From a virus, in the IMG/VR virus record IMGVR_UViG_3300010371_000028, positions 1-64,000 of that record: a stretch of 64,000 nt of DNA; one strand, given 5' to 3'. Below the pieces are notes generated by a model. It had not been told where the DNA came from, made no database searches, and saw only the letters and a list, made by a program, of their open reading frames with translations. The number at the start of each line of letters is the position of its first letter. Position 1 is the stretch's first letter. This document shows, in pieces, positions 1 to 64,000 of this stretch. A program made the translations under genes and the position numbers.

Positions 1-110
1 CAGCCGGTCGGGTCGCGCCAGATCAGGTGCCGCATCGGGTTGTCGGTGCCGCTGTTGTGGCGCAGCGGGCACGGAGCGAGCTGGGAGATGTGCGGGACCG
101 GACGCGGCAT
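1..110 (-). CDS. Hypothetical protein, truncated by window edge
   Basis: ATG at 110 overlaps the upstream stop (TGATG); reads MPRPVPHISQLAPCPLRH... off the window. Confidence 0.45.
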   Translation of the reverse strand, partial: MPRPVPHISQLAPCPLRHNSGTDNPMRHLIWRDPTG

Positions 111-316
111 CACGACACCGCCCATGCGGCTGCGGCAACCAGCCCGGCCGCTACGCCCACGACCGCGAGCAGCCACAGCGCGCCGAGGACGACGGGCAGC
201 CGAAGCCGGAGACGCTCCGGGTCCGCGTACCCGACTCCGCTACGGTCGGCGAACGTCGGCGGGAGCGGCGCGAGCTGACGCGTGCACAGGTCGCAGTAGT
301 GCCGGGGGAGTGTCAC
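110..316 (-). CDS. Small membrane protein with N-terminal CxxC
   Basis: GTG start coupled to the upstream stop; HYCDLC then a C-terminal hydrophobic helix. Confidence 0.5.
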   Translation of the reverse strand: MTLPRHYCDLCTRQLAPLPPTFADRSGVGYADPERLRLRLPVVLGALWLLAVVGVAAGLVAAAAWAVS

Positions 317-816
317 GCGCCACCGCCGGTCTCGTACGTCCTCACGGGGATCCCGGCGGCCTCGGCACGCCGCATGCAGTCTCGGGTTCCGGTGGACACC
401 CCGAGCGGGAACGCCAGCGCCAACTCCGCCCCGGCGTCGACCATCTGCTGGTTGCGGTAGTTGCCCGCGGCCGGGCAGAAGTCCGTGCCGTCCTGCCGCT
501 TCCGACGGTGGCCCGGGCGGCACGTCTTGCGGCACGGGCCCTTCCAGTTCGCGGGCCAGCATTCGCGGGTCATCCCGAACGTCGGCGCGAGTTCATGGGC
601 GAGGCCGTCCGCGCCGTCGGCGCCGCCGTGGACGATCACGACCGGGCGAGGCGAGAACATCGCCTGCGCGTAGGCGAGCCCGTCGGACACCAAGGCCGCG
701 TCGGTCAGGTTCCTGCTGCCCGTCACAAGGACGCGGGCTGGCTTCAGGCCGAGCAGTACGCCGTACTTGGCGAAGAACGCGTCGTCGTACCGCTGCTGCT
801 GCCAGTAGTCGCTCAC
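313..816 (-). CDS. YspA/SLOG-family (DUF2493-like) protein
   Basis: RVLVTGSRNL...VIVHGGADGADGLA...AAGNYRNQQMVD...LAFP...GTRDCMRRAEAAGIP matches the SLOG pattern. Confidence 0.8.
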   Translation of the reverse strand: MSDYWQQQRYDDAFFAKYGVLLGLKPARVLVTGSRNLTDAALVSDGLAYAQAMFSPRPVVIVHGGADGADGLAHELAPTFGMTRECWPANWKGPCRKTCRPGHRRKRQDGTDFCPAAGNYRNQQMVDAGAELALAFPLGVSTGTRDCMRRAEAAGIPVRTYETGGGA

Positions 817-1271
817 CGGTCGGCCGCCGCATCCCGCTTCATCGCCGCAATCCCGGCCGCAGCGCAGTCGTCCCAGCCGCGCCGGTACTCGGCCACGGCA
901 TCCGAGGGGCCACCCGTCAGCCAGTCCAGCGACAGGCCCAGCCATGCGAGCAGCGCCAGCAGTGCGGGCGAATCCGGCGTACGTTCGCCCTTCTCGAAAC
1001 CGGTGATGGTCGTGAACGGAACCCCGATCTCGACGGCGGCAGTCCGCAGGGACAGCCCGCGAGCCGACCGCCGCTCGCGGACGAACCCGCGCAGCTCGGT
1101 CATCCGCTCGTCCACGAGGGCTGCGGGCGTGGTTGTCGGGCGCGCCGCTGGCCGACCGGGCCGCTGCTGCCCGAGCGCCGCGTTCGCCTTGTCGAGCTGG
1201 TGCTGCAGGTCCTGGTTCGCGGCGACCAGACGGTCATGCGCGTCGAGGCGGTCAGCGGATTCCTGGGTCAC
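813..1271 (-). CDS. XRE-family HTH protein with N-terminal coiled coil
   Basis: RGLSLRTAAVEIGVPFTTITGFEKGERTP. Confidence 0.8.
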   Translation of the reverse strand: MTQESADRLDAHDRLVAANQDLQHQLDKANAALGQQRPGRPAARPTTTPAALVDERMTELRGFVRERRSARGLSLRTAAVEIGVPFTTITGFEKGERTPDSPALLALLAWLGLSLDWLTGGPSDAVAEYRRGWDDCAAAGIAAMKRDAAADR

Positions 1272-1447
1272 GGTGCTTCCATTCGTCGGGCGGGAAGGTT
1301 GCGGGTAGGCGCGCCGGCCAGGACGAGCGACCAGATCCGGTCACCGTCCGCCGGGTCGACCACGGCGTACAGCTCGACGGCGGCAACCTCGAGGGCGGCG
1401 AGCACGTCGGGAAACTCGGCGGCGAGAACGGCGTCGTTGTCAGACAT
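1268..1447 (-). CDS. Hypothetical protein
   Basis: ATG MSDNDAVLAAEF; coupled to neighbours. Confidence 0.5.
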   Translation of the reverse strand: MSDNDAVLAAEFPDVLAALEVAAVELYAVVDPADGDRIWSLVLAGAPTRNLPARRMEAP

Positions 1448-1610
1448 GGATCTCTCCCAGTTCGCCGTCGCGCTGGACCTCAACCGCCATACAGCGGGTG
1501 CAGGAGCGCTGGTGGACGGCTTCGTCGAACCCGTATAAGGCCCAGTCGGACCAGCGCGTCCAGGCGTGCGTGGACAGGCGGCAGCGGGCACGCTTCAGGC
1601 GGCGGATCAC
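1440..1610 (-). CDS. Small Cys/His protein
   Basis: GTG start coupled to the upstream stop; CRLSTHAW...RSCTRC. Confidence 0.5.
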   Translation of the reverse strand: MIRRLKRARCRLSTHAWTRWSDWALYGFDEAVHQRSCTRCMAVEVQRDGELGEIHV

Positions 1611-1924
1611 GCGGCACCCCGCTTCACCGCAGCGACGGCAGCCGCAGCACAGTCGTCCCAACCACGGGCGTACACCTGCGCCGGGCTTGCATCACTGAGT
1701 TCGCCGAGCCGCAGATCCACGCCGAGTGCCGCAGCCCACTGCCGCACAGTCGGGAAGTCGGGCGTGTTGACCCCGGACTCCCACGACGAAAGCGCGCGCT
1801 GTTTCGCGCCGATCAGGCCAGCGACCTCCGCCTGCGACAGGTTCGCTTTGACCCGCAGGGCGCGCAGGTCCGCGATGACCGGGTCGACCGGGCGCGGGAC
1901 GAGGCGTACACGCTGGGCGCTCAC
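1607..1924 (-). CDS. XRE-family HTH protein
   Basis: LRVKANLSQAEVAGLIGAKQRALSSWESGVNTP; GTG start at 1924. Confidence 0.85.
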   Translation of the reverse strand: MSAQRVRLVPRPVDPVIADLRALRVKANLSQAEVAGLIGAKQRALSSWESGVNTPDFPTVRQWAAALGVDLRLGELSDASPAQVYARGWDDCAAAAVAAVKRGAA

Positions 1925-2127
1925 GGCGTCCTCCGCTTCCGGCGCCACCAGCGCACCCCGGCGACCACGCACGCGACCGCATACAGGACCGCGAGGCCCG
2001 CCAGGATCGTCGGCACCGGCACGCCCTCGAACTCGAGGACCAGCAGAACCAGCGCCGCGAGCGCGATGCCGGCGTCCTCGAGCGCACGGCGGCCACGTGA
2101 GGGCCGTCGCGTCGAAGTGCCCGTCAT
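1921..2127 (-). CDS. Small membrane protein
   Basis: Two hydrophobic segments followed by basic WWRRKRR. Confidence 0.6.
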   Translation of the reverse strand: MTGTSTRRPSRGRRALEDAGIALAALVLLVLEFEGVPVPTILAGLAVLYAVACVVAGVRWWRRKRRTP

Positions 2128-2978
2128 CGGCCACCGCCCGGCAGGATCCCGGCCCGACACGCCAGCAGAACGGCGTGGGGAAGCGTCCTTGCGCCCAAGA
2201 CCGCCATCGCCTCGCGCAGCGCCTCCCGCACCGCACCCGGCCCGATCCGCAACCGCGTCGCCACCGCATCCGAATCCAGGCCCAGAGCCACCATCCGCAG
2301 CGCCTGCTCCTGCACAGACGACAGCGGAGACTCAGGCGCTGGCTCCGAGGCCGACGCGTCAGCCACAACGACGGGACGCGGAGCCGCACCGCGCGCCGGC
2401 GACAGATCCGGCGCCATGAACCCGGCATCCACCGCCCGCCGAACCAACTGGGCCCGGTTCGCCGCATCCAGCAGACGGAAAAGCACCGACAACCGCTCCT
2501 TGACCACCCGCACCGGCTCGCCCAGCCACACCGCGATCCGCGCCAGCGGCAGGCCCTGCGCAACCAGCGGCGGCAACACCAGCAGATGCGCGCCCGGCAG
2601 CGTAGGCCTCAGTCCCGGCGGCAACGACCGCGGGACGAACGCGCCGCGCCGGTAGCACTCCCCGACCATCCCGGCCCGGTCAGGCGTCCCAAGGATCTTC
2701 GCGGCCGACTCCACGTACGTGGCGACCGTGTTCGGGCGCAGGGCGAGACGCCGCGCGATCTCGTGGTTCGGCAGGCCATCGGCAACAAGATCCAGCACCG
2801 TGACGTGATGCGGATCGAGACGCGACTCGGGCGCAACGGAAATCCGCACCGTCAGGCCGGGAGCGGAATGCCCCGTCCCGGCCCTGGCGAGCCCCTCTGG
2901 CGGCCTGGCGGCTCCTCGCGGTCCCCCAGTGCCACCCCGGGTGCTCTCAGCGAGGCTCAGGGCGGCCGCCGCGGCCAT
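2124..2978 (-). CDS. Protein with three tandem LuxR-type HTH domains
   Basis: Three repeats of the pattern VL.LVA.GL.N.EIA.RL....TV.......KLG...RA..V; ATG overlaps the whiB stop. Confidence 0.75.
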   Translation of the reverse strand: MAAAAALSLAESTRGGTGGPRGAARPPEGLARAGTGHSAPGLTVRISVAPESRLDPHHVTVLDLVADGLPNHEIARRLALRPNTVATYVESAAKILGTPDRAGMVGECYRRGAFVPRSLPPGLRPTLPGAHLLVLPPLVAQGLPLARIAVWLGEPVRVVKERLSVLFRLLDAANRAQLVRRAVDAGFMAPDLSPARGAAPRPVVVADASASEPAPESPLSSVQEQALRMVALGLDSDAVATRLRIGPGAVREALREAMAVLGARTLPHAVLLACRAGILPGGGR

Positions 2979-3352
2979 CACGACATCCTCGAGCGGGCGC
3001 GAGCCTCGCGGCGCTTGAACGCGCGCCTCTCGTCCTCCGACATCCCGCCCCAGACGCCCTCGCCCATGCCCGACTCCAGCGCCCAGGCGAGGCAAGCCTC
3101 GATCGCCGGACAGCGGCGGCACACGGCCCTCGCGTCCTCGATCTGCAGCAGCGCCGGCCCTGTGTTCCCGATCGGAAAGAACAACTCAGGGTCCTCATGC
3201 ACGCACTCGGCGTCGTGCCGCCAGTCCTCGGCCGACGTCCGCGACACCGCGAACGGCGCCCTCGCCACGTTCGGCGTGCCCGACTTCCGCTGCGGCACCG
3301 TCGCCGGGAGCGACCCCAAGCCCGTACTGCGATGCGTCTTGCTCATCTCCAT
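2978..3352 (-). CDS. whiB: WhiB-family Fe-S transcription factor
   Basis: AECVHEDPELFFP...ARAVCRRCPAIEACLAWAL...GVWGGMSEDERR: four Cys plus the GVWGG motif. Confidence 0.95.
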   Translation of the reverse strand: MEMSKTHRSTGLGSLPATVPQRKSGTPNVARAPFAVSRTSAEDWRHDAECVHEDPELFFPIGNTGPALLQIEDARAVCRRCPAIEACLAWALESGMGEGVWGGMSEDERRAFKRREARARSRMS

Positions 3353-3485
3353 GTCTCCTTGATGGTTATCAACAGGCTGTAGATTTGTTGTGGATTAGTG
3401 CAGGTCAAGCGCTTCTGACTTTGGACTCAGTTGGGATTCGCTCCGGTCCGAACGCCAGCTAAGCGCTCGCTCAGGTCCGCCGCGA

Positions 3486-5174
3486 TTACCCGTCGACCCC
3501 GAACAGCGACGGCTGCAACGGCTTCGACAGCCGCGCCACGCACAGGTCCGCGTACGGCTCCTCGCGCTCGATCCCGATCGCGTGGAAGCCCTCTTCGATC
3601 GCGGCCTGCAGCGTGGTGCCGGATCCGGCGAAGGGGTCGAGGACCGTCCCGCCCGGCTGCGTAACCAGCCTGACCAGCCATTTCATGAGTTCGAGCGGCT
3701 TGACCGTGCTGTGCTGCGTCCCGTCGGCGAGCTTCGGCCTCTCCGACGCAGCCGCCTTCGCCTGGTATCTGAAGACCGGGAAGAACCTCGACGCCGAGCC
3801 ACTGTCCGCGCCGCGCGCCGGCACGCAATCGCGGTCACCCTCGAACTCGCCGTACGCCGCACCGAACTTCGGCGACGAACGCCGGGCTGGGTTCGCGCCC
3901 GACGTGCGCACGCCCGACTGCGCGTCGAGTTCCGCCACCGGGCAGCCGACCGCGCACGCCTCGGCGCACTGCTCGGAGTGGCTGAGCACGATGTTCGTCG
4001 GCCACCGGCCGAGATCGCTGGAGTGCCCGGCGGTCTGCTTGAAGTCCAGCTGACGGTCACGGTTTCCCGCATGGCCCCGGTCGCCTGATGCGTTGCGGGC
4101 GTAATCGGCGTCGCGAACCTCAGTGCGGCACGCGCCCACGTTGATCGCGCCGGTGCCCCATTCGAGGACGTTCGCGACGGTCGTGTTGAACCCGGTGGAC
4201 TTCCGGGCGACGATCACTGGCTCGTGGCTGGGTTTGAGCTGCGTGTTCCAGCCCTCCCACTGCTTCGCGAGGTCGGAAGCGGCAATCGTGACCGGGATCA
4301 TCCGGTCGGCGTCGCGGCCCTTCGCGCCCGCCAGATAGACACTTGCCGAGCCCTGATCGAGGCCAGAATCCCGGTGCCCGACGACTTCGCGACGACTCCA
4401 GTCCTCGCCGAACTCACCCTTGCGGCCGTTGAGTTTTTCGACGAGCGGCAGGATCTCGGCATCGTTGAAGCCGAGCGCGCCGCGGATCGTGGCCCACTGC
4501 TCAAGGCTGGGGACAATCGCGGCAACGCCCTGGGTGGTCCAGAGGTTCGCCATGTTGCCGCGGAACCCGAACAGAGCCTCGATCTGCTTGTTCGTCCAGC
4601 CGGCCTGGTCCCTGGCCGAGGCAAGCCACGCGGTGACCTGAAGGATCCCGGGTCGGTCATCGCGCCGCTTGTCGATCGCCTTCGCGATGTCCACGCCCTT
4701 GGGGAAGCCCTGGCCGTAGATCCAGTTGATGCCGTCGCGGATCTCGAAGCCGGCTAGCCGGATCGACATGGTCATCAGATCGGCCGTGCGGGGCGCGGCG
4801 AACGCCAGCAGGTGCCCGCCGGGCTTCAGGACGCGCAGGCACTCGTCCCATGCGGCAGGCGGCGGCACGAACTTGTCCCAGTCGGCGCCCATGAATCCGC
4901 CGTTCCCGGCCGGGGTGTATGCGCGGTCACCGGCCAGCCAGTGGGTGAGCGCGTCGGTCACCTTGGGCGCCGGGAGGTCCGTCAGGGCATACGGCGGGTC
5001 GCAGACCACGGCGTCGACCGAGTTGTCCGGCATCGTCCGCAGCACCTCGATGCAGTTGCCGAGGTGCAACGTCACCTGCTCGTCCTGGTAGTGCACGGTC
5101 GCCGGTTCACCTCCTTCGGTCCGGTCCGGGGTTGTGGGCGGCCTGCTCGGCTCGACGTGCAGGGCGGGGGTCAT
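3486..5174 (-). CDS. DNA amino-methyltransferase (N6-adenine/N4-cytosine, beta class)
   Basis: Motif IV DAVVCDPPY near the N-terminus, HSTVKP, and motif I VLDPFAGSGTT at the C-terminus. Confidence 0.92.
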   Translation of the reverse strand: MTPALHVEPSRPPTTPDRTEGGEPATVHYQDEQVTLHLGNCIEVLRTMPDNSVDAVVCDPPYALTDLPAPKVTDALTHWLAGDRAYTPAGNGGFMGADWDKFVPPPAAWDECLRVLKPGGHLLAFAAPRTADLMTMSIRLAGFEIRDGINWIYGQGFPKGVDIAKAIDKRRDDRPGILQVTAWLASARDQAGWTNKQIEALFGFRGNMANLWTTQGVAAIVPSLEQWATIRGALGFNDAEILPLVEKLNGRKGEFGEDWSRREVVGHRDSGLDQGSASVYLAGAKGRDADRMIPVTIAASDLAKQWEGWNTQLKPSHEPVIVARKSTGFNTTVANVLEWGTGAINVGACRTEVRDADYARNASGDRGHAGNRDRQLDFKQTAGHSSDLGRWPTNIVLSHSEQCAEACAVGCPVAELDAQSGVRTSGANPARRSSPKFGAAYGEFEGDRDCVPARGADSGSASRFFPVFRYQAKAAASERPKLADGTQHSTVKPLELMKWLVRLVTQPGGTVLDPFAGSGTTLQAAIEEGFHAIGIEREEPYADLCVARLSKPLQPSLFGVDG

Positions 5175-6502
5175 CGGGCGCCACCGCGGTAGTCATCGCC
5201 CTGCATGTCCACGAAACGGCTGAAGTGGCCCTGGAACGCGACGGTCACGGTTGCCCGCGGACCACCACGGTGCTTCGCCACGATCAGGTCGGCCTCGCCG
5301 GCACGCGGCGATTCGCGCTCGTACATGTCCTCGCGGTGAATCAGGATCCCGATGTCACAGGCCTGCTCTGCGACGCCGGTCTCGCGGATGTCGCTCATCT
5401 GCGGGGTCTTGTCGGCGCGGTTCGCGGGCCCGCGGTTGAGCTGGGCGAGCGCGATCACGGGGACGCGCAACTGCTTGGCGAGGCGCTTGAGGCCGTAGAT
5501 GATCGCGGCGGCTTCCCGCTCCCGGGACTCATACCGCTTGCCGTTGCCGGCGTCGAGCATCTGGAAGTAGTCGACCGCGATCACCTTGATCGGGTATCGC
5601 TTGACCATCTTCCGGGCGCGGGTGATGACCTTCATCAGGGTCAGGTCTTCGGAGTCGTCCACGTGGATGGCGGCGGTGGCGACGTCGCCGTAGTGCTTGC
5701 CGAACCGGGACCAGTCGTCCTCGGTCATGTGCCCGGGCCGCATGTGGTGCAGCGGGATGCGGGCTTCGGCGGAGAACAGGCGGGCGGTGATCTCGTCGTG
5801 GGTCATCTCGAGGGAGAACATCGCCGAATGGCCGCCCTGCTTGATCGACACGTGTCGCAGGACGTCCGCGCACAGGGTGGTCTTCCCGGTGCCGGCTCGG
5901 GCCCCGATGATGACCAACTGGCCGGGCTTGAGTCCGCCGGTCAGCTCGTCGAGGTCCGCGAATCCGGTCATGACGCCCGGCTCGCTTTCCGTCTCGAGAC
6001 GGTCGGCGACGCGCATGGCGGAGTCCGCCTGGCTGGATTCCTCGACCTCGCGCCGCGCCGTGACCGAGAACGCCTCGTCGTGCGCGCGGGCGACGATCTC
6101 CTCGATGTCGTCGCCGTCGGTCTCGAAGCCCATCTGCTCGATGCGACGGCCGACCTCGACGAGCCGCCGCAGCACGGCCTTCTCGCGCACGAGTTCGGCG
6201 TAGTGGCCGGTGTTGGCGGCGGTGGGGATCGCGTCCATGCAGTCGTGCAGGAAGATCGGGCCGCCGACGCGGGTCAGTTCCCCGCGGTCCTCGAGCCACT
6301 TCGCCACGGTGACCACGTCGGCCGGGTCTCCGCGCTCGGCGAGGTCCGTGATCGCGTCGAACACGGACTGGTGGCGCGGCAGGTAGAAGTCGTCGCGGCC
6401 GATGACCTCGAGGGCGTCTTCGATGCCGTCGCGGTGCAGCAGCATCCCGCCGAGCACTGCCCGTTCCGCGTCGAGGTTCTGCGGCAGTTCCCGTCCGTTC
6501 AC
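5171..6502 (-). CDS. dnaB: Replicative DNA helicase
   Basis: PQNLDAERAVLGGML N-domain, Walker A GARAGTGKT, VDYFQM, QLNRG, SDIRETG.AEQACD. Confidence 0.95.
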   Translation of the reverse strand: MNGRELPQNLDAERAVLGGMLLHRDGIEDALEVIGRDDFYLPRHQSVFDAITDLAERGDPADVVTVAKWLEDRGELTRVGGPIFLHDCMDAIPTAANTGHYAELVREKAVLRRLVEVGRRIEQMGFETDGDDIEEIVARAHDEAFSVTARREVEESSQADSAMRVADRLETESEPGVMTGFADLDELTGGLKPGQLVIIGARAGTGKTTLCADVLRHVSIKQGGHSAMFSLEMTHDEITARLFSAEARIPLHHMRPGHMTEDDWSRFGKHYGDVATAAIHVDDSEDLTLMKVITRARKMVKRYPIKVIAVDYFQMLDAGNGKRYESREREAAAIIYGLKRLAKQLRVPVIALAQLNRGPANRADKTPQMSDIRETGVAEQACDIGILIHREDMYERESPRAGEADLIVAKHRGGPRATVTVAFQGHFSRFVDMQGDDYRGGAR

Positions 6503-6876
6503 TGGGTGCCTCCGGCCGTGATCGCGGCGACGGGGCGTGCCACCGGCAGCCCGGGCGCCTGGAACCGGCCGGCCCGCAGCGCCGCGACGTACGCGGCGCC
6601 GGAGTCGTTCCCGCCCGTGTCGGGTACCCGGTGGGCTTCGGCCACGGACTGGCGCTCCGGACCGGGCGGGTTCGCCGCCTCGACCCGCTCGCGCAGGATC
6701 GCGGGGGTGAGCCAGCGGCTGTCACCGCGCAAGTGCTCCCGGGCCGCGGGGATCGCGTCGGCGAGGGTCACGTCGTCGAGCAACTCCGCCCAAACCTCGA
6801 TCAGTTCGCGGTCGATGTTCCGGTTGTCCACGCGGGCGATGTACGTCAGCAGGGCCGAAGCCTCCGTGCGGTTCAT
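6499..6876 (-). CDS. Putative helicase-loader / G39P-like replication protein
   Basis: Lies between initiator and dnaB; LLTYIARVD.R...IEVWAELL...WLTPA resembles this phage family. Confidence 0.6.
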   Translation of the reverse strand: MNRTEASALLTYIARVDNRNIDRELIEVWAELLDDVTLADAIPAAREHLRGDSRWLTPAILRERVEAANPPGPERQSVAEAHRVPDTGGNDSGAAYVAALRAGRFQAPGLPVARPVAAITAGGTQ

Positions 6877-7901
6877 GCGGTGATCTCCCTTCTGGGATTC
6901 GGGAAGATGGTGGCCAGGTCGACGCCCTCTTCGGCCGCGAACTCCTGCATGAGGTCAAGCCCGGTCTGCTTGCGCAGGGTCGCCGCCGACGGGCGTGCGG
7001 CGGTCGCGCCGCTCGTTCCCTGGGCGCGGCGCGACTGGACCCGGTCGACGAAGCTGGGGATGGCGGTGGGCGCGCTGCTCTTCTCGCTCCACTCCACGAG
7101 GCCCTGCCGGACGATGTCGTACGACACTTCCGCGAGAAGTTTCTTCAGTTCTTTTCCGACGCGTCCGATCATCTGATCGGTGGGCTTGTTCTCGATTCCT
7201 TTGCTGACGCGGAAGTCGACCCATTCGGCGATGAGGGTCTGCGAATTCCGTACTGGCTCGATTGGTGGCGCGGGCTCATCGCTTCGCGCCGCAGGCGCGC
7301 ACTCGAACAGCGCGACGGTCACGGCGGCTGGCGCCTGGGTTGGTGGCTTTGGCGCCGCGACGGGCAGGACGGTGACGGAGGCGAGCGGCGCAAGCTCCTC
7401 TTCCTCTTCCATTTCCCCTCCACTTCCACTTCCGGGGCGCGCGCGCGAGGCTTGAGGGCTCACTGCGCCCTCACTGAGGGGTGCGTGAGGATGCCCGGAG
7501 GGCTCCGTGAATTTCGGCGCGGGTGGCTTGGCGCCGGGCTTCGGACTACCGTCGTCCTCGTGGTACGGGCACCCCGGAAGGTGACTCTCGGACGGCCGGT
7601 TGATGCGCTGGTGCTTGCTGAAGTTGATGAAGTGGAGATACCAGGACCCGTTTACCTGGTAGCGGCAGAGCATTTCGACGTCGAGCATTTCCTGAATGTG
7701 CGCCTCGACGTCTTTGATGCTCACCTCGTCCATCTCGAGGGGGTAGATGTCGGCGCGGATCAGGTCGATGTCGTCCTTGACGCGCCCCTTGTCGTCGGCG
7801 TGGACGACGAGGCCTTCGAAGGTCCAACGGGCCGGAAACGACAGCTTCTTGATCGTGCGGGAGCGGAAGGCCTCCGGCTTGATCGTGCGGATGCGCGCCA
7901 T
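6873..7901 (-). CDS. Phage replication initiator-like protein
   Basis: MARIRTIKPEAF...ADDKGR...YLHFINFSKHQRINRPSES N-terminal pattern; upstream of dnaB. Confidence 0.75.
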   Translation of the reverse strand: MARIRTIKPEAFRSRTIKKLSFPARWTFEGLVVHADDKGRVKDDIDLIRADIYPLEMDEVSIKDVEAHIQEMLDVEMLCRYQVNGSWYLHFINFSKHQRINRPSESHLPGCPYHEDDGSPKPGAKPPAPKFTEPSGHPHAPLSEGAVSPQASRARPGSGSGGEMEEEEELAPLASVTVLPVAAPKPPTQAPAAVTVALFECAPAARSDEPAPPIEPVRNSQTLIAEWVDFRVSKGIENKPTDQMIGRVGKELKKLLAEVSYDIVRQGLVEWSEKSSAPTAIPSFVDRVQSRRAQGTSGATAARPSAATLRKQTGLDLMQEFAAEEGVDLATIFPNPRREITA

Positions 7902-8533
7902 CAGACCTTCGCCCCCTTCAGGCTGTTGCACAGGGAGCACAGCGTCTGCAGGTTGCTCAGGTCGTTGCCGCCGCCGAGAGCCTTCGGGTAGACGTGATCC
8001 ACCTCAAGGCCGCGGAAGATCTCAAGGCTGGATGCGCCAGCCTCAACCGGGTCGCCCGGTTTCCAACCGCACTTACAGCATCGATAGCCGTCGCGTTCGA
8101 GGACGACCGCGCGCACCCCGCTTGGCGTGTGCTCGTAGCCGCGGCGCACCTCATCCGCGAGTTCGGCCTGTCCGATTGCCCGGAGCTTCTTTGAGTACGA
8201 CTGATTGAGCACCTTCAACGCGCCAGCAGCGCGCCGCGGCTGGCGGCCGATGGACTCGGCGGCGAAGTACCCGGAAACGAAGACCTCGTCCTCGTCGTAG
8301 TCGACCTCGACAAGGTGACTCGCGCCGAGAGCCGCGATGTCGCTCCTCACCGTGTCGGGGTCTGAGCTGACCAGGTCAGCCCATGCGCGGTGGGCGAACA
8401 CGATCAGGCCGCCCGCGTTGAGCTTGGGATGCGTCAGCAGGAAGGTGTACAGGAGCTTCTGGCTGGCGGTGTGGCTGCGGAATAGGTTGTCGTACCACAT
8501 CGAGGTGGGAATGCTTCCGGACTTGCGGACCAT
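7901..8533 (-). CDS. HNH endonuclease with N-terminal winged-helix-like region
   Basis: RDGYRCCKCG...LEVDHVYPKALGGGNDLSNLQTLCSLCNSLKG. Confidence 0.85.
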   Translation of the reverse strand: MVRKSGSIPTSMWYDNLFRSHTASQKLLYTFLLTHPKLNAGGLIVFAHRAWADLVSSDPDTVRSDIAALGASHLVEVDYDEDEVFVSGYFAAESIGRQPRRAAGALKVLNQSYSKKLRAIGQAELADEVRRGYEHTPSGVRAVVLERDGYRCCKCGWKPGDPVEAGASSLEIFRGLEVDHVYPKALGGGNDLSNLQTLCSLCNSLKGAKV

Positions 8534-8616
8534 CGTGGTGCTGCTCTCCCGTGGCTGATCGTGGATAGGTGGACTTCGTGCCGGCCCTGTGACCGGCCTG
8601 GTATCTCGCGGCCCCA

Positions 8617-8844
8617 TCAGGCGGCTGCTTCCGGGCGGTAGGCGGCGACGGACCGCCCGGTCCACCAGCCGTGGCCGCAGCGGTCGCACCGGTAGGCGCA
8701 CGCGAGGGTGTCGCCGCTGATGGCCCAGAGCAGCGGCCGGTTGTCGGCTTGTCGGCACTTGGGGCACGCGTCCAGCTGCCTGGTGACCCAGTCGGGCGCG
8801 GTGGCGATCGACTTGTACCGCCGGGCGGTCTTCAGCGGGGCCAT
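8617..8844 (-). CDS. Small zinc-ribbon protein
   Basis: CPKC...YRCDRCGHGW; ATG overlaps the upstream TAA. Confidence 0.65.
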   Translation of the reverse strand: MAPLKTARRYKSIATAPDWVTRQLDACPKCRQADNRPLLWAISGDTLACAYRCDRCGHGWWTGRSVAAYRPEAAA

Positions 8845-9470
8845 TACGCCGGCCCCCCGATCTCGGCGTCGTGCCCGTCGGCGGGGTGCTCGACGTGGGA
8901 CCAGCGGGAGTCGAGGACGTCGTCTTCGACGCCGTTCCAGCGGGTGTACTCCCAGTAGTGGATCTCTCCGCCGCAGATCGCGCAGGTACCGCGGTCGCCG
9001 TCGCGCGGCTTCGGGTCGGCGTCGGTCTCGTAGCCGTCCTCGTCGTCGCCGAGCACCACCGCCTCGCCGAGGAACTCCCGTGCCGCAGCGATCGCTGTCG
9101 TCTCGATCGCGGTCGGCTGGCTGACGTGGGCAAGTGCCCCGTCTTCCCAGTGCTTGAGGCTGATGGCGGCGAGGTCGGCGACCGCGTCCCACTGGTCGGC
9201 GATCAGCAGCATCACGCCGGGGTGGACGGCGGCGATGTAGATGGCGTCGGGGTAGGCCTGCCGGTCGATCTCGTTCGGGTCGTTGCTGAAGCTGGGCGCC
9301 CACGCGACCGGTCTCGTGTCGTTGCCGTCACCGGCGAGCACGGTCGCGGTGTAGCCGCCGTCGTGGACGTAGGTGTCGTGGGTGCGCCACGGGCTGGGCG
9401 TGGCCGCGTTGGCGAGCCCGCGCATCTTCTCGGCGGCGCGGCGCAGGGTCTCGGCGGGCGACTCAGACAC
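8844..9470 (-). CDS. Hypothetical phage protein (Ead/Ea22-like N-terminus)
   Basis: ANAATPSPW...DAIYIAAVHPGVMLLIAD; C-terminal CAICG. Confidence 0.7.
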   Translation of the reverse strand: MSESPAETLRRAAEKMRGLANAATPSPWRTHDTYVHDGGYTATVLAGDGNDTRPVAWAPSFSNDPNEIDRQAYPDAIYIAAVHPGVMLLIADQWDAVADLAAISLKHWEDGALAHVSQPTAIETTAIAAAREFLGEAVVLGDDEDGYETDADPKPRDGDRGTCAICGGEIHYWEYTRWNGVEDDVLDSRWSHVEHPADGHDAEIGGPA

Positions 9471-9744
9471 CGGACACCGCCTCGGCGTCGGTCTCGGCCC
9501 GCACTCCGTACTTGGCGAGTTCCACGGTGTGGTCGGCGCACAGTTCCCGCTGCTGGTCGAACTCGCCTCGCAGGGTGTTGTACGCGTCGGTCTTGTCCTC
9601 GAGGTCCCGGGCGAGCGTGTCCACGTAGCCGAGCAGTTCCTCGCGGTGGGTACGGGCGTGGTCGCAGGCGATCTCGCCGCGCTGCTCGCGGAGCATGTGC
9701 GCGCGGATCTCCTCGATCCGCTCGGCGACGGGACCGGTCCTCAT
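9463..9744 (-). CDS. Hypothetical coiled-coil protein
   Basis: Good codon usage; coupled to neighbours. Confidence 0.6.
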   Translation of the reverse strand: MRTGPVAERIEEIRAHMLREQRGEIACDHARTHREELLGYVDTLARDLEDKTDAYNTLRGEFDQQRELCADHTVELAKYGVRAETDAEAVSGV

Positions 9745-10406
9745 CGGGACGCCTCCGGCGGTGCCACCTGAGCGACGGCCTCGCGCAGCCGCTCGATCGA
9801 CACGCCGCGCTCCCAGCCGATGCGCGACAGGGCGAGGAACTCCGGCTGGTCCTGATGGCGCAGCGGCTCGCCGACTTCGACGAGTTCGGCGATACCGTCA
9901 GCGACGTGCCACTGGTCCGCGATCTCGCCTTCGCCCTCGTCGTCGACCACCTGTGCGTCGAGCCGCAGGTACGGGAACGCTGCGGCGATCGCCTGCCACT
10001 CCTTGGTGACCTCTTCGGTCGAGGGCCACTTGCCGATGTTGTAGTTCGAGCAACCGATCGTCCCGTCCCAGTCGCACCAGCCCTTCGGGCCGCCGATCCA
10101 CGACGAGGAGATCCGAGACGTGGCCAGGTACTCCAGCGGGAGGATGCCGAGTTCGGCGCAGCGCTTGTCCACGGCAGCCCAGCGCTCCTTGACCCACGCC
10201 ATGCGGGCGTCGCCTTCGAGTTCGCGCGGCGGGAAGTCGTCGCCCTCGGGCAGGCCCATCGCGCGGGCAACGACCTCGTTCCAGGCGCGCTCGTTGACGG
10301 TGAGGTAGCTTGCTACGCAGGTGCGGATTAGGATCTCGTTGGCCTGCTGCTCGGTGACGGGCTCGCCCACGACAATCAAGCGCGGCCACTTCGTGTGGAT
10401 GGTCAT
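9741..10406 (-). CDS. Hypothetical phage protein
   Basis: 221-aa globular-looking ORF (SSSWIGGPKGWCDWDG), coupled stop/start. Confidence 0.75.
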   Translation of the reverse strand: MTIHTKWPRLIVVGEPVTEQQANEILIRTCVASYLTVNERAWNEVVARAMGLPEGDDFPPRELEGDARMAWVKERWAAVDKRCAELGILPLEYLATSRISSSWIGGPKGWCDWDGTIGCSNYNIGKWPSTEEVTKEWQAIAAAFPYLRLDAQVVDDEGEGEIADQWHVADGIAELVEVGEPLRHQDQPEFLALSRIGWERGVSIERLREAVAQVAPPEASR

Positions 10407-10576
10407 CGGGTCCTCCCGGCGAGGTAGTCGGTTGCGTGGCCGGCGGCCGTGAGCCCGGCGGAAGCAACAGCGACCGCCGCCTCGTCCGACATGGCCACGA
10501 CCAACTGCTGCGGGAGGCGGAAGCGCTGTACCAGCAAGAGGCGGGCGCCCAGCACGGCGAGAGACTCCGGCGTCAT
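10403..10576 (-). CDS. Hypothetical protein
   Basis: ATGA overlaps at both ends. Confidence 0.45.
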   Translation of the reverse strand: MTPESLAVLGARLLLVQRFRLPQQLVVAMSDEAAVAVASAGLTAAGHATDYLAGRTR

Positions 10577-11097
10577 CGGGCCACCGCCGATGCGGTGTTG
10601 AGGTCGAACGGGACGCCGTAATGCAGCACCGTCACCGGGCTGGACGACAGGCCCTCGGCGACGTGCTGCCGGCCCCACCGGGCCATGTCCGCGACGAACT
10701 TGCGGATCGTCTCCTCGGTGAACAGCGGGTCGCCCTCGTTGCGCCGGTCGAAGGAGTCGTCCATGCCGTGGACGAACGCGACCCACTCCGTGCCAGACCA
10801 CGTCTCCAGGGCCCAGGCCAGTTCTTCGGCATTGAACGCGGGCGCGGCCTCGATGCCCTCGGGCGCGGCCAGCGGGCGGCCGTAGTGGAACACGGTCGCG
10901 TACTGCCAACTGAGGGGATTGCGCGCCTCGTTGACCCGGCGCGCGAGCCGATCCGCCTCGTACAGAGTGAACGGCCGGTTCTCGTCGTCCGCGACGATCG
11001 TCATGTCCGGGCCGAGGACGTGCACGAGGAACTCGGTGTCGGCGTAGTCCGCACGGAACCGGGCCAGGTCGGCGGGGGTATAGGTCGGCTTGGTCAT
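10573..11097 (-). CDS. Hypothetical protein with internal duplication
   Basis: Two similar halves: EFLVHVLGPD...TVFHYGRP and EWVAFVHGMD...TVLHYGVP. Confidence 0.7.
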   Translation of the reverse strand: MTKPTYTPADLARFRADYADTEFLVHVLGPDMTIVADDENRPFTLYEADRLARRVNEARNPLSWQYATVFHYGRPLAAPEGIEAAPAFNAEELAWALETWSGTEWVAFVHGMDDSFDRRNEGDPLFTEETIRKFVADMARWGRQHVAEGLSSSPVTVLHYGVPFDLNTASAVAR

Positions 11098-11315
11098 CGC
11101 CGTCCCCGCTTCATCCCAGCGCCGACGAGCGCGACCAGGACGACGACGATCGCGCCAGCCAGGAACAGCGCGGTACCGCCCCACAGCGGGAGCGTCACGA
11201 GCCACCAGGACCAGTGGATGACGTGGCCGAGCTTCAGGCCGATGAACAGGAGGCCGAGCGCCCCCAGGAAACTGATGCCGCCGGAGCGGGTCGAATTCTG
11301 TGAGTTGTTGGACAT
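11094..11315 (-). CDS. Two-helix membrane protein
   Basis: GGISFLGALGLLFIGLKLGHVIHWSWWLVTLPLW, a common phage membrane-protein pattern. Confidence 0.75.
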   Translation of the reverse strand: MSNNSQNSTRSGGISFLGALGLLFIGLKLGHVIHWSWWLVTLPLWGGTALFLAGAIVVVLVALVGAGMKRGRR

Positions 11316-11317
11316 GA

Positions 11318-11731
11318 TCAGGCCTCTCGGAGGAATGAAGGCTGGTCTGATTTGCGCCTGTAGACCGGCGGCGCGCCGGGGCGCAGATACCAGGCGTTCA
11401 ACAGGTAGTGCGCGGCGTTGTGGGCGAATTCGAGCGGCCATGGCCACAAGCGCGGGTCGTCAAGGCGCCTGTTGCAGCGCGTGCAGAGCAGGCCCCGGAC
11501 GGCGTTGAATCCGACGTAGACGTCGTGGTCGAAGTACAGCCCGAAGGGTGCATCAACGTCAGTGACGCCGCAGATCTCACAGCACGCCTGCGCGCGATTC
11601 CATAGCGCGTCAGCCTCGGCGCAAGTCATGCCATATGTCTCAGCGTGATGACACTTCGGTCGGCGCGACCTCGGCTTCACCGTTCCATGCGGGGCTTCGA
11701 AGACCCAAGAGGTTTCACTGGGTTCGTCCAT
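11318..11731 (-). CDS. Endonuclease VII-family protein
   Basis: YGMT......Q..CCEICG...FDHD...VRGLLCTRCNRRL. Confidence 0.85.
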   Translation of the reverse strand: MDEPSETSWVFEAPHGTVKPRSRRPKCHHAETYGMTCAEADALWNRAQACCEICGVTDVDAPFGLYFDHDVYVGFNAVRGLLCTRCNRRLDDPRLWPWPLEFAHNAAHYLLNAWYLRPGAPPVYRRKSDQPSFLREA

Positions 11732-11828
11732 GGAACCATCGTACTGCAAATCTTGATAACCTTGACAGTCTTGCCGTGGAAACCTTGACGAGTTAGCATG
11801 CTGGTGAAGTCTGGCTAGAATCCCCCCG
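11731..11828. promoter_or_regulatory. Divergent promoter region with CTTG direct repeats
   Basis: AT-rich. TAGAAT (11816-11821) is 6 nt before GTG 11828; on the minus strand TACGAT is 6 nt before ATG 11731. AACCTTGAC occurs at 11758 and 11781. Confidence 0.65.
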
Positions 11829-12067
11829 TGACCAAGGAACCCAAGGTGACCACTGAGACCATCAAGGCGGCCGACGTGTACAAGCGCCTTGGCCCAATCA
11901 GCCGCGCCGCATCGGCCGCCCGCCACGAACTGGGCGAACTGCCGATCGTCTACCTGGAGAGTCGCAACGCGAAGACGCTCGGCCTCGTGCCGCCGTGGGC
12001 CGCTGCCTGGCTGGAACGGCATGCCGCCGAGGTCATGGCGTCGCTTGAGGCCGAGCAGAAGTCCTGA
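11828..12067 (+). CDS. Small antisense-oriented protein, possible regulator or antitoxin
   Basis: Only plus-strand ORF with its own -10 box and terminator in the early operon; 79 aa. Confidence 0.65.
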   Translation: MTKEPKVTTETIKAADVYKRLGPISRAASAARHELGELPIVYLESRNAKTLGLVPPWAAAWLERHAAEVMASLEAEQKS

Positions 12068-12079
12068 CCGCCCCACCTG

Positions 12080-12114
12080 ACCGCCCGCAGCCTCCACCAC
12101 GGCCTGCGGGCGGT
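12080..12114 (+). terminator. Hairpin after the small plus-strand gene
   Basis: accgcccgcag / ctgcgggcggt 11-bp inverted repeat between convergent genes. Confidence 0.65.
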
Positions 12115-12188
12115 TTCGCCGCGCCCGAACGACGGCCGGGCGTGCGCAGGGCGGGGCGGGTTGGGCGGCGGGGGAGGGCGCGACGACT

Positions 12189-13109
12189 TCAGCGGACCCA
12201 GGCATGAACCTTCTCCCCTCCGAGCAGAGGGGCGCCCTCGGGTCCCTTCACATGCGGGGCGATCCAGACCGGCCGGTGGACTTCACGGCTCGGGTACCAC
12301 TGCTGGCGCCAGTGGCCGCGCACGATCCACTGGTGGTGGTACTCGCGATCGCTCGCGCCGGACCCGCTGCCGGACGGCCGCCGCAACGTGATGACCCTCA
12401 CCGGCTTCGGCTCCACGCCCATGCGGCGTAACCGCTTGCGCGCAGCCGGGTACGTCATCACATCTTCGTTACGCGCGATTGGTTGCTGCATCAGCAGCCA
12501 GACCGTTTGAATCAGGCTGAGCAGGCCCGGGGGGCCGTCGAGAATGGCGCCGGTGGAGCCGTCCATCATCGGAATCTCGTCGTCGCTGAACGGAACCAGG
12601 AACTCGTGGTCATAGATGAACCGGGTCGGCCACGCGCCCATCGGGTCTTCCATGGCCCGGCGGTCGGTGTACCAACTGATCCACGCCCCGCCTTTGGCGC
12701 GCGGCGACGGGCTCCAGTGAGACCAGGAAGCGGCGATGATTGATGCGACGACCTCGACGGCAGGCGCGCCGAGGAAAACGTCATCGGCGAGGGCTTGTCG
12801 CACGACCGCCACAGGCTTCTCGAACACGAGGAAGCCAGACGGCGACGGCAGGTCTTCCGGGGCGAAGGTGAACTTGGGCAGGCTGTTTGCGGCACTCTTT
12901 GCCAGGGACGCCATGTCGTCGCTGACGAAGTAGAGATCGCCGGAAAGTCGCTGGGCTTCCTTGTCGCAGAGGCTCCTCGCAGATTCCGGCCGTACGGGGA
13001 ACATGCCCAGGTCCATGAGCGCCTGGAAGGCGACAACGCCGGGCCCGTTCATGTAGCTGACCAACTCGGCTCGGAGTTCGGGCACGTCTACGGCTCGGAC
13101 TTCGCTCAC
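12189..13109 (-). CDS. Hypothetical phage protein
   Basis: 306 aa; C-terminal HQWIVRGHWRQQWYPS...WIAPHVKG motif typical of a phage family. Confidence 0.8.
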   Translation of the reverse strand: MSEVRAVDVPELRAELVSYMNGPGVVAFQALMDLGMFPVRPESARSLCDKEAQRLSGDLYFVSDDMASLAKSAANSLPKFTFAPEDLPSPSGFLVFEKPVAVVRQALADDVFLGAPAVEVVASIIAASWSHWSPSPRAKGGAWISWYTDRRAMEDPMGAWPTRFIYDHEFLVPFSDDEIPMMDGSTGAILDGPPGLLSLIQTVWLLMQQPIARNEDVMTYPAARKRLRRMGVEPKPVRVITLRRPSGSGSGASDREYHHQWIVRGHWRQQWYPSREVHRPVWIAPHVKGPEGAPLLGGEKVHAWVR

Positions 13110-13309
13110 GCGGCCGCCTCCTCGATGTCGAGTTCTTCCTGGCCCGGCATGTCCTTCACCCAGGTGCGCCGTCCGTGTCCGAGCGTCTTGGCTGGCGCAA
13201 TGCCGAGTGCCGCCCGGTGCTCACGCCAGCAGTGCGAGCCCCGCTCGCGGGCCTGCGATTCGGGGTCTGAGATCGGGCGGTGGCAATCCCGGCAGGTCGT
13301 GGTGGTCAC
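13106..13309 (-). CDS. DUF6011-like zinc-binding protein
   Basis: CRDCHRPISDPESQARERGSHCW. Confidence 0.7.
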   Translation of the reverse strand: MTTTTCRDCHRPISDPESQARERGSHCWREHRAALGIAPAKTLGHGRRTWVKDMPGQEELDIEEAAA

Positions 13310-13719
13310 AGGACACCCCCGGCCACGGTCACGTCCTGGATCTCCCGGGCGGGCGTTGCGGGCGCCGGCTCGCGCAGCCCCGGGCTGGCCACCACCTCAG
13401 CCTCGGCGGCCTTGCACGCCGCGTGATCGACGCACCAGTGCCGGCCAGCGAACGTCACGCCACCCGGCTGGTAGGCGGCGCACGCGAGCCCTTCGGCGAG
13501 CTGGTTGAACACGGCAGCCGCAGCGCCCTTCTTGCCGCCGAACATGAGCGTGTCGCCGTGCGAGGCGACCTCCTGCGCGCACCGTTTTGCTATCGCCATG
13601 CGCTGACTGGGTGTCCGGTCGCGCAACTCCCAGATCCACAGGGGGACCGCGAGCGCGAGCGTCTCGACGAGCGTCGTGTTGCGCGGATCCTCGGCGATCC
13701 GCAGCACCGTGTCGTTCAT
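13306..13719 (-). CDS. Hypothetical protein
   Basis: 137-aa coupled ORF with good codon usage. Confidence 0.7.
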
Positions 13720-14483
13720 GGCGCACCGCCAGCAGCGGCGGCAGCGCGCTCAGCACGCTTGCGGGCGGCATACTCCGCGCGCTCCTGGGCGTCCTGCTCA
13801 TCGACGGGCTCGCGGCGCACCGCACGCCGGTCCTGACGTCGCTTCGGCGCCGTCTCGCCCTCGAACCACAAGGCGTTGAACGATCCGCGCGCCCGGCCGA
13901 TCAGCGACCGGAACGTCTGCGGTTCGATCCCCAGGAACCGCGCCGCCTCCACGTAGTCCTCGCGGGCAGCGAGCGCGCCGAACGCCTCACGCTGCCGTTT
14001 CGTGAGCGCCGCCATGACCTGCTCGACGGCGATCCGCTCGACGACCGCGGCTTCCGGCGACGCGGTGACGTGGTTGAACCAGGACCAGTAGCGGGTGAAG
14101 TTCGCGCCGTTGTTCGTGCCGTCCGTGCGGGCCCCGTGCATCTGGAGGTGGCCGCGCACCTCGGTGGCGAGCGCACGGCGCCCTGCCTCCATCAACTCGT
14201 TCCGGGTCGGCACGTCCTCGGTCGAGTAGAGGTGCTCGACGATGCCGTGCCACGCGGTGTCGTGCTGGTCACTGCGGTCTCCGGCGGGCCACCAGTGCAT
14301 GTTGTTGATCACTACTCGTTTGGCGAGGTCGTTGAGGCCGGCGAGGGTGTAGCCGTGGCGGATGCCGGTGTCGTTTTCGCGCGGTGGTTCGGGCGCGGCT
14401 GCGACCTCAACAACGGCCGCGGCAGGGTGGCTGACAGTCCACTGCCGGACCTGCGCTTTGGAGTACGGGGTGTGCTTCACCAC
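13716..14483 (-). CDS. Sigma-factor-like / region-4 HTH protein
   Basis: C-terminal [41 protein letters not shown] resembles sigma-70 region 4. Confidence 0.6.
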
Positions 14484-14800
14484 GCCCCCTTGGGCCGGCG
14501 CGCGGACAGCCGCATGGCCTTCGCTGCGGACTGGGGGACCCCGCCGAAGGACACCATGTGCTCGGCGAGGCTTTCGGCGTCATCCTTCGGCCCGCACATG
14601 ACGTGCCACTCGCCGCCCGACGGCGTCAGGCTCAAGCACGTCATGCGGGGTGTCGCCTCGAAGCGGGCGGTGAACGCCATCCACCAGTCGGCACCTAGGC
14701 CGGTGGCGAAGATCCGTACTTCGTTGACGTAGACACCCCAGTCGGTGGCGGCAGGCTTGGGCGGCTTCGGATGGAACAGCTCGAGTTGGACTGCGATCAC
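14477..14800 (-). CDS. Hypothetical protein
   Basis: GTG start overlapping the upstream TGA. Confidence 0.65.
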
Positions 14801-15285
14801 AGCGCACCCGCCCATGCGCCGGCCAGTCGGACGGTTTCGCGTCCCCGGAACGCGACGTCACGCGGCGCGTACACGCTGGCCCAGGCGGTCGTGAGCGGCG
14901 GGACCGGCTCGGCCGGGGCCGGGTTCGCGCGACGGATCAGGCTGGCCGCATGGCACCAGTCCGGTTCGCCCAACTGCGGCAGCGGGCACGTACACGCGAG
15001 CGGATGCCCGGTCAGGTCGCCGATGTGCGCGAGGATCCACGTGCGCCGCTCGGCCAGGTCGTCCACGTTGACGAGCAGCCCGTCGAGCCACAGGTCGAAC
15101 AGGCCCGTGCAGTACTCACGCGCCTGGGCGTCGGTGAGTGTCGGGTCGTCCGCGATCGCCTCGGTGACCGTGAACGGGTTGCCGAACCGGGTCGGGCGGC
15201 GCACGACGATCGCACCGGGCGCGTGCTGCTGGAGGCGGAAGCCCTTCGCGCGGGAAAGCCGGACGCGGGCGGGGATCTCAGGCAT
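14797..15285 (-). CDS. DUF4326-family protein
   Basis: VRRPTRFGNPF...LTGHPLACTCP...CHAASL. Confidence 0.8.
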   Translation of the reverse strand: MPEIPARVRLSRAKGFRLQQHAPGAIVVRRPTRFGNPFTVTEAIADDPTLTDAQAREYCTGLFDLWLDGLLVNVDDLAERRTWILAHIGDLTGHPLACTCPLPQLGEPDWCHAASLIRRANPAPAEPVPPLTTAWASVYAPRDVAFRGRETVRLAGAWAGAL

Positions 15286-15550
15286 TGCCGACCTCCGCGA
15301 ACGTCGCGGTGAAGTCGGCGTCGTCCATCACACTGACCGAGCCGCCGGGGCCCAGAACCGCCCAGTTGCCCGGCTCGATCGGCGTCCATGACGAATGCTT
15401 CGTCGTCAGGACCTCGACGTCGTCGGCGTCATGCATGTCGAAGTGGTTGCCGAGGAGAGCGGTCATCTCCTGCGGGTTCGACCCGGTCCACTGGACCGCG
15501 GCGACCTCGAGAGGCAGGCGCGTGAAGCGGCGGGCGGTCGTCTCGGGCAT
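15278..15550 (-). CDS. Hypothetical phage protein
   Basis: RLPLEVAAVQWTGSN...GNWAV...F.ATF pattern common in phages. Confidence 0.75.
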   Translation of the reverse strand: MPETTARRFTRLPLEVAAVQWTGSNPQEMTALLGNHFDMHDADDVEVLTTKHSSWTPIEPGNWAVLGPGGSVSVMDDADFTATFAEVGNA

Positions 15551-15553
15551 CGG

Positions 15554-16189
15554 CTACTCGCCTGCCTCGAACTGCTCAGCAATCGCCAGGAACGCCGCGT
15601 GCTCCGCCTCGGCCTCGGGCAGGTACTCGTTCGCGGACTCGACGCTCCGGCCCTCGCGCAGACACTTGCGCCAGGTCTCGATGCTCGACTCGGCCGAACG
15701 CGCATGCTCCCGAGCCGCCTCGGCCACGGCCGCGGGGGTCGCCCACGTCTCGTCCGTGACGACCGGGGCCCCGGTCCGCTGGCACGAGCCCACGTAGCCG
15801 ACCACGCTGGTCAGGCGCATGAACGCGCGCCTATCGTAAAACGCTGCCTTATAGAAGATGGCTACGCGCTCACGGCCGTGCTCGTCGTTGATGTACGACC
15901 ACATGTCGTGATCGCTGCCGTGCTTGGTCCACCCCGCCGGGAGCGTTGCGGGCCGGAACAGGGCGTCGCCGTTGACGGCCTCGGAGAAGGTGAAGCCGAC
16001 AGCCTCGAACTCGGCGTCGGTGCCGTTCGTGTCTGTGGGCAGGAGGCTGGATGCGACGAGCTGCCGCTGACCGGCGGCCTCCATGTCGCCGATGATGGAG
16101 TCGGTGGACTTGCCCGCCATCGCTTCGGCGAGGATCAGGTAGGAGCCGCCGTTCTTGACGAACTCGGTGGTGTTCTGGATCTCAGCCAT
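15554..16189 (-). CDS. Hypothetical phage protein
   Basis: ATG MAEIQNTTEF; MEAAGQRQLVASS...GWTKHGSDHDMWSYINDEHGRERVAIFYKAAFYDRRA. Confidence 0.75.
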   Translation of the reverse strand: MAEIQNTTEFVKNGGSYLILAEAMAGKSTDSIIGDMEAAGQRQLVASSLLPTDTNGTDAEFEAVGFTFSEAVNGDALFRPATLPAGWTKHGSDHDMWSYINDEHGRERVAIFYKAAFYDRRAFMRLTSVVGYVGSCQRTGAPVVTDETWATPAAVAEAAREHARSAESSIETWRKCLREGRSVESANEYLPEAEAEHAAFLAIAEQFEAGE

Positions 16190-16218
16190 GAGGGTTCCTG
16201 TTCGTGGTCGGATTCGGG

Positions 16219-16530
16219 TTACTGGTGTCGTCCGCGGCGACCACGCCGGCGTACCGGCGCGGACTCGGGGACGTAGCGGGGCAGTTCGACCGTGGGAGCC
16301 ATAGCGGCCAGCCGCCCCTGCCACGTCTCGTTCGCCTTCCGCAGCTCCCGGTTCTGGTGCTCGAGCTCGCCTATCCGGGCCTCGTACGCGATGCGAAGCC
16401 GCCGCTCCACATCGCGCTCAGCCGCCACGCGCAGAGCCTTCGCCTCGACCGCGCGCAGCCACTCGAGGAACGCTGACTCCTGCTCGGCCGTCATCGCCGG
16501 CGTCGGGGGAGTGTCGAGGATCGCGGTCAT
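16219..16530 (-). CDS. Coiled-coil hypothetical protein
   Basis: ATG coupled to the upstream stop; heptad-like sequence. Confidence 0.6.
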   Translation of the reverse strand: MTAILDTPPTPAMTAEQESAFLEWLRAVEAKALRVAAERDVERRLRIAYEARIGELEHQNRELRKANETWQGRLAAMAPTVELPRYVPESAPVRRRGRRGRHQ

Positions 16531-16976
16531 GCTGCGATCGCCTCCTCGCCCATGACGACAGCCGGGTCGACGAGGTCCGCGAGCACGATGGCGAGCGCGT
16601 ACAACGCCCGGTAATCGAGGCCCTCGAACACCTCGGCGACCGCCGCCCTGTCCCGTGCTCGAACCGCGCCCACCAAGTCCGCAGCGGGCTCGCGCATGCA
16701 CGCCGCGAGGAACTCGGACTCGGCCGCCGGCAGTGCGGCACGCCGACGCCGGATCAGGACTTCGAGATTGTCCTTCGTGATCCCGATCGCCCCGGCGATC
16801 ATGTGCCGGTCGATGCCGTCCACGTCGCACAACGTCACAACGGCGCCCTGTTCGAGCTCACGCAGCGCGGTAGGGGTGCCGAGCAGGGCACGGCGGATCG
16901 CACCCACGTCGATCAGGTGGGCCGCGCGCTCCTGCTCGGTCCGGGCCGGGCGCCTCGTCGCGCCGGTGAGGCTCAC
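16527..16976 (-). CDS. Hypothetical HTH-like protein
   Basis: LRELEQGAVV...RHMIAGAIGITKDNLEVLIRR. Confidence 0.65.
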   Translation of the reverse strand: MSLTGATRRPARTEQERAAHLIDVGAIRRALLGTPTALRELEQGAVVTLCDVDGIDRHMIAGAIGITKDNLEVLIRRRRAALPAAESEFLAACMREPAADLVGAVRARDRAAVAEVFEGLDYRALYALAIVLADLVDPAVVMGEEAIAA

Positions 16977-17515
16977 GACGCACCCCCGAGCGGCGTAACG
17001 CGGATGACGGCGCCGGGCCGGTCGAGCGAACCGGGGCAGCCATAACCCGGGTAGTACTTCGCCACGAGCGTGTACAGCACGACCAGCGCGTCGTCCGACC
17101 AGAGCACGCCAGTCAACGCGTCCTCGGTCGACCTGACCAGCTTCGAAGAGTCCGGATACGCCGCCGGGTACGGGACGCCGTCCACGAACCGCTCCGCCGG
17201 AATCCGAGCGGGCGGCTTGAGCGTGAACACCATCTCCGCCCGAAGCGGGCCGGCCAGCGGGTAGCGCAGACGCTCGGCGGGGAAAAGACGGTAGAGCGCC
17301 GTCGTGGCCGCCTCGGCAACCGCTTCACGCCAGGGCTTCACCTTCTTCGAGGACTCGACGAGGATCGGGGCCCGCCCGCCACTCTTGGTTGCGCGGGTGC
17401 CCTTGAACGACTTACTGCCCTGCGGACCGGGCGTGCCGTAGGCGACGATGGTGATCGTGCCCCCTGCCCGCGGCGCCACGACAGCCGCGGGCAGGGACGT
17501 CTCGATCGCGGTCAC
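16973..17515 (-). CDS. rusA: RusA-family Holliday junction resolvase
   Basis: GTPGPQGSK...KKVKPWREAV...PDSSKLVRSTEDALTGVLWSDDALVV. Confidence 0.85.
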   Translation of the reverse strand: MTAIETSLPAAVVAPRAGGTITIVAYGTPGPQGSKSFKGTRATKSGGRAPILVESSKKVKPWREAVAEAATTALYRLFPAERLRYPLAGPLRAEMVFTLKPPARIPAERFVDGVPYPAAYPDSSKLVRSTEDALTGVLWSDDALVVLYTLVAKYYPGYGCPGSLDRPGAVIRVTPLGGAS

Positions 17516-17841
17516 TGGGCACCGCCCTGGAAGCCGTACAACGGAACGTCGTCAACGTCAGCCGGCAGCCTGTACAGCCCGTCGGCGATCGCGTTCAGCC
17601 ACGTCCCCGCGCAGAGGTCCGGGTCGATGAACAGGCCGTCGTCCTCGCCCGGCACGACATTCGGCGCCGCGTACATCGTGCCGAGAGCCACCAGCAGGGC
17701 ACGGCTGCGGACGACGTACTCCGGGTCCGGCGTCGCGGCCGGGAAGTCGTAGAAGTCCGCCCGTAGCTTCTCGACGACGGCGCGCTCAGCGTCGGTCGCG
17801 TCGGCCAGAACGGGCGTGTCCGGGTTCGTGGTCGTGGCCAT
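17512..17841 (-). CDS. Hypothetical protein
   Basis: 109-aa coupled ORF. Confidence 0.6.
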   Translation of the reverse strand: MATTTNPDTPVLADATDAERAVVEKLRADFYDFPAATPDPEYVVRSRALLVALGTMYAAPNVVPGEDDGLFIDPDLCAGTWLNAIADGLYRLPADVDDVPLYGFQGGAQ

Positions 17842-18273
17842 CTACTCCGCCCCCATCTGGGCATTGATCTGCTCGGTAAGTTCCGGGCTGGGGATCCACA
17901 AGCCGAGGCGGCCTACGGCGGCAATCGGGGAGAACAGCGGCCGGATGTCGGCGAGCTGCCAGTGCCAGACGCCATCGGTCCGCTCGGCCCACGGCGAGAC
18001 GCAGCAGCCGGCCTCGCGCGGGTGGCAGTCGTCGATCCGGGCGACCGCGACGACGGCTCCGCGCACGTTGATCCACGGGAGCGCGGCAAGCCTGACGGCG
18101 CCAGTGGCAGCGGGATGAGCGAAGCCGGACCGGTCGCCAGTAACGCCGGCGTGGATGGCGAGCAGACCGCGGTACTTCGTTGCCCACGTGCGGTTTTCCA
18201 CCGACTTCACGATGGAGGCGATGAAGGCGCTCCAAGGCGGCCGGACGGTCAGGGCGCGGATCTCGGCGGGCAT
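17842..18273 (-). CDS. ASCH-domain protein
   Basis: ALTVRPPWSAFIASIVKSVENRTWATKYRGLLAIHAG. Confidence 0.85.
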   Translation of the reverse strand: MPAEIRALTVRPPWSAFIASIVKSVENRTWATKYRGLLAIHAGVTGDRSGFAHPAATGAVRLAALPWINVRGAVVAVARIDDCHPREAGCCVSPWAERTDGVWHWQLADIRPLFSPIAAVGRLGLWIPSPELTEQINAQMGAE

Positions 18274-18638
18274 CAGGCGCCACCTTCGGTCAGGGCCCGG
18301 GCGTCGCGGTCCCACGCGTCCTCGGCCGGCTCGTCCTCTTCCTCGTCCCGGTCACGCCACAGCGGGCAGCCGACCACGGGCGTCGCCTCGTACTGCATTT
18401 CCTCGCTGCGGGCGCCGCACCAGATGACCGCGGGCGCGCCGGTCTCGGGGTCGCCGTCGTCGCGGCTGAAGCGCAGACAGGTCTTGCAGGACCGGTTGGC
18501 CCGGTCGTACCAGCACCGGGCCATGTGCTCGACGACGAGCTTCTTCGTCGCACGACGGAAACGGCACGACGTGCACTGATAGCGCTTCACCATCACCTCG
18601 ACCGGCATGGTCGCGGGGGTGATCTCGATGTCGGTCAC
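18273..18638 (-). CDS. Cys-rich zinc-binding protein
   Basis: YQCTSC...HMARC...SCKTC...WC...CPLW. Confidence 0.7.
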   Translation of the reverse strand: MTDIEITPATMPVEVMVKRYQCTSCRFRRATKKLVVEHMARCWYDRANRSCKTCLRFSRDDGDPETGAPAVIWCGARSEEMQYEATPVVGCPLWRDRDEEEDEPAEDAWDRDARALTEGGA

Positions 18639-19606
18639 GACGCCGCCACCGCCTCGGGCATGCGCGGGAACTCTCGCACCATCAGGTCCGCGTCCCACTC
18701 GTCCGGTACGCCACCCTTGCGGTCCAGCGCACCGCTCGCCTTAGCCCACGCGGAGCCCATCTGCTTGACGAACGCGGGCACCTGGGCGGCACGCGCCTGG
18801 CTGACGACCGACCGGATCCACGACGGCTCGCACGACCTCGCGCCCGGCCCGGACTCGCCACCGACGATGATCCAGCCGATCGGGCAGGCCTCCTCGCGGT
18901 CGTACTCGAAGTACGGCAAGTCCAAGGACGGCGACTCGTCCGCGCTGACAGAGCAGTCCAGGCAGACCCGATCCCAACTCTGAAGGAGATCGGTGTCGTG
19001 GCCAGAGCCCGCGCGGTGTCCGAGGTGCAGATCCACGGGCCCGAGCAGCGGCTCGACCGACAGGAACTTCACCGCCGCCTTCACCTCGCGGTCAGCAAGC
19101 AGCGGGACCCGGATGTCGGCCCACTTCTGCGACTCAACCGACACGCCCACGTGCAAATTCGGGAGCGGCCACTGCGCGTAAAGCGCCCGTGCCGTCGCCT
19201 CGTCGCGGGCGGCCTCGATCAGGCGCTGACCATCGTGGCCGAGCAGGTAGTGCATGCGGCCGGCGCGCTTCGTGAGCAACTGGAAAGTGTGCTGCGGCGC
19301 CCGGGCCATCGTGGCGAACACGGCGGCGATGTGGGCGTCCGGAACGTCCTTGTGGAACATGTCGCTGAGGCTGTTGACGAACACGCGGCGCGGCTTGCGC
19401 CACGTCAGCGGCAGACCGAGGCGGTCTTCGTGGAGCAGGACGCCGGTCTTGCCGCCGATCTCGGGGCTGTCGAACTTGCGGTGCGCCATGCGGAACGGCG
19501 GGGTGCGGTCGATGTAGCACCGCATGCATCCTTCGGAAGTGCGCGTACAGCCACTGATGGTGTTCCACGTGGCGTCAGTCCACTGAATGTGGCTCTGATC
19601 GGACAT
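18635..19606 (-). CDS. DUF5131 (phage Gp37/Gp68) family protein
   Basis: IQWTDATWNTISGCTRTSEGCMRCY...VFVNSLSDMFH...FQLLTKR...FLSVEPLLG...WIIVGGESG. Confidence 0.9.
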   Translation of the reverse strand: MSDQSHIQWTDATWNTISGCTRTSEGCMRCYIDRTPPFRMAHRKFDSPEIGGKTGVLLHEDRLGLPLTWRKPRRVFVNSLSDMFHKDVPDAHIAAVFATMARAPQHTFQLLTKRAGRMHYLLGHDGQRLIEAARDEATARALYAQWPLPNLHVGVSVESQKWADIRVPLLADREVKAAVKFLSVEPLLGPVDLHLGHRAGSGHDTDLLQSWDRVCLDCSVSADESPSLDLPYFEYDREEACPIGWIIVGGESGPGARSCEPSWIRSVVSQARAAQVPAFVKQMGSAWAKASGALDRKGGVPDEWDADLMVREFPRMPEAVAAS

Positions 19607-19646
19607 TGGTCCCTCCGAGTTTGATAAGGCTGTTGTTGTCCCTCCG

Positions 19647-19681
19647 GGCGCCGCCCTGGTTCTAGAAGCCAGGGCGGCGCC
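19647..19681. terminator. 13-bp GC-rich hairpin in intergenic region
   Basis: ggcgccgccctgg ttctagaag ccagggcggcgcc. Confidence 0.6.
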
Positions 19682-19753
19682 GTGGCCGCCAAAAGGGGAG
19701 AGGCGGCCGTCCCAGCGCCGGCCGGAGGGGGAACCCGGCGCCGGAATCCTCGG

Positions 19754-20143
19754 CTACAGGTAGCCGCAACAGCCCGGCGACCCAGGCGTCCGCACAGCCC
19801 GCAGCACCGCGGCCATCGCCAACGCCGCGACCTCACCGAGCGCCTGATCGAACACGGCCCGCTCACCCGGGAACGGCAGATCCAACGCGCGCACGAACAC
19901 CGGCCGCGTCACATCCCAGCCCGTCCCCGACACCAGCACCCCGACCTCATCGACCAGGATCTCCACCGCGTTCACCCGCGCCTGGAACCCGGTCGCGCCC
20001 AGATCAACCAGGCGGGCGAGCACTTGGCCGGGAGCCAGAGCCTCAAGCGCGAGAGCCACATCCAGAGCCACCGACATCCCCAGTGCCAGACCCGGGCACC
20101 GGACCGGCCACGTCGGCACGTAACGGTCAGGACTCGTCGTCAT
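19754..20143 (-). CDS. Hypothetical protein
   Basis: 129-aa ORF with ATG start. Confidence 0.55.
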   Translation of the reverse strand: MTTSPDRYVPTWPVRCPGLALGMSVALDVALALEALAPGQVLARLVDLGATGFQARVNAVEILVDEVGVLVSGTGWDVTRPVFVRALDLPFPGERAVFDQALGEVAALAMAAVLRAVRTPGSPGCCGYL

Positions 20144-21056
20144 CGCTGGCCCCGCTGTCCCTTGCCGGGCTTGCGTCGCCGCTCAGCCCGGTTCCCGAGA
20201 AAGGGCGCCGCTCCCGCGCCCGCTCGTCGTCCTCATCGGCGGAAGACGCGGCGCCCGCGTCGGCCTGGGCCAGGTGCTCGAGCACGTCATCCATCGGCAG
20301 CCGCTGGGTATCGCCCATCCGCTGCTGCGGTAGCGCCGCCGCGGCGAACACCGGATCCGGTACCCGCGTCTCCAACGACGACCCGTGGTCCTTCCGCGCC
20401 GCCCGCTCGATCTCCGCCGGGATGTCATGGCCGTTCTCACGCAGCCGCGAGAAGATCGCCCCGGTCTGCTCGGTCGGAGTCTCCGGCGGCGCGGGCGGGA
20501 ACATCGGCGGCTGGAGCGGCGCGATCGGCTGGCGCTGCTGCGACACAGCATTCGACGACGCCAGCGACGCCGGACCGGGCGGAAGCGCCGGCTGCACCAC
20601 CGCGGCGTTCTCCAGCCGGTCCGCACGCAGATACATCGACTGCGCATGCTGCGCCGCGCCCGCCAGATGCCGCTCCAGCCGCACCGCATGCATGTCATCG
20701 AGCACATCAAACGGCAACTCACCCTGCCGGACCCGCTCCACGAACTCGCAGATCGCCGCGACCGACGCCGTACCCTGCTCCGGGCCGCCCGGGTCGTGCC
20801 GCAGCGCGTTGCCCGGCCGCAGCACCGTCATCTCCTCACGCCCGTTGACTTGATCCGACAAGATGTCGAACGCGTCCTCCAGACGCCGGGTGTCGGCGCC
20901 CAGGTGCGCCGCGCGCGTCCGCTCCGACCGGGCCACCGCCACGGCGTGCGACACGTGCGCCGCCGCCTGCCGCTGCTCGGCCGCATGCTGCTGGTTTGCC
21001 TGCGCGGCCTGGTCGTGCTGGTTCCGCTCGCGCTGCGGATGCTCAGTCATGGTCAT
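20127..21056 (-). CDS. Hypothetical low-complexity/coiled-coil protein
   Basis: ATG coupled to the upstream stop; Gln/Ala- then Pro-rich. Confidence 0.65.
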   Translation of the reverse strand: MTMTEHPQRERNQHDQAAQANQQHAAEQRQAAAHVSHAVAVARSERTRAAHLGADTRRLEDAFDILSDQVNGREEMTVLRPGNALRHDPGGPEQGTASVAAICEFVERVRQGELPFDVLDDMHAVRLERHLAGAAQHAQSMYLRADRLENAAVVQPALPPGPASLASSNAVSQQRQPIAPLQPPMFPPAPPETPTEQTGAIFSRLRENGHDIPAEIERAARKDHGSSLETRVPDPVFAAAALPQQRMGDTQRLPMDDVLEHLAQADAGAASSADEDDERARERRPFSGTGLSGDASPARDSGASDDDES

Positions 21057-21424
21057 CGGTTCTCTCCATCGAGGGTTTCGGTCAGGTCGGCCCGCTCCAC
21101 CAAGCGGGGCCCGAGGGTGTCGTTCTTGTGAGGCAGCTGCCACGACTCGCCCGGCTCGGCGGCCGGCGCGGCCGGGCGCTTCGGCATCGGGAAACGGTCG
21201 GCGTACTCGTCGGCGAGCGCCGCGTTCGCACGGGACTGCACGTAGCCCGCATAGGCGGCCTCAGCATCCGCGACGATGCCGTCGACCACGGCCGCGTCAA
21301 GCGCAGCCTGACGCCGATCCGCGAGACGATCCGCGTACTCCGCCAGCCGAACCGCAGCCACGACCACGGCCACCACGGCCAGAGTCAGGAAGAAGCCGGC
21401 GACATGATGCGCGAGCCAGGTCAC
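21053..21424 (-). CDS. Membrane-anchored protein
   Basis: N-terminal hydrophobic helix AGFFLTLAVVAVVVAAV. Confidence 0.65.
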   Translation of the reverse strand: MTWLAHHVAGFFLTLAVVAVVVAAVRLAEYADRLADRRQAALDAAVVDGIVADAEAAYAGYVQSRANAALADEYADRFPMPKRPAAPAAEPGESWQLPHKNDTLGPRLVERADLTETLDGENR

Positions 21425-22026
21425 GAGGCACCGCCGTTGCGTGCCTTGAGCAGGGCGTTCCGCTCGCGCAGAAGGATCCTCAGCGCCTCCCAGCGAAGGA
21501 CGTGGTTCGGCGCGATCTCCTCAGCGACAGTGAAAACGCCGACGTAGTGAGACAGGGCCTCCTCATGAAGCCGAATCTCGGCCAGCGCATTCGCCGCAGC
21601 CCACTCGCCGTCCTCGGCGCACTCGGAGCACGACGGATCGAAGGCGGCGTTCTGGTCGTCATGGACGTGCACGTCAACCGAGTCCGCGGCCTCGTCCACG
21701 CACGCCTGGCAGGACGAATCGAACGCGGCGTCGTGGTCGTCGTGAACGTACGCCGTGATGACCTCGGCGCTCGGCCTACCGGCGCGCCGCCCGACCGCGT
21801 CCAACCAATCGTTGACGTGATCGCCATCTCCGACGTAGCGGTCGGCAAGGCGCTCCGCACTGGCCGCGCCAGCTGCGAGGGTCGCGTGGACCTGCGCGCG
21901 GGCGACCAGCAACGCTGTCGTCTGCGGGTCGAGCGACGGCGCCGCGTCGCTCTCCGAACGCTCGAAACTGGCCCGGCTCAGCAACTTCTCGGCAGCGCGG
22001 TAGTGCTCGGGTCCGGTGAGAGGCAT
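21421..22026 (-). CDS. Hypothetical phage protein
   Basis: MPLTGPEHYRAAEKLL...ARAQVHATLA N-domain plus duplicated HDD..AFD.SC..C. Confidence 0.7.
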   Translation of the reverse strand: MPLTGPEHYRAAEKLLSRASFERSESDAAPSLDPQTTALLVARAQVHATLAAGAASAERLADRYVGDGDHVNDWLDAVGRRAGRPSAEVITAYVHDDHDAAFDSSCQACVDEAADSVDVHVHDDQNAAFDPSCSECAEDGEWAAANALAEIRLHEEALSHYVGVFTVAEEIAPNHVLRWEALRILLRERNALLKARNGGAS

Positions 22027-22973
22027 CAGAAACCTGCCTCATCCGGAGCGGACTCGTACGCGTCGGCCGCCCGCTTGCCGCAGTCGTCCTCGAAGTGGCC
22101 CGGCTCCATGCAGTACCCGCACGAGTCCGAAGGCGTCGCCGCCGCAATCGCGGGCTGCTCGGCCGCCTTCAACTCCTGGCCGCGCTGCACCAGCGCCGTC
22201 TTGAGCTCCTCGTCGAGATGCCCGGCCGAGAGCGCCTGGTTCCAGACTTCCCGCCACGCCTCGAGCGACGTCGCGGACTGCGCCAGCGCCAGGTAGTCCG
22301 GCCGCACGTCCTCGACGGCGGGCGCCTGGCTCATGACCTCGTCCACCGTGACCCGCGGCTCCGCGAAAGCCCGGCCATCCGGCAGCGTGTCGCCGTCCAA
22401 CTCCTCAGCCGCATACGGCATCGCGAACAACACGTCGGACGCGATCAGGCGGCAGATCTCGCCCGTAGCCCGAGCCGTCAGCATCGTCTCCGGCTGCTTC
22501 TTCCACTCCGGCTTGTTCATCAGCCCGAGGCCGATGGCGCGCGGAATGTCCCAGGTGACCTCCTGCCAGTCCTCGTCGTCCTTGCGGCGCCCACGCATCA
22601 CAACCTTCTGGGCCGAGTGCTCGAGCCGCTGCACCTTGTGCCCATGCGACTGCACGAGTCCGCGCATCGCGTGAGCCCGCAGCGCCGGCGTGCCCTGGAT
22701 CACGTCCATCGAACGGAGCGTCGCCATCGGCTGGAGGCCCAGTTCCAGGCCCGCGAGGATCGCGGCCATGATCTCCACGGGCTTGCCGCGCAGCGTGGAA
22801 GGAACGAAGGAAGTGGCCGCGAGGCGCGTCGCGAGTTCCTCGGCGCGCGTGGCCTCCTCGACCCAGTGCACGAGCGGGCTCGGCTGGGCGGCGGACCGCG
22901 CGGGCTGCTGCGGCAAACGCTGCGCGGGCAGCTGAGAGACGGGGTTTTCGGTGCGGATAGCCAGTTCAGTCAC
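22026..22973 (-). CDS. RecT-like single-strand annealing protein
   Basis: FVPSTLRGKP.EIMAAILAGLELGLQPMATLRSMDVIQGTPAL...PETMLTARA; next to an exonuclease. Confidence 0.8.
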   Translation of the reverse strand: MTELAIRTENPVSQLPAQRLPQQPARSAAQPSPLVHWVEEATRAEELATRLAATSFVPSTLRGKPVEIMAAILAGLELGLQPMATLRSMDVIQGTPALRAHAMRGLVQSHGHKVQRLEHSAQKVVMRGRRKDDEDWQEVTWDIPRAIGLGLMNKPEWKKQPETMLTARATGEICRLIASDVLFAMPYAAEELDGDTLPDGRAFAEPRVTVDEVMSQAPAVEDVRPDYLALAQSATSLEAWREVWNQALSAGHLDEELKTALVQRGQELKAAEQPAIAAATPSDSCGYCMEPGHFEDDCGKRAADAYESAPDEAGF

Positions 22974-23028
22974 GGCCGGGCCTTCTCACTGTCGGTTCGG
23001 GTAGTTGAGGGGGTGGGGTGCGTGGCGC

Positions 23029-23943
23029 TCACAGGTACTCCTGGGCGTCGCGCGACTGCGCCCAGCCGGGCGTATCGATGTAGGCGATCCCGGGCTCATA
23101 CGCCGGCCACTCGCCGGTCAACGTGCACTGCGCGAACAGGTCGATCGCGCGCCGGTTCTTCGCCGCCGCGATCATCCGGTCGATCTCCGGCACGCCGACG
23201 ACCTGAATCAGGTACGGCTTCGTCTTGCGGATGAAGACGAACAGGAACGCGACGTCCTGCGCGATCCCCAATGCCCTGATGCCGGACTCGTAGAAGTCCG
23301 CCTGCATCGGGTAGGCATAGTTCGCCATCGACTTAGCGATCGAATCGGGGTCCACCTCAGGGATCGTCTTGATGTCCGGTACGAGCAGTCGCTCGCCCTC
23401 GACCGCCTCGGGCAGCCAGTCCGGACGCGCCCGCAGCATCACGCCCGTCTTCTCATCCCGCCAGACCAGGCTCCGCTCCGCCTTCCCGCGCGAAGGATCC
23501 AGCAGCTTCGCCGCCAACGGATGCCTGCGCAGCGCGACGCACATCTCATGCGCCGCCTGGAACTGCGCCTCCAACAGCGGGATACGGCCCGACGCCCGGA
23601 TCTCCCGGCGCTCAGCCTGAGCCGCGTTGCCCACCCAGGACTTCGCCTCCACCGGCACGACCTCCGCGCCGTTCCCAAGAGCGATCGAGTGCACGGCCGA
23701 ACCGAACTCCATCGCGTCCGTCGGCGGGGACGGGTGACGCCGCTCGTAATCGAACTTCGCCGGACACGACGGCGCCAGCAACTTCCGCGCGCCTGAGGAG
23801 GAGAGCGAACCGCCCGGCACCATGTCCGCGTGATACTGCTCGAGCGTCAGATAGTCGTAGATGCCCGGCTCGGTGATCTCAGTGGCGCACTCGGCGTACG
23901 CCTCGAGCTGAGCGGCGGGCAGGTCGATGGCCTCGGCGGTCAC
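23029..23943 (-). CDS. PD-(D/E)XK exonuclease (RecE/DUF3799-like)
   Basis: SLSSSGARKLL...AMEFGSAVH...LRARPDWL...PDIKT...YPMQADFY. Confidence 0.88.
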   Translation of the reverse strand: MTAEAIDLPAAQLEAYAECATEITEPGIYDYLTLEQYHADMVPGGSLSSSGARKLLAPSCPAKFDYERRHPSPPTDAMEFGSAVHSIALGNGAEVVPVEAKSWVGNAAQAERREIRASGRIPLLEAQFQAAHEMCVALRRHPLAAKLLDPSRGKAERSLVWRDEKTGVMLRARPDWLPEAVEGERLLVPDIKTIPEVDPDSIAKSMANYAYPMQADFYESGIRALGIAQDVAFLFVFIRKTKPYLIQVVGVPEIDRMIAAAKNRRAIDLFAQCTLTGEWPAYEPGIAYIDTPGWAQSRDAQEYL

Positions 23944-24188
23944 GCGGCACCAACCAGCGTCCGGGACTCGACAGCCTCGACCACGCCAGCCAGATCACGC
24001 GCCGGAACCGAAACCCACGTGTGCCGCAGCGCATCGGCCAGGTCGGCGCGCGCGTCCACGTCACCATCAGCCGCAGCGTCGACCAGTTCCCGAGACTCCA
24101 AGAGCGCGGTGAGAACCGACGGGTGAGCGAGGAGGCCGCAGATCGCGACGGTGTCGTTCGGGCGAGACTCGGCGGTCACGGCGGTCAC
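23940..24188 (-). CDS. Hypothetical protein
   Basis: Coupled GTGA overlaps. Confidence 0.55.
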   Translation of the reverse strand: MTAVTAESRPNDTVAICGLLAHPSVLTALLESRELVDAAADGDVDARADLADALRHTWVSVPARDLAGVVEAVESRTLVGAA

Positions 24189-24712
24189 AAGGCCACCTCG
24201 GCAGGGAAGTTAGGCTGCGCGAACCCAGGCCACGCCGCGACGGCGGCGCGGTCGTAGGCGCGGGCGGCGTCTGCCTCCGACTCGTAGCGGCCGAGGAACC
24301 TCAGCCGGCCATCGACTCTGATCGAGGCCTGCCACTTCTTCTGGCTCCGGTTCCAACAGACGCCTTTATAAACGGACGACCACGGGCGGCCGTCCGCGCG
24401 CCGCGACTTCGGAGTGTTGGCGACGTTCTCAGCCCGCGTCGCGGGACGCAGGTTGTAGCGCTGATTGTTCAGCGCGTCCCCGTCCTCGTGGTCGGTGTCG
24501 AAGCCGGCGGCGGTACCGACGATGAAGCGGTGAAGGAAGACAGTCTTACGGCCGATGACCGTGTAGGCGTAGACCTTGCCCGTCTTGCTCACCATCGGAC
24601 GCCAGCGGTGCTCGGCAACCAACTCGGCATCCGCCTCATCGACCAGCGCCACGTAATCGCCCACGGGGATGGCCACGGCTCCGGGCGGCACGTCAGGCGT
24701 GTGCGCGGTCAC
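24185..24712 (-). CDS. HNH endonuclease with AP2 domain
   Basis: FLHRFI...DHEDGDALNNQRYNLR plus YKGVCW...WQASI...LGRYESEADAARAYD. Confidence 0.92.
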   Translation of the reverse strand: MTAHTPDVPPGAVAIPVGDYVALVDEADAELVAEHRWRPMVSKTGKVYAYTVIGRKTVFLHRFIVGTAAGFDTDHEDGDALNNQRYNLRPATRAENVANTPKSRRADGRPWSSVYKGVCWNRSQKKWQASIRVDGRLRFLGRYESEADAARAYDRAAVAAWPGFAQPNFPAEVAL

Positions 24713-25119
24713 CGGCGGGCCGTCGCTTCCGCGTAGCCGCGGTCGAACTCCTCGACCAGTTCGTCGAACCAGGCCATCGCGCGCTGCTCCTGGGCCTCGC
24801 GCATGTCCGCGAGCAACTGCTGCGTCTCGGCGGACTCGAAGAACGTGGCCAGCCGCACCTGACGCGGCAACTGGGCGAGCCGCTCGTCGATCGCGGCTTC
24901 GGCGTTCAGCGTGTCGCGCAGGTCGAACGGCGCGGTCCCGTCGGCGTCCGTGTACACCGTGTCGGTCACGGGCTTGCCGGTCTTGACCGACACGACGCGG
25001 CGGGTGCCGGGCTGCTCTGCGTGCTGCACGATGAACTGCGGGTTCTGGGGGGCGTGCGAAGCAGGGTTCTTGCGCCGGGTTGCGCGGGCTTCCTCGAGGT
25101 CTACGATTAACGCAGCCAC
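24709..25119 (-). CDS. Hypothetical protein
   Basis: AAGGAG SD before GTG. Confidence 0.65.
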   Translation of the reverse strand: MAALIVDLEEARATRRKNPASHAPQNPQFIVQHAEQPGTRRVVSVKTGKPVTDTVYTDADGTAPFDLRDTLNAEAAIDERLAQLPRQVRLATFFESAETQQLLADMREAQEQRAMAWFDELVEEFDRGYAEATARR

Positions 25120-25200
25120 CTGTACTCCTTCAAAGGTCTCAACTGGTGGTGATCTGCCGCCTTGCGCCCGGATGGCCCCGGGCCGGGCGGCGTTTTGCTG

Positions 25201-25479
25201 CTAGGCGGCGAGGCGCTGAAGTGCGCGTGCGACGTCGTCCCGGGTCGGGCCGGCGATCGTGGAGGGCGCGGCCATGGCTTCGGCCTGCCGGTGCTGGATC
25301 TCCTCGATCGCGGTCGCGTCGTTCTCGGTGAACTTGATCGCGGCGCGGGGCCCGTGGCCGATGCGCATGTGCGGCCAGCCGTTCTTGCAGCCCTCGTAGA
25401 CGGCGGCCCGGCCGCAGCCGAGGCGGCGCGCGAGTTGTGCGACGCCGAGGGCGGTGCGCTCGGGGGTGGCCGCGTTCAC
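25201..25479 (-). CDS. Excisionase-like HTH protein
   Basis: LGVAQLARRLGCGRAAVYE...HMRIG...IKFTEND; downstream of cro. Confidence 0.75.
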   Translation of the reverse strand: MNAATPERTALGVAQLARRLGCGRAAVYEGCKNGWPHMRIGHGPRAAIKFTENDATAIEEIQHRQAEAMAAPSTIAGPTRDDVARALQRLAA

Positions 25480-25835
25480 GCGGCGCTCGCCACTTCGGCG
25501 CGCTGTTCGACCACGATCTCGAAGAGCTCGTCGAACGCCTCGCCGGGGGTGGAGCCGATCCGGTGGGCGTGCAGCGCGGTCATTCGCGCCGCCATTTCGG
25601 CGCCGATCGGCTCGCCGGTCTGGACGCGCTCCCTGAAGTCGTAGGCGACTCCGCCGCCGGCCTTGGTCAGTGCACGGATGCTCGGGCTTCCGTCGGGTTT
25701 GCGGGGGATGTCGTAGGCGGCGTCGGCCATGCGTAGGAGCGCTTCGGGGCGCGCACGCAGGTAGCACCGGTCGCCGAACCCAGGGAATCCGCCCCTGATC
25801 CTGCGCTCGCCGTTGCGAGCCGGGGTGTTCGCCAT
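25476..25835 (-). CDS. Cro-like protein
   Basis: First gene of the early operon, divergent from the repressor; PSIRALTKAGGG...GAEMAARM HTH-like. Confidence 0.6.
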   Translation of the reverse strand: MANTPARNGERRIRGGFPGFGDRCYLRARPEALLRMADAAYDIPRKPDGSPSIRALTKAGGGVAYDFRERVQTGEPIGAEMAARMTALHAHRIGSTPGEAFDELFEIVVEQRAEVASAA

Positions 25836-26103
25836 AGCGAGCAATCTATGCCCATGACGCTCGCTCCGTCAAGCGGTCGGGCTTTCTGTAGCGAACTTGA
25901 GGGGTGCGCGGAATTTAACCGTGCGCGCGGGGCCGGGATGCGACCGCCCCTTGCGCACACTTACGTGCACTGAGACAGTGACGACGTAATATGCCCGCTA
26001 CCAGCGCTTTCGTGCAACATTGCATGCGCATGTGCCCGTGCCGACTTGCGTCAAAGGAGCGACGTCCGCCATGCTAGGCGCCGACCAGTTCGCTAGAGCG
26101 AAC
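25805..26103. promoter_or_regulatory. Immunity region with palindromic operators GYTCGC-N4-GCGARC
   Basis: GCTCGCCGTTGCGAGC 25805-25820, GTTCGCCATAGCGAGC 25827-25842, GTTCGCTAGAGCGAAC 26088-26103; partial site at 25881-25896. Confidence 0.7.
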
Positions 26104-26133
26104 ACATACGCCCGGAACAGCGAAGCTACCCTT

Positions 26134-26616
26134 ATGCCCGCACAAGACGACGCCGGCACCCCCCGCACCCGCCACTGGGGCCGCTGGATCACCGAGCAAC
26201 TCGACCGGCGCGGCATGACCCCCGCCGACTTCCGCAAGACCCTCACCGCGCTCGCCGGACCCGGCCGGTACAGCTCCGGCACCATCAGCTCCTGGCGCTC
26301 CGGCGACAAGGCGCCGAGCGAGGGCGCATGCCTGTTCATCGCACGCGCCCTGCTCCTGCCCGTACCCGAGGTGCTGCGCAACGCCGGATACGAGGAGATC
26401 GCCGCGATCCTCGAAGCCGAACCCCCGCGCGAGGACCCACGCCTCGCCCGCATCCGCGACGCCGACCTCAGCCCTGCGCAGGCCTCCGCACTTGAGGAGT
26501 TCTACCGCGAACGCATCGCCGACCTCGACGACCTGATCGAGGCGCGCATCAGCAGGATCCTCGGCGAGGGCGAGGCCGGACGCGAGGAGGAAGGCGACGA
26601 CGAGGACGCGTCCTGA
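26134..26616 (+). CDS. CI-like repressor (XRE HTH)
   Basis: WITEQLDRRGMT.ADF...SSGTISSWRSGDKAPSEG..LFIARAL; divergent from the early operon. Start uncertain (26071 or 26134). Confidence 0.85.
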   Translation: MPAQDDAGTPRTRHWGRWITEQLDRRGMTPADFRKTLTALAGPGRYSSGTISSWRSGDKAPSEGACLFIARALLLPVPEVLRNAGYEEIAAILEAEPPREDPRLARIRDADLSPAQASALEEFYRERIADLDDLIEARISRILGEGEAGREEEGDDEDAS

Positions 26617-28020
26617 TCAGACCGTGAGGTCCGCCAGGTCACGCTCGCGGCCACGGCTCATCAGCGCGGCCAGGTTCGCTACGAGGTCGTCCTCGACCTC
26701 CGGCAGCAGGTGTCCGTAACGATCCTGCGTGATCTTGATGGAGGCGTGGCCCAGCCGACGCGAGATCGCCAGCAGCGGGGCGCCCGACGCGATCGCCCAC
26801 GCCACCTGCGTATGGCGCAGATCGTGCACCCGCGGGTACTGCTCGAGCAGCCCGGCGTGCCCGCACCAGGTGCAGTCCCTCCGACGCACCGTGGTCGGGC
26901 CGCGCCGGGCGATACCCCGCTTGTGGTCCTGCTCCCGGCACGCCTCGCAGCGCATCGCCATGTAGCAGGCCGCGAGCCACCGGCCCGTGTAGAACGTCGC
27001 ATGCGAGAACCTGCCGCCAGACGGCCCCGTGAACACGAGATCCGTCTTCGCCTTCCCGGACAGCACCGGCAGCAGCATGTCGACCTGCTCCTCCGACAGG
27101 CGCACCCCGCGCCGCGCCGCCTTCGTCTTCGGCGCGCCCAGGATGTACGCGCCGCGCCCGTCCTGCTTCCACGCCCGCTTCACCCGCACCTTCGGCTTGC
27201 CGAGGAGGTCCTCGAAATCCCGCACCTGCAGCGCCGTCGCCTCGCTGTAGCGCAGCCCCGTACCGACGAGGAACCGGGCGAGTTTGCGCGCCATCGGGTC
27301 GAACGCGATACGCCCGTCGATCAGGTCGTACTCCTCCGGGGTGAGGAACACCATCTCCTCGTCGCCCTCGTCGTCCTCAAGCTTCGGCAGGCTCGTCTTC
27401 GCACACGGGTTCCTGGCGCGCAGCGGCGGATCCGCGTCCACCACCGACTGCATCAGCGCATAGAAGAGTCCGTGGATGTTGCGGACTGATTTGGGGGAGA
27501 GCGGGTCGCGCTCCCACTCCTCATCGCCGTCGCCCGCGCGACCCTCCCGCAACTCGCCGACCCACGCGCCGACCGTCAACGGGGAGATCGCGTCCGTGTC
27601 GGCGATGTCCGCTTCCCCGAACCACGGCAGGATGTTGCGTTCGAACAGGCGGCGGTACTTGCCGAGGGTGTCGGGTTGCACGCCGGACTGCGCCCGCAGC
27701 CACCGGTCCGCGTAGTCGGACACTGTTACCCCGGCGCCGCTCCTACCCGCGTCGGCGCCCTCCTGCGGCGCCGTCAGGCGCGCCATCTCGGCCGCGGAGA
27801 CGAACCCGATGCCGGGCAGGTAGCTCGGCGGCCACCGGTAGCCGTTGGCGGCGAGCGCGTTCGTGAACAGGATCGCGGCGTTCAGATCGCGTCCCGGGTT
27901 GCGCACCGGGTTGAACGTCTCCGTGACGGACTTGCCGGCGCGGTTGCCACCGAGGTGGAACTTCACCCGGTACACCGTGGTGCCGTCGGCGAGGGTGTGC
28001 GGCTTCGGAGTGGGGGCCAT
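26617..28020 (-). CDS. int: Tyrosine integrase
   Basis: LVGTGLRYSEATALQV, PKT, HDLRHT...ISRRLGHASIKITQDRYGH. ATG 28020 chosen (MAPTPKP). Confidence 0.95.
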   Translation of the reverse strand: MAPTPKPHTLADGTTVYRVKFHLGGNRAGKSVTETFNPVRNPGRDLNAAILFTNALAANGYRWPPSYLPGIGFVSAAEMARLTAPQEGADAGRSGAGVTVSDYADRWLRAQSGVQPDTLGKYRRLFERNILPWFGEADIADTDAISPLTVGAWVGELREGRAGDGDEEWERDPLSPKSVRNIHGLFYALMQSVVDADPPLRARNPCAKTSLPKLEDDEGDEEMVFLTPEEYDLIDGRIAFDPMARKLARFLVGTGLRYSEATALQVRDFEDLLGKPKVRVKRAWKQDGRGAYILGAPKTKAARRGVRLSEEQVDMLLPVLSGKAKTDLVFTGPSGGRFSHATFYTGRWLAACYMAMRCEACREQDHKRGIARRGPTTVRRRDCTWCGHAGLLEQYPRVHDLRHTQVAWAIASGAPLLAISRRLGHASIKITQDRYGHLLPEVEDDLVANLAALMSRGRERDLADLTV

Positions 28021-28161
28021 GAACGCAGTGTGCACCGGACCGCCGTGATCGTTCCAGCCCCGTGGGGAATTTGCCCCACGGATGAGGATAACCCGAGGAA
28101 ACATGAGACAGGATGAGAAAGGCTTAGCCGCTTCGACCTGCGGATCTGGCTGTGCCAGAGT

Positions 28162-28184
28162 GGTTCAAGTCCCCCCTCGGACAC
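28162..28184 (+). other. attP-like core: copy of the 3' end of a tRNA-Leu (T-arm plus acceptor half)
   Basis: GGTTCAAGTCCCCCCTCGGACAC contains a T-loop GTTCAA and matches my recollection of actinobacterial tRNA-Leu(GAG) 3' ends. About 140 bp from the int start; no 5' tRNA half upstream. Confidence 0.8.
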
Positions 28185-28271
28185 AATATGTTAACGGTTC
28201 CCAGCAGCGCTGATCGGTAGATCTTTCCGAGCGGCCCTGGCTTTGCCCCACCAAATACCCCACCGGCCCGG

Positions 28272-28973
28272 TCACGGCTGCCCGAACCGGGCCCGCGAAC
28301 CGTTCGCCGAACCCGCGTCCGGCACCGACGCCAGCCGCCGCACGCCGGGCGCCGGACGCTTGCTCTCCAGCAGCTTGGCCGCAAGGCACACCAGAGCCTC
28401 GAGCTGCTCCACGGACATCGCCTCCATCCGGTCCAGGCCCGCGAGCGCCGCGCACCGCGCATCCTCACGTTCCGCCGCCGACTCGAGCCGCCCACGCTGA
28501 TACGCGAACGCCTCCCGCCTGGCCGTCTGGACCTCACAGTCCGCGGCGTTGGCGGCCTGGATCCCGGCGGCCTCAGGCAGGATCACCGCGAACACGCCGC
28601 TGATCGCGTTGAAGTGCAGGGCGCCGCCGAGCGTCAGGACCGTGAGGACGAGCGCGAGGGTGAAGCAGGAGGCGGCGATGAGCCGGCATGTCTGGGGGGT
28701 GAGGCAGCGGGCGGGACCGCGCATGGGCAGGATCGGGCAGCCGATGGCGCCGATGCAGCCGAGTCCGACGAGCCAGGTTTCGACCATGGCGAATCTGGCG
28801 GCGCCGGGGAGGGCGAGGCGGGTGGAGTGGAGGGCGAGGACGGTGGCTGCGGCGGCCCAGAGGGCGGCTGCGGCGATCCAGGGGCGGTGGCGGAGGTAGC
28901 CGAACGTCCGTGCGAACCGGCCGCGTACCGGTTCGCCTTGGGCTGGGTCGGCTTGGGGTGGTGCGGTGAGCAA
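28272..28973 (-). CDS. Multi-pass membrane protein (accessory)
   Basis: GAGGGGG SD before TTG; three to four hydrophobic segments then a helical tail. Confidence 0.65.
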   Translation of the reverse strand: MLTAPPQADPAQGEPVRGRFARTFGYLRHRPWIAAAALWAAAATVLALHSTRLALPGAARFAMVETWLVGLGCIGAIGCPILPMRGPARCLTPQTCRLIAASCFTLALVLTVLTLGGALHFNAISGVFAVILPEAAGIQAANAADCEVQTARREAFAYQRGRLESAAEREDARCAALAGLDRMEAMSVEQLEALVCLAAKLLESKRPAPGVRRLASVPDAGSANGSRARFGQP

Positions 28974-29221
28974 AATTTCCCCCTCGATGTCGTAAAGGGC
29001 GGCGGCTTGCCCATTGTGGCCTCTCCCACCGAGGCCGGGGCAAGTACCGGACTGCCATCGTTGCAGAACACGAACGGTAGCGTGCTCACTCGTGCAGGTG
29101 ACGAATGGATGGGACGCTACTGCTGTACCCAACTGTGGTCAAGGGCGGTACCCATGAGCGCCCATGACGCCCGGCCCACCACGTGTTTTACCTTGCGGCA
29201 GGCGAGTATTACGCTGCCGGT

Positions 29222-29662
29222 ATGCCTGGAAGCCGTCCGCAGGCCACACTCGGGGCCCGCATCGCTCTGCGCCGCAGGGAACTTCGCCTGACCGTAATCG
29301 ACGCCGCCCGTCGCGCCGGGGTCAGCCATAAGACGTGGCGCTACTGGGAGCGTGACGCGCGCAGACCCGAGGACGTGAATCACCGGCTGATCGAGGAGTT
29401 CTGCGAGTGGGAGCCCGGTTCCGTTGACGCGGTCCTGCTCGGCCGTGAGCCGGTCCGGCGCGGTCTCGCCAGCGTCACCGAGCTGCATCCGGGTGTCGCG
29501 CACGCCCCGCCGGACGACGAGCTGATCCGGGAGTTGCGTGCGATGGACCTGCCCGAGCAGTTTCTCAACAACCTCATAGCCGCCTACTGGAGTGAGAAGG
29601 CGCACGCGGACACCCAGCGCCAGCACCGATATCTCGGGCTGGCCCGGGAGGCTAGCGGCTAG
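29222..29662 (+). CDS. XRE-family HTH regulator
   Basis: RRRELRLTVIDAARRAGVSHKTWRYWERDARRP; TACGCT -10 box 6 nt before ATG (leaderless geometry). Confidence 0.85.
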   Translation: MPGSRPQATLGARIALRRRELRLTVIDAARRAGVSHKTWRYWERDARRPEDVNHRLIEEFCEWEPGSVDAVLLGREPVRRGLASVTELHPGVAHAPPDDELIRELRAMDLPEQFLNNLIAAYWSEKAHADTQRQHRYLGLAREASG

Positions 29663-29746
29663 ATCCCTTGCGGGCAAGGTCGTACGGCGCGAGCATCACT
29701 CGATCGTGTAGATGCGCGCCCTGCGACCGAGGAGCATGCTGCAAGG

Positions 29747-30457
29747 ATGGGTTTTCCGGCCTTCGCGGTGGTGGCCTTCGCGGCCGGGCTGGCCGTCGGG
29801 CTGGTGCTGCTCGCGGCATATGTGGCCCGCAATTCGCGGCGTATCAGGCGCCTCGAGGATCAGGTGGCGGTGCTGACGCGGCGTCAGGCGGCGCATGGCC
29901 TAGTGATCCGGCATTTGGCGGAGGAGTGGGTGGATCCGCAGGAGCCGCCCCCGCCGTCGCGTCCGGTGTTGCGTGTCCTCGGCGGGGGTGCGGCGGTCGC
30001 GGCGTTTTTCGCTGTGCTGCGCCTTGTGCGTGCGTATCCGGCTCGGGCTGCGCTGGTGTCGGGTGCGGTCGCGGCGACGGCGGGGGTCGCGGTCGCTTTG
30101 GCGGTCGTGCCGCCGTCCGGCGTGGGCGTCGGTAACCGTGGTGTCTCGTCGTCGGGGGTGCGGTCGTCTGCGGCGTCTGTGCGGCCTGTGGCGGGGGCAT
30201 CGGGGTCGGCTGGTGGCAGGCCTGCGCCGGTGCCCGGGCGGTCGCGGGCGCCGAGTGCAGGAGGGGCCGGTTCGGCCGTTGCGACGCCGACTGCGTTCGG
30301 CCCGGCAGGCTTGCCGTCGCCGAGTCCGGGCGCGCCTACGGGCTTCGTGCCTACGCCGCCTGTGGCGGTGCCGGTCTTCACGCCGAGCGGGACCGGGTCG
30401 TCCTCGTGCGCGGTGGTGGTCGCGGCGCCGCCGCTGCTGTCGCTGTGTGTACCGTAG
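29747..30457 (+). CDS. Membrane protein with Pro/Ser/Ala-rich extracellular tail
   Basis: N-terminal TM helix, coiled coil, further hydrophobic segments, low-complexity tail ending SSSCAVVVAAPPLLSLCVP. Confidence 0.65.
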   Translation: MGFPAFAVVAFAAGLAVGLVLLAAYVARNSRRIRRLEDQVAVLTRRQAAHGLVIRHLAEEWVDPQEPPPPSRPVLRVLGGGAAVAAFFAVLRLVRAYPARAALVSGAVAATAGVAVALAVVPPSGVGVGNRGVSSSGVRSSAASVRPVAGASGSAGGRPAPVPGRSRAPSAGGAGSAVATPTAFGPAGLPSPSPGAPTGFVPTPPVAVPVFTPSGTGSSSCAVVVAAPPLLSLCVP

Positions 30458-30469
30458 AACGCCGAAAGG

Positions 30470-30508
30470 GCCCCCACCACCCAGCCCGGAGGCGTGGGTG
30501 GTGGGGGC
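30470..30508. terminator. Bidirectional hairpin between convergent genes
   Basis: gcccccaccaccca / tgggtggtgggggc 14-bp stem. Confidence 0.7.
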
Positions 30509-30528
30509 TTGGAGTCGGCGAGGGCGGG

Positions 30529-31578
30529 TCAGGCGGCGGGGATCCCGAGTGCCTTGGACGTGTGCTTCCCGACTATCCCGTCGGGGGGGAGTTTGCGGTG
30601 CCGCTGGAACGCGAGCACTTCGGTGGCCGTGGCCGGTCCGGCCGTCGAGTCCGTCCCGCCGTCGCCGAGGCCTTCGCCGACGAGGGCGCGCTGCACGACC
30701 AGGGTGCGGGCCCGCAGGTGCTGCCACGTCACGGGGCCGACCTGAGAGTCCACGTGGATCTTGAACGCCTTCTGTGCGGCGTCGACCGCAACCTTAGTGT
30801 TGCCGCCGTAGTGCCCGTCGACTCCCTTGGGGTCTTGCCCGGCGAGCATGAGGGCGCGCTGGAGGAGGGTGACCCAGGGGCCGGTGGTGCCGGGCGAGAC
30901 GGTCGGCCAGGACGGCGCGGGCTTCGATCCGGTCGGCGTCGGGGCGGACGGCGCCGTGGTGTCGAGGAGCCGAGCGAGCTGCGTCGCGGAGCCGCGGTAC
31001 GCGTTGATGTCGATGCGCTGCCCGGACTCGATGCCGGCGTCGGTGAACTGCCACAGGGACGGCGTGACACCGCCGTAGCCGGCCCATTCGGTCGCGTTGT
31101 CGCCCGGGTACAGGGCGACGGGCGTCCCGGCCTTCATGGTCGGGTAGGCGGCGTTGATGAGCGCGAGGCCGCGGGAGGCGAGCGGCGCGGCGAGGGCGGG
31201 CGAGCCGAGCGAAGCCCAGCGGCCGTGGGCGAAGTAGAGCAGCCGCGGGTGCAACTCGGCGGCGGTCATCGCGTCGGCGACGTCGAGGGCCTGCCGGAAG
31301 CCGCCCTCTTCGAAGTCGAGCATGACCGGCAGGGACGGGTCGCCGATGTGGGTCTTGAGCCACGCGGCCTGCGCTGTAGGGCTGGATCCGTCGATGTAGT
31401 GGTAGGCCGCGACGATGAGGCCCGCGGTCTTGGCTTCGGTGAGCCAGCCCGCATAGTCGGGGTCGACGTAGGTGGCGCCTTGGGTGGCTTTGATGAACAG
31501 GCCCGCGCAGTCGGGGCGCAGCGCGGCCGGTATCAGGCCGTGCTGGTAGGACGCGATGTCAGCGACGAACACCGTCAT
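30529..31578 (-). CDS. Endolysin: GH25 muramidase plus two peptidoglycan-binding domains
   Basis: DIASYQ...FIKATQG..Y...AYHY...LDFEE...LWQFTD...IDIN, then LQRAL...DGHYGGNT and FQRHRKLPPDGIVG. Confidence 0.92.
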   Translation of the reverse strand: MTVFVADIASYQHGLIPAALRPDCAGLFIKATQGATYVDPDYAGWLTEAKTAGLIVAAYHYIDGSSPTAQAAWLKTHIGDPSLPVMLDFEEGGFRQALDVADAMTAAELHPRLLYFAHGRWASLGSPALAAPLASRGLALINAAYPTMKAGTPVALYPGDNATEWAGYGGVTPSLWQFTDAGIESGQRIDINAYRGSATQLARLLDTTAPSAPTPTGSKPAPSWPTVSPGTTGPWVTLLQRALMLAGQDPKGVDGHYGGNTKVAVDAAQKAFKIHVDSQVGPVTWQHLRARTLVVQRALVGEGLGDGGTDSTAGPATATEVLAFQRHRKLPPDGIVGKHTSKALGIPAA

Positions 31579-31579
31579 G

Positions 31580-32389
31580 TCAGTCTCCAAGGAGGAAGAG
31601 GTCTTCTCGCCGCAGGAGCGGCAGGCCGAGCAGCAGCAGGCCTTTGAGGGTTGGCGGGCTCGGCGTGGTGGGGGTGGCGCTGGGGCCCAGTGCTGGCGCG
31701 GGCGTGCTCGCCTGCGTGCTGCCCGATGGGTTCGGTGTGGTCGCCGGGTGGGTGCGCAGGGATTCGGCCGCGGTGTTGGCGGCGCCGGTCGCGGACGGGC
31801 TGCTGCTGGCCGTGGCGGGCGTGCAGGTGTAGTGCGGTGCCGGGGACTGGCCGTCCAGGGTGCAGTCGTAGGTGACGCCGGACGGGTCGGTCCAGGACCA
31901 GCCGGCCGGGGGAGAACCGGGGGCGCCGTTTTGGCCCGCCTCTCCGGCCGGACCGACGGCTCCCGGACTGCCGGGTACGCCTGGCTCGCCTTGTGGGCCG
32001 GCCGGTCCGCTCGGGCCCACGCTTCCGGGGGCTCCGCTGACACCCGGGCTTCCCGGGGAACCGGGGGCGCCGGTCGCGCCTACGCCCGCAGGGCCCTGCG
32101 GGCCAGCCGGACCCGACACTGTAATCGTCTCGAGGATCTCGCTGGGCGCCGGCACCACGGGTGTCGCACCGAGATCCTTGATCTGGGCGCGGGCCGAATT
32201 CACCGCGCCCGCGAGACCGTCGATCTGCGCGTCCTGCGTTGCTTTCGCCGCACCCAGACCGGAGATCTGCGTCGAGTCCGAATGCAGCATCAGCAGCATG
32301 TACACCATGAGCGCGAGCGCGAGCAGCGCGCACAGCATCAGGGCGGAGGAGAACCAGTTCCGGCGAAGCCGTTCGGGCGTGCCCGTCAC
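31580..32389 (-). CDS. Membrane-anchored collagen-like protein
   Basis: TM helix, coiled coil, then a G-X-Y run ([21 protein letters not shown]...). Confidence 0.8.
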
Positions 32390-32754
32390 TACCTACCTCC
32401 CTGGTGGGCTGTCGCGTACCAGGCCGTGGCGAGTACCGCGAGGATTGAGGCGATCGCGAGCACGCGCGTCCAGACTCTGTCGCTGCGTTTCTCCACTGCG
32501 GCCTTCACTCCGTCGAGGGCCTTGCGCAGTTCTCCGAGAGCGTCCATGGCGATCTTGTGGCGTTCTTCGCAGTGCTCGTCGACCTCGGCGATGTCTTTCT
32601 GGAGGTGGCCGTTCTCGCGTTGCCAGGAGTCGACGGAGACGGTGGTCTGGGCGAGGTTGGTCAGCCGGTCGTCGAGTGCTTTCTGGTCGCGCTGGCGGTC
32701 ATCGAACTTGCCGAGGATCTCGCGGTTGCTGAGTGGCTCATCGGCCACGATCAC
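32389..32754 (-). CDS. Coiled-coil protein with C-terminal TM helix (lysis-cassette membrane protein)
   Basis: [21 protein letters not shown]. Confidence 0.7.
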
Positions 32755-32782
32755 CCCCGGGTTGCGCGTTGGTGGTCAAGGG

Positions 32783-33088
32783 CTAGGCGTCCGGTTTCTG
32801 CGCGTCGCGGTGGGCGGCGTGGATGTGCTCGGCAGTGACCAGGTCCGGGACGGCGGGGTGGTGGCGCTTACAAGCCCGGAACGGGGTGCCCTCGACCGGG
32901 TGTGAGCCCCACCGCCAGCAGAAGCGGGGGCTCTCGACGTGACAGGTGTGCTTGCGCCAGAACGCGATGAGGGCACCGATGAGGGTGAAGTTGCCGAGGT
33001 CGGAACAGAACCCCGACCAGAACGCCCCCCACCGGTTGCTCGAGTCGGTGATGCCGTACTCGTCCAGCAGGTGCAGGAGCCAGGTCAT
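32783..33088 (-). CDS. Small membrane protein with Cys/His domain
   Basis: FWSGFCSDLGNFTLIGALIAFWRKHTCH...CW...C.RHHP. Confidence 0.7.
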   Translation of the reverse strand: MTWLLHLLDEYGITDSSNRWGAFWSGFCSDLGNFTLIGALIAFWRKHTCHVESPRFCWRWGSHPVEGTPFRACKRHHPAVPDLVTAEHIHAAHRDAQKPDA

Positions 33089-33594
33089 GCTGAGGCGTCC
33101 GGCAGGAACTCGTACTCCTCGCGGGCGTACTTGTCGAGAAGCCATGCAGGATACGTGATCGCGTGAATGCCGTGGTTCGGAGAACGGTGATGCTTATCGC
33201 AGATGATCATTAAGCCACCCTCCCCTTCGGCGTAGTTGAGGAAGTCCTCGTCAGAGTGCAGATCCGCCTGCGGGAAATCCTTAGCGACCTTCCGCCAGTC
33301 GATCTCGGAGAGACCTGCGAACTCCGCGATGGCGTGGTGCGCCTCGAGTTGCTTCGCGCCTTCGCAGCGGTGTCCTTCTGGCAGCCCCGCCTTGATCTGC
33401 TGGAGGGTGGCGCCGCCAATCCAGCACCCGACGCCGAGTACATGAATCAGCCGGTGCTGCGCATGGTGGAAGATCTTGTAATGGGCGTCTTCCTCGCGCG
33501 GTGCGTGCGGCGGGTAGGCCACCACCTCGTGCAGCGTGCGCCGCTCGAGGTGCGGTGCGTGCGCCGCTACGGGCGAGTTGTCGTGGTCGGTCAC
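33085..33594 (-). CDS. His-rich protein, possible His-Me finger (DUF6424-like)
   Basis: YPPHAPRE...CWIG...LEAHH...ICDKHHRS...GIHAITYPAW. Confidence 0.7.
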   Translation of the reverse strand: MTDHDNSPVAAHAPHLERRTLHEVVAYPPHAPREEDAHYKIFHHAQHRLIHVLGVGCWIGGATLQQIKAGLPEGHRCEGAKQLEAHHAIAEFAGLSEIDWRKVAKDFPQADLHSDEDFLNYAEGEGGLMIICDKHHRSPNHGIHAITYPAWLLDKYAREEYEFLPDASA

Positions 33595-33605
33595 TGCAAG
33601 CCTTT

Positions 33606-34112
33606 CTAGACCGTACCGAGGTACGTGACGAACAGTTCCCGGATGAACTGCGTGGCGCCGTTCGCGTTAGGCGGCTCCGGGGTGAACGCTCCCGTCCCGG
33701 AGGTGCGGGTGGCGGAGAACCCGAATGTGTGCAACCCGGTCGAACTGGCGATGAACGTGTTGGCGAGAGGGATCGGCAGCCGGGAGAGGCTGCCGGTCGT
33801 CGTGGATGTCCACTGCGCCTGCGCGACCAGCGTGGACGATGCGGTCGGGTTCGATGCGCTGCCGGAGTCGCGGATCTGGAGCGAGTAGATGTCGTTGGCT
33901 ACGCCGCAGTTGCCGTGCAGTCCGAGCATGGTCGCCTGGTAGCGGCGTCCGGCGGTCAGTTGGCACTGGTAGTACCCGAGGACCGTGTCGAACGTCTCGG
34001 TGGCGCCGCTGGTGGCGGTGCCGGGGAGGGTTGTGGATGCGGGCGCGACCGTCGCGGGGACGGCGAGCGGCCCGGTCAGCGCCATCAGCAGGAGTTCGAG
34101 GTCTGACGCCAC
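33606..34112 (-). CDS. Minor tail-associated beta-rich protein
   Basis: Thr/Ser/Gly-rich beta-sandwich-like sequence at the end of the tail cluster. Confidence 0.65.
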   Translation of the reverse strand: MASDLELLLMALTGPLAVPATVAPASTTLPGTATSGATETFDTVLGYYQCQLTAGRRYQATMLGLHGNCGVANDIYSLQIRDSGSASNPTASSTLVAQAQWTSTTTGSLSRLPIPLANTFIASSTGLHTFGFSATRTSGTGAFTPEPPNANGATQFIRELFVTYLGTV

Positions 34113-34122
34113 GTCGGCCCCC

Positions 34123-36405
34123 TTAGGCGAGTTGGACGACGCCGGTGCCCTGGGTGGGCGCGGGCCAGGTACCGGACGCGGTGATCTGCGCGACGGTGGA
34201 GGCTTGCGGGCCGGTGTAGGTGTAGTGCGCGTGGGCGACGTCGAGGTACCAGCGCTGTGCCGAGGGCGGGGTTCCGGAGAGTGTCGCCTGGATCTGGAAG
34301 CCGTAGGCGCCGGCCGGGGCCTGGAGTGTATGTGTCTCCTCGGTCCATGTGGCCGCTGGGACGCTCGTCAGGTTCGCTGACGTGGAGATCGGTGTTCCGC
34401 CGGACACGGCCGTGTACCACGTGATCGACATGGAGAAGTTGGAGGTGGCCGTGTTGGTGAACCATGTCCAGCCGGTGGTGGTGCACCATTGTCCGGGCAT
34501 GCACGGCATGATCTCGGAGGCGGCGATGACGTTCGCGGCGCTGCCTGACGGGGTGATCTGCAGGGCGTACTGGCCTTCGTAGACCTGGGTGGTGGATTGG
34601 GCGCCGGTGCCGCCGGTCACGGTCCATGGGGAGGTCCCGGTCTCGAAGCCCTGGTTCGCGTTGAGCGCGACGGCTTGCCGTGTCGCCTCGCACACGCCGA
34701 GGACGCGCTGGTCCGGTGTCGTCGCGGACACGATCGTGGTGATGCGGGCGCCGTTGTCCGACCATAGGTGCAGCGCGGGTCCGCCGACGGACTGATCGAA
34801 GATCTGGATCGGGACGGCGTTGCCGCCGCCGGCCGACGTCCACGTGTAGGTGCCGCGAGGGCTGGTCAGCGCGGCCGGGTTGCCGGGGAAGACGTTGTGG
34901 TCCTGGTGCATCCGCAGGTAGTCGTTGAGGTCGCCGCCCTGCTGCTGCATGAGGATGTGGTACGTCGCACCGTTCGTCAGGCCCGTGGCGGGCAGCGGCG
35001 CCGAGATGTACGGGGTGAGCGCGATCGGGAAAGTCACGTAGTTGCTCGTGCGCAGTCCGAGAATCAGGACCGTGCCGTTGCCTTGGTCGATCGCCCCGTT
35101 GAAGATCGAGAGGAGGTTGCCGGAGGAGCTCCATGCCGCCGCGGGTCCGGTCGCGCAGACGCCGAGGCCGAAGAGCGTGTCGGTATCGGACGTCACGTAG
35201 ATCATGCTGTTGTTCGAGAAAACGGTGTTGTTCAGGTTGCCGATGGCGACCGGGAGCGACGGTCCGGGCACCCAGGCGCCGAGGGACCCGTCGGAGTGGA
35301 TCGGCGCGTACCACACGGAGGTGACGTTGCCGGCGAGCGCTTCGCCCGCCATCAGGAACAGGAATCCCTGCATGGCTGTCACGAAGCTGAGCTGGGTTGC
35401 CACGGGCATCGGCGTGCCCGCGTTCCAGGCGGTGATCTGCCCGTTCTGCACCTGCGCGTAGGAAACCGTGTTGATCGGGTCGCCGCCGGGGTTCGGGATC
35501 CCTCCGAGCACGTACACGTACCCGTTGTAGGAGCACGTCGCCTGGTTCTGGACGGCGTACGGGAGCGAGGTCTGCGTGGACCACGCCGAGAGTTGGCCTG
35601 TCGTCGGGTCGATCGACGCCGTGTAGACCGCTCCGCTGGGCGTGCCGAAGAAGCTCGTCGAGCCGCCCGCGGTGACGATGACGGGAGCTTGCGTGACCGC
35701 GTCGATGACTGCGCAGGTCTTTCCCGACCCGTCGTTCGTGGTGGGGAACGCGGCCTGTGGGATGGCCTGCGAGAGGGCCGCGGTCGCGCCGGACTGGGTG
35801 TAGGGGATCGTGAACACGGCCGAGAGGGCCGCGCCGGCTGCTACGCCGCCGATCTGGACCATGTAGTTGCCGTAGTACGTGGCCGACGGCGCGGCCGTCG
35901 AGGTCGTGTACGGGTACGGCCAGGGCGTGGTCAGGGACGCCTCCATGATCGTCCCGTTGAACTGGGCGACGGCGAGGGGGTTTCCGGTCAGCTGGGTGCT
36001 GAACGAGGTGCCCTCGGCGATCCCGGACACCGCGGCCAACTGGTAGATCCAGTTCGCGGGGATCCGGGCTTGCTGGAGCACGGTGCCGGGCACGCCCGCA
36101 TTGTCGGCGCACAGCGACACGAGCAGGTCCGCGCCGCCCCCGACGGGCAGCAGCGGGATCTGGACGCGGCCGATCGCGGTCCCTGACATCGTGAACGGCT
36201 GGTCGATGTCCGTGGAGGACAGGTCGCGTTTCCATGCCGAGGCGCCCGAGCCGTTTGGCGTGAGGATCGGGTTGCCCTGGTAGAGCGCGGTGATGCCGTG
36301 CGTGCCGAGGAACTGGTTGACCTGGCCGGCGCCTGCCGTCGCAGAGGCGTCGCCGATGAGCCCGTTGTGCGGTGCCGAGTAGATCGGCGTGGTCGTTGTC
36401 GCCAT
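34123..36405 (-). CDS. Tail receptor-binding protein with Kelch-like repeats and a C-terminal carbohydrate-binding-like module
   Basis: AAGGAAGG SD; WSTQTSLP...NGYVYVLGG, WNAGTPMP...GFLFLMAG, WVPGPSLP repeats; NQGFETGTSPW...GQYALQIT. Confidence 0.75.
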   Translation of the reverse strand: MATTTTPIYSAPHNGLIGDASATAGAGQVNQFLGTHGITALYQGNPILTPNGSGASAWKRDLSSTDIDQPFTMSGTAIGRVQIPLLPVGGGADLLVSLCADNAGVPGTVLQQARIPANWIYQLAAVSGIAEGTSFSTQLTGNPLAVAQFNGTIMEASLTTPWPYPYTTSTAAPSATYYGNYMVQIGGVAAGAALSAVFTIPYTQSGATAALSQAIPQAAFPTTNDGSGKTCAVIDAVTQAPVIVTAGGSTSFFGTPSGAVYTASIDPTTGQLSAWSTQTSLPYAVQNQATCSYNGYVYVLGGIPNPGGDPINTVSYAQVQNGQITAWNAGTPMPVATQLSFVTAMQGFLFLMAGEALAGNVTSVWYAPIHSDGSLGAWVPGPSLPVAIGNLNNTVFSNNSMIYVTSDTDTLFGLGVCATGPAAAWSSSGNLLSIFNGAIDQGNGTVLILGLRTSNYVTFPIALTPYISAPLPATGLTNGATYHILMQQQGGDLNDYLRMHQDHNVFPGNPAALTSPRGTYTWTSAGGGNAVPIQIFDQSVGGPALHLWSDNGARITTIVSATTPDQRVLGVCEATRQAVALNANQGFETGTSPWTVTGGTGAQSTTQVYEGQYALQITPSGSAANVIAASEIMPCMPGQWCTTTGWTWFTNTATSNFSMSITWYTAVSGGTPISTSANLTSVPAATWTEETHTLQAPAGAYGFQIQATLSGTPPSAQRWYLDVAHAHYTYTGPQASTVAQITASGTWPAPTQGTGVVQLA

Positions 36406-36503
36406 CGGCGCCTTCCTTGTCTGCGGAATCGGCTACCGTCGGTACCAGAGTCGGACTCAGGGGGTTGATCTTCGTGTTGCAGCGTGAAGCCGAGGCCACG
36501 TCG

Positions 36504-37634
36504 GTGATCCGCGTGCGCCCTTCCACGCGTATCGGACGCGCCTACTGGTCGGCCACGCGGCACTTGAACCGGCGAGACCGGCGCATCCTCGGCCTGTGGG
36601 GCAGCGCGCACCTCGGACTGGCGGTACTCGCGTGGATGAGCTCGTGGATAAGTGGCCAGCGCGGCATCTACCACGCGCTACTCGGGATCTACGCGCAGTG
36701 GGACTACGACTGGTACCGCGCTATCGCCGCCCACGGGTACTTCAGCGGCCGGTCCGGAGGCGAGGCGGCGCGGGCGTTCCTGCCCGGGTTCCCGGTCGTC
36801 CTCGCGGCCGTGCACCTGCTCGTGCGCAACTGGGTCGCGTCCGGGCTGCTCGTCTCGCTGGTCGCGGGCGGCGTCGCGCTCGTGTGCATCGGCCGCCTCG
36901 GCGGTGAGCGCGCAGCCCTCTACCTGCTGACCGCACCGGCCGCGATGTACCTGGCGGTCGGCTACTCCGAGTCGCTGTTCCTCGCGCTCGCGCTGCCCGC
37001 GTGGATGGCCGCGCAGCGGCGGGACTGGCCGCTCGCCGCCGTCATTGCGGCCCTCGCGGGGCTCGTCCGCGTCAACGGACTCTTCCTCATCGTCGCCCTG
37101 CTCGTCGCCGCCGCAACGTCCGAACGCGGGAAGCGGCTACGCGCGATTGCGTGGTCGTCGTTCGGGTTCGTCGGCCCGGCCGCCTACGTTGCGTATCTGT
37201 GGGCCGGGACGGGCTCGCCCACCGCCTGGTTCGCGGCCAGCAACGCCGGCTGGGGCCTGCACCTGGTCTCGCCCTGGTCCGCGTGGAAGACCACGTGGGG
37301 AATGGCGTTCGGGCGCGTGCTGCCGCCGGACCGTGCCGCGATGTTCCAGGTCGAGATCGCGTGCATCCTTGCCGCGTGGGCACTCACGCTCGTCCTGCTG
37401 CGTCGCCACGCCTGGGCCGAGGCGACCTACTGCGGGCTCGCGGCTGCCGTGCTCAGCTGCACGACGTACTACCAGGCGGTCCCGCGCGCCGTCCTGATCA
37501 TGTGGCCGCTTTATGTGCTGGTCGCCCGCGCGGCCGAGAAGCGGCCCTGGGTCGGACAGGTGTACCTGTGGGTCTGGGCACCGCTCGCCGTGGTCGTGGC
37601 CGTTTACTTCTTCCTGGGCAAGTGGGCGGTCTAG
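36504..37634 (+). CDS. PIG-V/Gpi18-like GT-C membrane mannosyltransferase (antisense moron)
   Basis: QWDYDWYRAIAAHGY, AFLPGFP, VGYSESLFLAL, RVNGL; about ten TM segments. GTG start estimated. Confidence 0.85.
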   Translation: MIRVRPSTRIGRAYWSATRHLNRRDRRILGLWGSAHLGLAVLAWMSSWISGQRGIYHALLGIYAQWDYDWYRAIAAHGYFSGRSGGEAARAFLPGFPVVLAAVHLLVRNWVASGLLVSLVAGGVALVCIGRLGGERAALYLLTAPAAMYLAVGYSESLFLALALPAWMAAQRRDWPLAAVIAALAGLVRVNGLFLIVALLVAAATSERGKRLRAIAWSSFGFVGPAAYVAYLWAGTGSPTAWFAASNAGWGLHLVSPWSAWKTTWGMAFGRVLPPDRAAMFQVEIACILAAWALTLVLLRRHAWAEATYCGLAAAVLSCTTYYQAVPRAVLIMWPLYVLVARAAEKRPWVGQVYLWVWAPLAVVVAVYFFLGKWAV

Positions 37635-38353
37635 GTGACCGACACCAGCGCGCCGCCGGAGTACGAGAGCGACCGCGACGAGGTCATGTAACCGGACGCG
37701 GTCTGCCCGGCCGTGTACTCGGCCAGCGACGTCGGCTCCGCGCCCGACCAGCCCCACGTCGTCCAGCGCGCGCCGGCATCGTCATAGGAGTGCACCAGCG
37801 GCGGCACCGCGGACTGGTCCCACAGGCTGTAGTAGAACCCGTACGACTGCGCCGTCCACGACGTGCCGTTCGTGCTCGTCGAGGCGCCAGTGACCTGGTT
37901 CGACTTGGACCAGGCGTAGAAGTCCGATGCATCCCCCGCGACCGCCACGACGATCCAGTAAGCAGTACCGGATGCCAGTGAGCATGGCAGCGGGACCGAT
38001 ACCGTCGCGGCCGACGCGGGCACCATGGCCGGCGGCAGCGTCGTCGAGACCAGCGCAGTGCCCGTCGGCGCGCTACCGGTGCTCGTCTGGATCGACACGG
38101 TCGTCGTCGCGGGCAGTCCGGTCAGCGCCAGGTAGAGCACGGCCCGGCCGAGCGAGAAGTTCGAGCCTGCCGTGAACGACTGGGCCAAGAAGAGCCCGTT
38201 CGTGGCCGCCGAACCCGACCCGAGCGTCGTCTGGCCGCCCTGCTGAGTCCCGGCGTACAGGTACGTGGCGGCGTGCGAAACGAGGTACTGATCGACGTGC
38301 GCTGCCCTCGGCGGCTGACCGGACGTGGCGGCGATCCAGGCGGGCGCAGCCAT
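37631..38353 (-). CDS. Minor tail protein, paralogue of 40065..40817
   Basis: MAAPAWIAA...LAQSFTAG...YWIVV...WTAQSYG...DDAGARWT...SSRSLSYS; ATG overlaps the upstream TGA. Confidence 0.8.
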   Translation of the reverse strand: MAAPAWIAATSGQPPRAAHVDQYLVSHAATYLYAGTQQGGQTTLGSGSAATNGLFLAQSFTAGSNFSLGRAVLYLALTGLPATTTVSIQTSTGSAPTGTALVSTTLPPAMVPASAATVSVPLPCSLASGTAYWIVVAVAGDASDFYAWSKSNQVTGASTSTNGTSWTAQSYGFYYSLWDQSAVPPLVHSYDDAGARWTTWGWSGAEPTSLAEYTAGQTASGYMTSSRSLSYSGGALVSVT

Positions 38354-40065
38354 CAGGAAATCCCGACCGTGATCGCCAGCGCGCTCGTCACGTTCGACGA
38401 CGGCGTGATCGATACGGGCACTGCGATAAGCCCGGACCCGTTCGTGGCGAAACGCTTGGTTGCCGCCGCGTTCGGGCCGAGGTTCGCCACCGTGCCGTTC
38501 GCGTTGCTCGCCCGGTACAGCTTCGCCGGGGTCGTCGCGTTCTGCAGGATCCCGACCCAGTACAGGCCCGGCGTGACCGCCGTGGACGAGATCGTCGAAG
38601 TCTGGCCGCCAGTCCCGGCCACGTTCGTGTCGATCGACACGCTCGCCAGCACTGTACCGGCTGCGTTGATCAGCATGATGAAGTTCTCGCCGGCCGTCGG
38701 CGTCGCCGCCGCGGTCCCGACGCCCCAGTAGATCTTCGTGATCGACGTTGCGCGCTGCACGTAGACCGCGGCGAGATAGATGACCCCCGACGTCATCGTG
38801 TCGCCGCTCGACTGCGACGTGAAAGCCGGGTCGTGCGACCACGCCACCATCCCGGACTCGAACGGTGTCGGCAGCCCTACTGTGTGGCCCTGGAAGTCGA
38901 GGGCCGACAGCGACGACTGGAGGCCGTGGAACGCGGTCGAATACCCGGTCTGTCCGCCGACGCGTTCGATGACGTTCGCGCCGCGCAGGATGTTCGTGTT
39001 GGTGGCGTCGTCGATCCACGCCTGCGTGTTGCCGTACAACATGCCGCCGGAGACGACCACGTTCGAGGACGACGCGTTGACCGCGAACCCGTACTGCGGG
39101 CCCGGCACGCTCTGGCCGATGCCCGCGTTGGCCAGGCCGGTCAGCACCGTCGGCTGCGTGATCTCCACGGGGATGGTGGAGCCGGTGCACTGGATACCGG
39201 CGTAGGAGCCGCCGCCCGCGATTCCGTTCGCGCCGTCGCGCCGGTAGTACCCGCCGATGATACTCAACGGCGTGTCACCGGTCGCCGTGATCAGGATTCC
39301 GTTCCTGTTCGAGCCGTCCGTGGAGCAGCCGATCAACTGGCACCCGCCACCGCCCGTGTTGCTACCCGTCCACGTGCCGGAAATCTCGAACCCGTTCCAG
39401 TTCGAGTACTCCGACCGGCAACCAATGAAGACGCTGTTGGATGGCTGCGCGTTGAGCAGGAACCCCGACTTGCTCGACCCGATCGACTCCACGTCGATCC
39501 ACGTCGTGTCCGTCATCCCGCCGGCCGAATACCCGTAGCCGCCGCAGTTGTTGCCCAGGACGCGGGTGAACCGGTGCGAGTAGGAGAACCCGCTGCCGTT
39601 CGACACGGAACTGATGAAGTGGTTCGGCATCGACCGGATCTGCACGTCCTGCACGATCACGCCGTGCACGAACCCCTGCATCTGAAGACCGTCGGTCGTG
39701 CTGCCGGTGATGGCCGAGCCGTCCAGCGTGACGAAGAAAAGGCCCTGCTGGTTCGAGGCCACCGAGTAGCCGCCGGTTGCCTGGTCGACCATCAGGATCA
39801 TCGCCGGGTTCGACGACGAGAACGACGCGAGCGCTTTGATGCAGCAGGTCGTCGAGTCGATGTGCGAGGAATGCGAGCCCCACAGCGTCACCTGCGGCGG
39901 GATGTAGAGGGGGCTGGAGATTCCGTACGTGCCCGGCGGCAGATAGACCACACCCCCGAGAGGCGCGGCGTTCAGGGCGTTCTGGATCGGGAGGGTGTCG
40001 TCCGCGGTACCGTTGCCGACCGCGCCATAGTCCTGCGGCGTGATGAACCCGGCGAGATACGGCAT
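38353..40065 (-). CDS. Tailspike-like protein with pectate-lyase-3/beta-helix domain
   Basis: ITPQDYGAVGNGTADDTLPIQNALNAA..GGVVYLPPGTYGISSPL followed by beta-helix-like repeats. Confidence 0.85.
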   Translation of the reverse strand: MPYLAGFITPQDYGAVGNGTADDTLPIQNALNAAPLGGVVYLPPGTYGISSPLYIPPQVTLWGSHSSHIDSTTCCIKALASFSSSNPAMILMVDQATGGYSVASNQQGLFFVTLDGSAITGSTTDGLQMQGFVHGVIVQDVQIRSMPNHFISSVSNGSGFSYSHRFTRVLGNNCGGYGYSAGGMTDTTWIDVESIGSSKSGFLLNAQPSNSVFIGCRSEYSNWNGFEISGTWTGSNTGGGGCQLIGCSTDGSNRNGILITATGDTPLSIIGGYYRRDGANGIAGGGSYAGIQCTGSTIPVEITQPTVLTGLANAGIGQSVPGPQYGFAVNASSSNVVVSGGMLYGNTQAWIDDATNTNILRGANVIERVGGQTGYSTAFHGLQSSLSALDFQGHTVGLPTPFESGMVAWSHDPAFTSQSSGDTMTSGVIYLAAVYVQRATSITKIYWGVGTAAATPTAGENFIMLINAAGTVLASVSIDTNVAGTGGQTSTISSTAVTPGLYWVGILQNATTPAKLYRASNANGTVANLGPNAAATKRFATNGSGLIAVPVSITPSSNVTSALAITVGIS

Positions 40066-40817
40066 TAGCCCACCGCCTTCAGCAGCCCGTTGGAGGCGTA
40101 GGTGAGGGTGCGCGAAGAGACGAGTGTCGTCCCGTCCTGTGCGATCGTGTACTCGGTGATTCCGGTCAGCGTCGTGCCGGACCACGTCAGGTTCGTGATG
40201 CGTGCCCCGTCGTCCGCGACGATCGACTGGATCTGCCCGGTGCCGCCCGTGCCGTACACCTGGTACATCAGCCCGTAGGACTGCGGCGTCCACGTGGACC
40301 CGTCGGGCGACGTGGCCGCGCCGGAAGCCTGGTTCGACTGTTGCCACACGTAGTACGCGCTCGGCGAGCCGGCGCCGGTCACCACCAGGCAGTAGATGCT
40401 CGACGGGCTCAGACCGCTCGCCAGCAGGGGTACCGGAAGCCAGAACGCGCCCGCGTACACGTACGGCTCCGCCAGTTGCGCCGAGGCGAGAGGCGCACCC
40501 ACTGGCAGACCAGACGCCGCCGCGAACAGCGACACCGTCAGCGGACTGATCGTCGCAGTGACGGCTGAGCCGCCGACCGTGGAGATCTGGAGCGAGACCT
40601 GGCCGATCGCTGTCTGCGCCGACCCGGTCGTGATGGTCTGCGACAGGTAGCCGGATTGCAGCGACTGGTAGACGGCGGCGCCGGTGGCCTGCTGAGTCTG
40701 GACCGCACCCGGGTTCGTGTAGATCCACTGCGCGTTGTGGCCGCCGAGGAACTGGGTGTTCAGCCCGGAGTCCCCGCGCTTCCCGACGGACGCGGCAAGC
40801 CACGCAGGGGTAGCCAT
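40065..40817 (-). CDS. Minor tail protein
   Basis: MATPAWLAA...LSQTITTG...YCLVV...WTPQSYG...DDGARIT...SSRTLTYA. Confidence 0.8.
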   Translation of the reverse strand: MATPAWLAASVGKRGDSGLNTQFLGGHNAQWIYTNPGAVQTQQATGAAVYQSLQSGYLSQTITTGSAQTAIGQVSLQISTVGGSAVTATISPLTVSLFAAASGLPVGAPLASAQLAEPYVYAGAFWLPVPLLASGLSPSSIYCLVVTGAGSPSAYYVWQQSNQASGAATSPDGSTWTPQSYGLMYQVYGTGGTGQIQSIVADDGARITNLTWSGTTLTGITEYTIAQDGTTLVSSRTLTYASNGLLKAVG

Positions 40818-40845
40818 CAGCACCCCCGGGATTCAGCGCGACAGG

Positions 40846-41481
40846 TCACGGCCCGAGCAGCAGCGAGATCTCGAGCAGCAGACTGTCGGTCGTCGGTACG
40901 GTCAGCGTCGGCGAGAAGCTCCAGTGGTCGATCATCGTGCCGCTGTTCGTCGTCGAGGTCGCGCCCGCGAACAGGCCCGCCTCCGCGACCGTCCACGTCG
41001 TGGCCGGCGACGTGAAGTAGAACAGCCAGGTGCAGTAGGCGGGGATCGAGGAGGATGCCGGGTTCGTGCCGCCCGCGCCGACCGTCTGCCGGCCGAGCTC
41101 CGCGAACAGGGAGGTATCCGACTTCACGGGCGTGCCCGTGCCGGAGCCGACCGCGCCGTAGAGAGGCGTGAGATACGTCGGGGACGTCACGCCGAGGTTC
41201 GCGGCCTGGTCCTCCAAGCCCGCCCACACCAGGGCCGCGGCGAGCGCGCCGTACCCGACGGTGCACATGACGTTCTCGCCCGCGCGGTGGCCGGCCACCG
41301 CGTCCGGGCGGCCGGCGATCCGGGCGAGCGCCTCGGCGGGGGCGAGCCCTTGACGCTTAGTCAACTCGAGGTAGTCCGCGAGATCCTTCGGGCTCAGATC
41401 CGGGCTGTCGCGGAGGACGGTCGCGGCAAGCCGGCCTCGTATCGGCAGCGCCTCGCGCACGGCCGGGCTTCCTACTGCCAT
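40846..41481 (-). CDS. Minor tail protein
   Basis: GENVMCTVG...LYGAVGSG...D.SLFAEL...TVAEAGLF pattern of phage tail proteins. Confidence 0.75.
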   Translation of the reverse strand: MAVGSPAVREALPIRGRLAATVLRDSPDLSPKDLADYLELTKRQGLAPAEALARIAGRPDAVAGHRAGENVMCTVGYGALAAALVWAGLEDQAANLGVTSPTYLTPLYGAVGSGTGTPVKSDTSLFAELGRQTVGAGGTNPASSSIPAYCTWLFYFTSPATTWTVAEAGLFAGATSTTNSGTMIDHWSFSPTLTVPTTDSLLLEISLLLGP

Positions 41482-41687
41482 GCCCACGCTCCCCAGACGT
41501 CCTGACCCCAGCCCGGCGGGGTAGTGACGACAATCCCGGTGGCGGCGTCCGCCCACGCGGTCTGTTCGTCGGCCTCGGCGACGTATCCGAGGCCCGAGGT
41601 GGACGTGTCGGCACTGGAGGAGTTCTGCCCGTTGATTGAGTTGAGCAGATCGACCCAGGTCATCGGACGGTACAGGCCGGAGGTCAT
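41472..41687 (-). CDS. Small tail-associated protein
   Basis: 71 aa, ends WGQDVWGAWAWQ; coupled. Confidence 0.6.
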   Translation of the reverse strand: MTSGLYRPMTWVDLLNSINGQNSSSADTSTSGLGYVAEADEQTAWADAATGIVVTTPPGWGQDVWGAWAWQ

Positions 41688-41699
41688 CGGCTACGCCCC

Positions 41700-43094
41700 T
41701 CATATCCGGACGGTGGTCAGCGCCATGGTGCGGTAGCCGCCGTCGGCGAACGTGACCGTGTTCGCAACGATCACGAAGGTGTCCATGAGCCCCCAGGTGC
41801 TGTTCTGCGGGTCGTAGAGCAGGCGGTTAGGGTCCGCCACTTCGCAGGACCAGCCGGCCCGCACCCACCCGATCCAGTCGGGGGACGTGTTGAAGGTGAA
41901 CCGCTGGACGACGAACGCGTACTCGGTGCGCATCTGCTGTGCGCGGGCGAGCGCCATCGGGACGGTCGTCAGGCTGCTGTCGGAGACGTACTGGCCGAAG
42001 ATCCCGCCGTTCGGCCCGGCGTACCGGGTGATCGACGCCTGGTCTGAGGCCTGCGCCACCACCGGGACGAGGTAGGTGTACCAGATCTGGATCTGCGTTC
42101 CGGCGGCCGGGACCGTGGCCGCGACCAGGAAGTACTGGCCGATGGAGTTCTGCTCGACGACCCACGGGCCCGTCACGCTCGCACCCTTGTCCGCGACGAC
42201 GACGGTCGTCGAGACGCCGCCGATGTGCAGCACAGGCTGGCCGGTGACGGTGTAACGCAGCGGCCACGCGGTCTGGGTGCCGTCCGCGAGCCACGTGTCG
42301 GTCGGCGGTTTCGACGTCGAGCCGTAGGAGATCGTCTGGTTCGCGCCCTGCACCAGGATCCGGTTCGACAGGGATGTGCCGTCCTGCTGGTTCGCGTTCT
42401 GGCTGTCGAGGAGGATGTGGCCCTCGGTCAGCGACCCTGCGGCGGTCGGGGCGGTGGTGAACGTCACGCCGCTGCTCAGAGCCTCGGTGCCGGGGAAGAA
42501 GTGCAGTTCGAGGTTCTCGTCGACATACCAGCCCCACGGTGTCGTGGAGCCAGCGAGGTTCGCCAGCTGCCGCCATGCCGTCGACAAGGGGTTGAAATTC
42601 AGGACGTAGGAGGCGAGTTGCGGGCCCGGTTCGACGTATCCGCCGTCCGCGACCGTCGCGGCGGTGATCCCGCAGTCGGCCTGCCGGACGAGGCTGACCA
42701 CGATCTGGTCGACGGTCCAGCCGTAGAAGATCCCGTGGACGTCCTTGTTGTCGGCGTACAGGGTGTAGTCGACGCAGGCGAGGTCCCATTCGTTCAACGT
42801 CTTGTTGACGATGACCGCCTGGGTCACGGAGTTCGCCACCCCGGCGAAAAGGCTCGTCGCGGCGGTGTTGTCGTACAGGGAGACCTGCGACATGCCGAGG
42901 ATCGCGATGGTGGGCGTGCCGGCGGCGGCGTAGTCCTCGACGAGCGGCAGGACGGCTGTGTCGCCCTGTCGGCCGAAGTTCTGCGTGACCGTCGTCTGCT
43001 GTTGGGCGCCGGCCCACGTGAGGTGCGTCGTGTAGTCGGTCGGCGAGCCGCCCGGCGGGGTGACGGTCAGGGTCAGGTGTGGGGCAGCGACCAC
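41700..43094 (-). CDS. Tail hub / distal-tail-associated protein
   Basis: 464-aa beta-rich ORF directly after the tape measure; WYVDENLELHF. Confidence 0.75.
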   Translation of the reverse strand: MVAAPHLTLTVTPPGGSPTDYTTHLTWAGAQQQTTVTQNFGRQGDTAVLPLVEDYAAAGTPTIAILGMSQVSLYDNTAATSLFAGVANSVTQAVIVNKTLNEWDLACVDYTLYADNKDVHGIFYGWTVDQIVVSLVRQADCGITAATVADGGYVEPGPQLASYVLNFNPLSTAWRQLANLAGSTTPWGWYVDENLELHFFPGTEALSSGVTFTTAPTAAGSLTEGHILLDSQNANQQDGTSLSNRILVQGANQTISYGSTSKPPTDTWLADGTQTAWPLRYTVTGQPVLHIGGVSTTVVVADKGASVTGPWVVEQNSIGQYFLVAATVPAAGTQIQIWYTYLVPVVAQASDQASITRYAGPNGGIFGQYVSDSSLTTVPMALARAQQMRTEYAFVVQRFTFNTSPDWIGWVRAGWSCEVADPNRLLYDPQNSTWGLMDTFVIVANTVTFADGGYRTMALTTVRI

Positions 43095-43098
43095 GCCA

Positions 43099-46000
43099 TC
43101 ACCTCAGCAGTGTCTTGACGCCGCCCTGTGCGCCGATGGAGGTGACGACCCGGCTGCCGACCTTCTGCGCGAACTTGTCGAAGTCGGCATCAGTCATCAG
43201 GGTGTTGCCGCCTTCGATGATGATGGTCGGCCCGCTGGTGGCGGACGTGGTGCCGAGTGACGCGGCGCCGCCGAGGCCCGAGGCGAACGCCTGCCCGAGG
43301 TTCTGCGGGCCCGTCATATCCGCCTTGATCGACGCACTGATGGATCCGAGTTTCGCGTGCAGTGCGGGAACCTGGTCGTCGAACCCGGTGATCAGACCCT
43401 TCATGATCAGCTGGCCGTTGTCGGTCAGCATGACCGCGTCATAGGACGGCGGCCCCTTCCAGGAGATGATGTCGGAGGCGATCCCGCCGAAGAACGACTT
43501 CACGTCACCGAGCGCGGACTTCGCTCCGCTGATCAGGCCGGTCAGGATCGTCTTGCCGATGTCGTAGAGCCACGAGCCCGCGTCCTTGAAGAACCCGATG
43601 ATCCCGTTGTAGATCGTCTTGAAAGCGCCGGTCACGCCCGAAAGCGCGTCCTTGATCGCCTTCTCGAAGCCGCCGAAGATCGAGGAGACGGAACCGACGA
43701 CGGTCTTCTCGATATCGCCGAGGATCGACTTGAAGAACGAGTAGATGTCCTGCCACACGGCGCTCACCGTGGACTTCACATCACCCCACAGCTTGCCCCA
43801 CTTACCCGTCACCAGGTCAGCGAAGAACTGGAAGAACCCCTTGATCAGGTCCAGTGCGACGTTGATAGTGGCGGTGATCCCGGCCCACGCGGCCCGAACG
43901 ATCCCGAGAACGACATCCCACGCCGCCTTGATGATCCCCTCGACGATGTCGAGCTGCGCCCTGACGATCCCCGAGATCACCGACCAGGCCGCCCGTACGA
44001 TGGTGGACACCAGATCCCAGGCCAGTCGGAACGCGCCCTCGATCGCCTGCCAGCCGGCCTTGAGGACCGTCTCCACCAGGCCGAGCTCAACCCTGAAGAT
44101 CCCGACGATGAAATTCCAGGCGGTCTTCGTGAGCGACTCGACAACCCCGAACGCCGTCTCGAACGCCTCGATCATGAAATTCAGTGGCGGCTCGACGACA
44201 TCCTCGACGTCCTGGACCGCGCCCTCGAAGAGCGCGACGATCGTGTCCCAGTTCGAGGAGATCAGCGAGACCAGCTTGCCGCCCGTCGCGTTCCAGATCG
44301 TGACCAGCGACTGCCAGATCGACGACAGGTCGGACGAGATCTTGTCCCACTCTTTGGAGACCGCCGCAGACGCCTGATCCCAGGCGCGCGAGATCGCGGT
44401 CACCACCTTGCCGCCGGTCGCGTCCCAGGCCGCCGAAAGGCCGCCCCAGACCGCCTTCAGGACGCCGACGAAATCGGCCCACACGCCCTCGGCGACCGCC
44501 ACGGCCGTACGGAACGCGCCTGAGACAGCGTCGCCGACGTCCTTGGCCGCGCCCTTCATCCAGTTCCAGACGTCCTTGAGCACGGCCTCGACCTGCCGCC
44601 AGTGCGTTGCGATCTCCAGGACCGCGGCGATCAGCAGCCCGATCGGGCCGAGCAGCACCACCAGGCCGGCGGCGATCTCGTGCACGTGGCCCTTGACGAA
44701 GGCAACGGCGTCGTCGAATGCGGACTTAAGCCAGCTCCAGAAGTCGCCGAGCCACCGCTTGACCGTCGACCAGTGCGTGACGATCAGGACGGCGGCGAGC
44801 GCGAGCGCGGTGACCGCGAGGATCACCGGATTGAACTCGAGGCCCTCGGTGACCTCGCCGAAGGTGACCATGGCGCCGCGGATCAGGTCGATCGCCTTGG
44901 CTGCCAGGATGAACACCGTCACGCCTGTGGCGAGCGCCCCGACGACCAGGAGGATCATCGCGGCCAACGTCTTGTTGTGCTCGATCCAGTTGGCGATCGG
45001 CCCGACGACCTTGAGCACCATGTCGAGGATCTTCGTGACCATCGGCAGCAGCGCCGTGCCCAACTGGATCCCCGCAGCCTCCGCGGTCTGCTTGAGCTCG
45101 GACAACTTTTGGTTCAGGTTCCCCTGGATCTCGGCCCAGCCGTTGACGTTCTGGCCTGCCGTCTTCCCGGCGTCACCCACGGCCTTCACGTTCGACTGGA
45201 ACGTCGCCGTGTTCGCGCCGGTCAGCATCAGCGCCGTGTTCAGGCCGGTCGCGCCGCCGAGCATCTTCGACAGCGCCGCCGTATAGGTCTGCGCGGCGGG
45301 CGAGCCGGAGGTGAGCAGCGAGTTGAAGGAGTGCGCCTTCTCCGCGGTGCCCGCGAACTGCGTCAACAGATGCGCGGAGACCGGGTCGAGGCCCTGAAGA
45401 TCCGTGCGCCACTGCTTCGCCGTCACCGACCCGTTCAGGAAACTCGTGGCGAGCTTCTGCAGGTTCGCCGGCATCGCCGCGATTTCCTGGTTGGCATCGG
45501 ACGCAGCAGCCTTCGCCTGCTGGAACGTCGACATGATGACCTGCCCCGACGGGCCCATATGCTGGGCGATCGCCGAGGTGAGTTCCTCGAGCGTCCCGGT
45601 CAGGCCCTTCTTGCCGAGCTGCTGCGAGACCTGGTTCGCGTTCAGGCCCATCTGCGCCATCTCGTTGATCGCCACGTTGTTGGGGTTCTGGAGCGACCGG
45701 ATCGAGTTCGCCAAGTCCTGGGCAGCCTGCTGCGCGCTCATGCCCTCGCCGGTCATGGTCGCCATGGCGCCGCCGACCTGCTCGAAGGAAAGGCCGGCAG
45801 CCGACGCGATGGGCAGGACGTTCGAGAGCGACGCGGCAAGCGCCTCGGTCGTCGTCTTGCCGTTCTGGACCACCGCGATCAACTGGTCCATCGACGCGGT
45901 CGCTCTGTCGGCGCCGAGCCCGTAGTCCTTCAGGATCGTCGTCAGGGCATTGCTGACAGTCCCCAGGTCGGCGTTCTCGGCCTTCGCGCCCTGCGCCGCC

Positions 46001-47061
46001 GCCGTGAGCACCGTCAGGCCCTTAGCGCCCGTGAACCCGGCGCTGCCGATCATGTACATGCCGTTGGTGAGCTCTTGGATCTCCGTGCCCGTAGACGAAG
46101 CGATGCTCAGAATCCCCGCGCGCACCGCGGCCATCTGCGCCGCAGTCTCGCCGCCGGATGTCTGCAACACGGTCGTGGCCTGCTGGAAGTTCGCAGCCGC
46201 CTTCACCGACTCGTAGCCGATCCCCGCCACCGCCGCAGCCGTAAGACCCGCAGCGACCGTCGCGCCCTTGAGCGCCGCCCCGGACCCGGCCACCGACGTG
46301 TTCGCGGCGTCCTGCGCCGCAGCCATCTCCGCGCTGCGCGTCGTCACCCGCTTCTGCGCGGCGGACAGCGCGTCGAGCGCCGCGACCTGCTCCGCCGACG
46401 CCGCCTTCGCCGCCGTAGCGGCCTCGCGGGCGGCCACGGCCTGCGCCTGGAAGCCGGTGAGAATTTTCGCGTCGGACTCGCCGAACGCCGCGGTCACTGC
46501 GGCGGCGGACTCCTGCGCGGTCGCGGCCAGCGCCTCATAGGACGCCATCTCACGGTCCAGGGCGCCCTGGACCGCGTCCGCAGCGGCCCCGTGGACGGAC
46601 GCGAGCTTCGTCTCGAGATCGGTGATCTTCGCGGCGGAAGCTTCCGCCGCGCTCGCATCCGCAGCAGCGGCGTCCGCGAGCTGCGAATACTTCACGATCA
46701 TCTCGTCCGCGGACGCGCCCAGCGCAGCGGCAGCCGCCTCCTGCGCCGCCGACTCGACCCTCGCCGCGTCAGCCGCCGCCGCCTGCGCGTCACGCACAGC
46801 CCGCGTCGAAGTGAGCAGACGGGCCTGAGCAGCCTCCTGCTCCTGCACGGCGACGGTGTACGCGTTCGCCGCAGCCTCGGCCTTGACCTGCGCGGCTTCC
46901 AACTCCTCGCCGGTCATGCTGGCCTTCGCGGCGGCGTCCGCCGCCTTCTCGCCCAGCCCGTCGAGCTTCCCCGTGATCCCCTCGATGACCTTCGAGGCCT
47001 TGTCGATCGCCTCGAGCATCAACAGGACCGTGACCTCAGAGGACGTCGACACGCAGGCCAC
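43099..47061 (-). CDS. Tail tape measure protein
   Basis: 1320 aa, Ala-rich helical; TP901-type core (AANFQQAT...) and Trp/Phe-periodic amphipathic repeats. Confidence 0.92.
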   Translation of the reverse strand: MACVSTSSEVTVLLMLEAIDKASKVIEGITGKLDGLGEKAADAAAKASMTGEELEAAQVKAEAAANAYTVAVQEQEAAQARLLTSTRAVRDAQAAAADAARVESAAQEAAAAALGASADEMIVKYSQLADAAAADASAAEASAAKITDLETKLASVHGAAADAVQGALDREMASYEALAATAQESAAAVTAAFGESDAKILTGFQAQAVAAREAATAAKAASAEQVAALDALSAAQKRVTTRSAEMAAAQDAANTSVAGSGAALKGATVAAGLTAAAVAGIGYESVKAAANFQQATTVLQTSGGETAAQMAAVRAGILSIASSTGTEIQELTNGMYMIGSAGFTGAKGLTVLTAAAQGAKAENADLGTVSNALTTILKDYGLGADRATASMDQLIAVVQNGKTTTEALAASLSNVLPIASAAGLSFEQVGGAMATMTGEGMSAQQAAQDLANSIRSLQNPNNVAINEMAQMGLNANQVSQQLGKKGLTGTLEELTSAIAQHMGPSGQVIMSTFQQAKAAASDANQEIAAMPANLQKLATSFLNGSVTAKQWRTDLQGLDPVSAHLLTQFAGTAEKAHSFNSLLTSGSPAAQTYTAALSKMLGGATGLNTALMLTGANTATFQSNVKAVGDAGKTAGQNVNGWAEIQGNLNQKLSELKQTAEAAGIQLGTALLPMVTKILDMVLKVVGPIANWIEHNKTLAAMILLVVGALATGVTVFILAAKAIDLIRGAMVTFGEVTEGLEFNPVILAVTALALAAVLIVTHWSTVKRWLGDFWSWLKSAFDDAVAFVKGHVHEIAAGLVVLLGPIGLLIAAVLEIATHWRQVEAVLKDVWNWMKGAAKDVGDAVSGAFRTAVAVAEGVWADFVGVLKAVWGGLSAAWDATGGKVVTAISRAWDQASAAVSKEWDKISSDLSSIWQSLVTIWNATGGKLVSLISSNWDTIVALFEGAVQDVEDVVEPPLNFMIEAFETAFGVVESLTKTAWNFIVGIFRVELGLVETVLKAGWQAIEGAFRLAWDLVSTIVRAAWSVISGIVRAQLDIVEGIIKAAWDVVLGIVRAAWAGITATINVALDLIKGFFQFFADLVTGKWGKLWGDVKSTVSAVWQDIYSFFKSILGDIEKTVVGSVSSIFGGFEKAIKDALSGVTGAFKTIYNGIIGFFKDAGSWLYDIGKTILTGLISGAKSALGDVKSFFGGIASDIISWKGPPSYDAVMLTDNGQLIMKGLITGFDDQVPALHAKLGSISASIKADMTGPQNLGQAFASGLGGAASLGTTSATSGPTIIIEGGNTLMTDADFDKFAQKVGSRVVTSIGAQGGVKTLLR

Positions 47062-47076
47062 CCCCGCCCGTGCGCG

Positions 47077-47367
47077 CTACCTAGTGGCCATCGGGGGCCG
47101 CTCAATCCTCGGAAGCCGGGCGAACGCGGCATCAACCGCCTCAGGGTCCTGACCGCCGCCCGAGGAGCCGCCCTTGGACTTGCGCTCCTCCGCCTCGATC
47201 CGGAAAAAAGTCAGGACGTCCGCGAACTCCAGCGGGTCATACAGGGCGCGCGCCGCCTCCAGCGTCAGCCCAAGTCGCGACCACCAGATCTCCCGCATCC
47301 AGATCTCCTGGATCAGCGGATGCTCCGACCTCCCGCGCCTCGCCGCCGAACGGCACCTCGTCTCGAA
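47077..47367 (-). CDS. Tail assembly chaperone downstream (T-like) frame
   Basis: Overlapping +1 frame encoding EHPLIQEIWMREIWWSRLGLTL...FFRIEAEE. Reached by frameshift or from its own AGGAG-N6-ATG at 47298. Confidence 0.65.
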   Translation of the reverse strand, partial: FETRCRSAARRGRSEHPLIQEIWMREIWWSRLGLTLEAARALYDPLEFADVLTFFRIEAEERKSKGGSSGGGQDPEAVDAAFARLPRIERPPMATR

Positions 47368-47848
47368 AGTCGGCGTCCTCGGCCGGCGTGCGCTTCTTCG
47401 GCCGCCCCGCCTCGATCCGCTCGAACAGCCGCTCGCGCACCTCACCCGGCAGCACCCGAATCGAAGCGGCGCGCCCCTCGGGATCCTTCAGCGGCAGCGG
47501 CCGACCGTGCTGGTCCGTGAGGTTCCACGTGACAATCGCGGCTTCGAGCACGGCGCGCTTGTACGCGACGGTGTCGAACGACAGCAGCGTCGTCAGGTCC
47601 TCGCCGTCATCCTCGACGGGCTGCCCGTTCGCGAGGGCGGCACGGCGCTTGGCAGCCGCCTCGCGCGCCGTCTTCGCGGCGGAGACCTTCAGGTTCGCGG
47701 ACGCCTTCACGTGCAGCGCGTCCGCACGGTCCCACACATCGCCCGAGAGCGCCGAGCGGATCTCGACCCAGTACTCGGTGCCGTCGTCGGGCCCGAGATC
47801 GGTCACATCGACCTTCTCGGTTCCGGCATAGCGGCTCATGAATCCCAT
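47237..47848 (-). CDS. Tail assembly chaperone (G-like)
   Basis: Between tail tube and tape measure; IVTWNLTDQHGRPLPL motif. Confidence 0.8.
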   Translation of the reverse strand: MGFMSRYAGTEKVDVTDLGPDDGTEYWVEIRSALSGDVWDRADALHVKASANLKVSAAKTAREAAAKRRAALANGQPVEDDGEDLTTLLSFDTVAYKRAVLEAAIVTWNLTDQHGRPLPLKDPEGRAASIRVLPGEVRERLFERIEAGRPKKRTPAEDADFRDEVPFGGEAREVGASADPGDLDAGDLVVATWADAGGGARPV

Positions 47849-47911
47849 GGAAACGTCCTTACCGATAGTGGAGCGCCGGGCGCGAGATGCGCAGACGCCG
47901 GTGGTGGATGG

Positions 47912-49141
47912 TCACAACGCCAGGTAGGAGGAGTCGACGATCGTCGCGGAGACCGTGTTGTTCGTGGACTGGTTCAAGAACGCCAGGTAGTTCAGCGACT
48001 CCATGACGATGTCCTCGGGCTTCGGGTCCTCCGAGTCCGTCTTGATGTAGACGTTCGGGCAGGAGAAGGAGGCCGAGCCGCCGTTCGTCGGGTGCGCGAG
48101 CGTGAAGCTCAGGACGCCGTGCCCGCCGTTCAGGGCCTGAGTCCAGTAGCCCCAGGTGGCGTCATCGAAACTCTGCCACACCAGGTCGATCTTCCCCGAC
48201 ACCTCGATCATGCCGGGGGTCAGGAACTGCAGGTTGTGCGACTGGTTGAACGTGTACGTGCTGATCAGGTGGTTGTCGATGTCCATCGTGAAGCCGTTGG
48301 CCTGCGCCACCGTCTGCCCGAACAGCGACAACGTGCCCTCCGCGAACACGTACGGCATCTCGTTGACCACCGCGACCGACGTCGGGGAGTCGAGCACCGC
48401 CGCGGACTGCGCGACCATGTCCGCCGACAGCGCCGCCTCGGCATCCGTCGCCGTCACGTTGATGCTGAGCTTGTTCACCCGCGAGCCCGCGAACAGGATC
48501 GACTGGCCGCCGAGAGTCGCCGGACCACCCAGGCACTTCTCCACCGTGTATGAGGAGAGCGCCACGGCCTGCTGAATCGAGTGCGTGAACGGCGCGGTGA
48601 CGACAGACACGGCGACGCCTGAAGCGTGCGCGTACGTCCACGGCGCATCCACCGTGCCGTTCGTGCCCGTCAACGTCGCGATCTTCCGGCACTCGGTCGT
48701 CGTCGGGGTCGTCGGAGAGTTCACATCCACCTGGACGATCGACCCGATCGCGTAGCCCGTCGCCGACGTCAGCGAGATCGCCGAGGAGTTCGCCGTGACC
48801 GGAGCGGCGAGAGTCGTCGCGGACGTCGGCGACGAGCCCGTCACCCCGTAGCCGGGCTGGGCATCCGGACCGATCGCGCCAGGGATCAGCGTCGCCGCGT
48901 TCGTCGGCCACACCGGGCCCGCCAACGTCCCCGCGTTCTTGAACTGCCCGTTGAGCGGATACGAGTTCTTGTCCCGGTGCCCGAACATCAGCGTCGGGGA
49001 GAACAGGCCCGGGTCGATGTTCATACCGTTGCCGGTCATCGGGAAGTACGTCGTCGCCGACAGCGGCGTCCCGAACACCGCCTCCTTGGCAAGGCCCGTG
49101 GCCGACATGGCCCCGAACTTGGCCGTCACCGCCGTGGTCAT
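47912..49141 (-). CDS. Major tail tube protein
   Basis: GLAKEAVFG...SYTVEK...GSRVNKLSI...IDNHL...VSGKID; position before the chaperone. Confidence 0.85.
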   Translation of the reverse strand: MTTAVTAKFGAMSATGLAKEAVFGTPLSATTYFPMTGNGMNIDPGLFSPTLMFGHRDKNSYPLNGQFKNAGTLAGPVWPTNAATLIPGAIGPDAQPGYGVTGSSPTSATTLAAPVTANSSAISLTSATGYAIGSIVQVDVNSPTTPTTTECRKIATLTGTNGTVDAPWTYAHASGVAVSVVTAPFTHSIQQAVALSSYTVEKCLGGPATLGGQSILFAGSRVNKLSINVTATDAEAALSADMVAQSAAVLDSPTSVAVVNEMPYVFAEGTLSLFGQTVAQANGFTMDIDNHLISTYTFNQSHNLQFLTPGMIEVSGKIDLVWQSFDDATWGYWTQALNGGHGVLSFTLAHPTNGGSASFSCPNVYIKTDSEDPKPEDIVMESLNYLAFLNQSTNNTVSATIVDSSYLAL

Positions 49142-49200
49142 GGCGTCGCCGCCTCTCTGCGCTTAGGCATCGGAAAGTGCTCGCCGCATCGCGCAGGCGA

Positions 49201-49231
49201 GAAAGACGAAAGCCCCGCACGCGGCGGGGCT
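49201..49231 (-). terminator. Intrinsic terminator-like hairpin plus U-tract upstream of tail tube
   Basis: Minus strand agccccgc-cgcgt-gcggggct followed by TTCGTCTTTC. Confidence 0.6.
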
Positions 49232-49254
49232 GGGGCGGCCGGAAGGCCGGAAGA

Positions 49255-49548
49255 TCAGGACAAGGTGGGGCGCGCGAACAGCGGACGCTCGCCGCGGCAC
49301 ACCTGATCCGCGACCGCCGCAGGCATCGGGTAGGACTCGCCCGGCGTACACAGGCCGACACCGGCGACGAACATCTCGGCCTGCCCGAGGAACACCAGCG
49401 TCTCCGCGGGCCTGCACTCCGAGCCGGCCTCCTCGGCCGGCGCGGGCGTCTCCTCGGCCACCGGCGCCTCCGGGACCGCGACCGCAGCCGCGGAATCGGT
49501 GCCATCGGCAGAGGGCGCGCCATCGCCGGTCTTACGGGAAACAGCCAT
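49255..49548 (-). CDS. Small acidic virion-region protein
   Basis: GAGGAG SD plus ATG. Confidence 0.65.
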   Translation of the reverse strand: MAVSRKTGDGAPSADGTDSAAAVAVPEAPVAEETPAPAEEAGSECRPAETLVFLGQAEMFVAGVGLCTPGESYPMPAAVADQVCRGERPLFARPTLS

Positions 49549-49549
49549 C

Positions 49550-49990
49550 TCAGATCTCCTCGAACAGGGCCGCGAGCGACGAGGTCATCTCGGGCAGCAG
49601 GTGGTCGATCGCACGCTGCGGGAACGGGTTCGCCGCCGTGCCCGGGTGGTTCACGTGCAGCGCGAACACGTCATCCCAATGCAGCGCCTTGACGTTCTTC
49701 GGGTAGATCGGGTGCGGCGACGTGCCCTCGATCACGAACCCGGCGTACGGCGCGTCCGACGTCCACGTCATCGACACCCGGCCAGGCGAGACCTCAATCT
49801 CGGGCGCGTGGATCGAATCGCGCAGCCGCCCGGCGTCATCGCCCTGCCCGACCGGCGCCTCACCCGCGAGTTCCGAGGTCACCAGGTGCGCCCACGTCCT
49901 CGCCCACTCGGCCATCGCCGCCATCGGATTGGCGCGCTCGAGCTTCGAGGAATCCCCCGCCATCCCGATCGCAAGGAACGGATCCGACAT
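49550..49990 (-). CDS. HK97 gp10-like tail completion protein
   Basis: AP....GRLRDSI...APYAGFVIEGT.PH.I...HPGT.ANPF. Confidence 0.8.
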   Translation of the reverse strand: MSDPFLAIGMAGDSSKLERANPMAAMAEWARTWAHLVTSELAGEAPVGQGDDAGRLRDSIHAPEIEVSPGRVSMTWTSDAPYAGFVIEGTSPHPIYPKNVKALHWDDVFALHVNHPGTAANPFPQRAIDHLLPEMTSSLAALFEEI

Positions 49991-50003
49991 CCAGCACCCC
50001 CGG

Positions 50004-50486
50004 TCAGGCCTGGAGGAGTTCCTTCACCTCGAACTGGATCCGCGCGACATACACGTACGTCTGCGACTTGTTCGCTGTGCGGATCGGCGGATAGTCCAAC
50101 GTGAACCGCTCCCCGATGGACATCACCGACGATTTCGCGCCCGTCGTCGGATCGACGATCGGCGTCGGCATCGTCGTCGTCCACATCCTCGTCATCACCG
50201 TGTCCACGATGACCGGGAAGATCTGGTCCAGGTTCGCCGCCGTCGGCGCGGACTGGTAGTGCAGGTACACCTCGACAGTCCAGACCAGGTTCTTGAAACC
50301 CATCCCCCGCGGCATCGACTCGCGCGACGCCTGCATCCGCGCACCCGCGATCACCGCGATCGGGCCGTTGAACGTACCCGGCGCAGGAGGCGTGACGTAT
50401 GCGGTGATCGCCGCGATGCCGTCCCACGGGATCTCGAGACCCTGCAGCAAGCCGTAGCAGTACTGCGTGACCGCGTTCATCGCCAT
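50004..50486 (-). CDS. Putative tail terminator / neck protein
   Basis: 160 aa; position in the head-tail joining block. Confidence 0.7.
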   Translation of the reverse strand: MAMNAVTQYCYGLLQGLEIPWDGIAAITAYVTPPAPGTFNGPIAVIAGARMQASRESMPRGMGFKNLVWTVEVYLHYQSAPTAANLDQIFPVIVDTVMTRMWTTTMPTPIVDPTTGAKSSVMSIGERFTLDYPPIRTANKSQTYVYVARIQFEVKELLQA

Positions 50487-51419
50487 CTAGATCACGCGCC
50501 GGTAGGGCGCGAGGAGATCCTTGATCTGCGCGGCGAGGTCAGCCACACCCTTGCCGCCGAGCGACGTCGACCCGGAGAGCGTCTGCGCCGTGATCGACTC
50601 CATGCCGGAGTCCAGAACCTGCGACGTCGCAATGAGGATCGTCGCCCACGCGATGTCCTGCGGAAGCGCCGAGAGTACGGTCTCCGCGGAATGGTTGTAC
50701 GCCAGCGGAGCCGACAGCGTCACGATTCCCGGCCCCGCCTGAACGGTGCCACCGGCGGGCAGCGTGACGGGAGCGGTTGCCGTCGCCGTCGCCACGGTCA
50801 CCGTCTCGGTGAACGCCCCGTCGTAGAAAAAGCACGTGGCGCCAGCCATGCCGGTGACGTCATCGACGGCGACCGCCTGGGTTCCGGCAGTCACGTCCGC
50901 GGTCACGCCGGCGTGCGGCCACCCGTTGAGATAGGTGGACTCGAACGTGTAGCCGTTCCGACCTGACGCCCACGAGACGTAGCCTGGCGCGATCAGGACG
51001 GCGCTGCCACCTGCCCCCGATGCGCCTTCGACGACGGGAGACAGTAGCGTGATCGGCGGGTCCTCGAGCGCCATCGCGGTCAACGGGATCGGCGACCACG
51101 ACCGCGGGATCGTCGCCCGGGGCGAGACGCGGCCGGCGAGCAGTTGGGTCACCGGCCACCGCGAGAGCATCGCCCGGCCGACTCCGGACTGATCGACCGT
51201 CATCCGGTAGTCGGGTCCCTGGACCTGTTCGACCGACACGGTGGAGCGCAGCGGCTGGTTGACCTTCGCGTCGGCGATGTTCGAGGCACGCCAGAGGATG
51301 TTGGTCATCTCGGCGGTCTGGGCGGGTGAGAACTGGCTGCCCGCCTGCGGAATGCTGTTCCACGGAACGCCTGTGGGGGCGTTGAGGAGCATCTGTACGG
51401 AGCAGTAGGGGGTGGCCAC
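50487..51419 (-). CDS. Head-tail adaptor protein
   Basis: MATPY...RASNIAD...LPQDIAWAT...IKDLLAPYRRV adaptor pattern with a large central insertion. Confidence 0.8.
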   Translation of the reverse strand: MATPYCSVQMLLNAPTGVPWNSIPQAGSQFSPAQTAEMTNILWRASNIADAKVNQPLRSTVSVEQVQGPDYRMTVDQSGVGRAMLSRWPVTQLLAGRVSPRATIPRSWSPIPLTAMALEDPPITLLSPVVEGASGAGGSAVLIAPGYVSWASGRNGYTFESTYLNGWPHAGVTADVTAGTQAVAVDDVTGMAGATCFFYDGAFTETVTVATATATAPVTLPAGGTVQAGPGIVTLSAPLAYNHSAETVLSALPQDIAWATILIATSQVLDSGMESITAQTLSGSTSLGGKGVADLAAQIKDLLAPYRRVI

Positions 51420-51471
51420 GTTCGCTCCCTCCGCGGTCTCGGATGGGAATCGCCAGGAGGGGGTGGCGGGG

Positions 51472-51648
51472 TTACCCGCTGCTGGTGCGGATCAGGTCAG
51501 CGCCTTGCGGAGCGCAGTGGTTGCACACCCACTGCTCGCCGTCCCACCCGCCGTGCCGTCCGCAGAACGCTCGCCGGCACTTGTTGCAGAACTCGCACGG
51601 TTTGCCGGATCGGCGCGGACACAGGGCGCATGTCTTGCGGCCCTTCAT
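51472..51648 (-). CDS. 58-aa Cys-rich zinc-finger protein (absent from ORF track)
   Basis: Hand translation: MKGRKTCALCPRRSGKPCEFCNKCRRAFCGRHGGWDGEQWVCNHCAPQGADLIRTSSG. Confidence 0.55.
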   Translation of the reverse strand: MKGRKTCALCPRRSGKPCEFCNKCRRAFCGRHGGWDGEQWVCNHCAPQGADLIRTSSG

Positions 51649-51659
51649 GGATGGGCGCC

Positions 51660-52076
51660 CTAAGCCGAGGGCTTCGTTGCGGCAGCCTTGCGGGCCCGGG
51701 TGGCCGACTTCTTAGCCGGCTCGGGGCTCGCCGCGGCAGGGGCGGGAAGCGGAGCCGCCGGCGCGACCGCCGAGGCGACCTGCGCCATGCTCAGTCCTCC
51801 GCCGGCCAGGGCTGCGGCGAGTGCCGCGACCGACTGTGCGGCAACGGCGTCGAAGGTGGACTTCGCCGCCTCGGCGGTCTTCTGCTCCTTGTCCGTAAGC
51901 GGCACCTCGGACGGGACGCCGGCCCACAGCGGGTCCTTCGCCAGGTGCGGCTCGCAGCGCGGGCAGTCGACGGACATGTGCACATCGCCCTGGTCGGGCC
52001 GCTCGTCGTAGTGGTGGCCCGCGCAGGCGCCGCCAGGCGGCACGTAGGTGCGGATTCCGGTCTGTGCGTAACGCAA
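51660..52076 (-). CDS. Hypothetical protein with CxxC motif
   Basis: AGGAG-N6-TTG start; VDCPRCE. Confidence 0.7.
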   Translation of the reverse strand: MRYAQTGIRTYVPPGGACAGHHYDERPDQGDVHMSVDCPRCEPHLAKDPLWAGVPSEVPLTDKEQKTAEAAKSTFDAVAAQSVAALAAALAGGGLSMAQVASAVAPAAPLPAPAAASPEPAKKSATRARKAAATKPSA

Positions 52077-52085
52077 AGCTGGCTC

Positions 52086-52388
52086 CTAGGTGGTGTATCC
52101 GGGGGGCGGCAGGATGACGATGGTGACGTCCGGCGGCGTCGCCCCGGCTACTACCGCGGTCAGGCCGGCGTGGAGACGGATGTCGTACGGGAGGGCCACC
52201 TGCGCTGTCGCCGCGATTGCCGCGATCTCGGGGTGCGCGGTGTCGGGCCCGTCGTAGAGGGTGACTGTCGCGCCGCTCTGGCCCGTGTTGATGGTGACGA
52301 GGTGCAGGATGGCGCCGGGGTTGACGTCGAGGTTCTGGGTGCCGGCTGCGTTCAGGTGGAACGCGGCGCCGCCTACGGCCGTGCTGAT
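52086..52388 (-). CDS. Small beta-rich virion-associated protein; inferred ATC start
   Basis: AGGT-N5-ATC AGC ACG; no in-frame ATG/GTG/TTG for about 60 further codons; ILHLVTINTG...VTLYDG. Confidence 0.65.
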   Translation of the reverse strand: MSTAVGGAAFHLNAAGTQNLDVNPGAILHLVTINTGQSGATVTLYDGPDTAHPEIAAIAATAQVALPYDIRLHAGLTAVVAGATPPDVTIVILPPPGYTT

Positions 52389-52696
52389 ACGCCACCTGCT
52401 TCCGGGGTCTTGCGGGGCCGGCGCCCGGGCGCGAGCGGTTCCTGGCACTTGGGGCAGTCGGTTTGCCAGGCGTAACCCACGAACGTGCATGCCGGACAGT
52501 GCGTCGAGGACGTCTTGAGGGGCGCGCTGTAGACGGCGCGCGCGATCATTCCGCCGGATTCGTCCGAAGCGCGCATGATCTCTCGGACGTGTTCGGGCCG
52601 GTCCACCGTGAGGCGTCCGGAGCGGGTCGCGTTGTAGCGGGAGCCGTCTTGCATCTGCAACCCGGTGCAGCCGGGGGGGACGCGGAGTTCGGGCAC
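52373..52696 (-). CDS. Hypothetical protein with C-terminal zinc ribbon
   Basis: AGGA-N6-GTG; CPACTF...CPKC. Confidence 0.7.
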   Translation of the reverse strand: MPELRVPPGCTGLQMQDGSRYNATRSGRLTVDRPEHVREIMRASDESGGMIARAVYSAPLKTSSTHCPACTFVGYAWQTDCPKCQEPLAPGRRPRKTPEAGGVSARP

Positions 52697-52728
52697 GAGG
52701 GTTCCTACCGTTCGGGTTCGTTCGCTAG

Positions 52729-52762
52729 CCGCGTCCGGCCGGGGCTCCCCGGCCGGACGCGG
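52729..52762. terminator. 16-bp perfect hairpin just after the capsid gene
   Basis: ccgcgtccggccgggg ct ccccggccggacgcgg. Confidence 0.7.
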
Positions 52763-52777
52763 GTGCCGCATGGGCGA

Positions 52778-54583
52778 TCAGCTGTAGGTGCCGCCGTTGC
52801 CGACGGTGGTCTTCTGGATGCCCTGCAGCAGGCCGTTGTACTGGACCGCCGGGGAGAACAGTGCCCCGTACATGAACAGGCTGTAGCGGAAGGTCACGTC
52901 CACGACGGGCCACGAGATGGACAGGTAGTCCTGGACCATCACGTTCTCCCACACGTTGCCGACGTTCGTCCACGGCTGCGGGAGCTTGTAGGACAGCGCC
53001 ATGGCGGTGCCCTGCGGGATGTACGGGTGAACCCGGAGGTTCATCACCTTGCGCGTCACCGGGTTGGTGTACTCGCTGACGGCGACGCCGCCGCGCACAC
53101 CCCCGACCTCGCTCTGGTTGATGAAGAACCGGTAGTTGTTCGGGTTGGCCTGGTTGTTCTGGTTCGCGAGCGAACCGGCCAGCCGGGTCAGGTCGCCGCC
53201 CTCGGCCCACAGGTCGTCCGGGTCGGCGAAGATGCCGTTCGGGCCGTCCCACATGCCGGTGAGCATGTTGTTGATGGCGTTCTCCGACAGGATGTCGCCG
53301 ACGGAGTCGTTGACGTACGAGCCCTGGTAGCCGGACGGGTAGACGGCGGAACCGCCGGACGCCGAGTGGCCGGAGATCGTCGGGATGAAACCCTCGTAGT
53401 CCGTGGTCGCCGAGGTGCCGGTGTCGGCGGTCGGCGGGGTCGCAGTCCCGGTCGGCAGCGCGCCCTGCAGGGTGAAGCGGGTCGCGCCGACGGCCGAGGC
53501 CATCAGGTGGAAGCCGCTGTTGGCCGGGGCGGCCGTGCCGGTGCCGACGTAGACGTTGTAGGCGAGCGCGCCGTTGGACGGGCTGATCAGCACGTCGACC
53601 ACGTTGCCAGCCGACCAGGCGACGGACGCGCTGGAGGAGCCCGCGGTCTCGCCGTAGTAGTTCAGCGCCGTGACGATCACGTACACGTTCGTGGTGACGC
53701 CGGACAGCGCCGTCTCGCCGCTGCCCGCGGCGCGAGCCGTGAGACCGGGCGTTCCCGGGGCCGACAAAGCGATCGAAGTCGCGCCGATCATGGCGCGCTC
53801 CTCGAGGACCATCATCTCCTGCAGCAGCACCAGCGACGCGAGCCCCGCGGCGTCGTCGAACCCCTGACCGGCGAACTGCGCCAGCCAGGAAACCGCCTCG
53901 GTCAGGCCGAAGAACTTGTACGGGACATTGACGTCCACGGCGGTCTGCGACCCGGAGGCGGGCAGCTGGTTGGGCCAGTTGTTGCCCGCGATACCGCCGC
54001 CGGCAGGCAGCTCCGGGATCGAGATGCGGTTGGAGGTCACGCCGAGCTGGCCCGGCAGCGCGCCGGAGATCGAGGTCATGACCTTCGCCCGGTGCACGGT
54101 GCCCTGGCCGGGCACACGCGGGATCAGGTTCCGCAGCGGCGAGTAGACCGGGTAGATCAGCTGCGTCGGCGCCGTCAGGTCGAACGGCACCAGGCCGGTC
54201 GCGTTCGGCGAAGTCAGCGTGATGGACTTGCCCAGTTGCGCGGACAGCTGGTCGTTCAGCTGCGACACGAACTGGTTCATCGCGTAGACCTGCGGGCTGT
54301 TCTGCATCGCCATCGACAGGGCGTTGCCGAACGCCGGCGACAGCGACTTCAGGACGGTCGCCGGGTCGGACAGGCCCTTGCGGATGGCCGACTTGAGCAG
54401 GTGCTCGGCGGCGTAGGCCTGGTCGTCCTCGCTGGCGCCGACACGGCGGCCCTTGACGAGGGCGGGGATGCGGCGGGAGATCGCGTCTCCGTAGCCGCCG
54501 TTGCGAACCTCGCCGAGAACCGACTTCGCAATGACGTCGGTGTTCGCCTCGCTCGAGATCTGCTCGATGGTTGCGCGCGTTAT
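52778..54583 (-). CDS. Major capsid protein, about 601 aa, inferred ATA start
   Basis: LVPFDL.AP...SPLRNLIPRV.GQG...YK.FGL...; the frame stays open and codon-adapted for 90 codons upstream of the ORF-track ATG (54313), up to AAGGAG-tggcat-ATA. Confidence 0.85.
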   Translation of the reverse strand: MTRATIEQISSEANTDVIAKSVLGEVRNGGYGDAISRRIPALVKGRRVGASEDDQAYAAEHLLKSAIRKGLSDPATVLKSLSPAFGNALSMAMQNSPQVYAMNQFVSQLNDQLSAQLGKSITLTSPNATGLVPFDLTAPTQLIYPVYSPLRNLIPRVPGQGTVHRAKVMTSISGALPGQLGVTSNRISIPELPAGGGIAGNNWPNQLPASGSQTAVDVNVPYKFFGLTEAVSWLAQFAGQGFDDAAGLASLVLLQEMMVLEERAMIGATSIALSAPGTPGLTARAAGSGETALSGVTTNVYVIVTALNYYGETAGSSSASVAWSAGNVVDVLISPSNGALAYNVYVGTGTAAPANSGFHLMASAVGATRFTLQGALPTGTATPPTADTGTSATTDYEGFIPTISGHSASGGSAVYPSGYQGSYVNDSVGDILSENAINNMLTGMWDGPNGIFADPDDLWAEGGDLTRLAGSLANQNNQANPNNYRFFINQSEVGGVRGGVAVSEYTNPVTRKVMNLRVHPYIPQGTAMALSYKLPQPWTNVGNVWENVMVQDYLSISWPVVDVTFRYSLFMYGALFSPAVQYNGLLQGIQKTTVGNGGTYS

Positions 54584-54614
54584 ATGCCACTCCTTTCCGG
54601 GGTGGTCAGGTGCT

Positions 54615-56963
54615 CTAGCTGAGCAGCTTGACCGCCAGCTCGCGGCCGGCAGTCTTCATCAGTTCATCGAGGGCGGGAAGGGCGATCCCCTGGTCGGGGT
54701 CCTTCGCCTGCTTGACGAGCCTCACGAGCCGCTCCGTACGCGCAGCCTCGTCCCCGCCCGCGGGGACCTCCTGGCCGTCGTGCTTCGCCTTGGTGAGACT
54801 GGCCCCGGACCGCGGCGCCATCTGCGCCGGGTCGGGGGACGATTCGAACTCGGCGATCCTCGCCTCGAGGTCGCCGATGGTCTTGGTGAGGTCACCGAAC
54901 TGGTCGGCGACGAGGTCCCGGATCGTGGACTTCAACATCTCCGGGTCGATGAGGGGCCCCGCGGTGGCAGTGGCGGCCGGCGCGGCGGCTTCCTGCGCGG
55001 GGTTCGCGGCGTTGGCCATCTCGGCCTCCTTCGTGACGTGCGGGGTGACGAGGGACGCGGCGTGCGCGGCGTCGACCGGGATCGGCGTGCTCGTCGCGTT
55101 GGTCTTGCCGAACTGCTGCGGGACGGGCGCGCTCGCGGCGGGAGAAACGCCCATCGCGCCGTGCGCGGACTCGCCCATGGCGCACACGCCCGGGTGCTGG
55201 CCGGCGATGTAGTCGTGCATCGCGGCGAGGACGCCCTTGGCCTGCTCGCGGGCCGCGGTCGTGTAGTAGGTGCGCGCGTCCTTGGCCGCCGACCCGGGGG
55301 ACGCGGCTTCGCGCCCGGCCGTGATCAGAGGGCGCTTGAAGTCGTCGGGGTTCGGAACGTGGCTGGCGAGGGGGATGCGCGGCTTCTGGCCGGAGCCCGC
55401 CGTCTGGTTGGCGCGCCCGGCGGACACATACGGCCGTTCGAACTGGCCCGGGGTGATGCTGCCGGGCTTCACGTGCACGTCCGGGTAGTAGTCGGCGAAC
55501 GCCTTGCGGAGATCCGTCATGGCTTCGGCCATCAGGCCCGAGTCGGCGGCCTTCAGGACCGCGGCGAGGCTGTAGGCGTGCGAGAGGCTGGGCAGCGCCA
55601 TGGCCGCGCTGGCGGAGTCGCCGGCGGTCAACGCCGCGGAGATGGAGGCTGCGAACACGTCGGGGTCGGCGATGTGCGCGAGGCCCTTCGATACGGCGGG
55701 GTGAGCGGCGATCACGTCGTCGGCGCGGTATGCGGCGCAGGTGGCGTCGTGCAGCCGGGCCAGGTGGTAGGCGGCCGGTCCCGCAGCGCTCTTGGTGGCG
55801 TGCGCGGCCGGCGAGTCGGTCGCCTCGTCCTTGTCCTGGGCCGCAGCCGCCGTCTGCACGTCCTCGCGCACGTTCTCGAGCGCCTGGGCGACCATCTGGT
55901 CGGCCGGGTGAGTGGTCGCGTCGGGGTCCTTGGCCTGGGCGGCGAGCGCGGCGTCAGCGTCCTGCTCAAGCCGGTCGATGGCGCGTTCGACGTCCGTGTC
56001 GGCGGTAGACGGCTTGGCTGCCTTCTTCATGGCGGTGCCGCACTGGGCGCAGAACTTGTCGCTCTTGCGCATCGGGGCGTCGCATTCCGAGCAGTTGCCG
56101 GCCTTCTGCGCCTGCGCCTTCTCCGCCGAGTCGTCGTCGGAGTCGCCCTCGTCCTCGGCGTCGTCGGGCTCGCTGCCGTCGTCGCCCTCGAACGGCTTGG
56201 CCGCGCCCTTGAACGGCGGCTTGCCCTTCTCAATCTCGTCGCCGGCCTTGGCCGCAGCCGGCTCGCCTGTGGGCTCGGCGTCCTTCTTCGCGTCGTCGTC
56301 CTTCACGTCTTCGCCCTTCCACGAGTCGGGGATCTTCGCTTCGAATTCGGGCCCCTTGCGGCGGGCGATAGCCATGGCACGCTGCTTGATCTTCTCGGGG
56401 TCGCCCTTGATGTCGTGGTTCAGGTTCGGGGCGATGTCCGCGACGTCTTTCGGGGTGACGATCGGGAATGCGCGGTGCTCCGGGTCGGCGAAGTCCTCAG
56501 TCGGGATCTTGTCGCGGTCCACTCCGCCGCCGACGTTCCGATCGAAGTCCCGCTTGGCGACCTCGCGGACCGAAGGCTCTGCGGTGAGTTGCCGCTTGAG
56601 CGCGTTCAGCTTCGCCAGGTCGCGCGGGGAGAACGACACGGACACGTCCGCCGGGAGCTCCACCGTCACCGTCTCGGCCTCGATCGCCTTCGTGGCGCCC
56701 TGCGCGGGCGCTGGCGCGTCCTGGCGGTCCGGTTCGGTCATGACGGCGGCAATATGCCCCTCCTGGGTTTCTGCGGCGGCCACGTTGGCCGCCGGATTGA
56801 TCTCGGCAACGTCAAGGGCCTTCATCATGAGAATGGGGAATCCGTTTGCCGGCGTACCGACACCATCCACGCGAGTCGGGTCGAACTTCTCCAACTCGGT
56901 GATCTTCTCCAGGTCATCGCCGGCCTCCCCCTGGTTTCCGACCCCTGGAAACGCTGCGGCCAT
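54615..56963 (-). CDS. Large capsid scaffold/maturation-associated protein
   Basis: AGGAGG-N6-ATG; RVDGVGTPANGFPILMMK, a DUF6582-like FADPEHRAFPI segment, CSEC...FCAQCG ribbon, acidic/Ala-rich coils. Confidence 0.75.
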   Translation of the reverse strand: MAAAFPGVGNQGEAGDDLEKITELEKFDPTRVDGVGTPANGFPILMMKALDVAEINPAANVAAAETQEGHIAAVMTEPDRQDAPAPAQGATKAIEAETVTVELPADVSVSFSPRDLAKLNALKRQLTAEPSVREVAKRDFDRNVGGGVDRDKIPTEDFADPEHRAFPIVTPKDVADIAPNLNHDIKGDPEKIKQRAMAIARRKGPEFEAKIPDSWKGEDVKDDDAKKDAEPTGEPAAAKAGDEIEKGKPPFKGAAKPFEGDDGSEPDDAEDEGDSDDDSAEKAQAQKAGNCSECDAPMRKSDKFCAQCGTAMKKAAKPSTADTDVERAIDRLEQDADAALAAQAKDPDATTHPADQMVAQALENVREDVQTAAAAQDKDEATDSPAAHATKSAAGPAAYHLARLHDATCAAYRADDVIAAHPAVSKGLAHIADPDVFAASISAALTAGDSASAAMALPSLSHAYSLAAVLKAADSGLMAEAMTDLRKAFADYYPDVHVKPGSITPGQFERPYVSAGRANQTAGSGQKPRIPLASHVPNPDDFKRPLITAGREAASPGSAAKDARTYYTTAAREQAKGVLAAMHDYIAGQHPGVCAMGESAHGAMGVSPAASAPVPQQFGKTNATSTPIPVDAAHAASLVTPHVTKEAEMANAANPAQEAAAPAATATAGPLIDPEMLKSTIRDLVADQFGDLTKTIGDLEARIAEFESSPDPAQMAPRSGASLTKAKHDGQEVPAGGDEAARTERLVRLVKQAKDPDQGIALPALDELMKTAGRELAVKLLS

Positions 56964-57031
56964 CGTGAACCTCCTGGCGATCATTACCCTGAAACAGGGC
57001 GTGGTGGAGTTCGAATTCGGTAGAATCTGAC

Positions 57032-58516
57032 GTGGCTACCAATGCAGAGAAATCGGCGTTAGCCGAACGGGCTTTCCTGGCACGCCTCGCCGAACTTGGC
57101 GTCATGCCGGACTACGAAAAGTGGGAGGGCACGGGGCGCCCCCACAAGGCAATCTGCCGTGTGGGCCACGAGTGCTATCCGTACCCCTCCGCGATCCGCA
57201 AAGGAATCGGGCCGTGCAGAGCCTGCGCCGGGCAGGACCCGCGCATGGCAGAGGCGGCGTTCCGGAACCGCCTCGCCGAACTGGGAGCCGCCCCCGTCTA
57301 CGACACCTGGCTCGGTGCGCGCAAAGGCCATGCCGTGATCTGCAAGAACGGGCACGCGTGCCATCCGACGCCCGATGCGATCCGCGCAGGAAACGGTCCC
57401 TGCAACACCTGCGCCGGCACGAACAGTGCGGCGGCCGAACGGAACTACAAGGTCCGGCTCGCTGAACTCGGAGCCGCGCCCGCCTGGACCGCCTGGATCG
57501 GCGCCGCGAAGCCTCACAAGGTCATGTGCCCGCAAGGGCACGAATGCTCCCCGATCCCTTCGGGCGTCATGGGAGGCAAAGGCTTATGTCGGACATGCGC
57601 CCGGCTCGACCCGCTGGTAGCCGAAGTCGCATTCCGACGGCGCCTCGACGAACTCGGCGTCGTCGCCGAATGGGCAACGTGGCGCGGCAATCACGCCAAG
57701 TACCAGGCAACCTGCGCTGCCGGGCACGAGTGCTGGCCGCGCCCTGACCACTTGCGGCGAGGCGACGGGCCCTGCCGCGCCTGTGGGAAGTGCGACCCCG
57801 TCGAGGCCGAGGCCCAGACCCGGCGTCGGCTGGAAGCATCCGGCTTCACGCCGGCTTGGGAACAGTGGGTCGGTGCAGGCCGCCCCCACAAAGTAGCCTG
57901 CCCGGCCGGACACGAGTTCCCCATGTACCCGTCCGCGCTGGCGCGGAGAGGGTGTACGTGCCCTCATTGCGCCGGCACGACTCCGGAAGCGATCGAGAGC
58001 GTCTTTAGGGATGCCGTCGTGAGGCAGGGCGCCACCCCAGCGTGGGGCAGTTGGCTAGGGAGCAGCCAGGGCCACAGGGTCATCTGCAAGAACGGGCATG
58101 TGGTCTACCCCAGGCCGAACGGTGTCGGGCAGGGGCGTGGCGTCTGCCGGTTCTGCAAGGGCCGGGCTTGGGACGTCTTCTACGTCGTGGTCAACGACGT
58201 GAAGCGCGAACTGAAATTCGGGATCACGAGCGGCGACCCCCGGGGGCGCCTTGCCGTCCACAGGAACCGCGGCTTCTCGCATGTGGCCCTGATCGCCGCG
58301 ACTCCGCTGGCCCTGAAGATCGAAACCGCGACGAAGAGAGCCCTCCGCGCCGCCGGACACCGGCCCGCCCACGGCAGGGAGTACTTCGGCCTTGACGCCC
58401 TGGAAGAAGTCTTACAGGTGGCGATCAGCTACGGACTCGAAGCCGGGATCAGTCGCGAAGACTGGCCAGGGCGTCCTGGGACGGCTCTCGCCTTACGGCC
58501 GAGCCTTGCATGCTGA
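57032..58516 (+). CDS. Six tandem zinc-finger repeats plus GIY-YIG/T5orf172-like nuclease domain (free-standing homing-endonuclease-like)
   Basis: Six 62-aa C-x3-H-x15-C-x2-C repeats; C-terminal FYVV...KFGITS..PRGRL..H...IE...GREYF. Confidence 0.85.
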   Translation: MATNAEKSALAERAFLARLAELGVMPDYEKWEGTGRPHKAICRVGHECYPYPSAIRKGIGPCRACAGQDPRMAEAAFRNRLAELGAAPVYDTWLGARKGHAVICKNGHACHPTPDAIRAGNGPCNTCAGTNSAAAERNYKVRLAELGAAPAWTAWIGAAKPHKVMCPQGHECSPIPSGVMGGKGLCRTCARLDPLVAEVAFRRRLDELGVVAEWATWRGNHAKYQATCAAGHECWPRPDHLRRGDGPCRACGKCDPVEAEAQTRRRLEASGFTPAWEQWVGAGRPHKVACPAGHEFPMYPSALARRGCTCPHCAGTTPEAIESVFRDAVVRQGATPAWGSWLGSSQGHRVICKNGHVVYPRPNGVGQGRGVCRFCKGRAWDVFYVVVNDVKRELKFGITSGDPRGRLAVHRNRGFSHVALIAATPLALKIETATKRALRAAGHRPAHGREYFGLDALEEVLQVAISYGLEAGISREDWPGRPGTALALRPSLAC

Positions 58517-58973
58517 CCCCGCGGATCTTGCCGCTCTTGATGAGTTCCCAGGTCTCCGGGGTCCACTGGATCCCCAGGAGCCAGTCCCCGGACTTGATCG
58601 TCTGCGTTGTGCCGTCGGCTGCGGTCAAGTGCCAGTCGGGGCCGCGATAGACATACGATTCCACAACGTTGCCGCTGCCATCCGTGCCCTGCTGATGCCA
58701 CAGCCCCACCGAGCGCGACTTCAGCATGTAGGACCACGCCGCATCCTCGACCGCCTGCGGGCCTGCGAAGTCGCGGAAGCCGTCCGCGGCCACGCCGGCA
58801 TCCGGCTTGTTCGCTGGATACGCGACGTGCAGGGTGAAGCGGCGATCAGGCTGCGACTTCACGACGCGGGCGGCGATGCCCATGCCGTCCCATACGTCAG
58901 GCTGCGCGTCCTTGACGACTTCGCCGCCGTCGATGACCACGCGCTCGGTGCCGTCTTCGATAGTGACGCGCAG
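58449..58973 (-). CDS. XkdF-like putative prohead protease; inferred CTG start
   Basis: HVAYPA..PD..D...VEDAAWSYM...GLWH...VVESYV...GDWLLG...WELIKSGKIRGVSMQG; AGGAG-ctgcat-CTG. Confidence 0.8.
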   Translation of the reverse strand: MRVTIEDGTERVVIDGGEVVKDAQPDVWDGMGIAARVVKSQPDRRFTLHVAYPANKPDAGVAADGFRDFAGPQAVEDAAWSYMLKSRSVGLWHQQGTDGSGNVVESYVYRGPDWHLTAADGTTQTIKSGDWLLGIQWTPETWELIKSGKIRGVSMQGSAVRREPSQDALASLRD

Positions 58974-58982
58974 ATGCAGCTC

Positions 58983-59588
58983 CTACCTGGTTTCGAGCCG
59001 GGTCAGCAGTTCGGTCCAGTCCGCGAAGGCGCGGACGTTCGGGTACTGCCGCCAGGATTGAGGGGTCCACGGGCGTATCGGCGTCCACACGTCGACACCG
59101 GGCCGGGCGATGGTGAGCCACTTCGCGGGGTCATCGTCGATCAGGACGGCCGGATTCATGGGCCCTCGGGCGGCGAGCGCCATCGTTTTCGATGTGGGAC
59201 CGTCGAGGATCTGCCCGTCGCGCGGCACCGCGCTGGCGTCGAGCCACTTTTCAGTGGCGGGCGCGGTGGACGCCGGGCGGTCCGAGGCGATGAGGACCCG
59301 ATGTCCGGAAGCGCGCACGGTTCGCAGCGCCGCGATGGCTTCGCGGTCCGGGGCGAGGTTGAGGATCCACGGGTCGCGTGCGGATTGGGCGAGCAGCCAT
59401 CTCTTCTGGTCTGGCTCGAACAGGTTCACGTACGGGTAGGCGCGCATGTCCGAGACAAGATGCGAGGAGCCGAAGCGCGCGTTGACTGCGGTGCAGCCGG
59501 CTTCGACCTCCTGCGCGAGTACGTTGTCGATGTCGCACACCACGAGCGGTCGTGTCGCCTCGGCCGCGAAAACGGCACCGAGATCCAC
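58983..59588 (-). CDS. HAD-superfamily 5'(3')-nucleotidase-like phosphatase
   Basis: VVCDIDNVLA, IASDRP, VLIDDDP, FADWTEL; GGAGG SD before GTG. Confidence 0.8.
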   Translation of the reverse strand: MDLGAVFAAEATRPLVVCDIDNVLAQEVEAGCTAVNARFGSSHLVSDMRAYPYVNLFEPDQKRWLLAQSARDPWILNLAPDREAIAALRTVRASGHRVLIASDRPASTAPATEKWLDASAVPRDGQILDGPTSKTMALAARGPMNPAVLIDDDPAKWLTIARPGVDVWTPIRPWTPQSWRQYPNVRAFADWTELLTRLETR

Positions 59589-59599
59589 GCGGCCTCCCG

Positions 59600-60076
59600 T
59601 CAACGGCGGTCGTAGTCGTGCAGGTGCAGCGAGCGCTTGTGCACGTGCGGCCGATAGCCCAGGGTCCGCAGTAGCTGGGACAGGCGGGTATCGAGCCGGT
59701 GCCAGTCCTTGGCCGGGGACCCGTCGCCATCTACATCACCGAGCCGGCCCATGAGACCGGGATGGCGAGTTTTGAGCCTGCCCGCCAGTTTCACGCAGCC
59801 GAGCCCGTCCTGGAGCCACGTGTGCTCGATCCGGTACGGGCTTGTACACCACGGCCGGGCGCAGGCCCCCATGGCGGCGGTAACACCGTCGGCCGGAAGC
59901 ATGTCGTGCTCGATGAGGATCAGGTCACCTGGGCGGTCCCATTCGGCGGCGAGGAGGCGCCAGTAGGCTTCGACGTCTGCGTCGAGTTGGCAGATTCTCG
60001 CACCCTCGGCCTGCGCCCACCTGCGGGTCGCTTCGTGCAGCATGCCGGGTGCTGCCGCAACGATGGCCACCGTCAC
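59600..60076 (-). CDS. Small GT-A-like glycosyltransferase
   Basis: YWRLL..EW..PGDLILIEHDMLP...GLGCVKL...DW.RLD..L; DxD-like EHD motif. Confidence 0.6.
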   Translation of the reverse strand: MTVAIVAAAPGMLHEATRRWAQAEGARICQLDADVEAYWRLLAAEWDRPGDLILIEHDMLPADGVTAAMGACARPWCTSPYRIEHTWLQDGLGCVKLAGRLKTRHPGLMGRLGDVDGDGSPAKDWHRLDTRLSQLLRTLGYRPHVHKRSLHLHDYDRR

Positions 60077-63000
60077 ACCATGTCCGATGCGCCGAGCCGG
60101 TACCTGACCACCTCGCTGTCGCCGCGATGGACGGACAGGTGCGTGAAGGTCACGGGCAGCGCCGGCAGCGGATCCGGCAGGCTATCACCAGCATCGACGT
60201 AGGCCCTGGTGACGTGCGGATGCCAATCCGCGTGCTCGCTGGCCGAGAGGTCCGCTAGGTTCGCTCGTAGTTGCTCGGCGCCGGGGAGAGTGACTCCGGC
60301 CCATACGACGGTCTTGCCGTCGCTGGAGTCGGACGGTTCGAAGGTGCCGAGTCCCGAGACGATTCCCGTCAGCGGTCCCGGCGCGGACGCGGCGGCTCGT
60401 GCGGCGCGTGCGCACGCGAGCGCGAACGCGTCGTCGTCGACGTCAGGCCCGAGATATGCGACGGTCACATGGAAGTCGGCGACTCCGCCGGGGACCGGCT
60501 CGATCAGCGCTTCAGGCAGATCCAGCGAGATCATTCCCGATTGCGCGTTAAGACTGTATCCGCGCGCTGCTTTCACCGTGTCCGAGGAGTCCTCGGCGGG
60601 GACGAAACGGCAGGAGCAGCGGCAGTTCGGGCCGCCGAGGCACACGTTTCCTCCGAACCCGCCGTCCCCGGGCCAGCCGGGCAGCGTCTTGAGTGTGAAC
60701 GTCTTGCCCGCCCGGTCGACGCAGGGCCCGCAGTGGTCCTTCGCGTCCCCGAGTTCCCACACGATCGTGTAGGTGGGGTGCGCGTCCATCACGGTTCGGC
60801 CGTAAGCCTGGTTGTACGCCTTGTACAGGGACGCGGCGTACTGGGCGAGACGCGCCCCGATCGCGGCGAGCGACAGTCCCGCGACGACGTCCTGGATCAG
60901 CCCCATGAGGTAGCCGCGCTGCCGTTCGGCTTGCTCGCCGGCATCGTCGTCGAGGTCGTCCTCGTCGATGGGCGGAGTGTCCTCGTAGTCTCCGGACGCG
61001 TCCGTCGTGCCGGCTGCCATCGCCTTCCGGTACCCGGCGGCCATCGCCCGCACTCCGCCGTCGACGGCGTGCGGAAGGGACAGGCCCGCGTTCTTGTGGT
61101 CGCGCACCAGTTGTCCGAGGTGCGCCGCCACGGCTGCGGCAGCCGCTTCCAGGTGTCGTTCGCGCCGTTCCTGCCGCTGCTTGGCGTCGGTGGCGTCCTT
61201 CGCGGCCTTCACTGCGGCGGGCACGCCCTGCGGGAGCATCCGAGCGGCAGCTTCCACGGCTTCGACGGGAAGCGCTTCGGGTCGGAACCGGGCAAGGTCG
61301 CGGCCCTTGCGCAGGTAGCGGCCGAGGATCTCAAGCTCCGCCTTCTGTGCGGCTTGTTCGGCGGCCTGCGCCTCCGCGTCTGCTGCGCCTGCGCTGCCGG
61401 GGGTGTCCGGCAGTCTTTGCGCCGCCTCGTGCGCCGGTGTCGTCAGCGAGTCGTCCGAGACCTGCGCCGACGCGTCCGGTACGGCGCCGGGCACGCCCGG
61501 GGCCTGGGGCTGTTCGCTGGCGATCGCCGAGAGCGGTACCGGGCCGGTGGCGGTGAACACGAGCGGCACCGAGGTCTCGGGCAGCCCGAACGGCGTCCAC
61601 CCGAGTTCGCCGCGGAACTCGTCGATCGTCTGCACGCCGCCCTGGGTCAACTGCACGCCCTGGTCGATCAGCGACTGCCGGTTCTTGCCGCGGTCCGTCA
61701 GGCCCCAGGACCATTCCATGTCCTTCTGCCCGAAGACTTCCCGGATCACGAAGTCGAAGATGACGGTCTTGAGTGCCGCGCACACCGGTTCAACGCGGGT
61801 CTGCGACCCCTTGTCCGAGTTGATCTGGGAGAGTTCCTTGGATTCGGACGGCGACTGCACTGCGGAGACCCGCGGGGTGACGCCGAGGTCCATCGGCGTC
61901 AGGCCGAACGGCATCGCCACCTGGGAGATGATCCACTCATCGAACTGGTCGGCGAGCGCGACCGGCTTCTGCGCCTCGGCTTTCGACCCGGGCGGCAGCA
62001 CCACGATCCGGTGCTTCGCCCCGATGTCCCCGGCCATCGCGTTCAGCGCATCCTGCAACTGCCGGATCTGCTGCGGGGTGGAGATGTCCGGGCCCGGCGT
62101 AATGAACTGCCCGGGAATGGAGCCGTCGGTGAAGTAGTCGTTCTGGAACTGCTGACGCGCCAGACCGATCGAGATCGGGAGGAGCGCCTTCTCCACGAGC
62201 GACTGCCCGTACGGGGTGAACGCGCGCGGCGTCTCCCTCATGTAGATCAGCTGGTCGGCGCGGAAGTCCGCGACGGGCTCGCTGAGTTCTTCGAGGTCGT
62301 CCCCGTTGATGACCGACAGGAGGTCGACGCGGGGTACGCCCCACACGAACTGCTGGTAGCCCACGGCGGACGGCCTCGGCGTCTCGCCGAGCGTCGAGAT
62401 CAGCGGCCTGACGGTGGACCCGTCGATGAGGTTGAGCGCGGCGAGGTCGGAGCCGAACGGGCCGGCGCCCTTCTTGCGCGGCGGCACCAGGTGGATCGCG
62501 ACGGCGTCGAGGACGAACCGGTCTTCGAGCAGCGCGCTCAGCCACGCCCCGAGGGTCGGATACTTGGCGCGGTCGGAGTCGGGGTGGCTGAAGAAGTCGA
62601 GGACGATCGCGCGCCGCTTCTCCCAGTCGGCCCGCAGACTCTCGTCCCCGGCCATGGCGTGCTCGGCCTCAGGCGTGGGAATCACGTCGGGTTCGAGACC
62701 GATGATCTCCGCCTTGCGCTTGTCGACGCAGGAGCGGGCAACCGAGTACATGTCGGCGACGGCGCGCAGCGTCGCGAACGGCGCGAGCTTGAGTCCTTCG
62801 CTGCCCGGCTGCCCGACGGGGAGGTTGTAGCCGGGCTCGTACTGGTATCGGCGGACGTCGGGCCGGTGGGTGTCCTCGCGCGGCGGGTCGATCGGCATGG
62901 CCGTGACTGGCGCCATGGGGCCGAACGCGCCGTTGAGGAACACGGGGGCGGGCCGGGGCAGCGGCGAATACGGCACGGAGGCGCTGTAGCCCTGCCCGTA

Positions 63001-63111
63001 TGACGCGACCAGCGGCGAGAGTCCGCCCTGGCCGGTGCTGCCGCTACTGCCGGCGTTGTTCGCTGCGGCGAGTACGGCTGCCGCGATCGCGTTCCCTTTC
63101 GGCACGGCCAC
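60073..63111 (-). CDS. Portal protein fused to MuF-like and 2H-phosphoesterase domains
   Basis: Portal core (LIDGSTVRP, YGQSLVE, YFTDGSIPG), then HCGPC...GGPNCRC, then HVTVAY and HPHVTRAY. Confidence 0.9.
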   Translation of the reverse strand: MAVPKGNAIAAAVLAAANNAGSSGSTGQGGLSPLVASYGQGYSASVPYSPLPRPAPVFLNGAFGPMAPVTAMPIDPPREDTHRPDVRRYQYEPGYNLPVGQPGSEGLKLAPFATLRAVADMYSVARSCVDKRKAEIIGLEPDVIPTPEAEHAMAGDESLRADWEKRRAIVLDFFSHPDSDRAKYPTLGAWLSALLEDRFVLDAVAIHLVPPRKKGAGPFGSDLAALNLIDGSTVRPLISTLGETPRPSAVGYQQFVWGVPRVDLLSVINGDDLEELSEPVADFRADQLIYMRETPRAFTPYGQSLVEKALLPISIGLARQQFQNDYFTDGSIPGQFITPGPDISTPQQIRQLQDALNAMAGDIGAKHRIVVLPPGSKAEAQKPVALADQFDEWIISQVAMPFGLTPMDLGVTPRVSAVQSPSESKELSQINSDKGSQTRVEPVCAALKTVIFDFVIREVFGQKDMEWSWGLTDRGKNRQSLIDQGVQLTQGGVQTIDEFRGELGWTPFGLPETSVPLVFTATGPVPLSAIASEQPQAPGVPGAVPDASAQVSDDSLTTPAHEAAQRLPDTPGSAGAADAEAQAAEQAAQKAELEILGRYLRKGRDLARFRPEALPVEAVEAAARMLPQGVPAAVKAAKDATDAKQRQERRERHLEAAAAAVAAHLGQLVRDHKNAGLSLPHAVDGGVRAMAAGYRKAMAAGTTDASGDYEDTPPIDEDDLDDDAGEQAERQRGYLMGLIQDVVAGLSLAAIGARLAQYAASLYKAYNQAYGRTVMDAHPTYTIVWELGDAKDHCGPCVDRAGKTFTLKTLPGWPGDGGFGGNVCLGGPNCRCSCRFVPAEDSSDTVKAARGYSLNAQSGMISLDLPEALIEPVPGGVADFHVTVAYLGPDVDDDAFALACARAARAAASAPGPLTGIVSGLGTFEPSDSSDGKTVVWAGVTLPGAEQLRANLADLSASEHADWHPHVTRAYVDAGDSLPDPLPALPVTFTHLSVHRGDSEVVRYRLGASDMV

Positions 63112-63168
63112 CCCCGCCTGTGTGACGTGAACGGCACAAGGATCTGGCGATCGTCGGCTTGCTGCCGG

Positions 63169-63621
63169 TTACGCGGCGGCCGGTTCGTCCTGCCATGCCG
63201 CGGCTTCTTCGAGGTCTTCACGCCAGAGCACCTGGTCTTCGGGCCACTCGCCGTGCCGGAAGTAGGTGACCCGCTGCACTCGCCCGTCAGGGTGGTATTC
63301 GAGTTCGGAGACCGCCGGGCATTTGCGCGAATGAAGGCCGAGGCAGTGCGGGCAGCGCTGCTTGTCGAACACGGTGGTCTTCAACCCGGCGACGCCTGGG
63401 AAGGGCGGGGGCTCGTCGACCACCTGCAGGAGTTGGCGGGCAAGAGCAGGGTCGAGGCGCAGCGCGGCCCGGGCCGAGCCTCGCCGCCGTTCGTCGCGGC
63501 GCGCTATGTAGGCGTTCTTGGCGCGCCTGGCGTGGTGGCGGAGCCGGTGGCCGTGGCGGCCCAGCTTGTCGTAGAGGCTGCCCGGCCAGCCGAGCGGGGC
63601 GCGGATCACGTCGGTGAACGT
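63169..63621 (-). CDS. Zinc-binding hypothetical protein; inferred ACG start
   Basis: CPHCLGLHSRKCP; GAGGAGG-N5-ACG in frame, whereas the first GTG is 17 nt from the SD. Confidence 0.6.
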   Translation of the reverse strand, partial: TFTDVIRAPLGWPGSLYDKLGRHGHRLRHHARRAKNAYIARRDERRRGSARAALRLDPALARQLLQVVDEPPPFPGVAGLKTTVFDKQRCPHCLGLHSRKCPAVSELEYHPDGRVQRVTYFRHGEWPEDQVLWREDLEEAAAWQDEPAAA

Positions 63622-63685
63622 CTCGGCCTCCTCGCGCTGTCATGATGGGCGGGTGAGTAGAACTTCGGCCCGCGGCGGCGAACCG

Positions 63686-63877
63686 GTGCCTGAAGAGTTC
63701 GGCGAACTCGCTACGTTCAACGGGCGCATTGCCGACGATTCCGCGGTTGCGCCGGAGTGCGCGGCGCGGATGGCCCTGGTGCAGGGGCGGTTCGACGTGT
63801 GGCTCGCCTCGAAGCTCGAGGGTATGGGCTTCCGGCCCGTGGAGGGCTCCGATGACGTGTGGGTGTTGGAAGCGTGA
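63686..63877 (+). CDS. Small antisense hypothetical protein
   Basis: MPEEFGELATFNG...; stop abuts the convergent gene's stop (TGACTA). Confidence 0.4.
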   Translation: MPEEFGELATFNGRIADDSAVAPECAARMALVQGRFDVWLASKLEGMGFRPVEGSDDVWVLEA

Positions 63878-64000
63878 CTACGGTTGTTGGCCGACGTTTG
63901 TCTGCTGCTTGAGCCTGATGCGCTTGTCCAGATCGTTGCGCATCCGCTTGGCGGCCCGCTTGTCCCGTAGGCCGAGGGTGGCCGCGATCGCGCTCCACGG
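63878..64000 (-). CDS. 3' end of an HTH-like protein, truncated by window edge
   Basis: PWSAIAATLGLRDKRAAKRMRNDL...QQP*. Confidence 0.55.
   Translation of the reverse strand, partial: PWSAIAATLGLRDKRAAKRMRNDLDKRIRLKQQTNVGQQP

Follow-up and report, generated by a model that had tools for sequence, protein, structure and literature searches.

Near-cognate codons kept among related phages are the probable starts of the capsid gene and other virion genes in a soil-metagenome phage

The major capsid gene and several neighboring head genes of a phage from a soil metagenome carry codons one base removed from ATG at the positions where translation should begin. Comparison with related phages supports the view that translation does begin at these near-cognate codons, or at any rate that no other starts are available. 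The analyzed window, the whole stretch of DNA under study, comprises 64,000 nt and is part of a 132.8-kb phage record (IMGVR_UViG_3300010371_000028). We consider it probable that the starts are genuine and inherited, and that they most likely tie the synthesis of late proteins to the stringency of IF3 proofreading. The genes concerned are the following.

63169..63621, minus strand: 150-aa gene upstream of the portal gene; ACG 63621 behind GAGGAGG as candidate start, or else GTG 63609
60073..63111, minus strand: portal with a fused 2H-phosphoesterase / RNA-ligase-like domain; starts at GTG (Pfam and PHROG matches; L104 start context)
58449..58973, minus strand: XkdF-type prohead protease (Peptidase_S78_2), 174 aa; CTG 58973-58971, TAGGAG 58985-58980 and a 6-nt spacer
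54615..56963, minus strand: scaffold-like gene, 782 aa; ATG 56963 behind AGGAGG and 6 nt, the only clear ATG start of the module
54584..54595, minus strand: capsid ribosome-binding site; AAGGAG 54595-54590, 6-nt spacer, T at -1
52778..54583, minus strand: major capsid gene (601 aa); HK97 fold preceded by about 120 aa of helical N-terminal extension, which may be cleaved in virions; ATA 54583-54581 as start
52086..52388, minus strand: 100-aa head-module gene; ATC 52388-52386, sharing 16 nt with the end of the upstream gene
51660..52076, minus strand: 138-aa gene; TTG 52076, canonical but weak, behind TAGGAG and 6 nt; ATG at this place in L103
47912..49141, minus strand: tail tube-like gene; ATG start in the window, Phage_tube_2 in relatives

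From 63621 to 52076, the ten minus-strand starts read ACG/GTG, GTG, GTG, TTG/GTG, CTG, ATG, ATA, GTG 52696, ATC and TTG. GTG 52696 was assigned by alignment to an ATG of L103, the other candidate being ATG 52771, so that the single ATG counted among the ten by the earlier note stands as one, at most two. All near-cognate sites that this note had described, with their Shine-Dalgarno (SD) spacings, are present on the minus strand. An AGGAG-type SD lies 5-6 nt before the starts at 54583 (AAGGAG-6 nt-ATA), 58973 (TAGGAG-6 nt-CTG) and 63621 (GAGGAG-6 nt-ACG); the TTG at 52076 follows TAGGAG by 6 nt, and the SD at 52388 is weaker (AGGT-5 nt-ATC). The next canonical start in frame is 90 codons downstream in the capsid gene, 11 in the protease, 4 in the pre-portal gene and 63 in the 100-aa gene, in agreement with the distances given before (90, 11, 4 and about 60). 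In all four genes, the alignments place the odd codon exactly at the ATG or GTG start position of the homologues. Moreover, apart from the capsid ORF, no ORF in the 132.8-kb record combines at least 20 coding-type codons before the first canonical start with a strong SD and a near-cognate codon. Because of this exact alignment in four genes and the record-wide uniqueness of the capsid ORF, the near-cognate sites exceed chance.

Assignment of the capsid gene relies on structure and gene order. An AF2 model built from a 56-row alignment reached a pLDDT of 73 and a pTM of 0.67 (an earlier model from 13 rows, with a pLDDT of 45, was too poor for use), and Foldseek matched it to the phage capsid proteins Pa223, SPO1 and SU10 with E-values down to 9e-8 and a probability of 1.00. 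The gene is located downstream of the portal, protease and scaffold-like genes, as expected for an HK97-fold major capsid protein. Profile searches against PDB sequences and NCBIfam gave no matches, and the closest matches in cultured phages were only 25-31% identical.

The capsid frame contains no ATG, GTG or TTG upstream of 54313. The 90 codons that precede this first ATG are of coding type and are kept in relatives, tblastn matches of which cover residues 1-27 onward, and the last 30 of these codons have a GC3 of 1.0. Between the window and L103, the stretch shows 13 synonymous codon changes and 12 others that are mostly conservative (10, 5 and 18 differences at the three codon positions), and the 22 nt directly before the ATA are identical.

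The protease matches Pfam PF14550 with an E-value of 6.5e-15 (55.7 bits, curated cut-off 24). Its CTG 58973 aligns with the initial M of most homologues and with V in one (alignment A2), and CTG occupies the same place in five further contigs (L103, L104, L138, L139 and L140), with a C at -1 in L139. In the 100-aa gene, ATC 52388 is aligned to the M start of the homologues (alignment A5), and both this ATC and its leader recur in L103, which shows synonymous differences further downstream. ACG 63621 of the pre-portal gene, which has a G at -1, is aligned to the ATG of homologues (alignment A3), and L104 has a GTG there; GTG 63609, four codons later, coincides with the start position of one homologue. 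The case for translation of this gene from ACG 63621, with GTG 63609 as a possible fallback, is thus ambiguous.

The later start of this one pre-portal homologue also bears on the idea that translation generally begins further downstream, at the first canonical codon in frame (capsid M54313, protease V58940, GTG 63609), and that the sequence upstream is an untranslated leader. Gene callers and the PHROG profile likewise begin near these canonical codons. However, the codons lack an SD, and the stretches upstream of them are conserved as protein and show third-position bias. A downstream start would also deprive the 100-aa protein of 63 of its 100 residues, and the lysin of the related phage G003, whose NlpC/P60 domain requires an ATA start, of part of its catalytic domain. 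We regard downstream initiation as very unlikely.

Four starts within one module that are each one base off ATG would fit a mutated element. The original codons would then have been lost through private mutations in an element that is dying, or be masked by errors in sequencing or assembly. Sequencing or assembly error is excluded by another assembly made from the source run, which is identical across 52000-59100, and by a contig from another study, which is identical over 54445-54736 and includes the ATA. Against decay, every ORF is intact and under purifying selection, and relatives, where the earlier note had proposed to look, have near-cognate codons, identical or different, at the same positions. 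L103 has all three, L138 has ATA and CTG, L139 and L140 combine a capsid ATC with the protease CTG, L003 has the capsid ATA, and L104 the protease CTG. Artefact or decay can hardly be entertained as an explanation.

The aligned capsid start position holds six different codons across relatives, GTG, ATG, TTG, CTG, ATC or ATA. Fourteen distinct capsid genes start with CTG, ATC or ATA; they belong to two sister clades (GC content 41-70%), the nearest kin of which use GTG, ATG or TTG. In the capsid tree, every near-cognate start falls into these two well-supported clades; among the remaining members, the 37 resolved starts are all ATG, GTG or TTG, and three starts are without resolution. The near-cognate clades consist of uncultured phages, two of which are recorded as an actinobacterial genome or MAG. 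Close kin (L001, L018, L002 and L005) thrive with GTG or ATG capsid starts, and the weak codon is therefore not obligatory; L001 is a prophage of Arthrobacter terricola JH1-1.

Members of the low-GC clade (clade B) have CTG behind GGAG-TTT at the scaffold, capsid and tail-tube genes, and the window's own clade has ATG at the scaffold and tube genes. In the complete 88-kb genome of G002, 4 of 123 ORFs were flagged, namely portal, scaffold, capsid and tube, all with GGAG-TTT-CTG. The same four were flagged in the complete 97-kb genome of G003, together with the lysin and one ATC at the position where orthologues have GTG. Portal homologues thus start with CTG in both complete genomes, and with ATA in L123; tail tube orthologues start with CTG in four low-GC relatives and with TTG in one. 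The observation that early and tail genes use ATG, GTG or TTG is therefore correct for the window and does not extend to relatives, in which the tail tube and lysin genes start weakly. Terminal repeats are present in at least one relative with four CTG starts, a phage of 88 kb.

The variety of codons at the capsid start is what would be expected if the starts were real and served no regulatory purpose, that is, if host machinery together with a very strong SD or upstream coupling let the codon wander neutrally. Such tolerated drift would also agree with the location of all sites at most 60 nt from the stop of the upstream gene, in tight operons. Three findings speak against it. Firstly, the 19 gene instances examined in clade B comprise 17 CTG, 1 ATC, 1 TTG and no ATG or GTG, despite near-saturated four-fold sites; in its capsid genes, where these sites are merely 35-60% identical, CTG is nevertheless present in 6/7 and ATG or GTG in 0/7. 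Secondly, each genome, with its 120-140 ORFs, has weak starts in just a few genes for virion or lysis proteins, more than 95% of the other ORFs in the low-GC clade being without such a start. Thirdly, the weak starts have a common specific leader with T at -1. We therefore rate neutral drift as unlikely. The persistence of CTG while four-fold sites are near saturation supports the view that selection has held this codon in the low-GC clade. As judged from these comparisons, the near-cognate starts are an inherited design rather than damage or error, since in related phages selection maintains codons of this kind in the principal virion genes.

A T at -1 precedes nearly all weak starts, compared with 15 of 67 canonical SD-linked starts. 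Pairing of U(-1) with A37 of the initiator tRNA is documented and boosts initiation (PMC10018350). The frequent T at -1 in our set resembles this quadruplet pairing, which was described for AUG reporters in E. coli, whereas the codons here are CUG, AUA and AUC in phages. Together, the strong SD and the U at -1 suggest a compensation by which efficiency would be raised. A leader motif shared by the ATA and ATC sites was also considered and rejected: two matches were found against 0.56 expected, 10 of 100 shuffles reached two, and the pattern was chosen post hoc. A third match to GGAG-NN-GCAT-NTR (20664-20676) lies inside a coding ORF and is due to chance.

We also weighed routes that would bypass initiation by host tRNA at a near-cognate codon: a frameshift fusion of scaffold and capsid, initiation at an out-of-frame GTG within the SD and a later change of frame, or a phage initiator tRNA. 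The capsid and scaffold ORFs do share 41 nt, with the capsid ORF in the -1 frame, and a GTG is located 7 nt before both ATA 54583 and ATC 52388. However, the overlap contains no slippery heptamer and the two ORFs do not overlap in L015, so that the frameshift or read-through fusion was rejected, as was the embedded GTG, which is missing from L003 and from all clade-B leaders. An initiator-like phage tRNA with a matching anticodon was found neither in the window nor in G002, and the only tRNA genes were one for tRNA-Asp in G003 and two for tRNA-Gly in G000; moreover, codons as varied as these would be beyond the reach of any single tRNA. Any of these routes seems extremely improbable. A search for a phage IF3 homologue was negative as well. 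The earlier note had interpreted the sites as a translational gate that opens when start-codon fidelity is relaxed by the phage or by the state of the host, and that could keep head genes silent in the lysogen. This interpretation is supported in part. The comparisons speak for real (or only available) starts that are conserved and concentrated in virion and late genes; the gate itself and the silencing in a lysogen are speculative, and a phage-encoded relaxer of fidelity was not found.

There are precedents for starts of this kind. In E. coli, infC (encoding IF3) and pcnB start at AUU; IF3 discriminates against AUU, and output follows IF3 activity. The role of IF3 is stated in PMC9723500. In these genes, a single-base variant of AUG is present at the true start behind an SD and is conserved among relatives. 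The same features were found at the capsid, protease, 100-aa and pre-portal genes: a codon one base off AUG at the start position of the homologues, an SD at working distance and, for the first three genes, conservation of a non-canonical codon among relatives. Unlike in E. coli, several genes per genome are affected, all of them phage genes of the late or virion class, the identity of the codon varies (CUG, AUA, AUC, perhaps ACG), and IF3 dependence is our inference. In eukaryotic viruses, weak non-AUG starts set the ratios of capsid proteins, and VP2 of AAV starts at ACG. A weak start codon is given to a virion protein in both cases, but AAV relies on eukaryotic scanning and marks a minor protein, whereas the most abundant proteins are marked here. 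In the literature searched, nothing relevant was found on non-canonical starts together with capsid or bacteriophage, or on CTG start codons together with actinobacteriophage.

If the near-cognate codons are genuine starts, the host initiator tRNA would read AUA as the first codon of the capsid gene, CUG as that of the prohead protease gene and AUC as that of the 100-aa gene, and it may read ACG in this way in the pre-portal gene. A strong SD is located 3-6 nt upstream of each start, and the usual U at -1 could contribute a further, fourth pairing with A37. We infer both the use of fMet-tRNA at these codons and the efficiency of starting; a search for an RNA run belonging to this DNA returned none. 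Reporter studies in E. coli put initiation at such codons at no more than a few percent of that at AUG, which sits oddly with the most abundant protein of the virion. The weak codon would most likely make self-assembling late proteins dependent on IF3 proofreading stringency, so that their synthesis would be tuned or delayed, not simply crippled.

A more far-reaching and tentative possibility, which we think may well not apply, is a lineage-wide translational program with a dedicated start signal on self-assembling virion and lysis genes. This signal would link a strong SD to a CUG, AUA or AUC codon by a short spacer that is rich in U and has U at -1, and it would respond to the proofreading state of host initiation, for example the IF3-to-ribosome ratio or a phage factor yet to be recognized. 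Such a program would amount to a post-transcriptional late switch that needs neither a phage tRNA nor a phage initiation factor.

The presence of the weakest class of start codons on the most abundant proteins of the virion, apparently kept by selection, runs against usual expectation and points to a layer of translational control over late genes. Near-cognate starts are also invisible to standard gene callers. The capsid protein is called 27-90 residues short, and the PHROG profile of the capsid family begins about 88 residues late; the protease is cut or wrongly extended, and the 100-aa gene is stretched into its neighbor.

The window takes up bases 1-64000 of a 132,777-bp virus record from a soil metagenome, and its GC content is about 69%. 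The head-tail module lies on the minus strand at 47.9-63.6 kb of the window, in the following order.

Genes of the head-tail module, in order
First, minus strand: 150-aa (pre-portal) gene
Second, 60073-63111, minus strand: portal fused to a 2H-phosphoesterase-like domain (C-terminal, 2',5' RNA ligase/2H phosphoesterase-like, Pfam PF13563, E 1.6e-7)
Third, minus strand: two small enzyme-like genes
Fourth, minus strand: XkdF-type prohead protease
Fifth, 57032-58516, plus strand: antisense ORF, 494 aa
Sixth, minus strand: 782-aa scaffold-like gene
Seventh, minus strand: 601-aa gene (major capsid)
Eighth, minus strand: three small genes and connector-like genes
Last, minus strand: tail tube-like gene, then tape measure

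The earlier note had proposed that head-module genes, including the capsid gene, start at codons one base away from ATG, and all of the sites that it listed were found in the sequence. No Shine-Dalgarno sequence (SD) precedes the downstream canonical codons of the four genes concerned.

Weak start sites in the window (next canonical start given in frame)
54583, minus strand: capsid, ATA, AAGGAG + 6 nt; next canonical start 90 codons on
58973, minus strand: protease, CTG, TAGGAG + 6 nt; next canonical start 11 codons on
63621, minus strand: pre-portal gene, candidate ACG, GAGGAG + 6 nt; next canonical start 4 codons on
52388, minus strand: 100-aa gene, ATC, weaker AGGT + 5 nt; next canonical start 63 codons on

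The source run exists in a second assembly, which was identical to the window across 52000-59100, and a contig from a different study was identical across the capsid ATA. Sequencing or assembly error is thereby ruled out, and decay of the start codons is contradicted as well. In a screen of the whole record, no ORF other than the capsid gene had a long stretch of coding type before its first canonical start.

An AlphaFold model built from 56 relatives (pLDDT 73) identified the 601-aa protein as an HK97-fold major capsid protein, matching solved phage capsid proteins with E values down to 9e-8; residues 1 to about 120 form helices, for which the model confidence is low. Searches of relatives with tblastn matched the capsid from residues 1-27 onward, indicating protein-level conservation of the 90 codons that precede the first ATG. 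L103 is the closest relative (87% identical); across these codons it differs from the window by 13 synonymous changes and 12 others that are mostly conservative, and the differences lie mainly at third codon positions. The place of the ATA is taken in relatives by GTG, ATG, TTG, CTG, ATC or ATA, in each case 3-6 nt after an SD.

Similar evidence was obtained for the other genes. In an alignment of 30 protease homologues, the initial M of most falls exactly on the leucine encoded by the CTG of the window, with V in one; for homologues with L at this position, pipelines had either over-extended or shortened the gene call, and CTG occupies it in five further contigs. The initial M of homologues of the 100-aa gene aligns with ATC 52388, and L103 has the same ATC, followed directly by synonymous changes. 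The ATG of pre-portal homologues aligns with ACG 63621, where the related contig L104 has GTG. The base preceding the ACG is G and GTG 63609, used by one homologue, is available, so that from the sequence ACG is a candidate start beside GTG 63609. Apart from this site, initiation at downstream canonical codons is contradicted by the conserved upstream codons, the aligned homologue starts and the lack of a downstream SD; a frameshift fusion is likewise contradicted by the data. Because of the weak starts, public calls for these genes (P0122, P0146, P0004, P0003) are wrong: those for the pre-portal gene and the protease are too short, some records instead extend the protease upstream, and the 100-aa gene is called as 134 aa, running into its neighbour.

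Among 56 distinct capsid genes, near-cognate starts were confined to two well-supported clades. Clade A, with the window and three high-GC relatives added later, has ATA (4), ATC (3), GTG (2) and ATG (1). Clade B, metagenome contigs of 41-52% GC, has CTG (6) and ATC (1), its two basal members having TTG and ATG. Outside both clades, 37 of 40 capsid genes have ATG, GTG or TTG, the other three being those of contigs L119, L121 and L122. In L119:2340-2460 no canonical or one-base-variant codon was found at working distance after the SD; L121:254-350 contains AAGGAG, 8 nt ending in TTT, then ACG, with ATG three codons later.

CTG is also the start codon of the scaffold and tail-tube genes in clade B, and of the portal gene in both complete genomes, the two in which the portal was open to examination. 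The CTG follows a leader of GGAG, 0-3 bases and TTT, and in scaffold, tube and portal genes it aligns with the ATG or GTG found in the clade-A orthologues. Exactly 4 of the 123 ORFs of G002, a complete 88-kb genome, show the pattern, namely portal, scaffold, capsid and tube, and the same four genes show it in G003, a complete genome of 97 kb. In G003 an NlpC/P60 lysin has an ATA start, its first canonical codon lying 61 codons in, inside the domain (residues 22-116), and one further gene has ATC aligned with the GTG of orthologues. Also in G003, a 376-aa gene of unknown function (58153-59346, plus strand; L135:18153-19346) has a candidate ATT start after AGGAG-ATTT, and a Sak4-like gene (73822-74601) a possible ATC start not required by the domain.

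The main alternative, neutral drift of start codons under a lenient host, appears rather improbable to us. Identity at four-fold degenerate sites of the capsid genes in clade B is only 35-60%, close to saturation, and despite this CTG is kept in 6 of 7. Capsid, scaffold, tube and portal genes of clade B together have 17 CTG, 1 ATC, 1 TTG and neither ATG nor GTG. Since ATG is a single change away from CTG, yet absent, the pattern argues for the weak codon itself being favoured. Near-cognate starts are known as a kind, for example the AUU codons of infC and pcnB. The novelty lies in a phage lineage conserving them under selection in its main virion genes, behind a recognisable leader; we found no description of this in the literature searched.

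No initiator-like tRNA or IF3 homologue was found in any phage genome examined, which contradicts reading by a private tRNA and implies that the host initiator tRNA must read the weak codons. Nearly all weak starts are preceded by T at -1, the exceptions being the doubtful ACG and the protease of contig L139; in G001 and G002, 15 of 67 SD-linked canonical starts have it. A U at this position boosts initiation and forms a base pair with A37 of the initiator tRNA (PMC10018350). The start anatomy therefore resembles a weak codon supported by a strong SD together with a fourth base pair. Such codons are rejected by the factor IF3 (PMC9723500), so the output of weak-start genes might track IF3 stringency, which could delay or tune the making of self-assembling proteins.

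The ATA and ATC leaders in the window (54584-54602 and 52389-52407, minus strand) have in common a 19-nt pattern kept in L103. This pattern was defined post hoc and, with two matches also in 10 of 100 shuffles, is not significant on the window alone.

In relatives, NUDIX domains are fused to the portal in place of the 2H phosphoesterase-like domain. The 494-aa antisense ORF between the protease and scaffold-like genes had no match in Pfam or NCBIfam. Relatives have further selfish elements near this module, namely LAGLIDADG in L105, Endonuclease_7 and a Hint intein in the L106 and L140 portal, and, in L104, an antisense ORF that follows the protease. The capsid homologues of L065, L080, L087, L084 and L140 are interrupted, the tblastn match being 2.2-2.7 kb long or restarting near residue 130-150, and in L140 the gene is in two pieces about 300 nt apart; an intron, an intein or an inserted endonuclease could account for the interruption.

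Follow-up and report, generated by a model that had tools for sequence, protein, structure and literature searches.

A 22-nucleotide sequence shared by the ATA and ATC start sites of two phage head genes as a probable long ribosome-binding site

The window, a stretch of 64,000 nucleotides comprising positions 1 to 64,000 of the IMG/VR virus record IMGVR_UViG_3300010371_000028, contains two genes assigned to near-cognate start codons, ATA for the predicted major capsid protein and ATC for a protein of 100 amino acids (p100). Both start codons are reached by closely similar 22-mers (Table 1), which are probably same-register copies of an unusually long ribosome-binding site (RBS) enabling near-cognate initiation at AUA (capsid) and AUC (p100). 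For the most part the motif is an ordinary RBS, if an extreme one, and not a new control element.

Table 1. Features at the two start sites and in their surroundings
Feature	Position	Strand	Remarks
Motif copy 1, ACCCCGGAAAGGAGTGGCATAT	54603-54582	minus	ends with the AT of the ATA start codon
Motif copy 2, ACCCCGGAAGCAGGTGGCGTAT	52408-52387	minus	within the 3'-terminal part of the zinc-ribbon gene upstream, translated there as K-T-P-E-A-G-G-V-S
SD block GGAAAGGAG	54590..54598	minus	with GUGGC (54590-54586), 13 nt pair with the 16S tail GAUCACCUCCUUUCU, -14.3 kcal/mol
Two-part SD, GGAAG and AGGUGGC	52391..52403	minus	both parts pair with the 16S tail, -13.5 kcal/mol
Spacer TGGCAT, 6 nt	54584..54589	minus	ends C-A-U, U at -1
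ATA start codon, capsid gene	54581..54583	minus	sole ATA codon of the gene
Predicted major capsid protein gene, 601 aa and stop	52778..54583	minus	GC3 0.95
ATC start codon, p100	52386..52388	minus	C-G-U just before
p100 gene, 100 aa	52086..52388	minus	GC3 0.91; coding score of the frame peaks exactly at 52388
Zinc-ribbon gene (CPAC...CPKC), 107 aa	52373..52696	minus	probable GTG start
Gene upstream of capsid, about 780 aa, internal zinc ribbon	54615..56963	minus	stop TAG 54617-54615, 31 nt before ATA
XkdF-type prohead protease gene	58449..58993	minus	CTG start 58973 behind TAGGAG-CTGCAT; spacer ends GCAU

The shared sequence and the two start codons

The two copies are identical at 17 of 22 positions, ungapped and equally spaced from ATA 54583 and ATC 52388, which confirms the coordinates, the spacing and the count given in the earlier note. 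Their likeness drops sharply at both ends of the 22-mer. A scan of the whole 132,777-base (132.8-kb) soil phage record for ACCCCGGAA-N4-GTGGC-R-TAT, as the same note had proposed, returned these two copies as the only matches, even with two mismatches allowed. ACCCCGGAA by itself occurs a third time, at 7571 on the plus strand, away from any start.

As a null we used our own calls of 212 gene starts in the phage genome, compared pairwise in register. An identity of at least 17/22 was reached by 7 of 22,366 start pairs of this genome, and an exact shared run of at least nine bases by 25 of 22,154. Taken as a pair named beforehand, since no other AUH starts are present, the two sites have a p of about 3e-4. 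When the capsid RBS was compared with those of the 211 other genes, the two remaining near-cognate-start genes came closest, with 15/20 and 13/20 identical positions; the next gene had 11. The similarity of the two sites exceeds chance, though several ordinary RBS pairs in the genome are equally alike.

The true starts are assigned to ATA 54583 and ATC 52388 since at exactly these positions orthologues have Met, GTG, ATG, TTG, CTG, ATC or ATA, in agreement with the AT[A/C] starts from which the earlier note had set out. No N-terminal ATG, GTG or TTG was found in the capsid, p100 and protease genes, and the initiators of the orthologues align with all three starts. In the capsid gene the first in-frame canonical codon is ATG 54313, 90 codons in, and these codons 1-90 have a GC3 of 0.92. 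The p100 orthologues P0005-P0012 begin with M-S/T-A-A-V-G-G where the window reads I-S-T-A-V-G-G. The stop codon of the zinc-ribbon gene (TAG 52375-52373) lies 13 nt past the ATC of p100, resulting in a gene overlap of 16 nt.

Composition of the ribosome-binding sites

At both sites GGAA(A)G and GUGGC are complementary to the 3' tail of 16S rRNA, which was found once each in three actinobacterial genomes with related prophages. In a genome-wide SD scan the capsid site (-13.9 kcal/mol) ranked 9th and the p100 site (-13.1 kcal/mol) 14th of 212 genes. The distance to the start is 6 nt, counted from GGAG for the capsid and from CAGG for p100; an SD complementary to the 16S tail is present at a working distance at both near-cognate sites. 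The earlier claim that the likeness extends well beyond the SD was only partly upheld: of the 17 shared positions, the nine of GGAA and GTGGC belong to the pairing with the 16S tail and another two to the start codon (AT). ACCCC, the first five bases of ACCCCGGAA, lies outside the SD pairing and is the only part of the motif without an explanation of this kind.

The spacers, too, are unusual. C-R-T directly before the start was found in none of 203 canonical genes but at all three verified near-cognate starts, and G-C-R-T at this position occurs in this genome only at the capsid, p100 and protease genes. T at -1 was found in 12 of 203 canonical genes (6%), compared to all three near-cognate ones. 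It is not universal, the capsid relatives L161 and L167 having A and C before CTG. T(-1) may be a trait of the capsid gene and not of weak codons, since the canonical GTG and TTG starts of the capsid family mostly carry it, too.

The 12 to 13 mRNA bases available for pairing with the 16S tail, instead of the usual 4 to 6, would position the 30S subunit firmly. In the gap of 6 nt ending with C-R-U, U(-1) could then add a base pair to the usual three by binding A37 of fMet-tRNA, an expected aid to a codon mismatched at its third base, and the AU of the start codon would be the third part of the motif. Published work on E. coli and chloroplasts documents quadruplet pairing of the initiator tRNA by U(-1):A37, with a modest effect (Hollerer and Jeschek 2023, PMC10018350, which cites Esposito et al. 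2003 on this pairing). The U just 5' of the start is present at all three near-cognate starts; here, in an actinophage and with AUA and AUC, it may pair with A37 by analogy to the published work. Two CTG relatives lack U(-1). Initiation would be expected to use fMet and to be sensitive to IF3. The ACCCC of the capsid site would most simply be a leftover of the C-terminal codons of the upstream gene. The likeness of the sites could result from selection for an equally strong context at the two weak starts, or from local copying of a short RBS patch, and a separate trans-acting factor would not be needed.

Alternative explanations for the likeness

The long RBS does not easily explain an in-register 9-mer, ACCCCGGAA, with five bases from outside the SD pairing, nor an identity as rare as 17/22. 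As an alternative, the likeness beyond a generic strong SD may be without function, being either a chance match of GC-rich RBSs or a patch copied when p100 moved. The other RBS pairs of equal identity or with an in-register 9-mer fit with this, as do the copy of ACCCCGGAA at 7571, the arrangement of p100 relative to the zinc-ribbon gene, which varies among relatives, and the 5' half of the capsid site, most likely a remnant of upstream coding sequence. Nevertheless we regard the explanation as unlikely: the pre-named pair of AUH starts reaches a low p value, the two closest RBSs to that of the capsid are exactly those of the other near-cognate genes, and G-C-R-T is confined to these three.

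Somewhat less likely still, the 22-mer or its 5' half may be an operator at which a phage- or host-encoded RNA-binding protein activates or represses both genes together. T4 RegA acts at several ribosome-binding sites and the coat protein operator of RNA phages overlaps the RBS; here, as in these systems, the shared sequence spans the region from SD to start of more than one gene. The rarity of the in-register identity, its sharp borders and the ACCCC not explained by rRNA pairing would fit with an operator. So would L003, the other relative with an ATA-start capsid gene, which has CACCCCGG just before the SD; in L003, however, ACCCCGG is coding and makes up the final codons (T-P-R-stop) of the gene upstream. 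All other relatives compared lack ACCCCGGAA (L004, L018, L037 and every CTG/ATC lineage), and so apparently does P0021, whose retained Ile start is inferred from an over-long gene call. This comparison covered relatives with readable DNA, a set without the closest P0017 (87%), P0019/P0020 (79%), P0021 (72%), P0009/P0083 and P0004 (96%). In contrast to the known operators there are two full sites only, the third near-cognate RBS (58973) lacking ACCCCGGAA, and the motif is not conserved at the orthologous site in the relatives compared. Scanning IMG/VR for ACCCCGGAANNNNGTGGC yielded 98 matches that look random, none of them followed by RTAT and none in a relative. RNA folding gave no common or unusually stable structure at the two sites (z -1.3 and +1.1), Rfam covariance models had no match in 51800-55200 at E up to 1, no promoter-like site was found and no candidate regulator or binding protein was identified. 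The regulator-binding site suggested in the earlier note gained no support from these comparisons and scans and stays an unlikely reading.

The same note had considered initiation at the embedded out-of-frame GTG (54590 and 52395), giving Met-Ala-Tyr, with a subsequent +1 shift into the gene frame. Programmed +1 frameshifting of the prfB type is known, and both GTGs do lie in the same relative frame (-1 register), 7 nt before AT[A/C], with the codon TAT being rare here (2.6 per 1000). However, the GTG follows GGAG at a distance of 0 nt at the capsid site and lies within AGGTG at the p100 site, leaving no usable SD spacing. There is no slippery P-site codon, UAU-A and UAU-C do not let tRNA-Tyr re-pair in +1, and the codons that follow are common, with no stop or hungry codon among them. 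Relatives with ATA, ATC or CTG starts have no embedded ATG, GTG or TTG, and orthologues begin with M-S-A-A-V or M-T-R-I-S and have no extra M-A-Y. That long open reading frames (621 and 227 aa) run from the GTGs is explained by the GC3 of 0.91-0.95, as it excludes T from the first codon position of these frames. A programmed +1 frameshift site was rejected, as a functional upstream start, slippery or slow codons and conservation were all missing, and this route of initiation is extremely improbable.

The capsid gene family and the third near-cognate start

The 54583 gene product is predicted to be an HK97-fold major capsid protein; its N-terminal region is helical and resembles a delta domain, and the protein carries an inserted beta domain. 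The AlphaFold2 model, built from 103 sequences, has a pLDDT of 83.5 and a pTM of 0.74 and matched the capsid proteins of Pa223, SPO1, SU10, T5 and HK97 in Foldseek with E values down to 7.7e-11. The protein was assigned to phrog_13692. Searches of Pfam, of PF17236 (SU10_MCP) and of PDB sequences gave no match, and ESM Atlas only a weak SU10_MCP lead.

The capsid genes of this whole family of actinobacterial phages mostly start at ATA, ATC or CTG (13 of 22 lineages), and such starts are kept throughout one well-supported clade of seven. The aligned codon in the relatives, in each case behind an SD, is ATA in L003, ATC in L009 and L037 and CTG in nine lineages; in the remaining ones it is GTG (five), ATG (three) or TTG (one). 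Among the papers searched, none dealt with near-cognate starts of capsid genes in phages. In this phage and many of its relatives, gene finders place the N-termini of three genes (capsid, protease and p100) wrongly. Their calls are truncated or over-extended (511 aa in P0018, 134 aa in P0004), and the public ones for the capsid protein, which has about 600 aa, vary between 511 and 615 aa.

In E. coli, infC and pcnB start at AUU, and infC is autoregulated through IF3. The sites described here resemble such SD-led bacterial AUU, AUA, AUC or CUG starts in having a near-cognate codon at normal spacing behind a strong SD, with ATG or GTG in orthologues and gene calls misplaced in the same manner. 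What differs is that three head genes of a phage are concerned, among them those for the major capsid protein and the prohead protease, and that such starts recur in 13 of 22 lineages of the capsid family. AUA, AUC and CUG initiate in E. coli at about 1-2% of AUG (10.1101/063800), a value that would fit oddly with the most abundant virion protein. Two questions follow: how a weak start codon can yield so abundant a protein, and whether extended SD pairing and U(-1) together make up for the weakness. We consider it improbable, if worth stating, that the RBS class of the head module (long SD, GCRU spacer, ATA/ATC/CTG) acts as a timing device allowing efficient translation only late in infection, upon relaxed IF3 start-codon proofreading or by a phage factor recognising ACCCCGGAA, and that selection, not drift, keeps the weak capsid starts across the actinophage family. 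No IF3 or IF1 homologue was found in the phage, and its tRNA genes include neither tRNA-Ile nor an initiator tRNA, only two tRNA-Gly-like genes.

The CTG start of the protease gene was verified by orthologues starting with MRVTIEDG, while its IMG/VR relatives have a different N-terminus and are uninformative on CTG. Its RBS shares the SD and GCAT with the capsid site. The capsid start may not be decided by sequencing the N-termini of virion proteins, since the helical N-terminal region is probably removed by the XkdF-type protease. A candidate ACG start was noted at 63621, for which a search for relatives found none. Among the sequencing runs listed as containing this stretch, none was of RNA. 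At the capsid site, run X2 covered 54445-54700 with zero differences, and contigs of run X4 (records 23 and 29), at 80% likeness, span both motif sites.

Predicted pairing of the two motif copies with the 16S rRNA tail

The two 22-mers of the earlier note were found at the positions reported there (see table of features). Aligned ungapped, they agree in 17 of the 22 bases, and their register relative to the start codons (ATA 54583 of the capsid gene, ATC 52388 of p100, a 100-aa gene of unassigned function) is identical. Scanning the whole genome for the motif run returned these two matches only, even with two mismatches allowed. As a chance baseline, 212 genes were called on the 133-kb genome (codon-usage score and Shine-Dalgarno (SD) energy) and their start contexts compared pairwise in register. 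An identity of 17/22 occurred in 7 of 22,366 pairs, and 25 of 22,154 pairs had an exact run of at least 9 in common. Because so few pairs reach these values, and because capsid gene and p100 are the sole robust non-canonical starts from the gene caller (CTG 58973 comes next), the likeness is real, yet it is equalled by other pairs of ribosome-binding sites of this genome. When the capsid site was compared with those of 211 genes, the top two matches, at 15/20 and 13/20, were the other two near-cognate genes, and the third best reached 11; this points to a shared class of ribosome-binding site in the head module.

Both sites were folded as duplexes with the actinobacterial 16S tail GAUCACCUCCUUUCU, a sequence that three host-type genomes each carry once (on small contigs, at about 1.5 kb). 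At the capsid site GGAAAGGA pairs with UCCUUUCU and GUGGC with G(A)UCAC (13 bases, -14.3 kcal/mol); at the p100 site GGAAG pairs with CUUUC and AGGUGGC with G(A)UCACCU (12 bases, -13.5 kcal/mol). In a genome-wide SD scan of 212 genes, the capsid site ranked 9th (-13.9 kcal/mol) and the p100 site 14th (-13.1 kcal/mol). Thus, both common blocks around the variable N4 represent SD-type complementarity, and the claim of a match well beyond the SD holds only in part. Since the spacer ends in C-R-U at both sites and the final two bases are the AT of the start codon, ACCCC alone is left without explanation.

Each of the three verified near-cognate codons is preceded by G-C-R-T. Of the 203 canonical starts, 12 have T at -1 and none has C-R-T (Fisher's test for T at -1 alone, ~3e-4). 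Across the capsid family base -1 is T in most lineages regardless of the codon (TAT-ATA, TAT-GTG, TTT-CTG, TTT-ATC), the exceptions being L161 (A) and L167 (C). The initiator tRNA is known to pair with U at -1 via A37 (PMC10018350).

Features on the 64,000-nucleotide stretch
Feature	Position	Strand	Remark
Motif copy 1	54603-54582	minus	ends in capsid start ATA 54583
Motif copy 2	52408-52387	minus	ends in p100 start ATC 52388
Capsid gene	52781-54583	minus	
XkdF-type prohead protease	58973-58449	minus	CTG start behind TAGGAG-CTGCAT
621-aa ORF from embedded GTG	52725-54590	minus	shadow of real gene
227-aa ORF from embedded GTG	51712-52395	minus	shadow of real gene
Inverted repeat	52730-52761	minus	CGCGTCCGGCCGGGG..CCCCGGCCGGACGCG; directly 3' of capsid stop
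Third ACCCCGGAA	7571-7579	plus	followed by GGTGA
Candidate ACG start	63621	minus	behind GAGGAG-GCCGAG; base -1 is G

Alternative readings of the motif

We regard it as fairly probable that the motif is a long ribosome-binding site, present twice and adapted to weak AUH starts. A putative operator for a regulator, as proposed earlier, could use the 5' half ACCCCGGAA, but ACCCCGG is missing from the relatives L004, L018 and L037 and from all CTG and ATC lineages, and a related protein with an over-long call (P0021, ...SSLGGC-I-RATL) is, by back-translation, incompatible with ACCCCGGAA while keeping the Ile start. Neither a shared nor an unusually stable RNA fold was found at the two sites, no Rfam family matched the motif region, the sites contain no promoter-like sequence, and the 98 matches of a pattern scan of IMG/VR were unrelated. 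We consider such an operator quite improbable. Likeness by pure chance or descent is an unlikely explanation. The 5'-half bases of the capsid site are most simply seen as inherited. In L003, the other ATA relative, CACCCCGG precedes the SD; here the upstream gene ends with these bases, reading T-P-R-stop. The intergenic stretch 54599-54617 (minus strand) aligns with the last codons of that gene (L003:2994-3014), but its TAG lies earlier; the pre-capsid spacer would therefore be a former coding tail. At the p100 site the same nine bases sit in the tail of the zinc-ribbon gene, read in another frame as T-P-E. The only other ACCCCGGAA of the genome lies away from any start and antisense to genes, and is probably due to chance.

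Initiation at the embedded GTG followed by a +1 shift, also suggested earlier, is effectively excluded. The GTGs at both sites lack usable SD spacing, UAU-A and UAU-C offer no +1 re-pairing, and the next codons (AAC, CAG) are common. Furthermore, the weak-start relatives have no embedded canonical start, and the three extra residues are absent from orthologue N-termini. The ORFs opened by these GTGs contain few stops because their first codon position is the third of the real gene, which is almost never T (GC3 0.91-0.95).

Near-cognate starts in the capsid family

As far as comparison can show, ATA 54583 and ATC 52388 are the true starts. From ATA onwards, the capsid frame is uninterrupted and looks like coding sequence (GC3 0.92 across the 90 codons preceding the first ATG at 54313), and its single ATA is codon 1 (genome-wide 0.66 per 1000 codons). 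An independent soil run covers 54445-54700 without any difference, and both L003 and the protein relative P0004 independently retain Ile codons, so that an assembly error is excluded. The coding score of p100 peaks exactly at 52388; orthologues (58-74% identity) begin with M-S/T-A-A-V-G-G where I-S-T-A-V-G-G is found here, and a 96% relative keeps Ile at this position. For the protease, CTG-RVTIEDG corresponds to the orthologues' N-terminus MRVTIEDG, and truncated (P0139) or over-long (P0138) gene calls suggest the same weak start in relatives. Public calls place the starts elsewhere. The capsid protein is recorded with 511 aa from ATG 54313 (P0018), and its relatives have lengths between 545 and 615 aa; the p100 record, of 134 aa, begins at an ATG further upstream.

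Codon aligned behind the SD at the capsid start in 22 distinct lineages with readable DNA
Codon	Lineages
ATA	window, L003
ATC	L009, L037
CTG	L006, L007, L010, L012, L013, L014, L032, L161, L167
GTG	L004, L018, L162, L163, L164
ATG	L005, L160, L171
TTG	L011

In 13 of the 22 lineages of this HK97-fold family, the start is thus near-cognate, with a strong SD and then a T-rich spacer ahead of it. A maximum likelihood tree of 20 of them requires that the start changed about five times from canonical to near-cognate or back, and contains a clade of seven (support 100/100), all near-cognate (six CTG, one ATC). This wider result is the more interesting part: the family mostly begins at ATA, ATC or CTG, although in E. 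coli initiation at such codons reaches 1-2% of the AUG level (10.1101/063800). No paper on near-cognate starts in such a capsid family was found in the literature searched. The phage encodes no detectable tRNA-Ile, initiator tRNA, IF3 or IF1. Two further capsid starts are ambiguous, with no well-placed canonical start: L033:2341-2455 reads AGGAG-T-ATC-GTA-GTA, and L035:255-351 reads AAGGAGTGATC-TTT-ACG and may start at this ACG. For the gene behind the candidate ACG start at 63621 relatives were sought and none found.

Capsid protein, head module and hosts

The capsid protein has no Pfam match and only an unnamed family in PHROGs. Its AlphaFold2 model (103-sequence alignment, pLDDT 83.5) matched HK97-fold major capsid proteins of Pa223, SPO1, SU10, T5 and HK97 in Foldseek (E down to 7.7e-11). 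In the model, residues 14-117 form a helical region that resembles a delta or scaffolding domain; at about residues 270-400 a beta-rich domain is inserted. During maturation, the XkdF protease encoded upstream probably cleaves off the N-terminus; N-terminal sequencing of virions would therefore probably not reveal the start.

The source record (IMG/VR, soil) is linear, 132,777 b long, 69% GC and ~89% complete, the window being its first 64 kb. Related prophages occur in Arthrobacter, Streptomyces, Actinoallomurus and Amycolatopsis, indicating Actinomycetota as hosts. The head module on the minus strand comprises, in this order, a portal fusion, the XkdF-type protease (PF14550), a ~780-aa zinc-ribbon gene, the capsid gene, a 107-aa zinc-ribbon gene and p100. 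Compared with 52086-52696 of the window, the order is changed in L009, L013 and L019, where the p100 homologue, with an ATG start, precedes the zinc-ribbon gene. L003 and L004 have no p100, and a different zinc-binding gene comes next. The inverted repeat behind the capsid gene (perfect, 15 bp, GC-rich, without U tract) probably acts either as a terminator or as a hairpin that stabilises the mRNA; L022, an 81% relative, carries a different hairpin in its place.

Follow-up and report, generated by a model that had tools for sequence, protein, structure and literature searches.

A single gene of a soil phage fuses a portal protein, a MuF-like domain, and a C-terminal 2H phosphoesterase in one reading frame. 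Its preferred reading, with a probability of roughly one half, is a packaged portal-MuF-2H effector that is delivered with the DNA and acts against nucleotide immune signals. The window is a stretch of 64,000 nucleotides, positions 1 to 64,000 of IMG/VR record IMGVR_UViG_3300010371_000028; the whole record is 132.8 kb long and 89% complete. The source is a high-GC tailed soil phage of at least 133 kb, and its host is probably an actinomycete. The fusion sits in the late head module with the terminase and an XkdF protease. Neither the architecture nor the proposal that such an enzyme is injected to counter host defense is new: Iyer et al. reported 2H domains joined to MuF or portal proteins in 2017 (PMC5512222) and 2022 (PMC9503650) and predicted that they are injected against nucleotide signaling. 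The fusion is a further example of that described class. The features are listed below in record coordinates, all on the minus strand.

60073..63111 (-): portal-MuF-2H fusion, whole gene, 1012 codons plus TGA
62866..63111 (-): N-terminal extension, residues 1-82, predicted to be disordered (pLDDT about 30-40 in the full-length model)
61492..62865 (-): portal core, residues ~83-540, from PF04860, phrog_2662, Foldseek portal matches, and the nearby terminase
60901..61491 (-): disordered linker (~529-579), then a long helical region (580-737) into the MuF-like domain, from the full-length model
60601..60900 (-): MuF-like domain, residues 738-837, from a profile-profile match, with C794-x2-C797 and C830-x-C832
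60535..60600 (-): variable junction, residues 838-859, disordered (pLDDT <50 for 841-853) and least conserved (0.36)
60076..60534 (-): 2H phosphoesterase domain, residues 860-1012, LigT/ThpR-like, from PF13563, the AF2 model, and the VIA fold match
60463..60471 (-): first catalytic motif, H881-V-T883, invariant in 28 homologues and 39 IMG/VR ORFs
60208..60216 (-): second catalytic motif, H966-V-T968, invariant in the family alignment
59600..60076 (-): GT-A-like ORF, 158 aa, phage-specific, with no Pfam or PHROG match
58983..59603 (-): HAD-type phosphatase/nucleotidase-like gene with a DIDNV motif (phrog_415, E 5e-8; NT5C, E 3e-4, below cut-off)
58449..58940 (-): XkdF-type prohead serine protease, candidate processing enzyme (PF14550, E 5.8e-15)
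[quoted passage not shown]
64443..65954 (-): terminase large subunit ORF (Terminase_6N at 65046-65678, 42.5 bits), 1.3 kb upstream of the fusion

An earlier note on this DNA had described one 1012-codon frame, and translation and base composition agree: the frame is free of stops over all 1012 residues, and frame-by-frame GC3 is highest in the coding frame, and uniform, over the entire length. Translation probably begins at GTG 63105, which is favored because an SD sequence (AGGCGGGGG) lies 6 nt upstream and the position agrees with the N-termini of homologues. A 24,255-nt Logan contig from a second assembler, probably of the same sample, covers 59900-61500 with 0 differences and contains the same junction, and full-length co-linear homologues of the fusion are found on other contigs (P0002, 85%; P0010, 77%). 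An internal start at the near-invariant Met860, which would give a free 2H protein, was considered and rejected: the 30 nt upstream carry no SD-like purine run in about 75 loci. Codons upstream of Met860 vary synonymously in these loci (CGC/CGG/CGT, TCG/TCC/AGC, GGC/GGG), and the Met860 position is Trp in two homologues.

The portal core proposed from the sequence is borne out by profile and fold matches. Phage_portal (PF04860) matches residues 280-501 with 39.1 bits, exactly the Pfam gathering score, and the scores of relatives reach down to E 1e-30. The PHROG portal family phrog_2662 matches across residues 83-673 with E 3e-41. Foldseek searches with the full-length model, in which the portal part has moderate pLDDT only, return the portals of phage 812, lambda, HK97, GTA, and T5 (E 3e-7 to 4e-4, probability 1.00).

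The linker that follows (residues 529-579) has a pLDDT of about 30, and residues 580-780 are all helical at 85-90. The helical MuF-like part spans residues ~580-837 and contains a CxxC...CxC knuckle, whose two cysteine motifs are present as noted before: HCGPC at 793-797 (60721-60735) and GGPNCRCSC at 826-834 (60610-60636). Profile-profile alignment by hhalign pairs the MuF-like domain with PF04233-positive segments of relatives at 94.2% (E 1.1e-7, 92 columns). The W...D..C..C...P.CRC motif aligns within it, except that Gly-Pro replaces His-Pro ahead of CRC, giving GGPNCRC where canonical MuF has HPxCRC. The MuF-like assignment thus stands at the profile-profile level but lacks a Pfam match of its own: PF04233 gives none at E<=10 for residues 560-860 or 700-860, NCBIfam profiles do not match the domain, and a custom HMM built from the MuF segments of relatives reaches a mere 5 bits on the fusion. 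At the 838-859 junction, close relatives carry inserts of ~450 residues (NUDIX, ParB-like), and BLAST of the neighboring ORFs as split-off pieces of these inserts gave no match.

The C-terminal domain is a 2H phosphoesterase, as had been predicted. Taken alone, it scores 36 bits against 2_5_RNA_ligase2 (PF13563), for which the cut-off is 27, and its AF2 model has a pLDDT of 92.4. Both 2H motifs are in place, HVTVAY at residues 881-886 (60454-60471) and HPHVTRAY at 964-971 (60199-60222), and with the HxT/HxT tetrad intact the domain is predicted to be catalytically competent. There are 67 solved chains that match the model with Z>=8, and the matches listed, down to Z 5.7, are 2H enzymes or 2H-like domains. 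The highest VIA Z scores belong to drCPDase (14.9), Thermus thermophilus TT0787 (14.7), and E. coli LigT (13.9); Usb1 structures come close to LigT, at 13.4-13.6 with ~10% sequence identity. A PDB sequence-profile search with the 2H family gave one weak match alone, 2fyh (E 0.26).

The modeled structure therefore places the nearest folds among bacterial LigT/ThpR-type RNA 2',3'-cyclic phosphodiesterases, with Acb1 more distant. E. coli ThpR (LigT) and Deinococcus CPDase align over 144-152 residues at 20-24% identity and share the HxT/HxT tetrad. They are, however, stand-alone cellular enzymes, whereas the phage 2H family has motifs of its own in the family alignment (RSGMISLDLP and LSVHRG) and scores only 22.1 bits against the LigT/ThpR equivalog TIGR02258, which has a cut-off of 65.7. 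Acb1 (T4 57B; Hobbs et al. 2022, PMC9117128) shares the compact ~150-residue 2H fold, the same tetrad, and a phage origin, but it is a free protein. Its Z of 10.2 falls under the LigT, Usb1, AKAP18, and VP3 groups; the Acb1 profile PF23474 does not match the fusion's domain at E<=10, with T4 57B as positive control at 202.7 bits; and hhalign of the 2H family against T4 57B yields 19.8% and aligns the second HxT motif only. Of the "Acb1/LigT-like" label given in the earlier note, the LigT half holds and the Acb1 half does not. A literature search for papers linking Acb1 with MuF returned irrelevant matches only.

Downstream of the fusion, the GTG of the GT-A-like ORF and the stop codon TGA of the fusion share bases (GTGA), an arrangement suggestive of translational coupling. 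The HAD gene was considered as a dedicated partner of the 2H domain and rejected as a conserved pair, with a homologue in three of 77 related loci. The XkdF protease gene, previously described as adjacent, is in fact two genes away, and at least 24 of the 77 loci have an XkdF homologue downstream of their 2H gene. Upstream, homologues of the Cys-rich ORF occur in four related loci. ORFs at 58055-58372, 57584-57967, 57059-57541, and 52725-54590 (-) were dropped as apparent wrong-frame products, being Arg/Gly/Pro-rich with poor GC3.

The 2H domain matches 1047 protein clusters (E<=1e-3). Among 39 sampled IMG/VR ORFs that contain it, 23 also carry Phage_portal, eight NUDIX, five Arr-ms, and five Phage_Mu_F. 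The 2H module is a median 63% identical in proteins whose portals have a median 33% identity to that of the fusion, a contrast that is partly a selection effect because the query used to collect the relatives included the 2H domain. It is consistent with an enzymatic module that is self-contained and whose substrate, a small molecule or a nucleic acid, is conserved. In 44 of 78 relatives the 2H domain is internal and followed by MuF or other domains, and it is therefore more than simple C-terminal cargo on MuF. A pattern scan of genome contigs for the 2H module in cultured genomes produced 41 matches, none of which was confirmed.

By its architecture, the fusion belongs to the class that Iyer et al. 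2017 named polyvalent or head-packaged effectors, in which an enzymatic effector domain is joined to MuF or portal among late packaging genes. It shares with the class described in 2017 and 2022 the portal and/or MuF linked to 2H, the late-gene context, and a predicted role as a packaged, injected protein that counters nucleotide signaling or works as an RNase. The two papers are confined to architectures; the present analysis adds that the 2H domain is LigT-like, the 63%/33% contrast, the frequent internal position of the domain, and its spread among high-GC soil phages. The literature searched contained no test of the 2017 injection prediction.

Cultured actinophages offer partial parallels. 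Arthrobacter phage Sonali gp3 and Mufasa8 gp3, annotated as 'portal and MuF-like fusion protein', have a portal ~26% identical over residues 112-424. Sonali gp3 likewise places portal, enzymatic domain, and MuF in a single ORF by the terminase, but its enzyme is a NUDIX and its order is portal-NUDIX-MuF rather than portal-MuF-2H. The nearest 2H sequence in cultured phages, at ~33% identity, is gp18 of Arthrobacter phages Salgado and Laroye ('RNA ligase', phrog_14859). Salgado gp18 also lies in the head module, after a portal gene and a MuF-sized gene, but its 2H is joined to an XkdF protease and not to portal or MuF. Portal-MuF fusions in Microbacterium clusters EA and EB and MuF-VIP2 ART fusions are predicted virion components (Jacobs-Sera et al. 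2020, PMC7302621), but a 2H domain was not reported in them.

If the fusion is a packaged effector, its portal part would form a dodecamer at the unique vertex, with up to 12 MuF-2H extensions facing the capsid interior. The prohead protease might cut MuF-2H loose at the disordered linkers (~529-579 and 841-853), or the extensions might stay tethered; an uncleaved chain would be a portal-tethered enzyme unable to enter the host. Freed copies would exit with the DNA at infection, in the manner of T4 Alt and of SPP1 gp7/MuF-type proteins. Once inside the cell, the 2H domain would cleave its substrate, a phosphodiester or a 2',3'-cyclic phosphate, by a metal-independent mechanism. The likeliest substrates would be small (oligo)nucleotide immune signals or cyclic-phosphate intermediates, and next RNA ends from metal-independent defense RNases. 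The XkdF gene in the same module, the disordered linkers between domains, and the recurrent architecture speak for a packaged effector, whereas the internal 2H of many relatives, the negative Acb1 sequence tests, and closest folds that are RNA 2',3'-cyclic phosphodiesterases rather than anti-CBASS Acb1 speak against it. A more specific version is tentative and on balance doubtful: a LigT-like 2H cassette would have moved between unrelated actinomycete-phage portal lineages, would be carried in the capsid (<=12 copies) and released at the linkers, and would destroy immune signals (cyclic oligonucleotides or other phosphodiesters) from the first minute, as a virion-delivered functional Acb1 analogue of independent LigT-clade origin.

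The alternative that survives best, although unlikely, is RNA-end healing. Here the 2H domain would be a ThpR/LigT-type 2',3'-cyclic phosphodiesterase whose substrates are tRNAs or mRNAs cleaved by host anticodon nucleases or by other RNases that need no metal, and it would either prepare ends for a host ligase or remove cyclic ends. The top structural matches are enzymes of this kind, and the HAD phosphatase gene lies two genes downstream. In some relatives (P0040, P0046, and P0064) the same 2H is joined to P-loop kinase-type domains (Zeta_toxin/AAA_33), a pairing reminiscent of fungal tRNA ligase with its kinase-CPDase healing module. Against healing, the HAD gene seldom accompanies the 2H gene, the domain falls far short of the LigT/ThpR equivalog cut-off, and searches of the 132.8-kb record, 89% complete, gave no RNA ligase (PF09414), RtcB, or KptA; a blank for PF09511 (T4 Rnl1) is uninformative, as its controls were blank too. 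The missing ligase agrees with Iyer et al. 2017 (PMC5512222), who never found such 2H versions beside ligases.

Somewhat less probable again is action in the producing cell, in which fusion to the portal ties the 2H domain to late expression, the enzyme destroys nucleotide signals raised when portal, terminase, or capsid is sensed by the host, and virion copies are incidental. The fusion is a late-module gene, a tethered enzyme would require no release, and immunity against packaging components has been offered as an alternative target (Iyer et al. 2022, PMC9503650). However, the recurrent linkage of 2H to head-interior proteins (portal, MuF) and injected-type domains (ART, NUDIX) points to packaging, and portal-limited stoichiometry is ill suited to a cytoplasmic enzyme.

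A Usb1-like role for the 2H domain, as an RNase or 2'-5' phosphodiesterase directed against host or CRISPR RNAs and not at healing them, is improbable. It was the first option listed by Iyer et al. 2017 (PMC5512222), who point to parallel PBECR RNase fusions on MuF/portal, and the Usb1 structures score close to LigT. Yet the low sequence identity to Usb1 and the lack of an RNA-binding accessory domain in the fusion count against it, and fold likeness is unable to separate these activities. That assembly or gene calling created the fusion from two or three separate genes is extremely unlikely, for although the record is a metagenomic contig and the Pfam portal match sits just at threshold, the continuous frame with uniform GC3, the second assembler's identical junction (if probably from the same sample), the co-linear homologues elsewhere, and the single ORFs with portal and 2H at 23 of 39 sampled IMG/VR loci show that it is real.

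Should the 2H domain enter the cell with the DNA and break down immune nucleotides, phages would pre-load an anti-signaling enzyme in the virion rather than depend on early transcription. The 2H subfamily is abundant, most of its sampled copies lie in portal-fused ORFs, and its catalytic core is sharply conserved. A single biochemical characterization would therefore annotate many soil-phage genes that now carry the wrong label 'RNA ligase'.

The portal-MuF-2H fusion is encoded by a single uninterrupted frame of 1012 residues at 60073-63111 (-). G+C content of the sequence is 69%, and the fusion frame has the top third-codon-position G+C over the entire ORF length, with a fall solely at an Ala-rich linker. 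Its probable start, as judged from the sequence, is the GTG at 63105, which lies 6 nt downstream of AGGCGGGGG and agrees with the N-termini of homologues. The four motifs pointed out in the earlier note (HCGPC, GGPNCRCSC, HVTVAY, and HPHVTRAY) are all present essentially where it placed them, and its three-domain fusion is confirmed by the stop-free frame and recognized domains. Established for the protein are its single chain, its three folds, the complete catalytic tetrad, and the late-module position.

The N-terminal portal core is matched by Pfam Phage_portal at exactly the gathering score and by a PHROGs portal profile at E 3e-41. The full-length AlphaFold model resembles the solved portals of phage 812, lambda, HK97, GTA, and T5, and contains two disordered linkers (~529-579 and ~841-853) that divide the portal, helical/MuF, and 2H regions. 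The MuF-like residues 738-837 have no Pfam match. A profile of this region from 32 family members aligns with relatives' MuF segments that pass PF04233 (probability 94.2%, E 1e-7), covering the W...D..C..C...P.CRC signature, with Gly-Pro in the fusion replacing the usual MuF His-Pro.

The C-terminal 2H domain (residues 860-1012) passes PF13563 with 36 bits against a cut-off of 27, and its model has a pLDDT of 92.4. LigT/ThpR-type RNA 2',3'-cyclic phosphodiesterases top the structural-alignment ranking.

Structural matches to the 2H domain
Deinococcus CPDase: Z 14.9
TT0787: Z 14.7
E. coli LigT: Z 13.9 (2.5 A over 144 residues, 23-24% identity)
Usb1: Z 13.6
AKAP18: Z 11.4
Rotavirus VP3: Z 11
Acb1: Z 10.2

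The Acb1 family PF23474 is absent from the domain in a Pfam search even at E<=10, while the control, T4 57B, scores 202.7 bits; hhalign of the 2H family against T4 57B gives 19.8%. Together with the LigT-first ranking, these sequence and model comparisons place the domain as a LigT-like 2H outside the Acb1 family, so that the 2H and LigT parts of an earlier Acb1/LigT-like assignment stand and the Acb1 part falls. Both HxT motifs are unchanged throughout the 2H family, as are the family-specific motifs RSGMISLDLP, DLSASEH, and LSVHRG.

The 2H module is widespread. Among 50% identity representatives, an exhaustive profile-free search matched 1047 clusters at E<=1e-3, of which 124 reach E<=1e-30, in proteins of ~130 to ~2900 residues with the 2H located anywhere along the chain. 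Among 39 ORFs taken evenly from 77 IMG/VR loci with the module, Phage_portal co-occurs in 23, NUDIX in 8, Phage_Mu_F in 5, and GNAT or ART in a few. Arr-ms (rifampin ADP-ribosyltransferase-like) is found in 5 (best E 3.6e-31) and DUF7178 in 2. The portal is N-terminal in all 78 proteins matching both portal and 2H, 44 of which have >150 residues C-terminal to the 2H; domain orders include portal-2H-MuF and portal-MuF-2H-NUDIX. Between portal lineages, median identity is 63% for the 2H and 33% for the portal, a gap partly due to the way the relatives' set was collected, whereas inside the fusion phage's own lineage the 2H is not more similar than the portal (0.56 vs 0.67). This pattern suggests exchange of the 2H module between portal lineages.

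The nearest relatives (P0003-P0013) are 70-78% identical in portal-MuF and carry a ~450-residue insert between MuF and 2H, in which a NUDIX domain and a conserved DGHHR motif, as usual in ParB/sulfiredoxin-like domains, are present. The fusion lacks this entire insert, and no NUDIX occurs anywhere in the 132,777-bp IMG/VR virus record, whose first 64 kb make up the window. Giant polyvalent proteins (P0171, P0173, P0174, P0175, P0207, and one from locus L082) span 1275-2887 aa with one or two 2H copies. A (Q/R)-R-E-A-(A/S/T) motif recurs at their domain boundaries, with five sites in P0174, and may mark polyprotein processing sites; the fusion protein has none.

A Terminase_6N gene lies a short way upstream of the fusion, past the window end.

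Genes around the fusion
[quoted passage not shown]
59600-60076 (-): phage-specific GT-A-like ORF, 158 aa, downstream of the fusion, whose TGA its GTG overlaps (GTGA)
58983-59603 (-): HAD/NT5C-like phosphatase with a DIDNV motif; sub-cut-off matches to phrog_415 ('polynucleotide kinase') and NT5C
58449-58940 (-): XkdF-type serine protease (PF14550, E 6e-15)
57032-58516 (+): opposite-strand ORF, 494 aa, within the head module, flanked by the gene for the XkdF protease and by the next head gene on the minus strand
54615-56984 (-): head-module ORF, 789 aa; it has a VDGVGTPANGFPILMMK-type motif near the N-terminus, a low-complexity stretch rich in acidic residues, and a zinc ribbon at about residues 298-320

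The protease, previously described as adjacent, is two genes away from the fusion; in at least 24 of the 77 loci, a homologue of it follows the 2H gene. The 158-aa ORF falls into clusters made up solely of phage proteins, with members in the hundreds. A GT-A glycosyltransferase-like fold for it is a tentative lead (TM 0.75-0.77 to Anp1/GT2 clusters), and it may be a virion-glycosylation gene. The 789-aa ORF may encode a scaffold-type protein and has homologues following the 2H gene in 9 of the related loci. The 494-aa ORF has no Pfam match; its ESM Atlas neighbours (scores 0.95-0.96) carry DUF723, CapR, treble-clef zinc-finger, or T5orf172 domains, and it looks like a homing-endonuclease-like selfish insertion.

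Healing of RNA ends by the 2H, to which the LigT-type fold and phosphatase gene could be related, is unlikely: no RNA ligase (PF09414), RtcB, or KptA was seen in the 132,777-bp record, the phosphatase homologue follows the 2H gene in just 3 of 77 loci, and 2H versions in polyvalent proteins are reported never to occur with RNA ligases (Iyer et al. 2017, PMC5512222). Late action in the cytoplasm with no delivery is rather less probable. An RNase role is improbable; for the polyvalent-protein versions, the proposal was either a Usb1-like RNase or breakdown of host-defence 2'-5' or cyclic nucleotides (Iyer et al. 2017, PMC5512222). An artefactual fusion is scarcely credible, as a 24-kb Logan contig from a soil metagenome run crosses the MuF-2H junction with 0 differences; this run is probably the source sample of the linear record (CheckV completeness 89%), making the contig a second assembly, not a second sample.

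Fusions of 2H to MuF or portal are known in phage polyvalent proteins (Iyer et al. 2017, PMC5512222), and portal-MuF and MuF-ART fusions are on record in cultured actinophages (Jacobs-Sera et al. 2020, PMC7302621). Among cultured phages, Salgado gp18 is 2H-XkdF, EdmundFerry gp16 is a 2H protein between the MuF and capsid genes, and Sonali gp3 is portal-NUDIX-MuF. In BFVD, the nearest structures come from actinophage proteins labelled 'RNA ligase' or 'capsid morphogenesis', which reach ~1100 residues. A 2025 preprint shows CBASS inhibition by a virion ejection protein through a different mechanism. The literature search found no experimental test of any 2H-MuF/portal fusion. The earlier note's interpretation is partly supported, and injected counter-signalling is already in print as a prediction, in which 2H fusions suggest head packaging and injection against SMODS, cyclic-mononucleotide, and CRISPR signalling (Iyer et al. 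2022, PMC9503650). In such a scheme, the portal vertex would hold 12 fusion copies with their extensions within the head, the disordered linkers would be cleaved, and the cleaved extension would leave the head with the DNA. The 2H would then hydrolyse a phosphodiester or cyclic phosphate substrate without metal. There is roughly an even chance (about 0.5) that the 2H fusion is a virion-associated counter-defence phosphodiesterase, for which small nucleotide signals would be somewhat more likely substrates than RNA ends.
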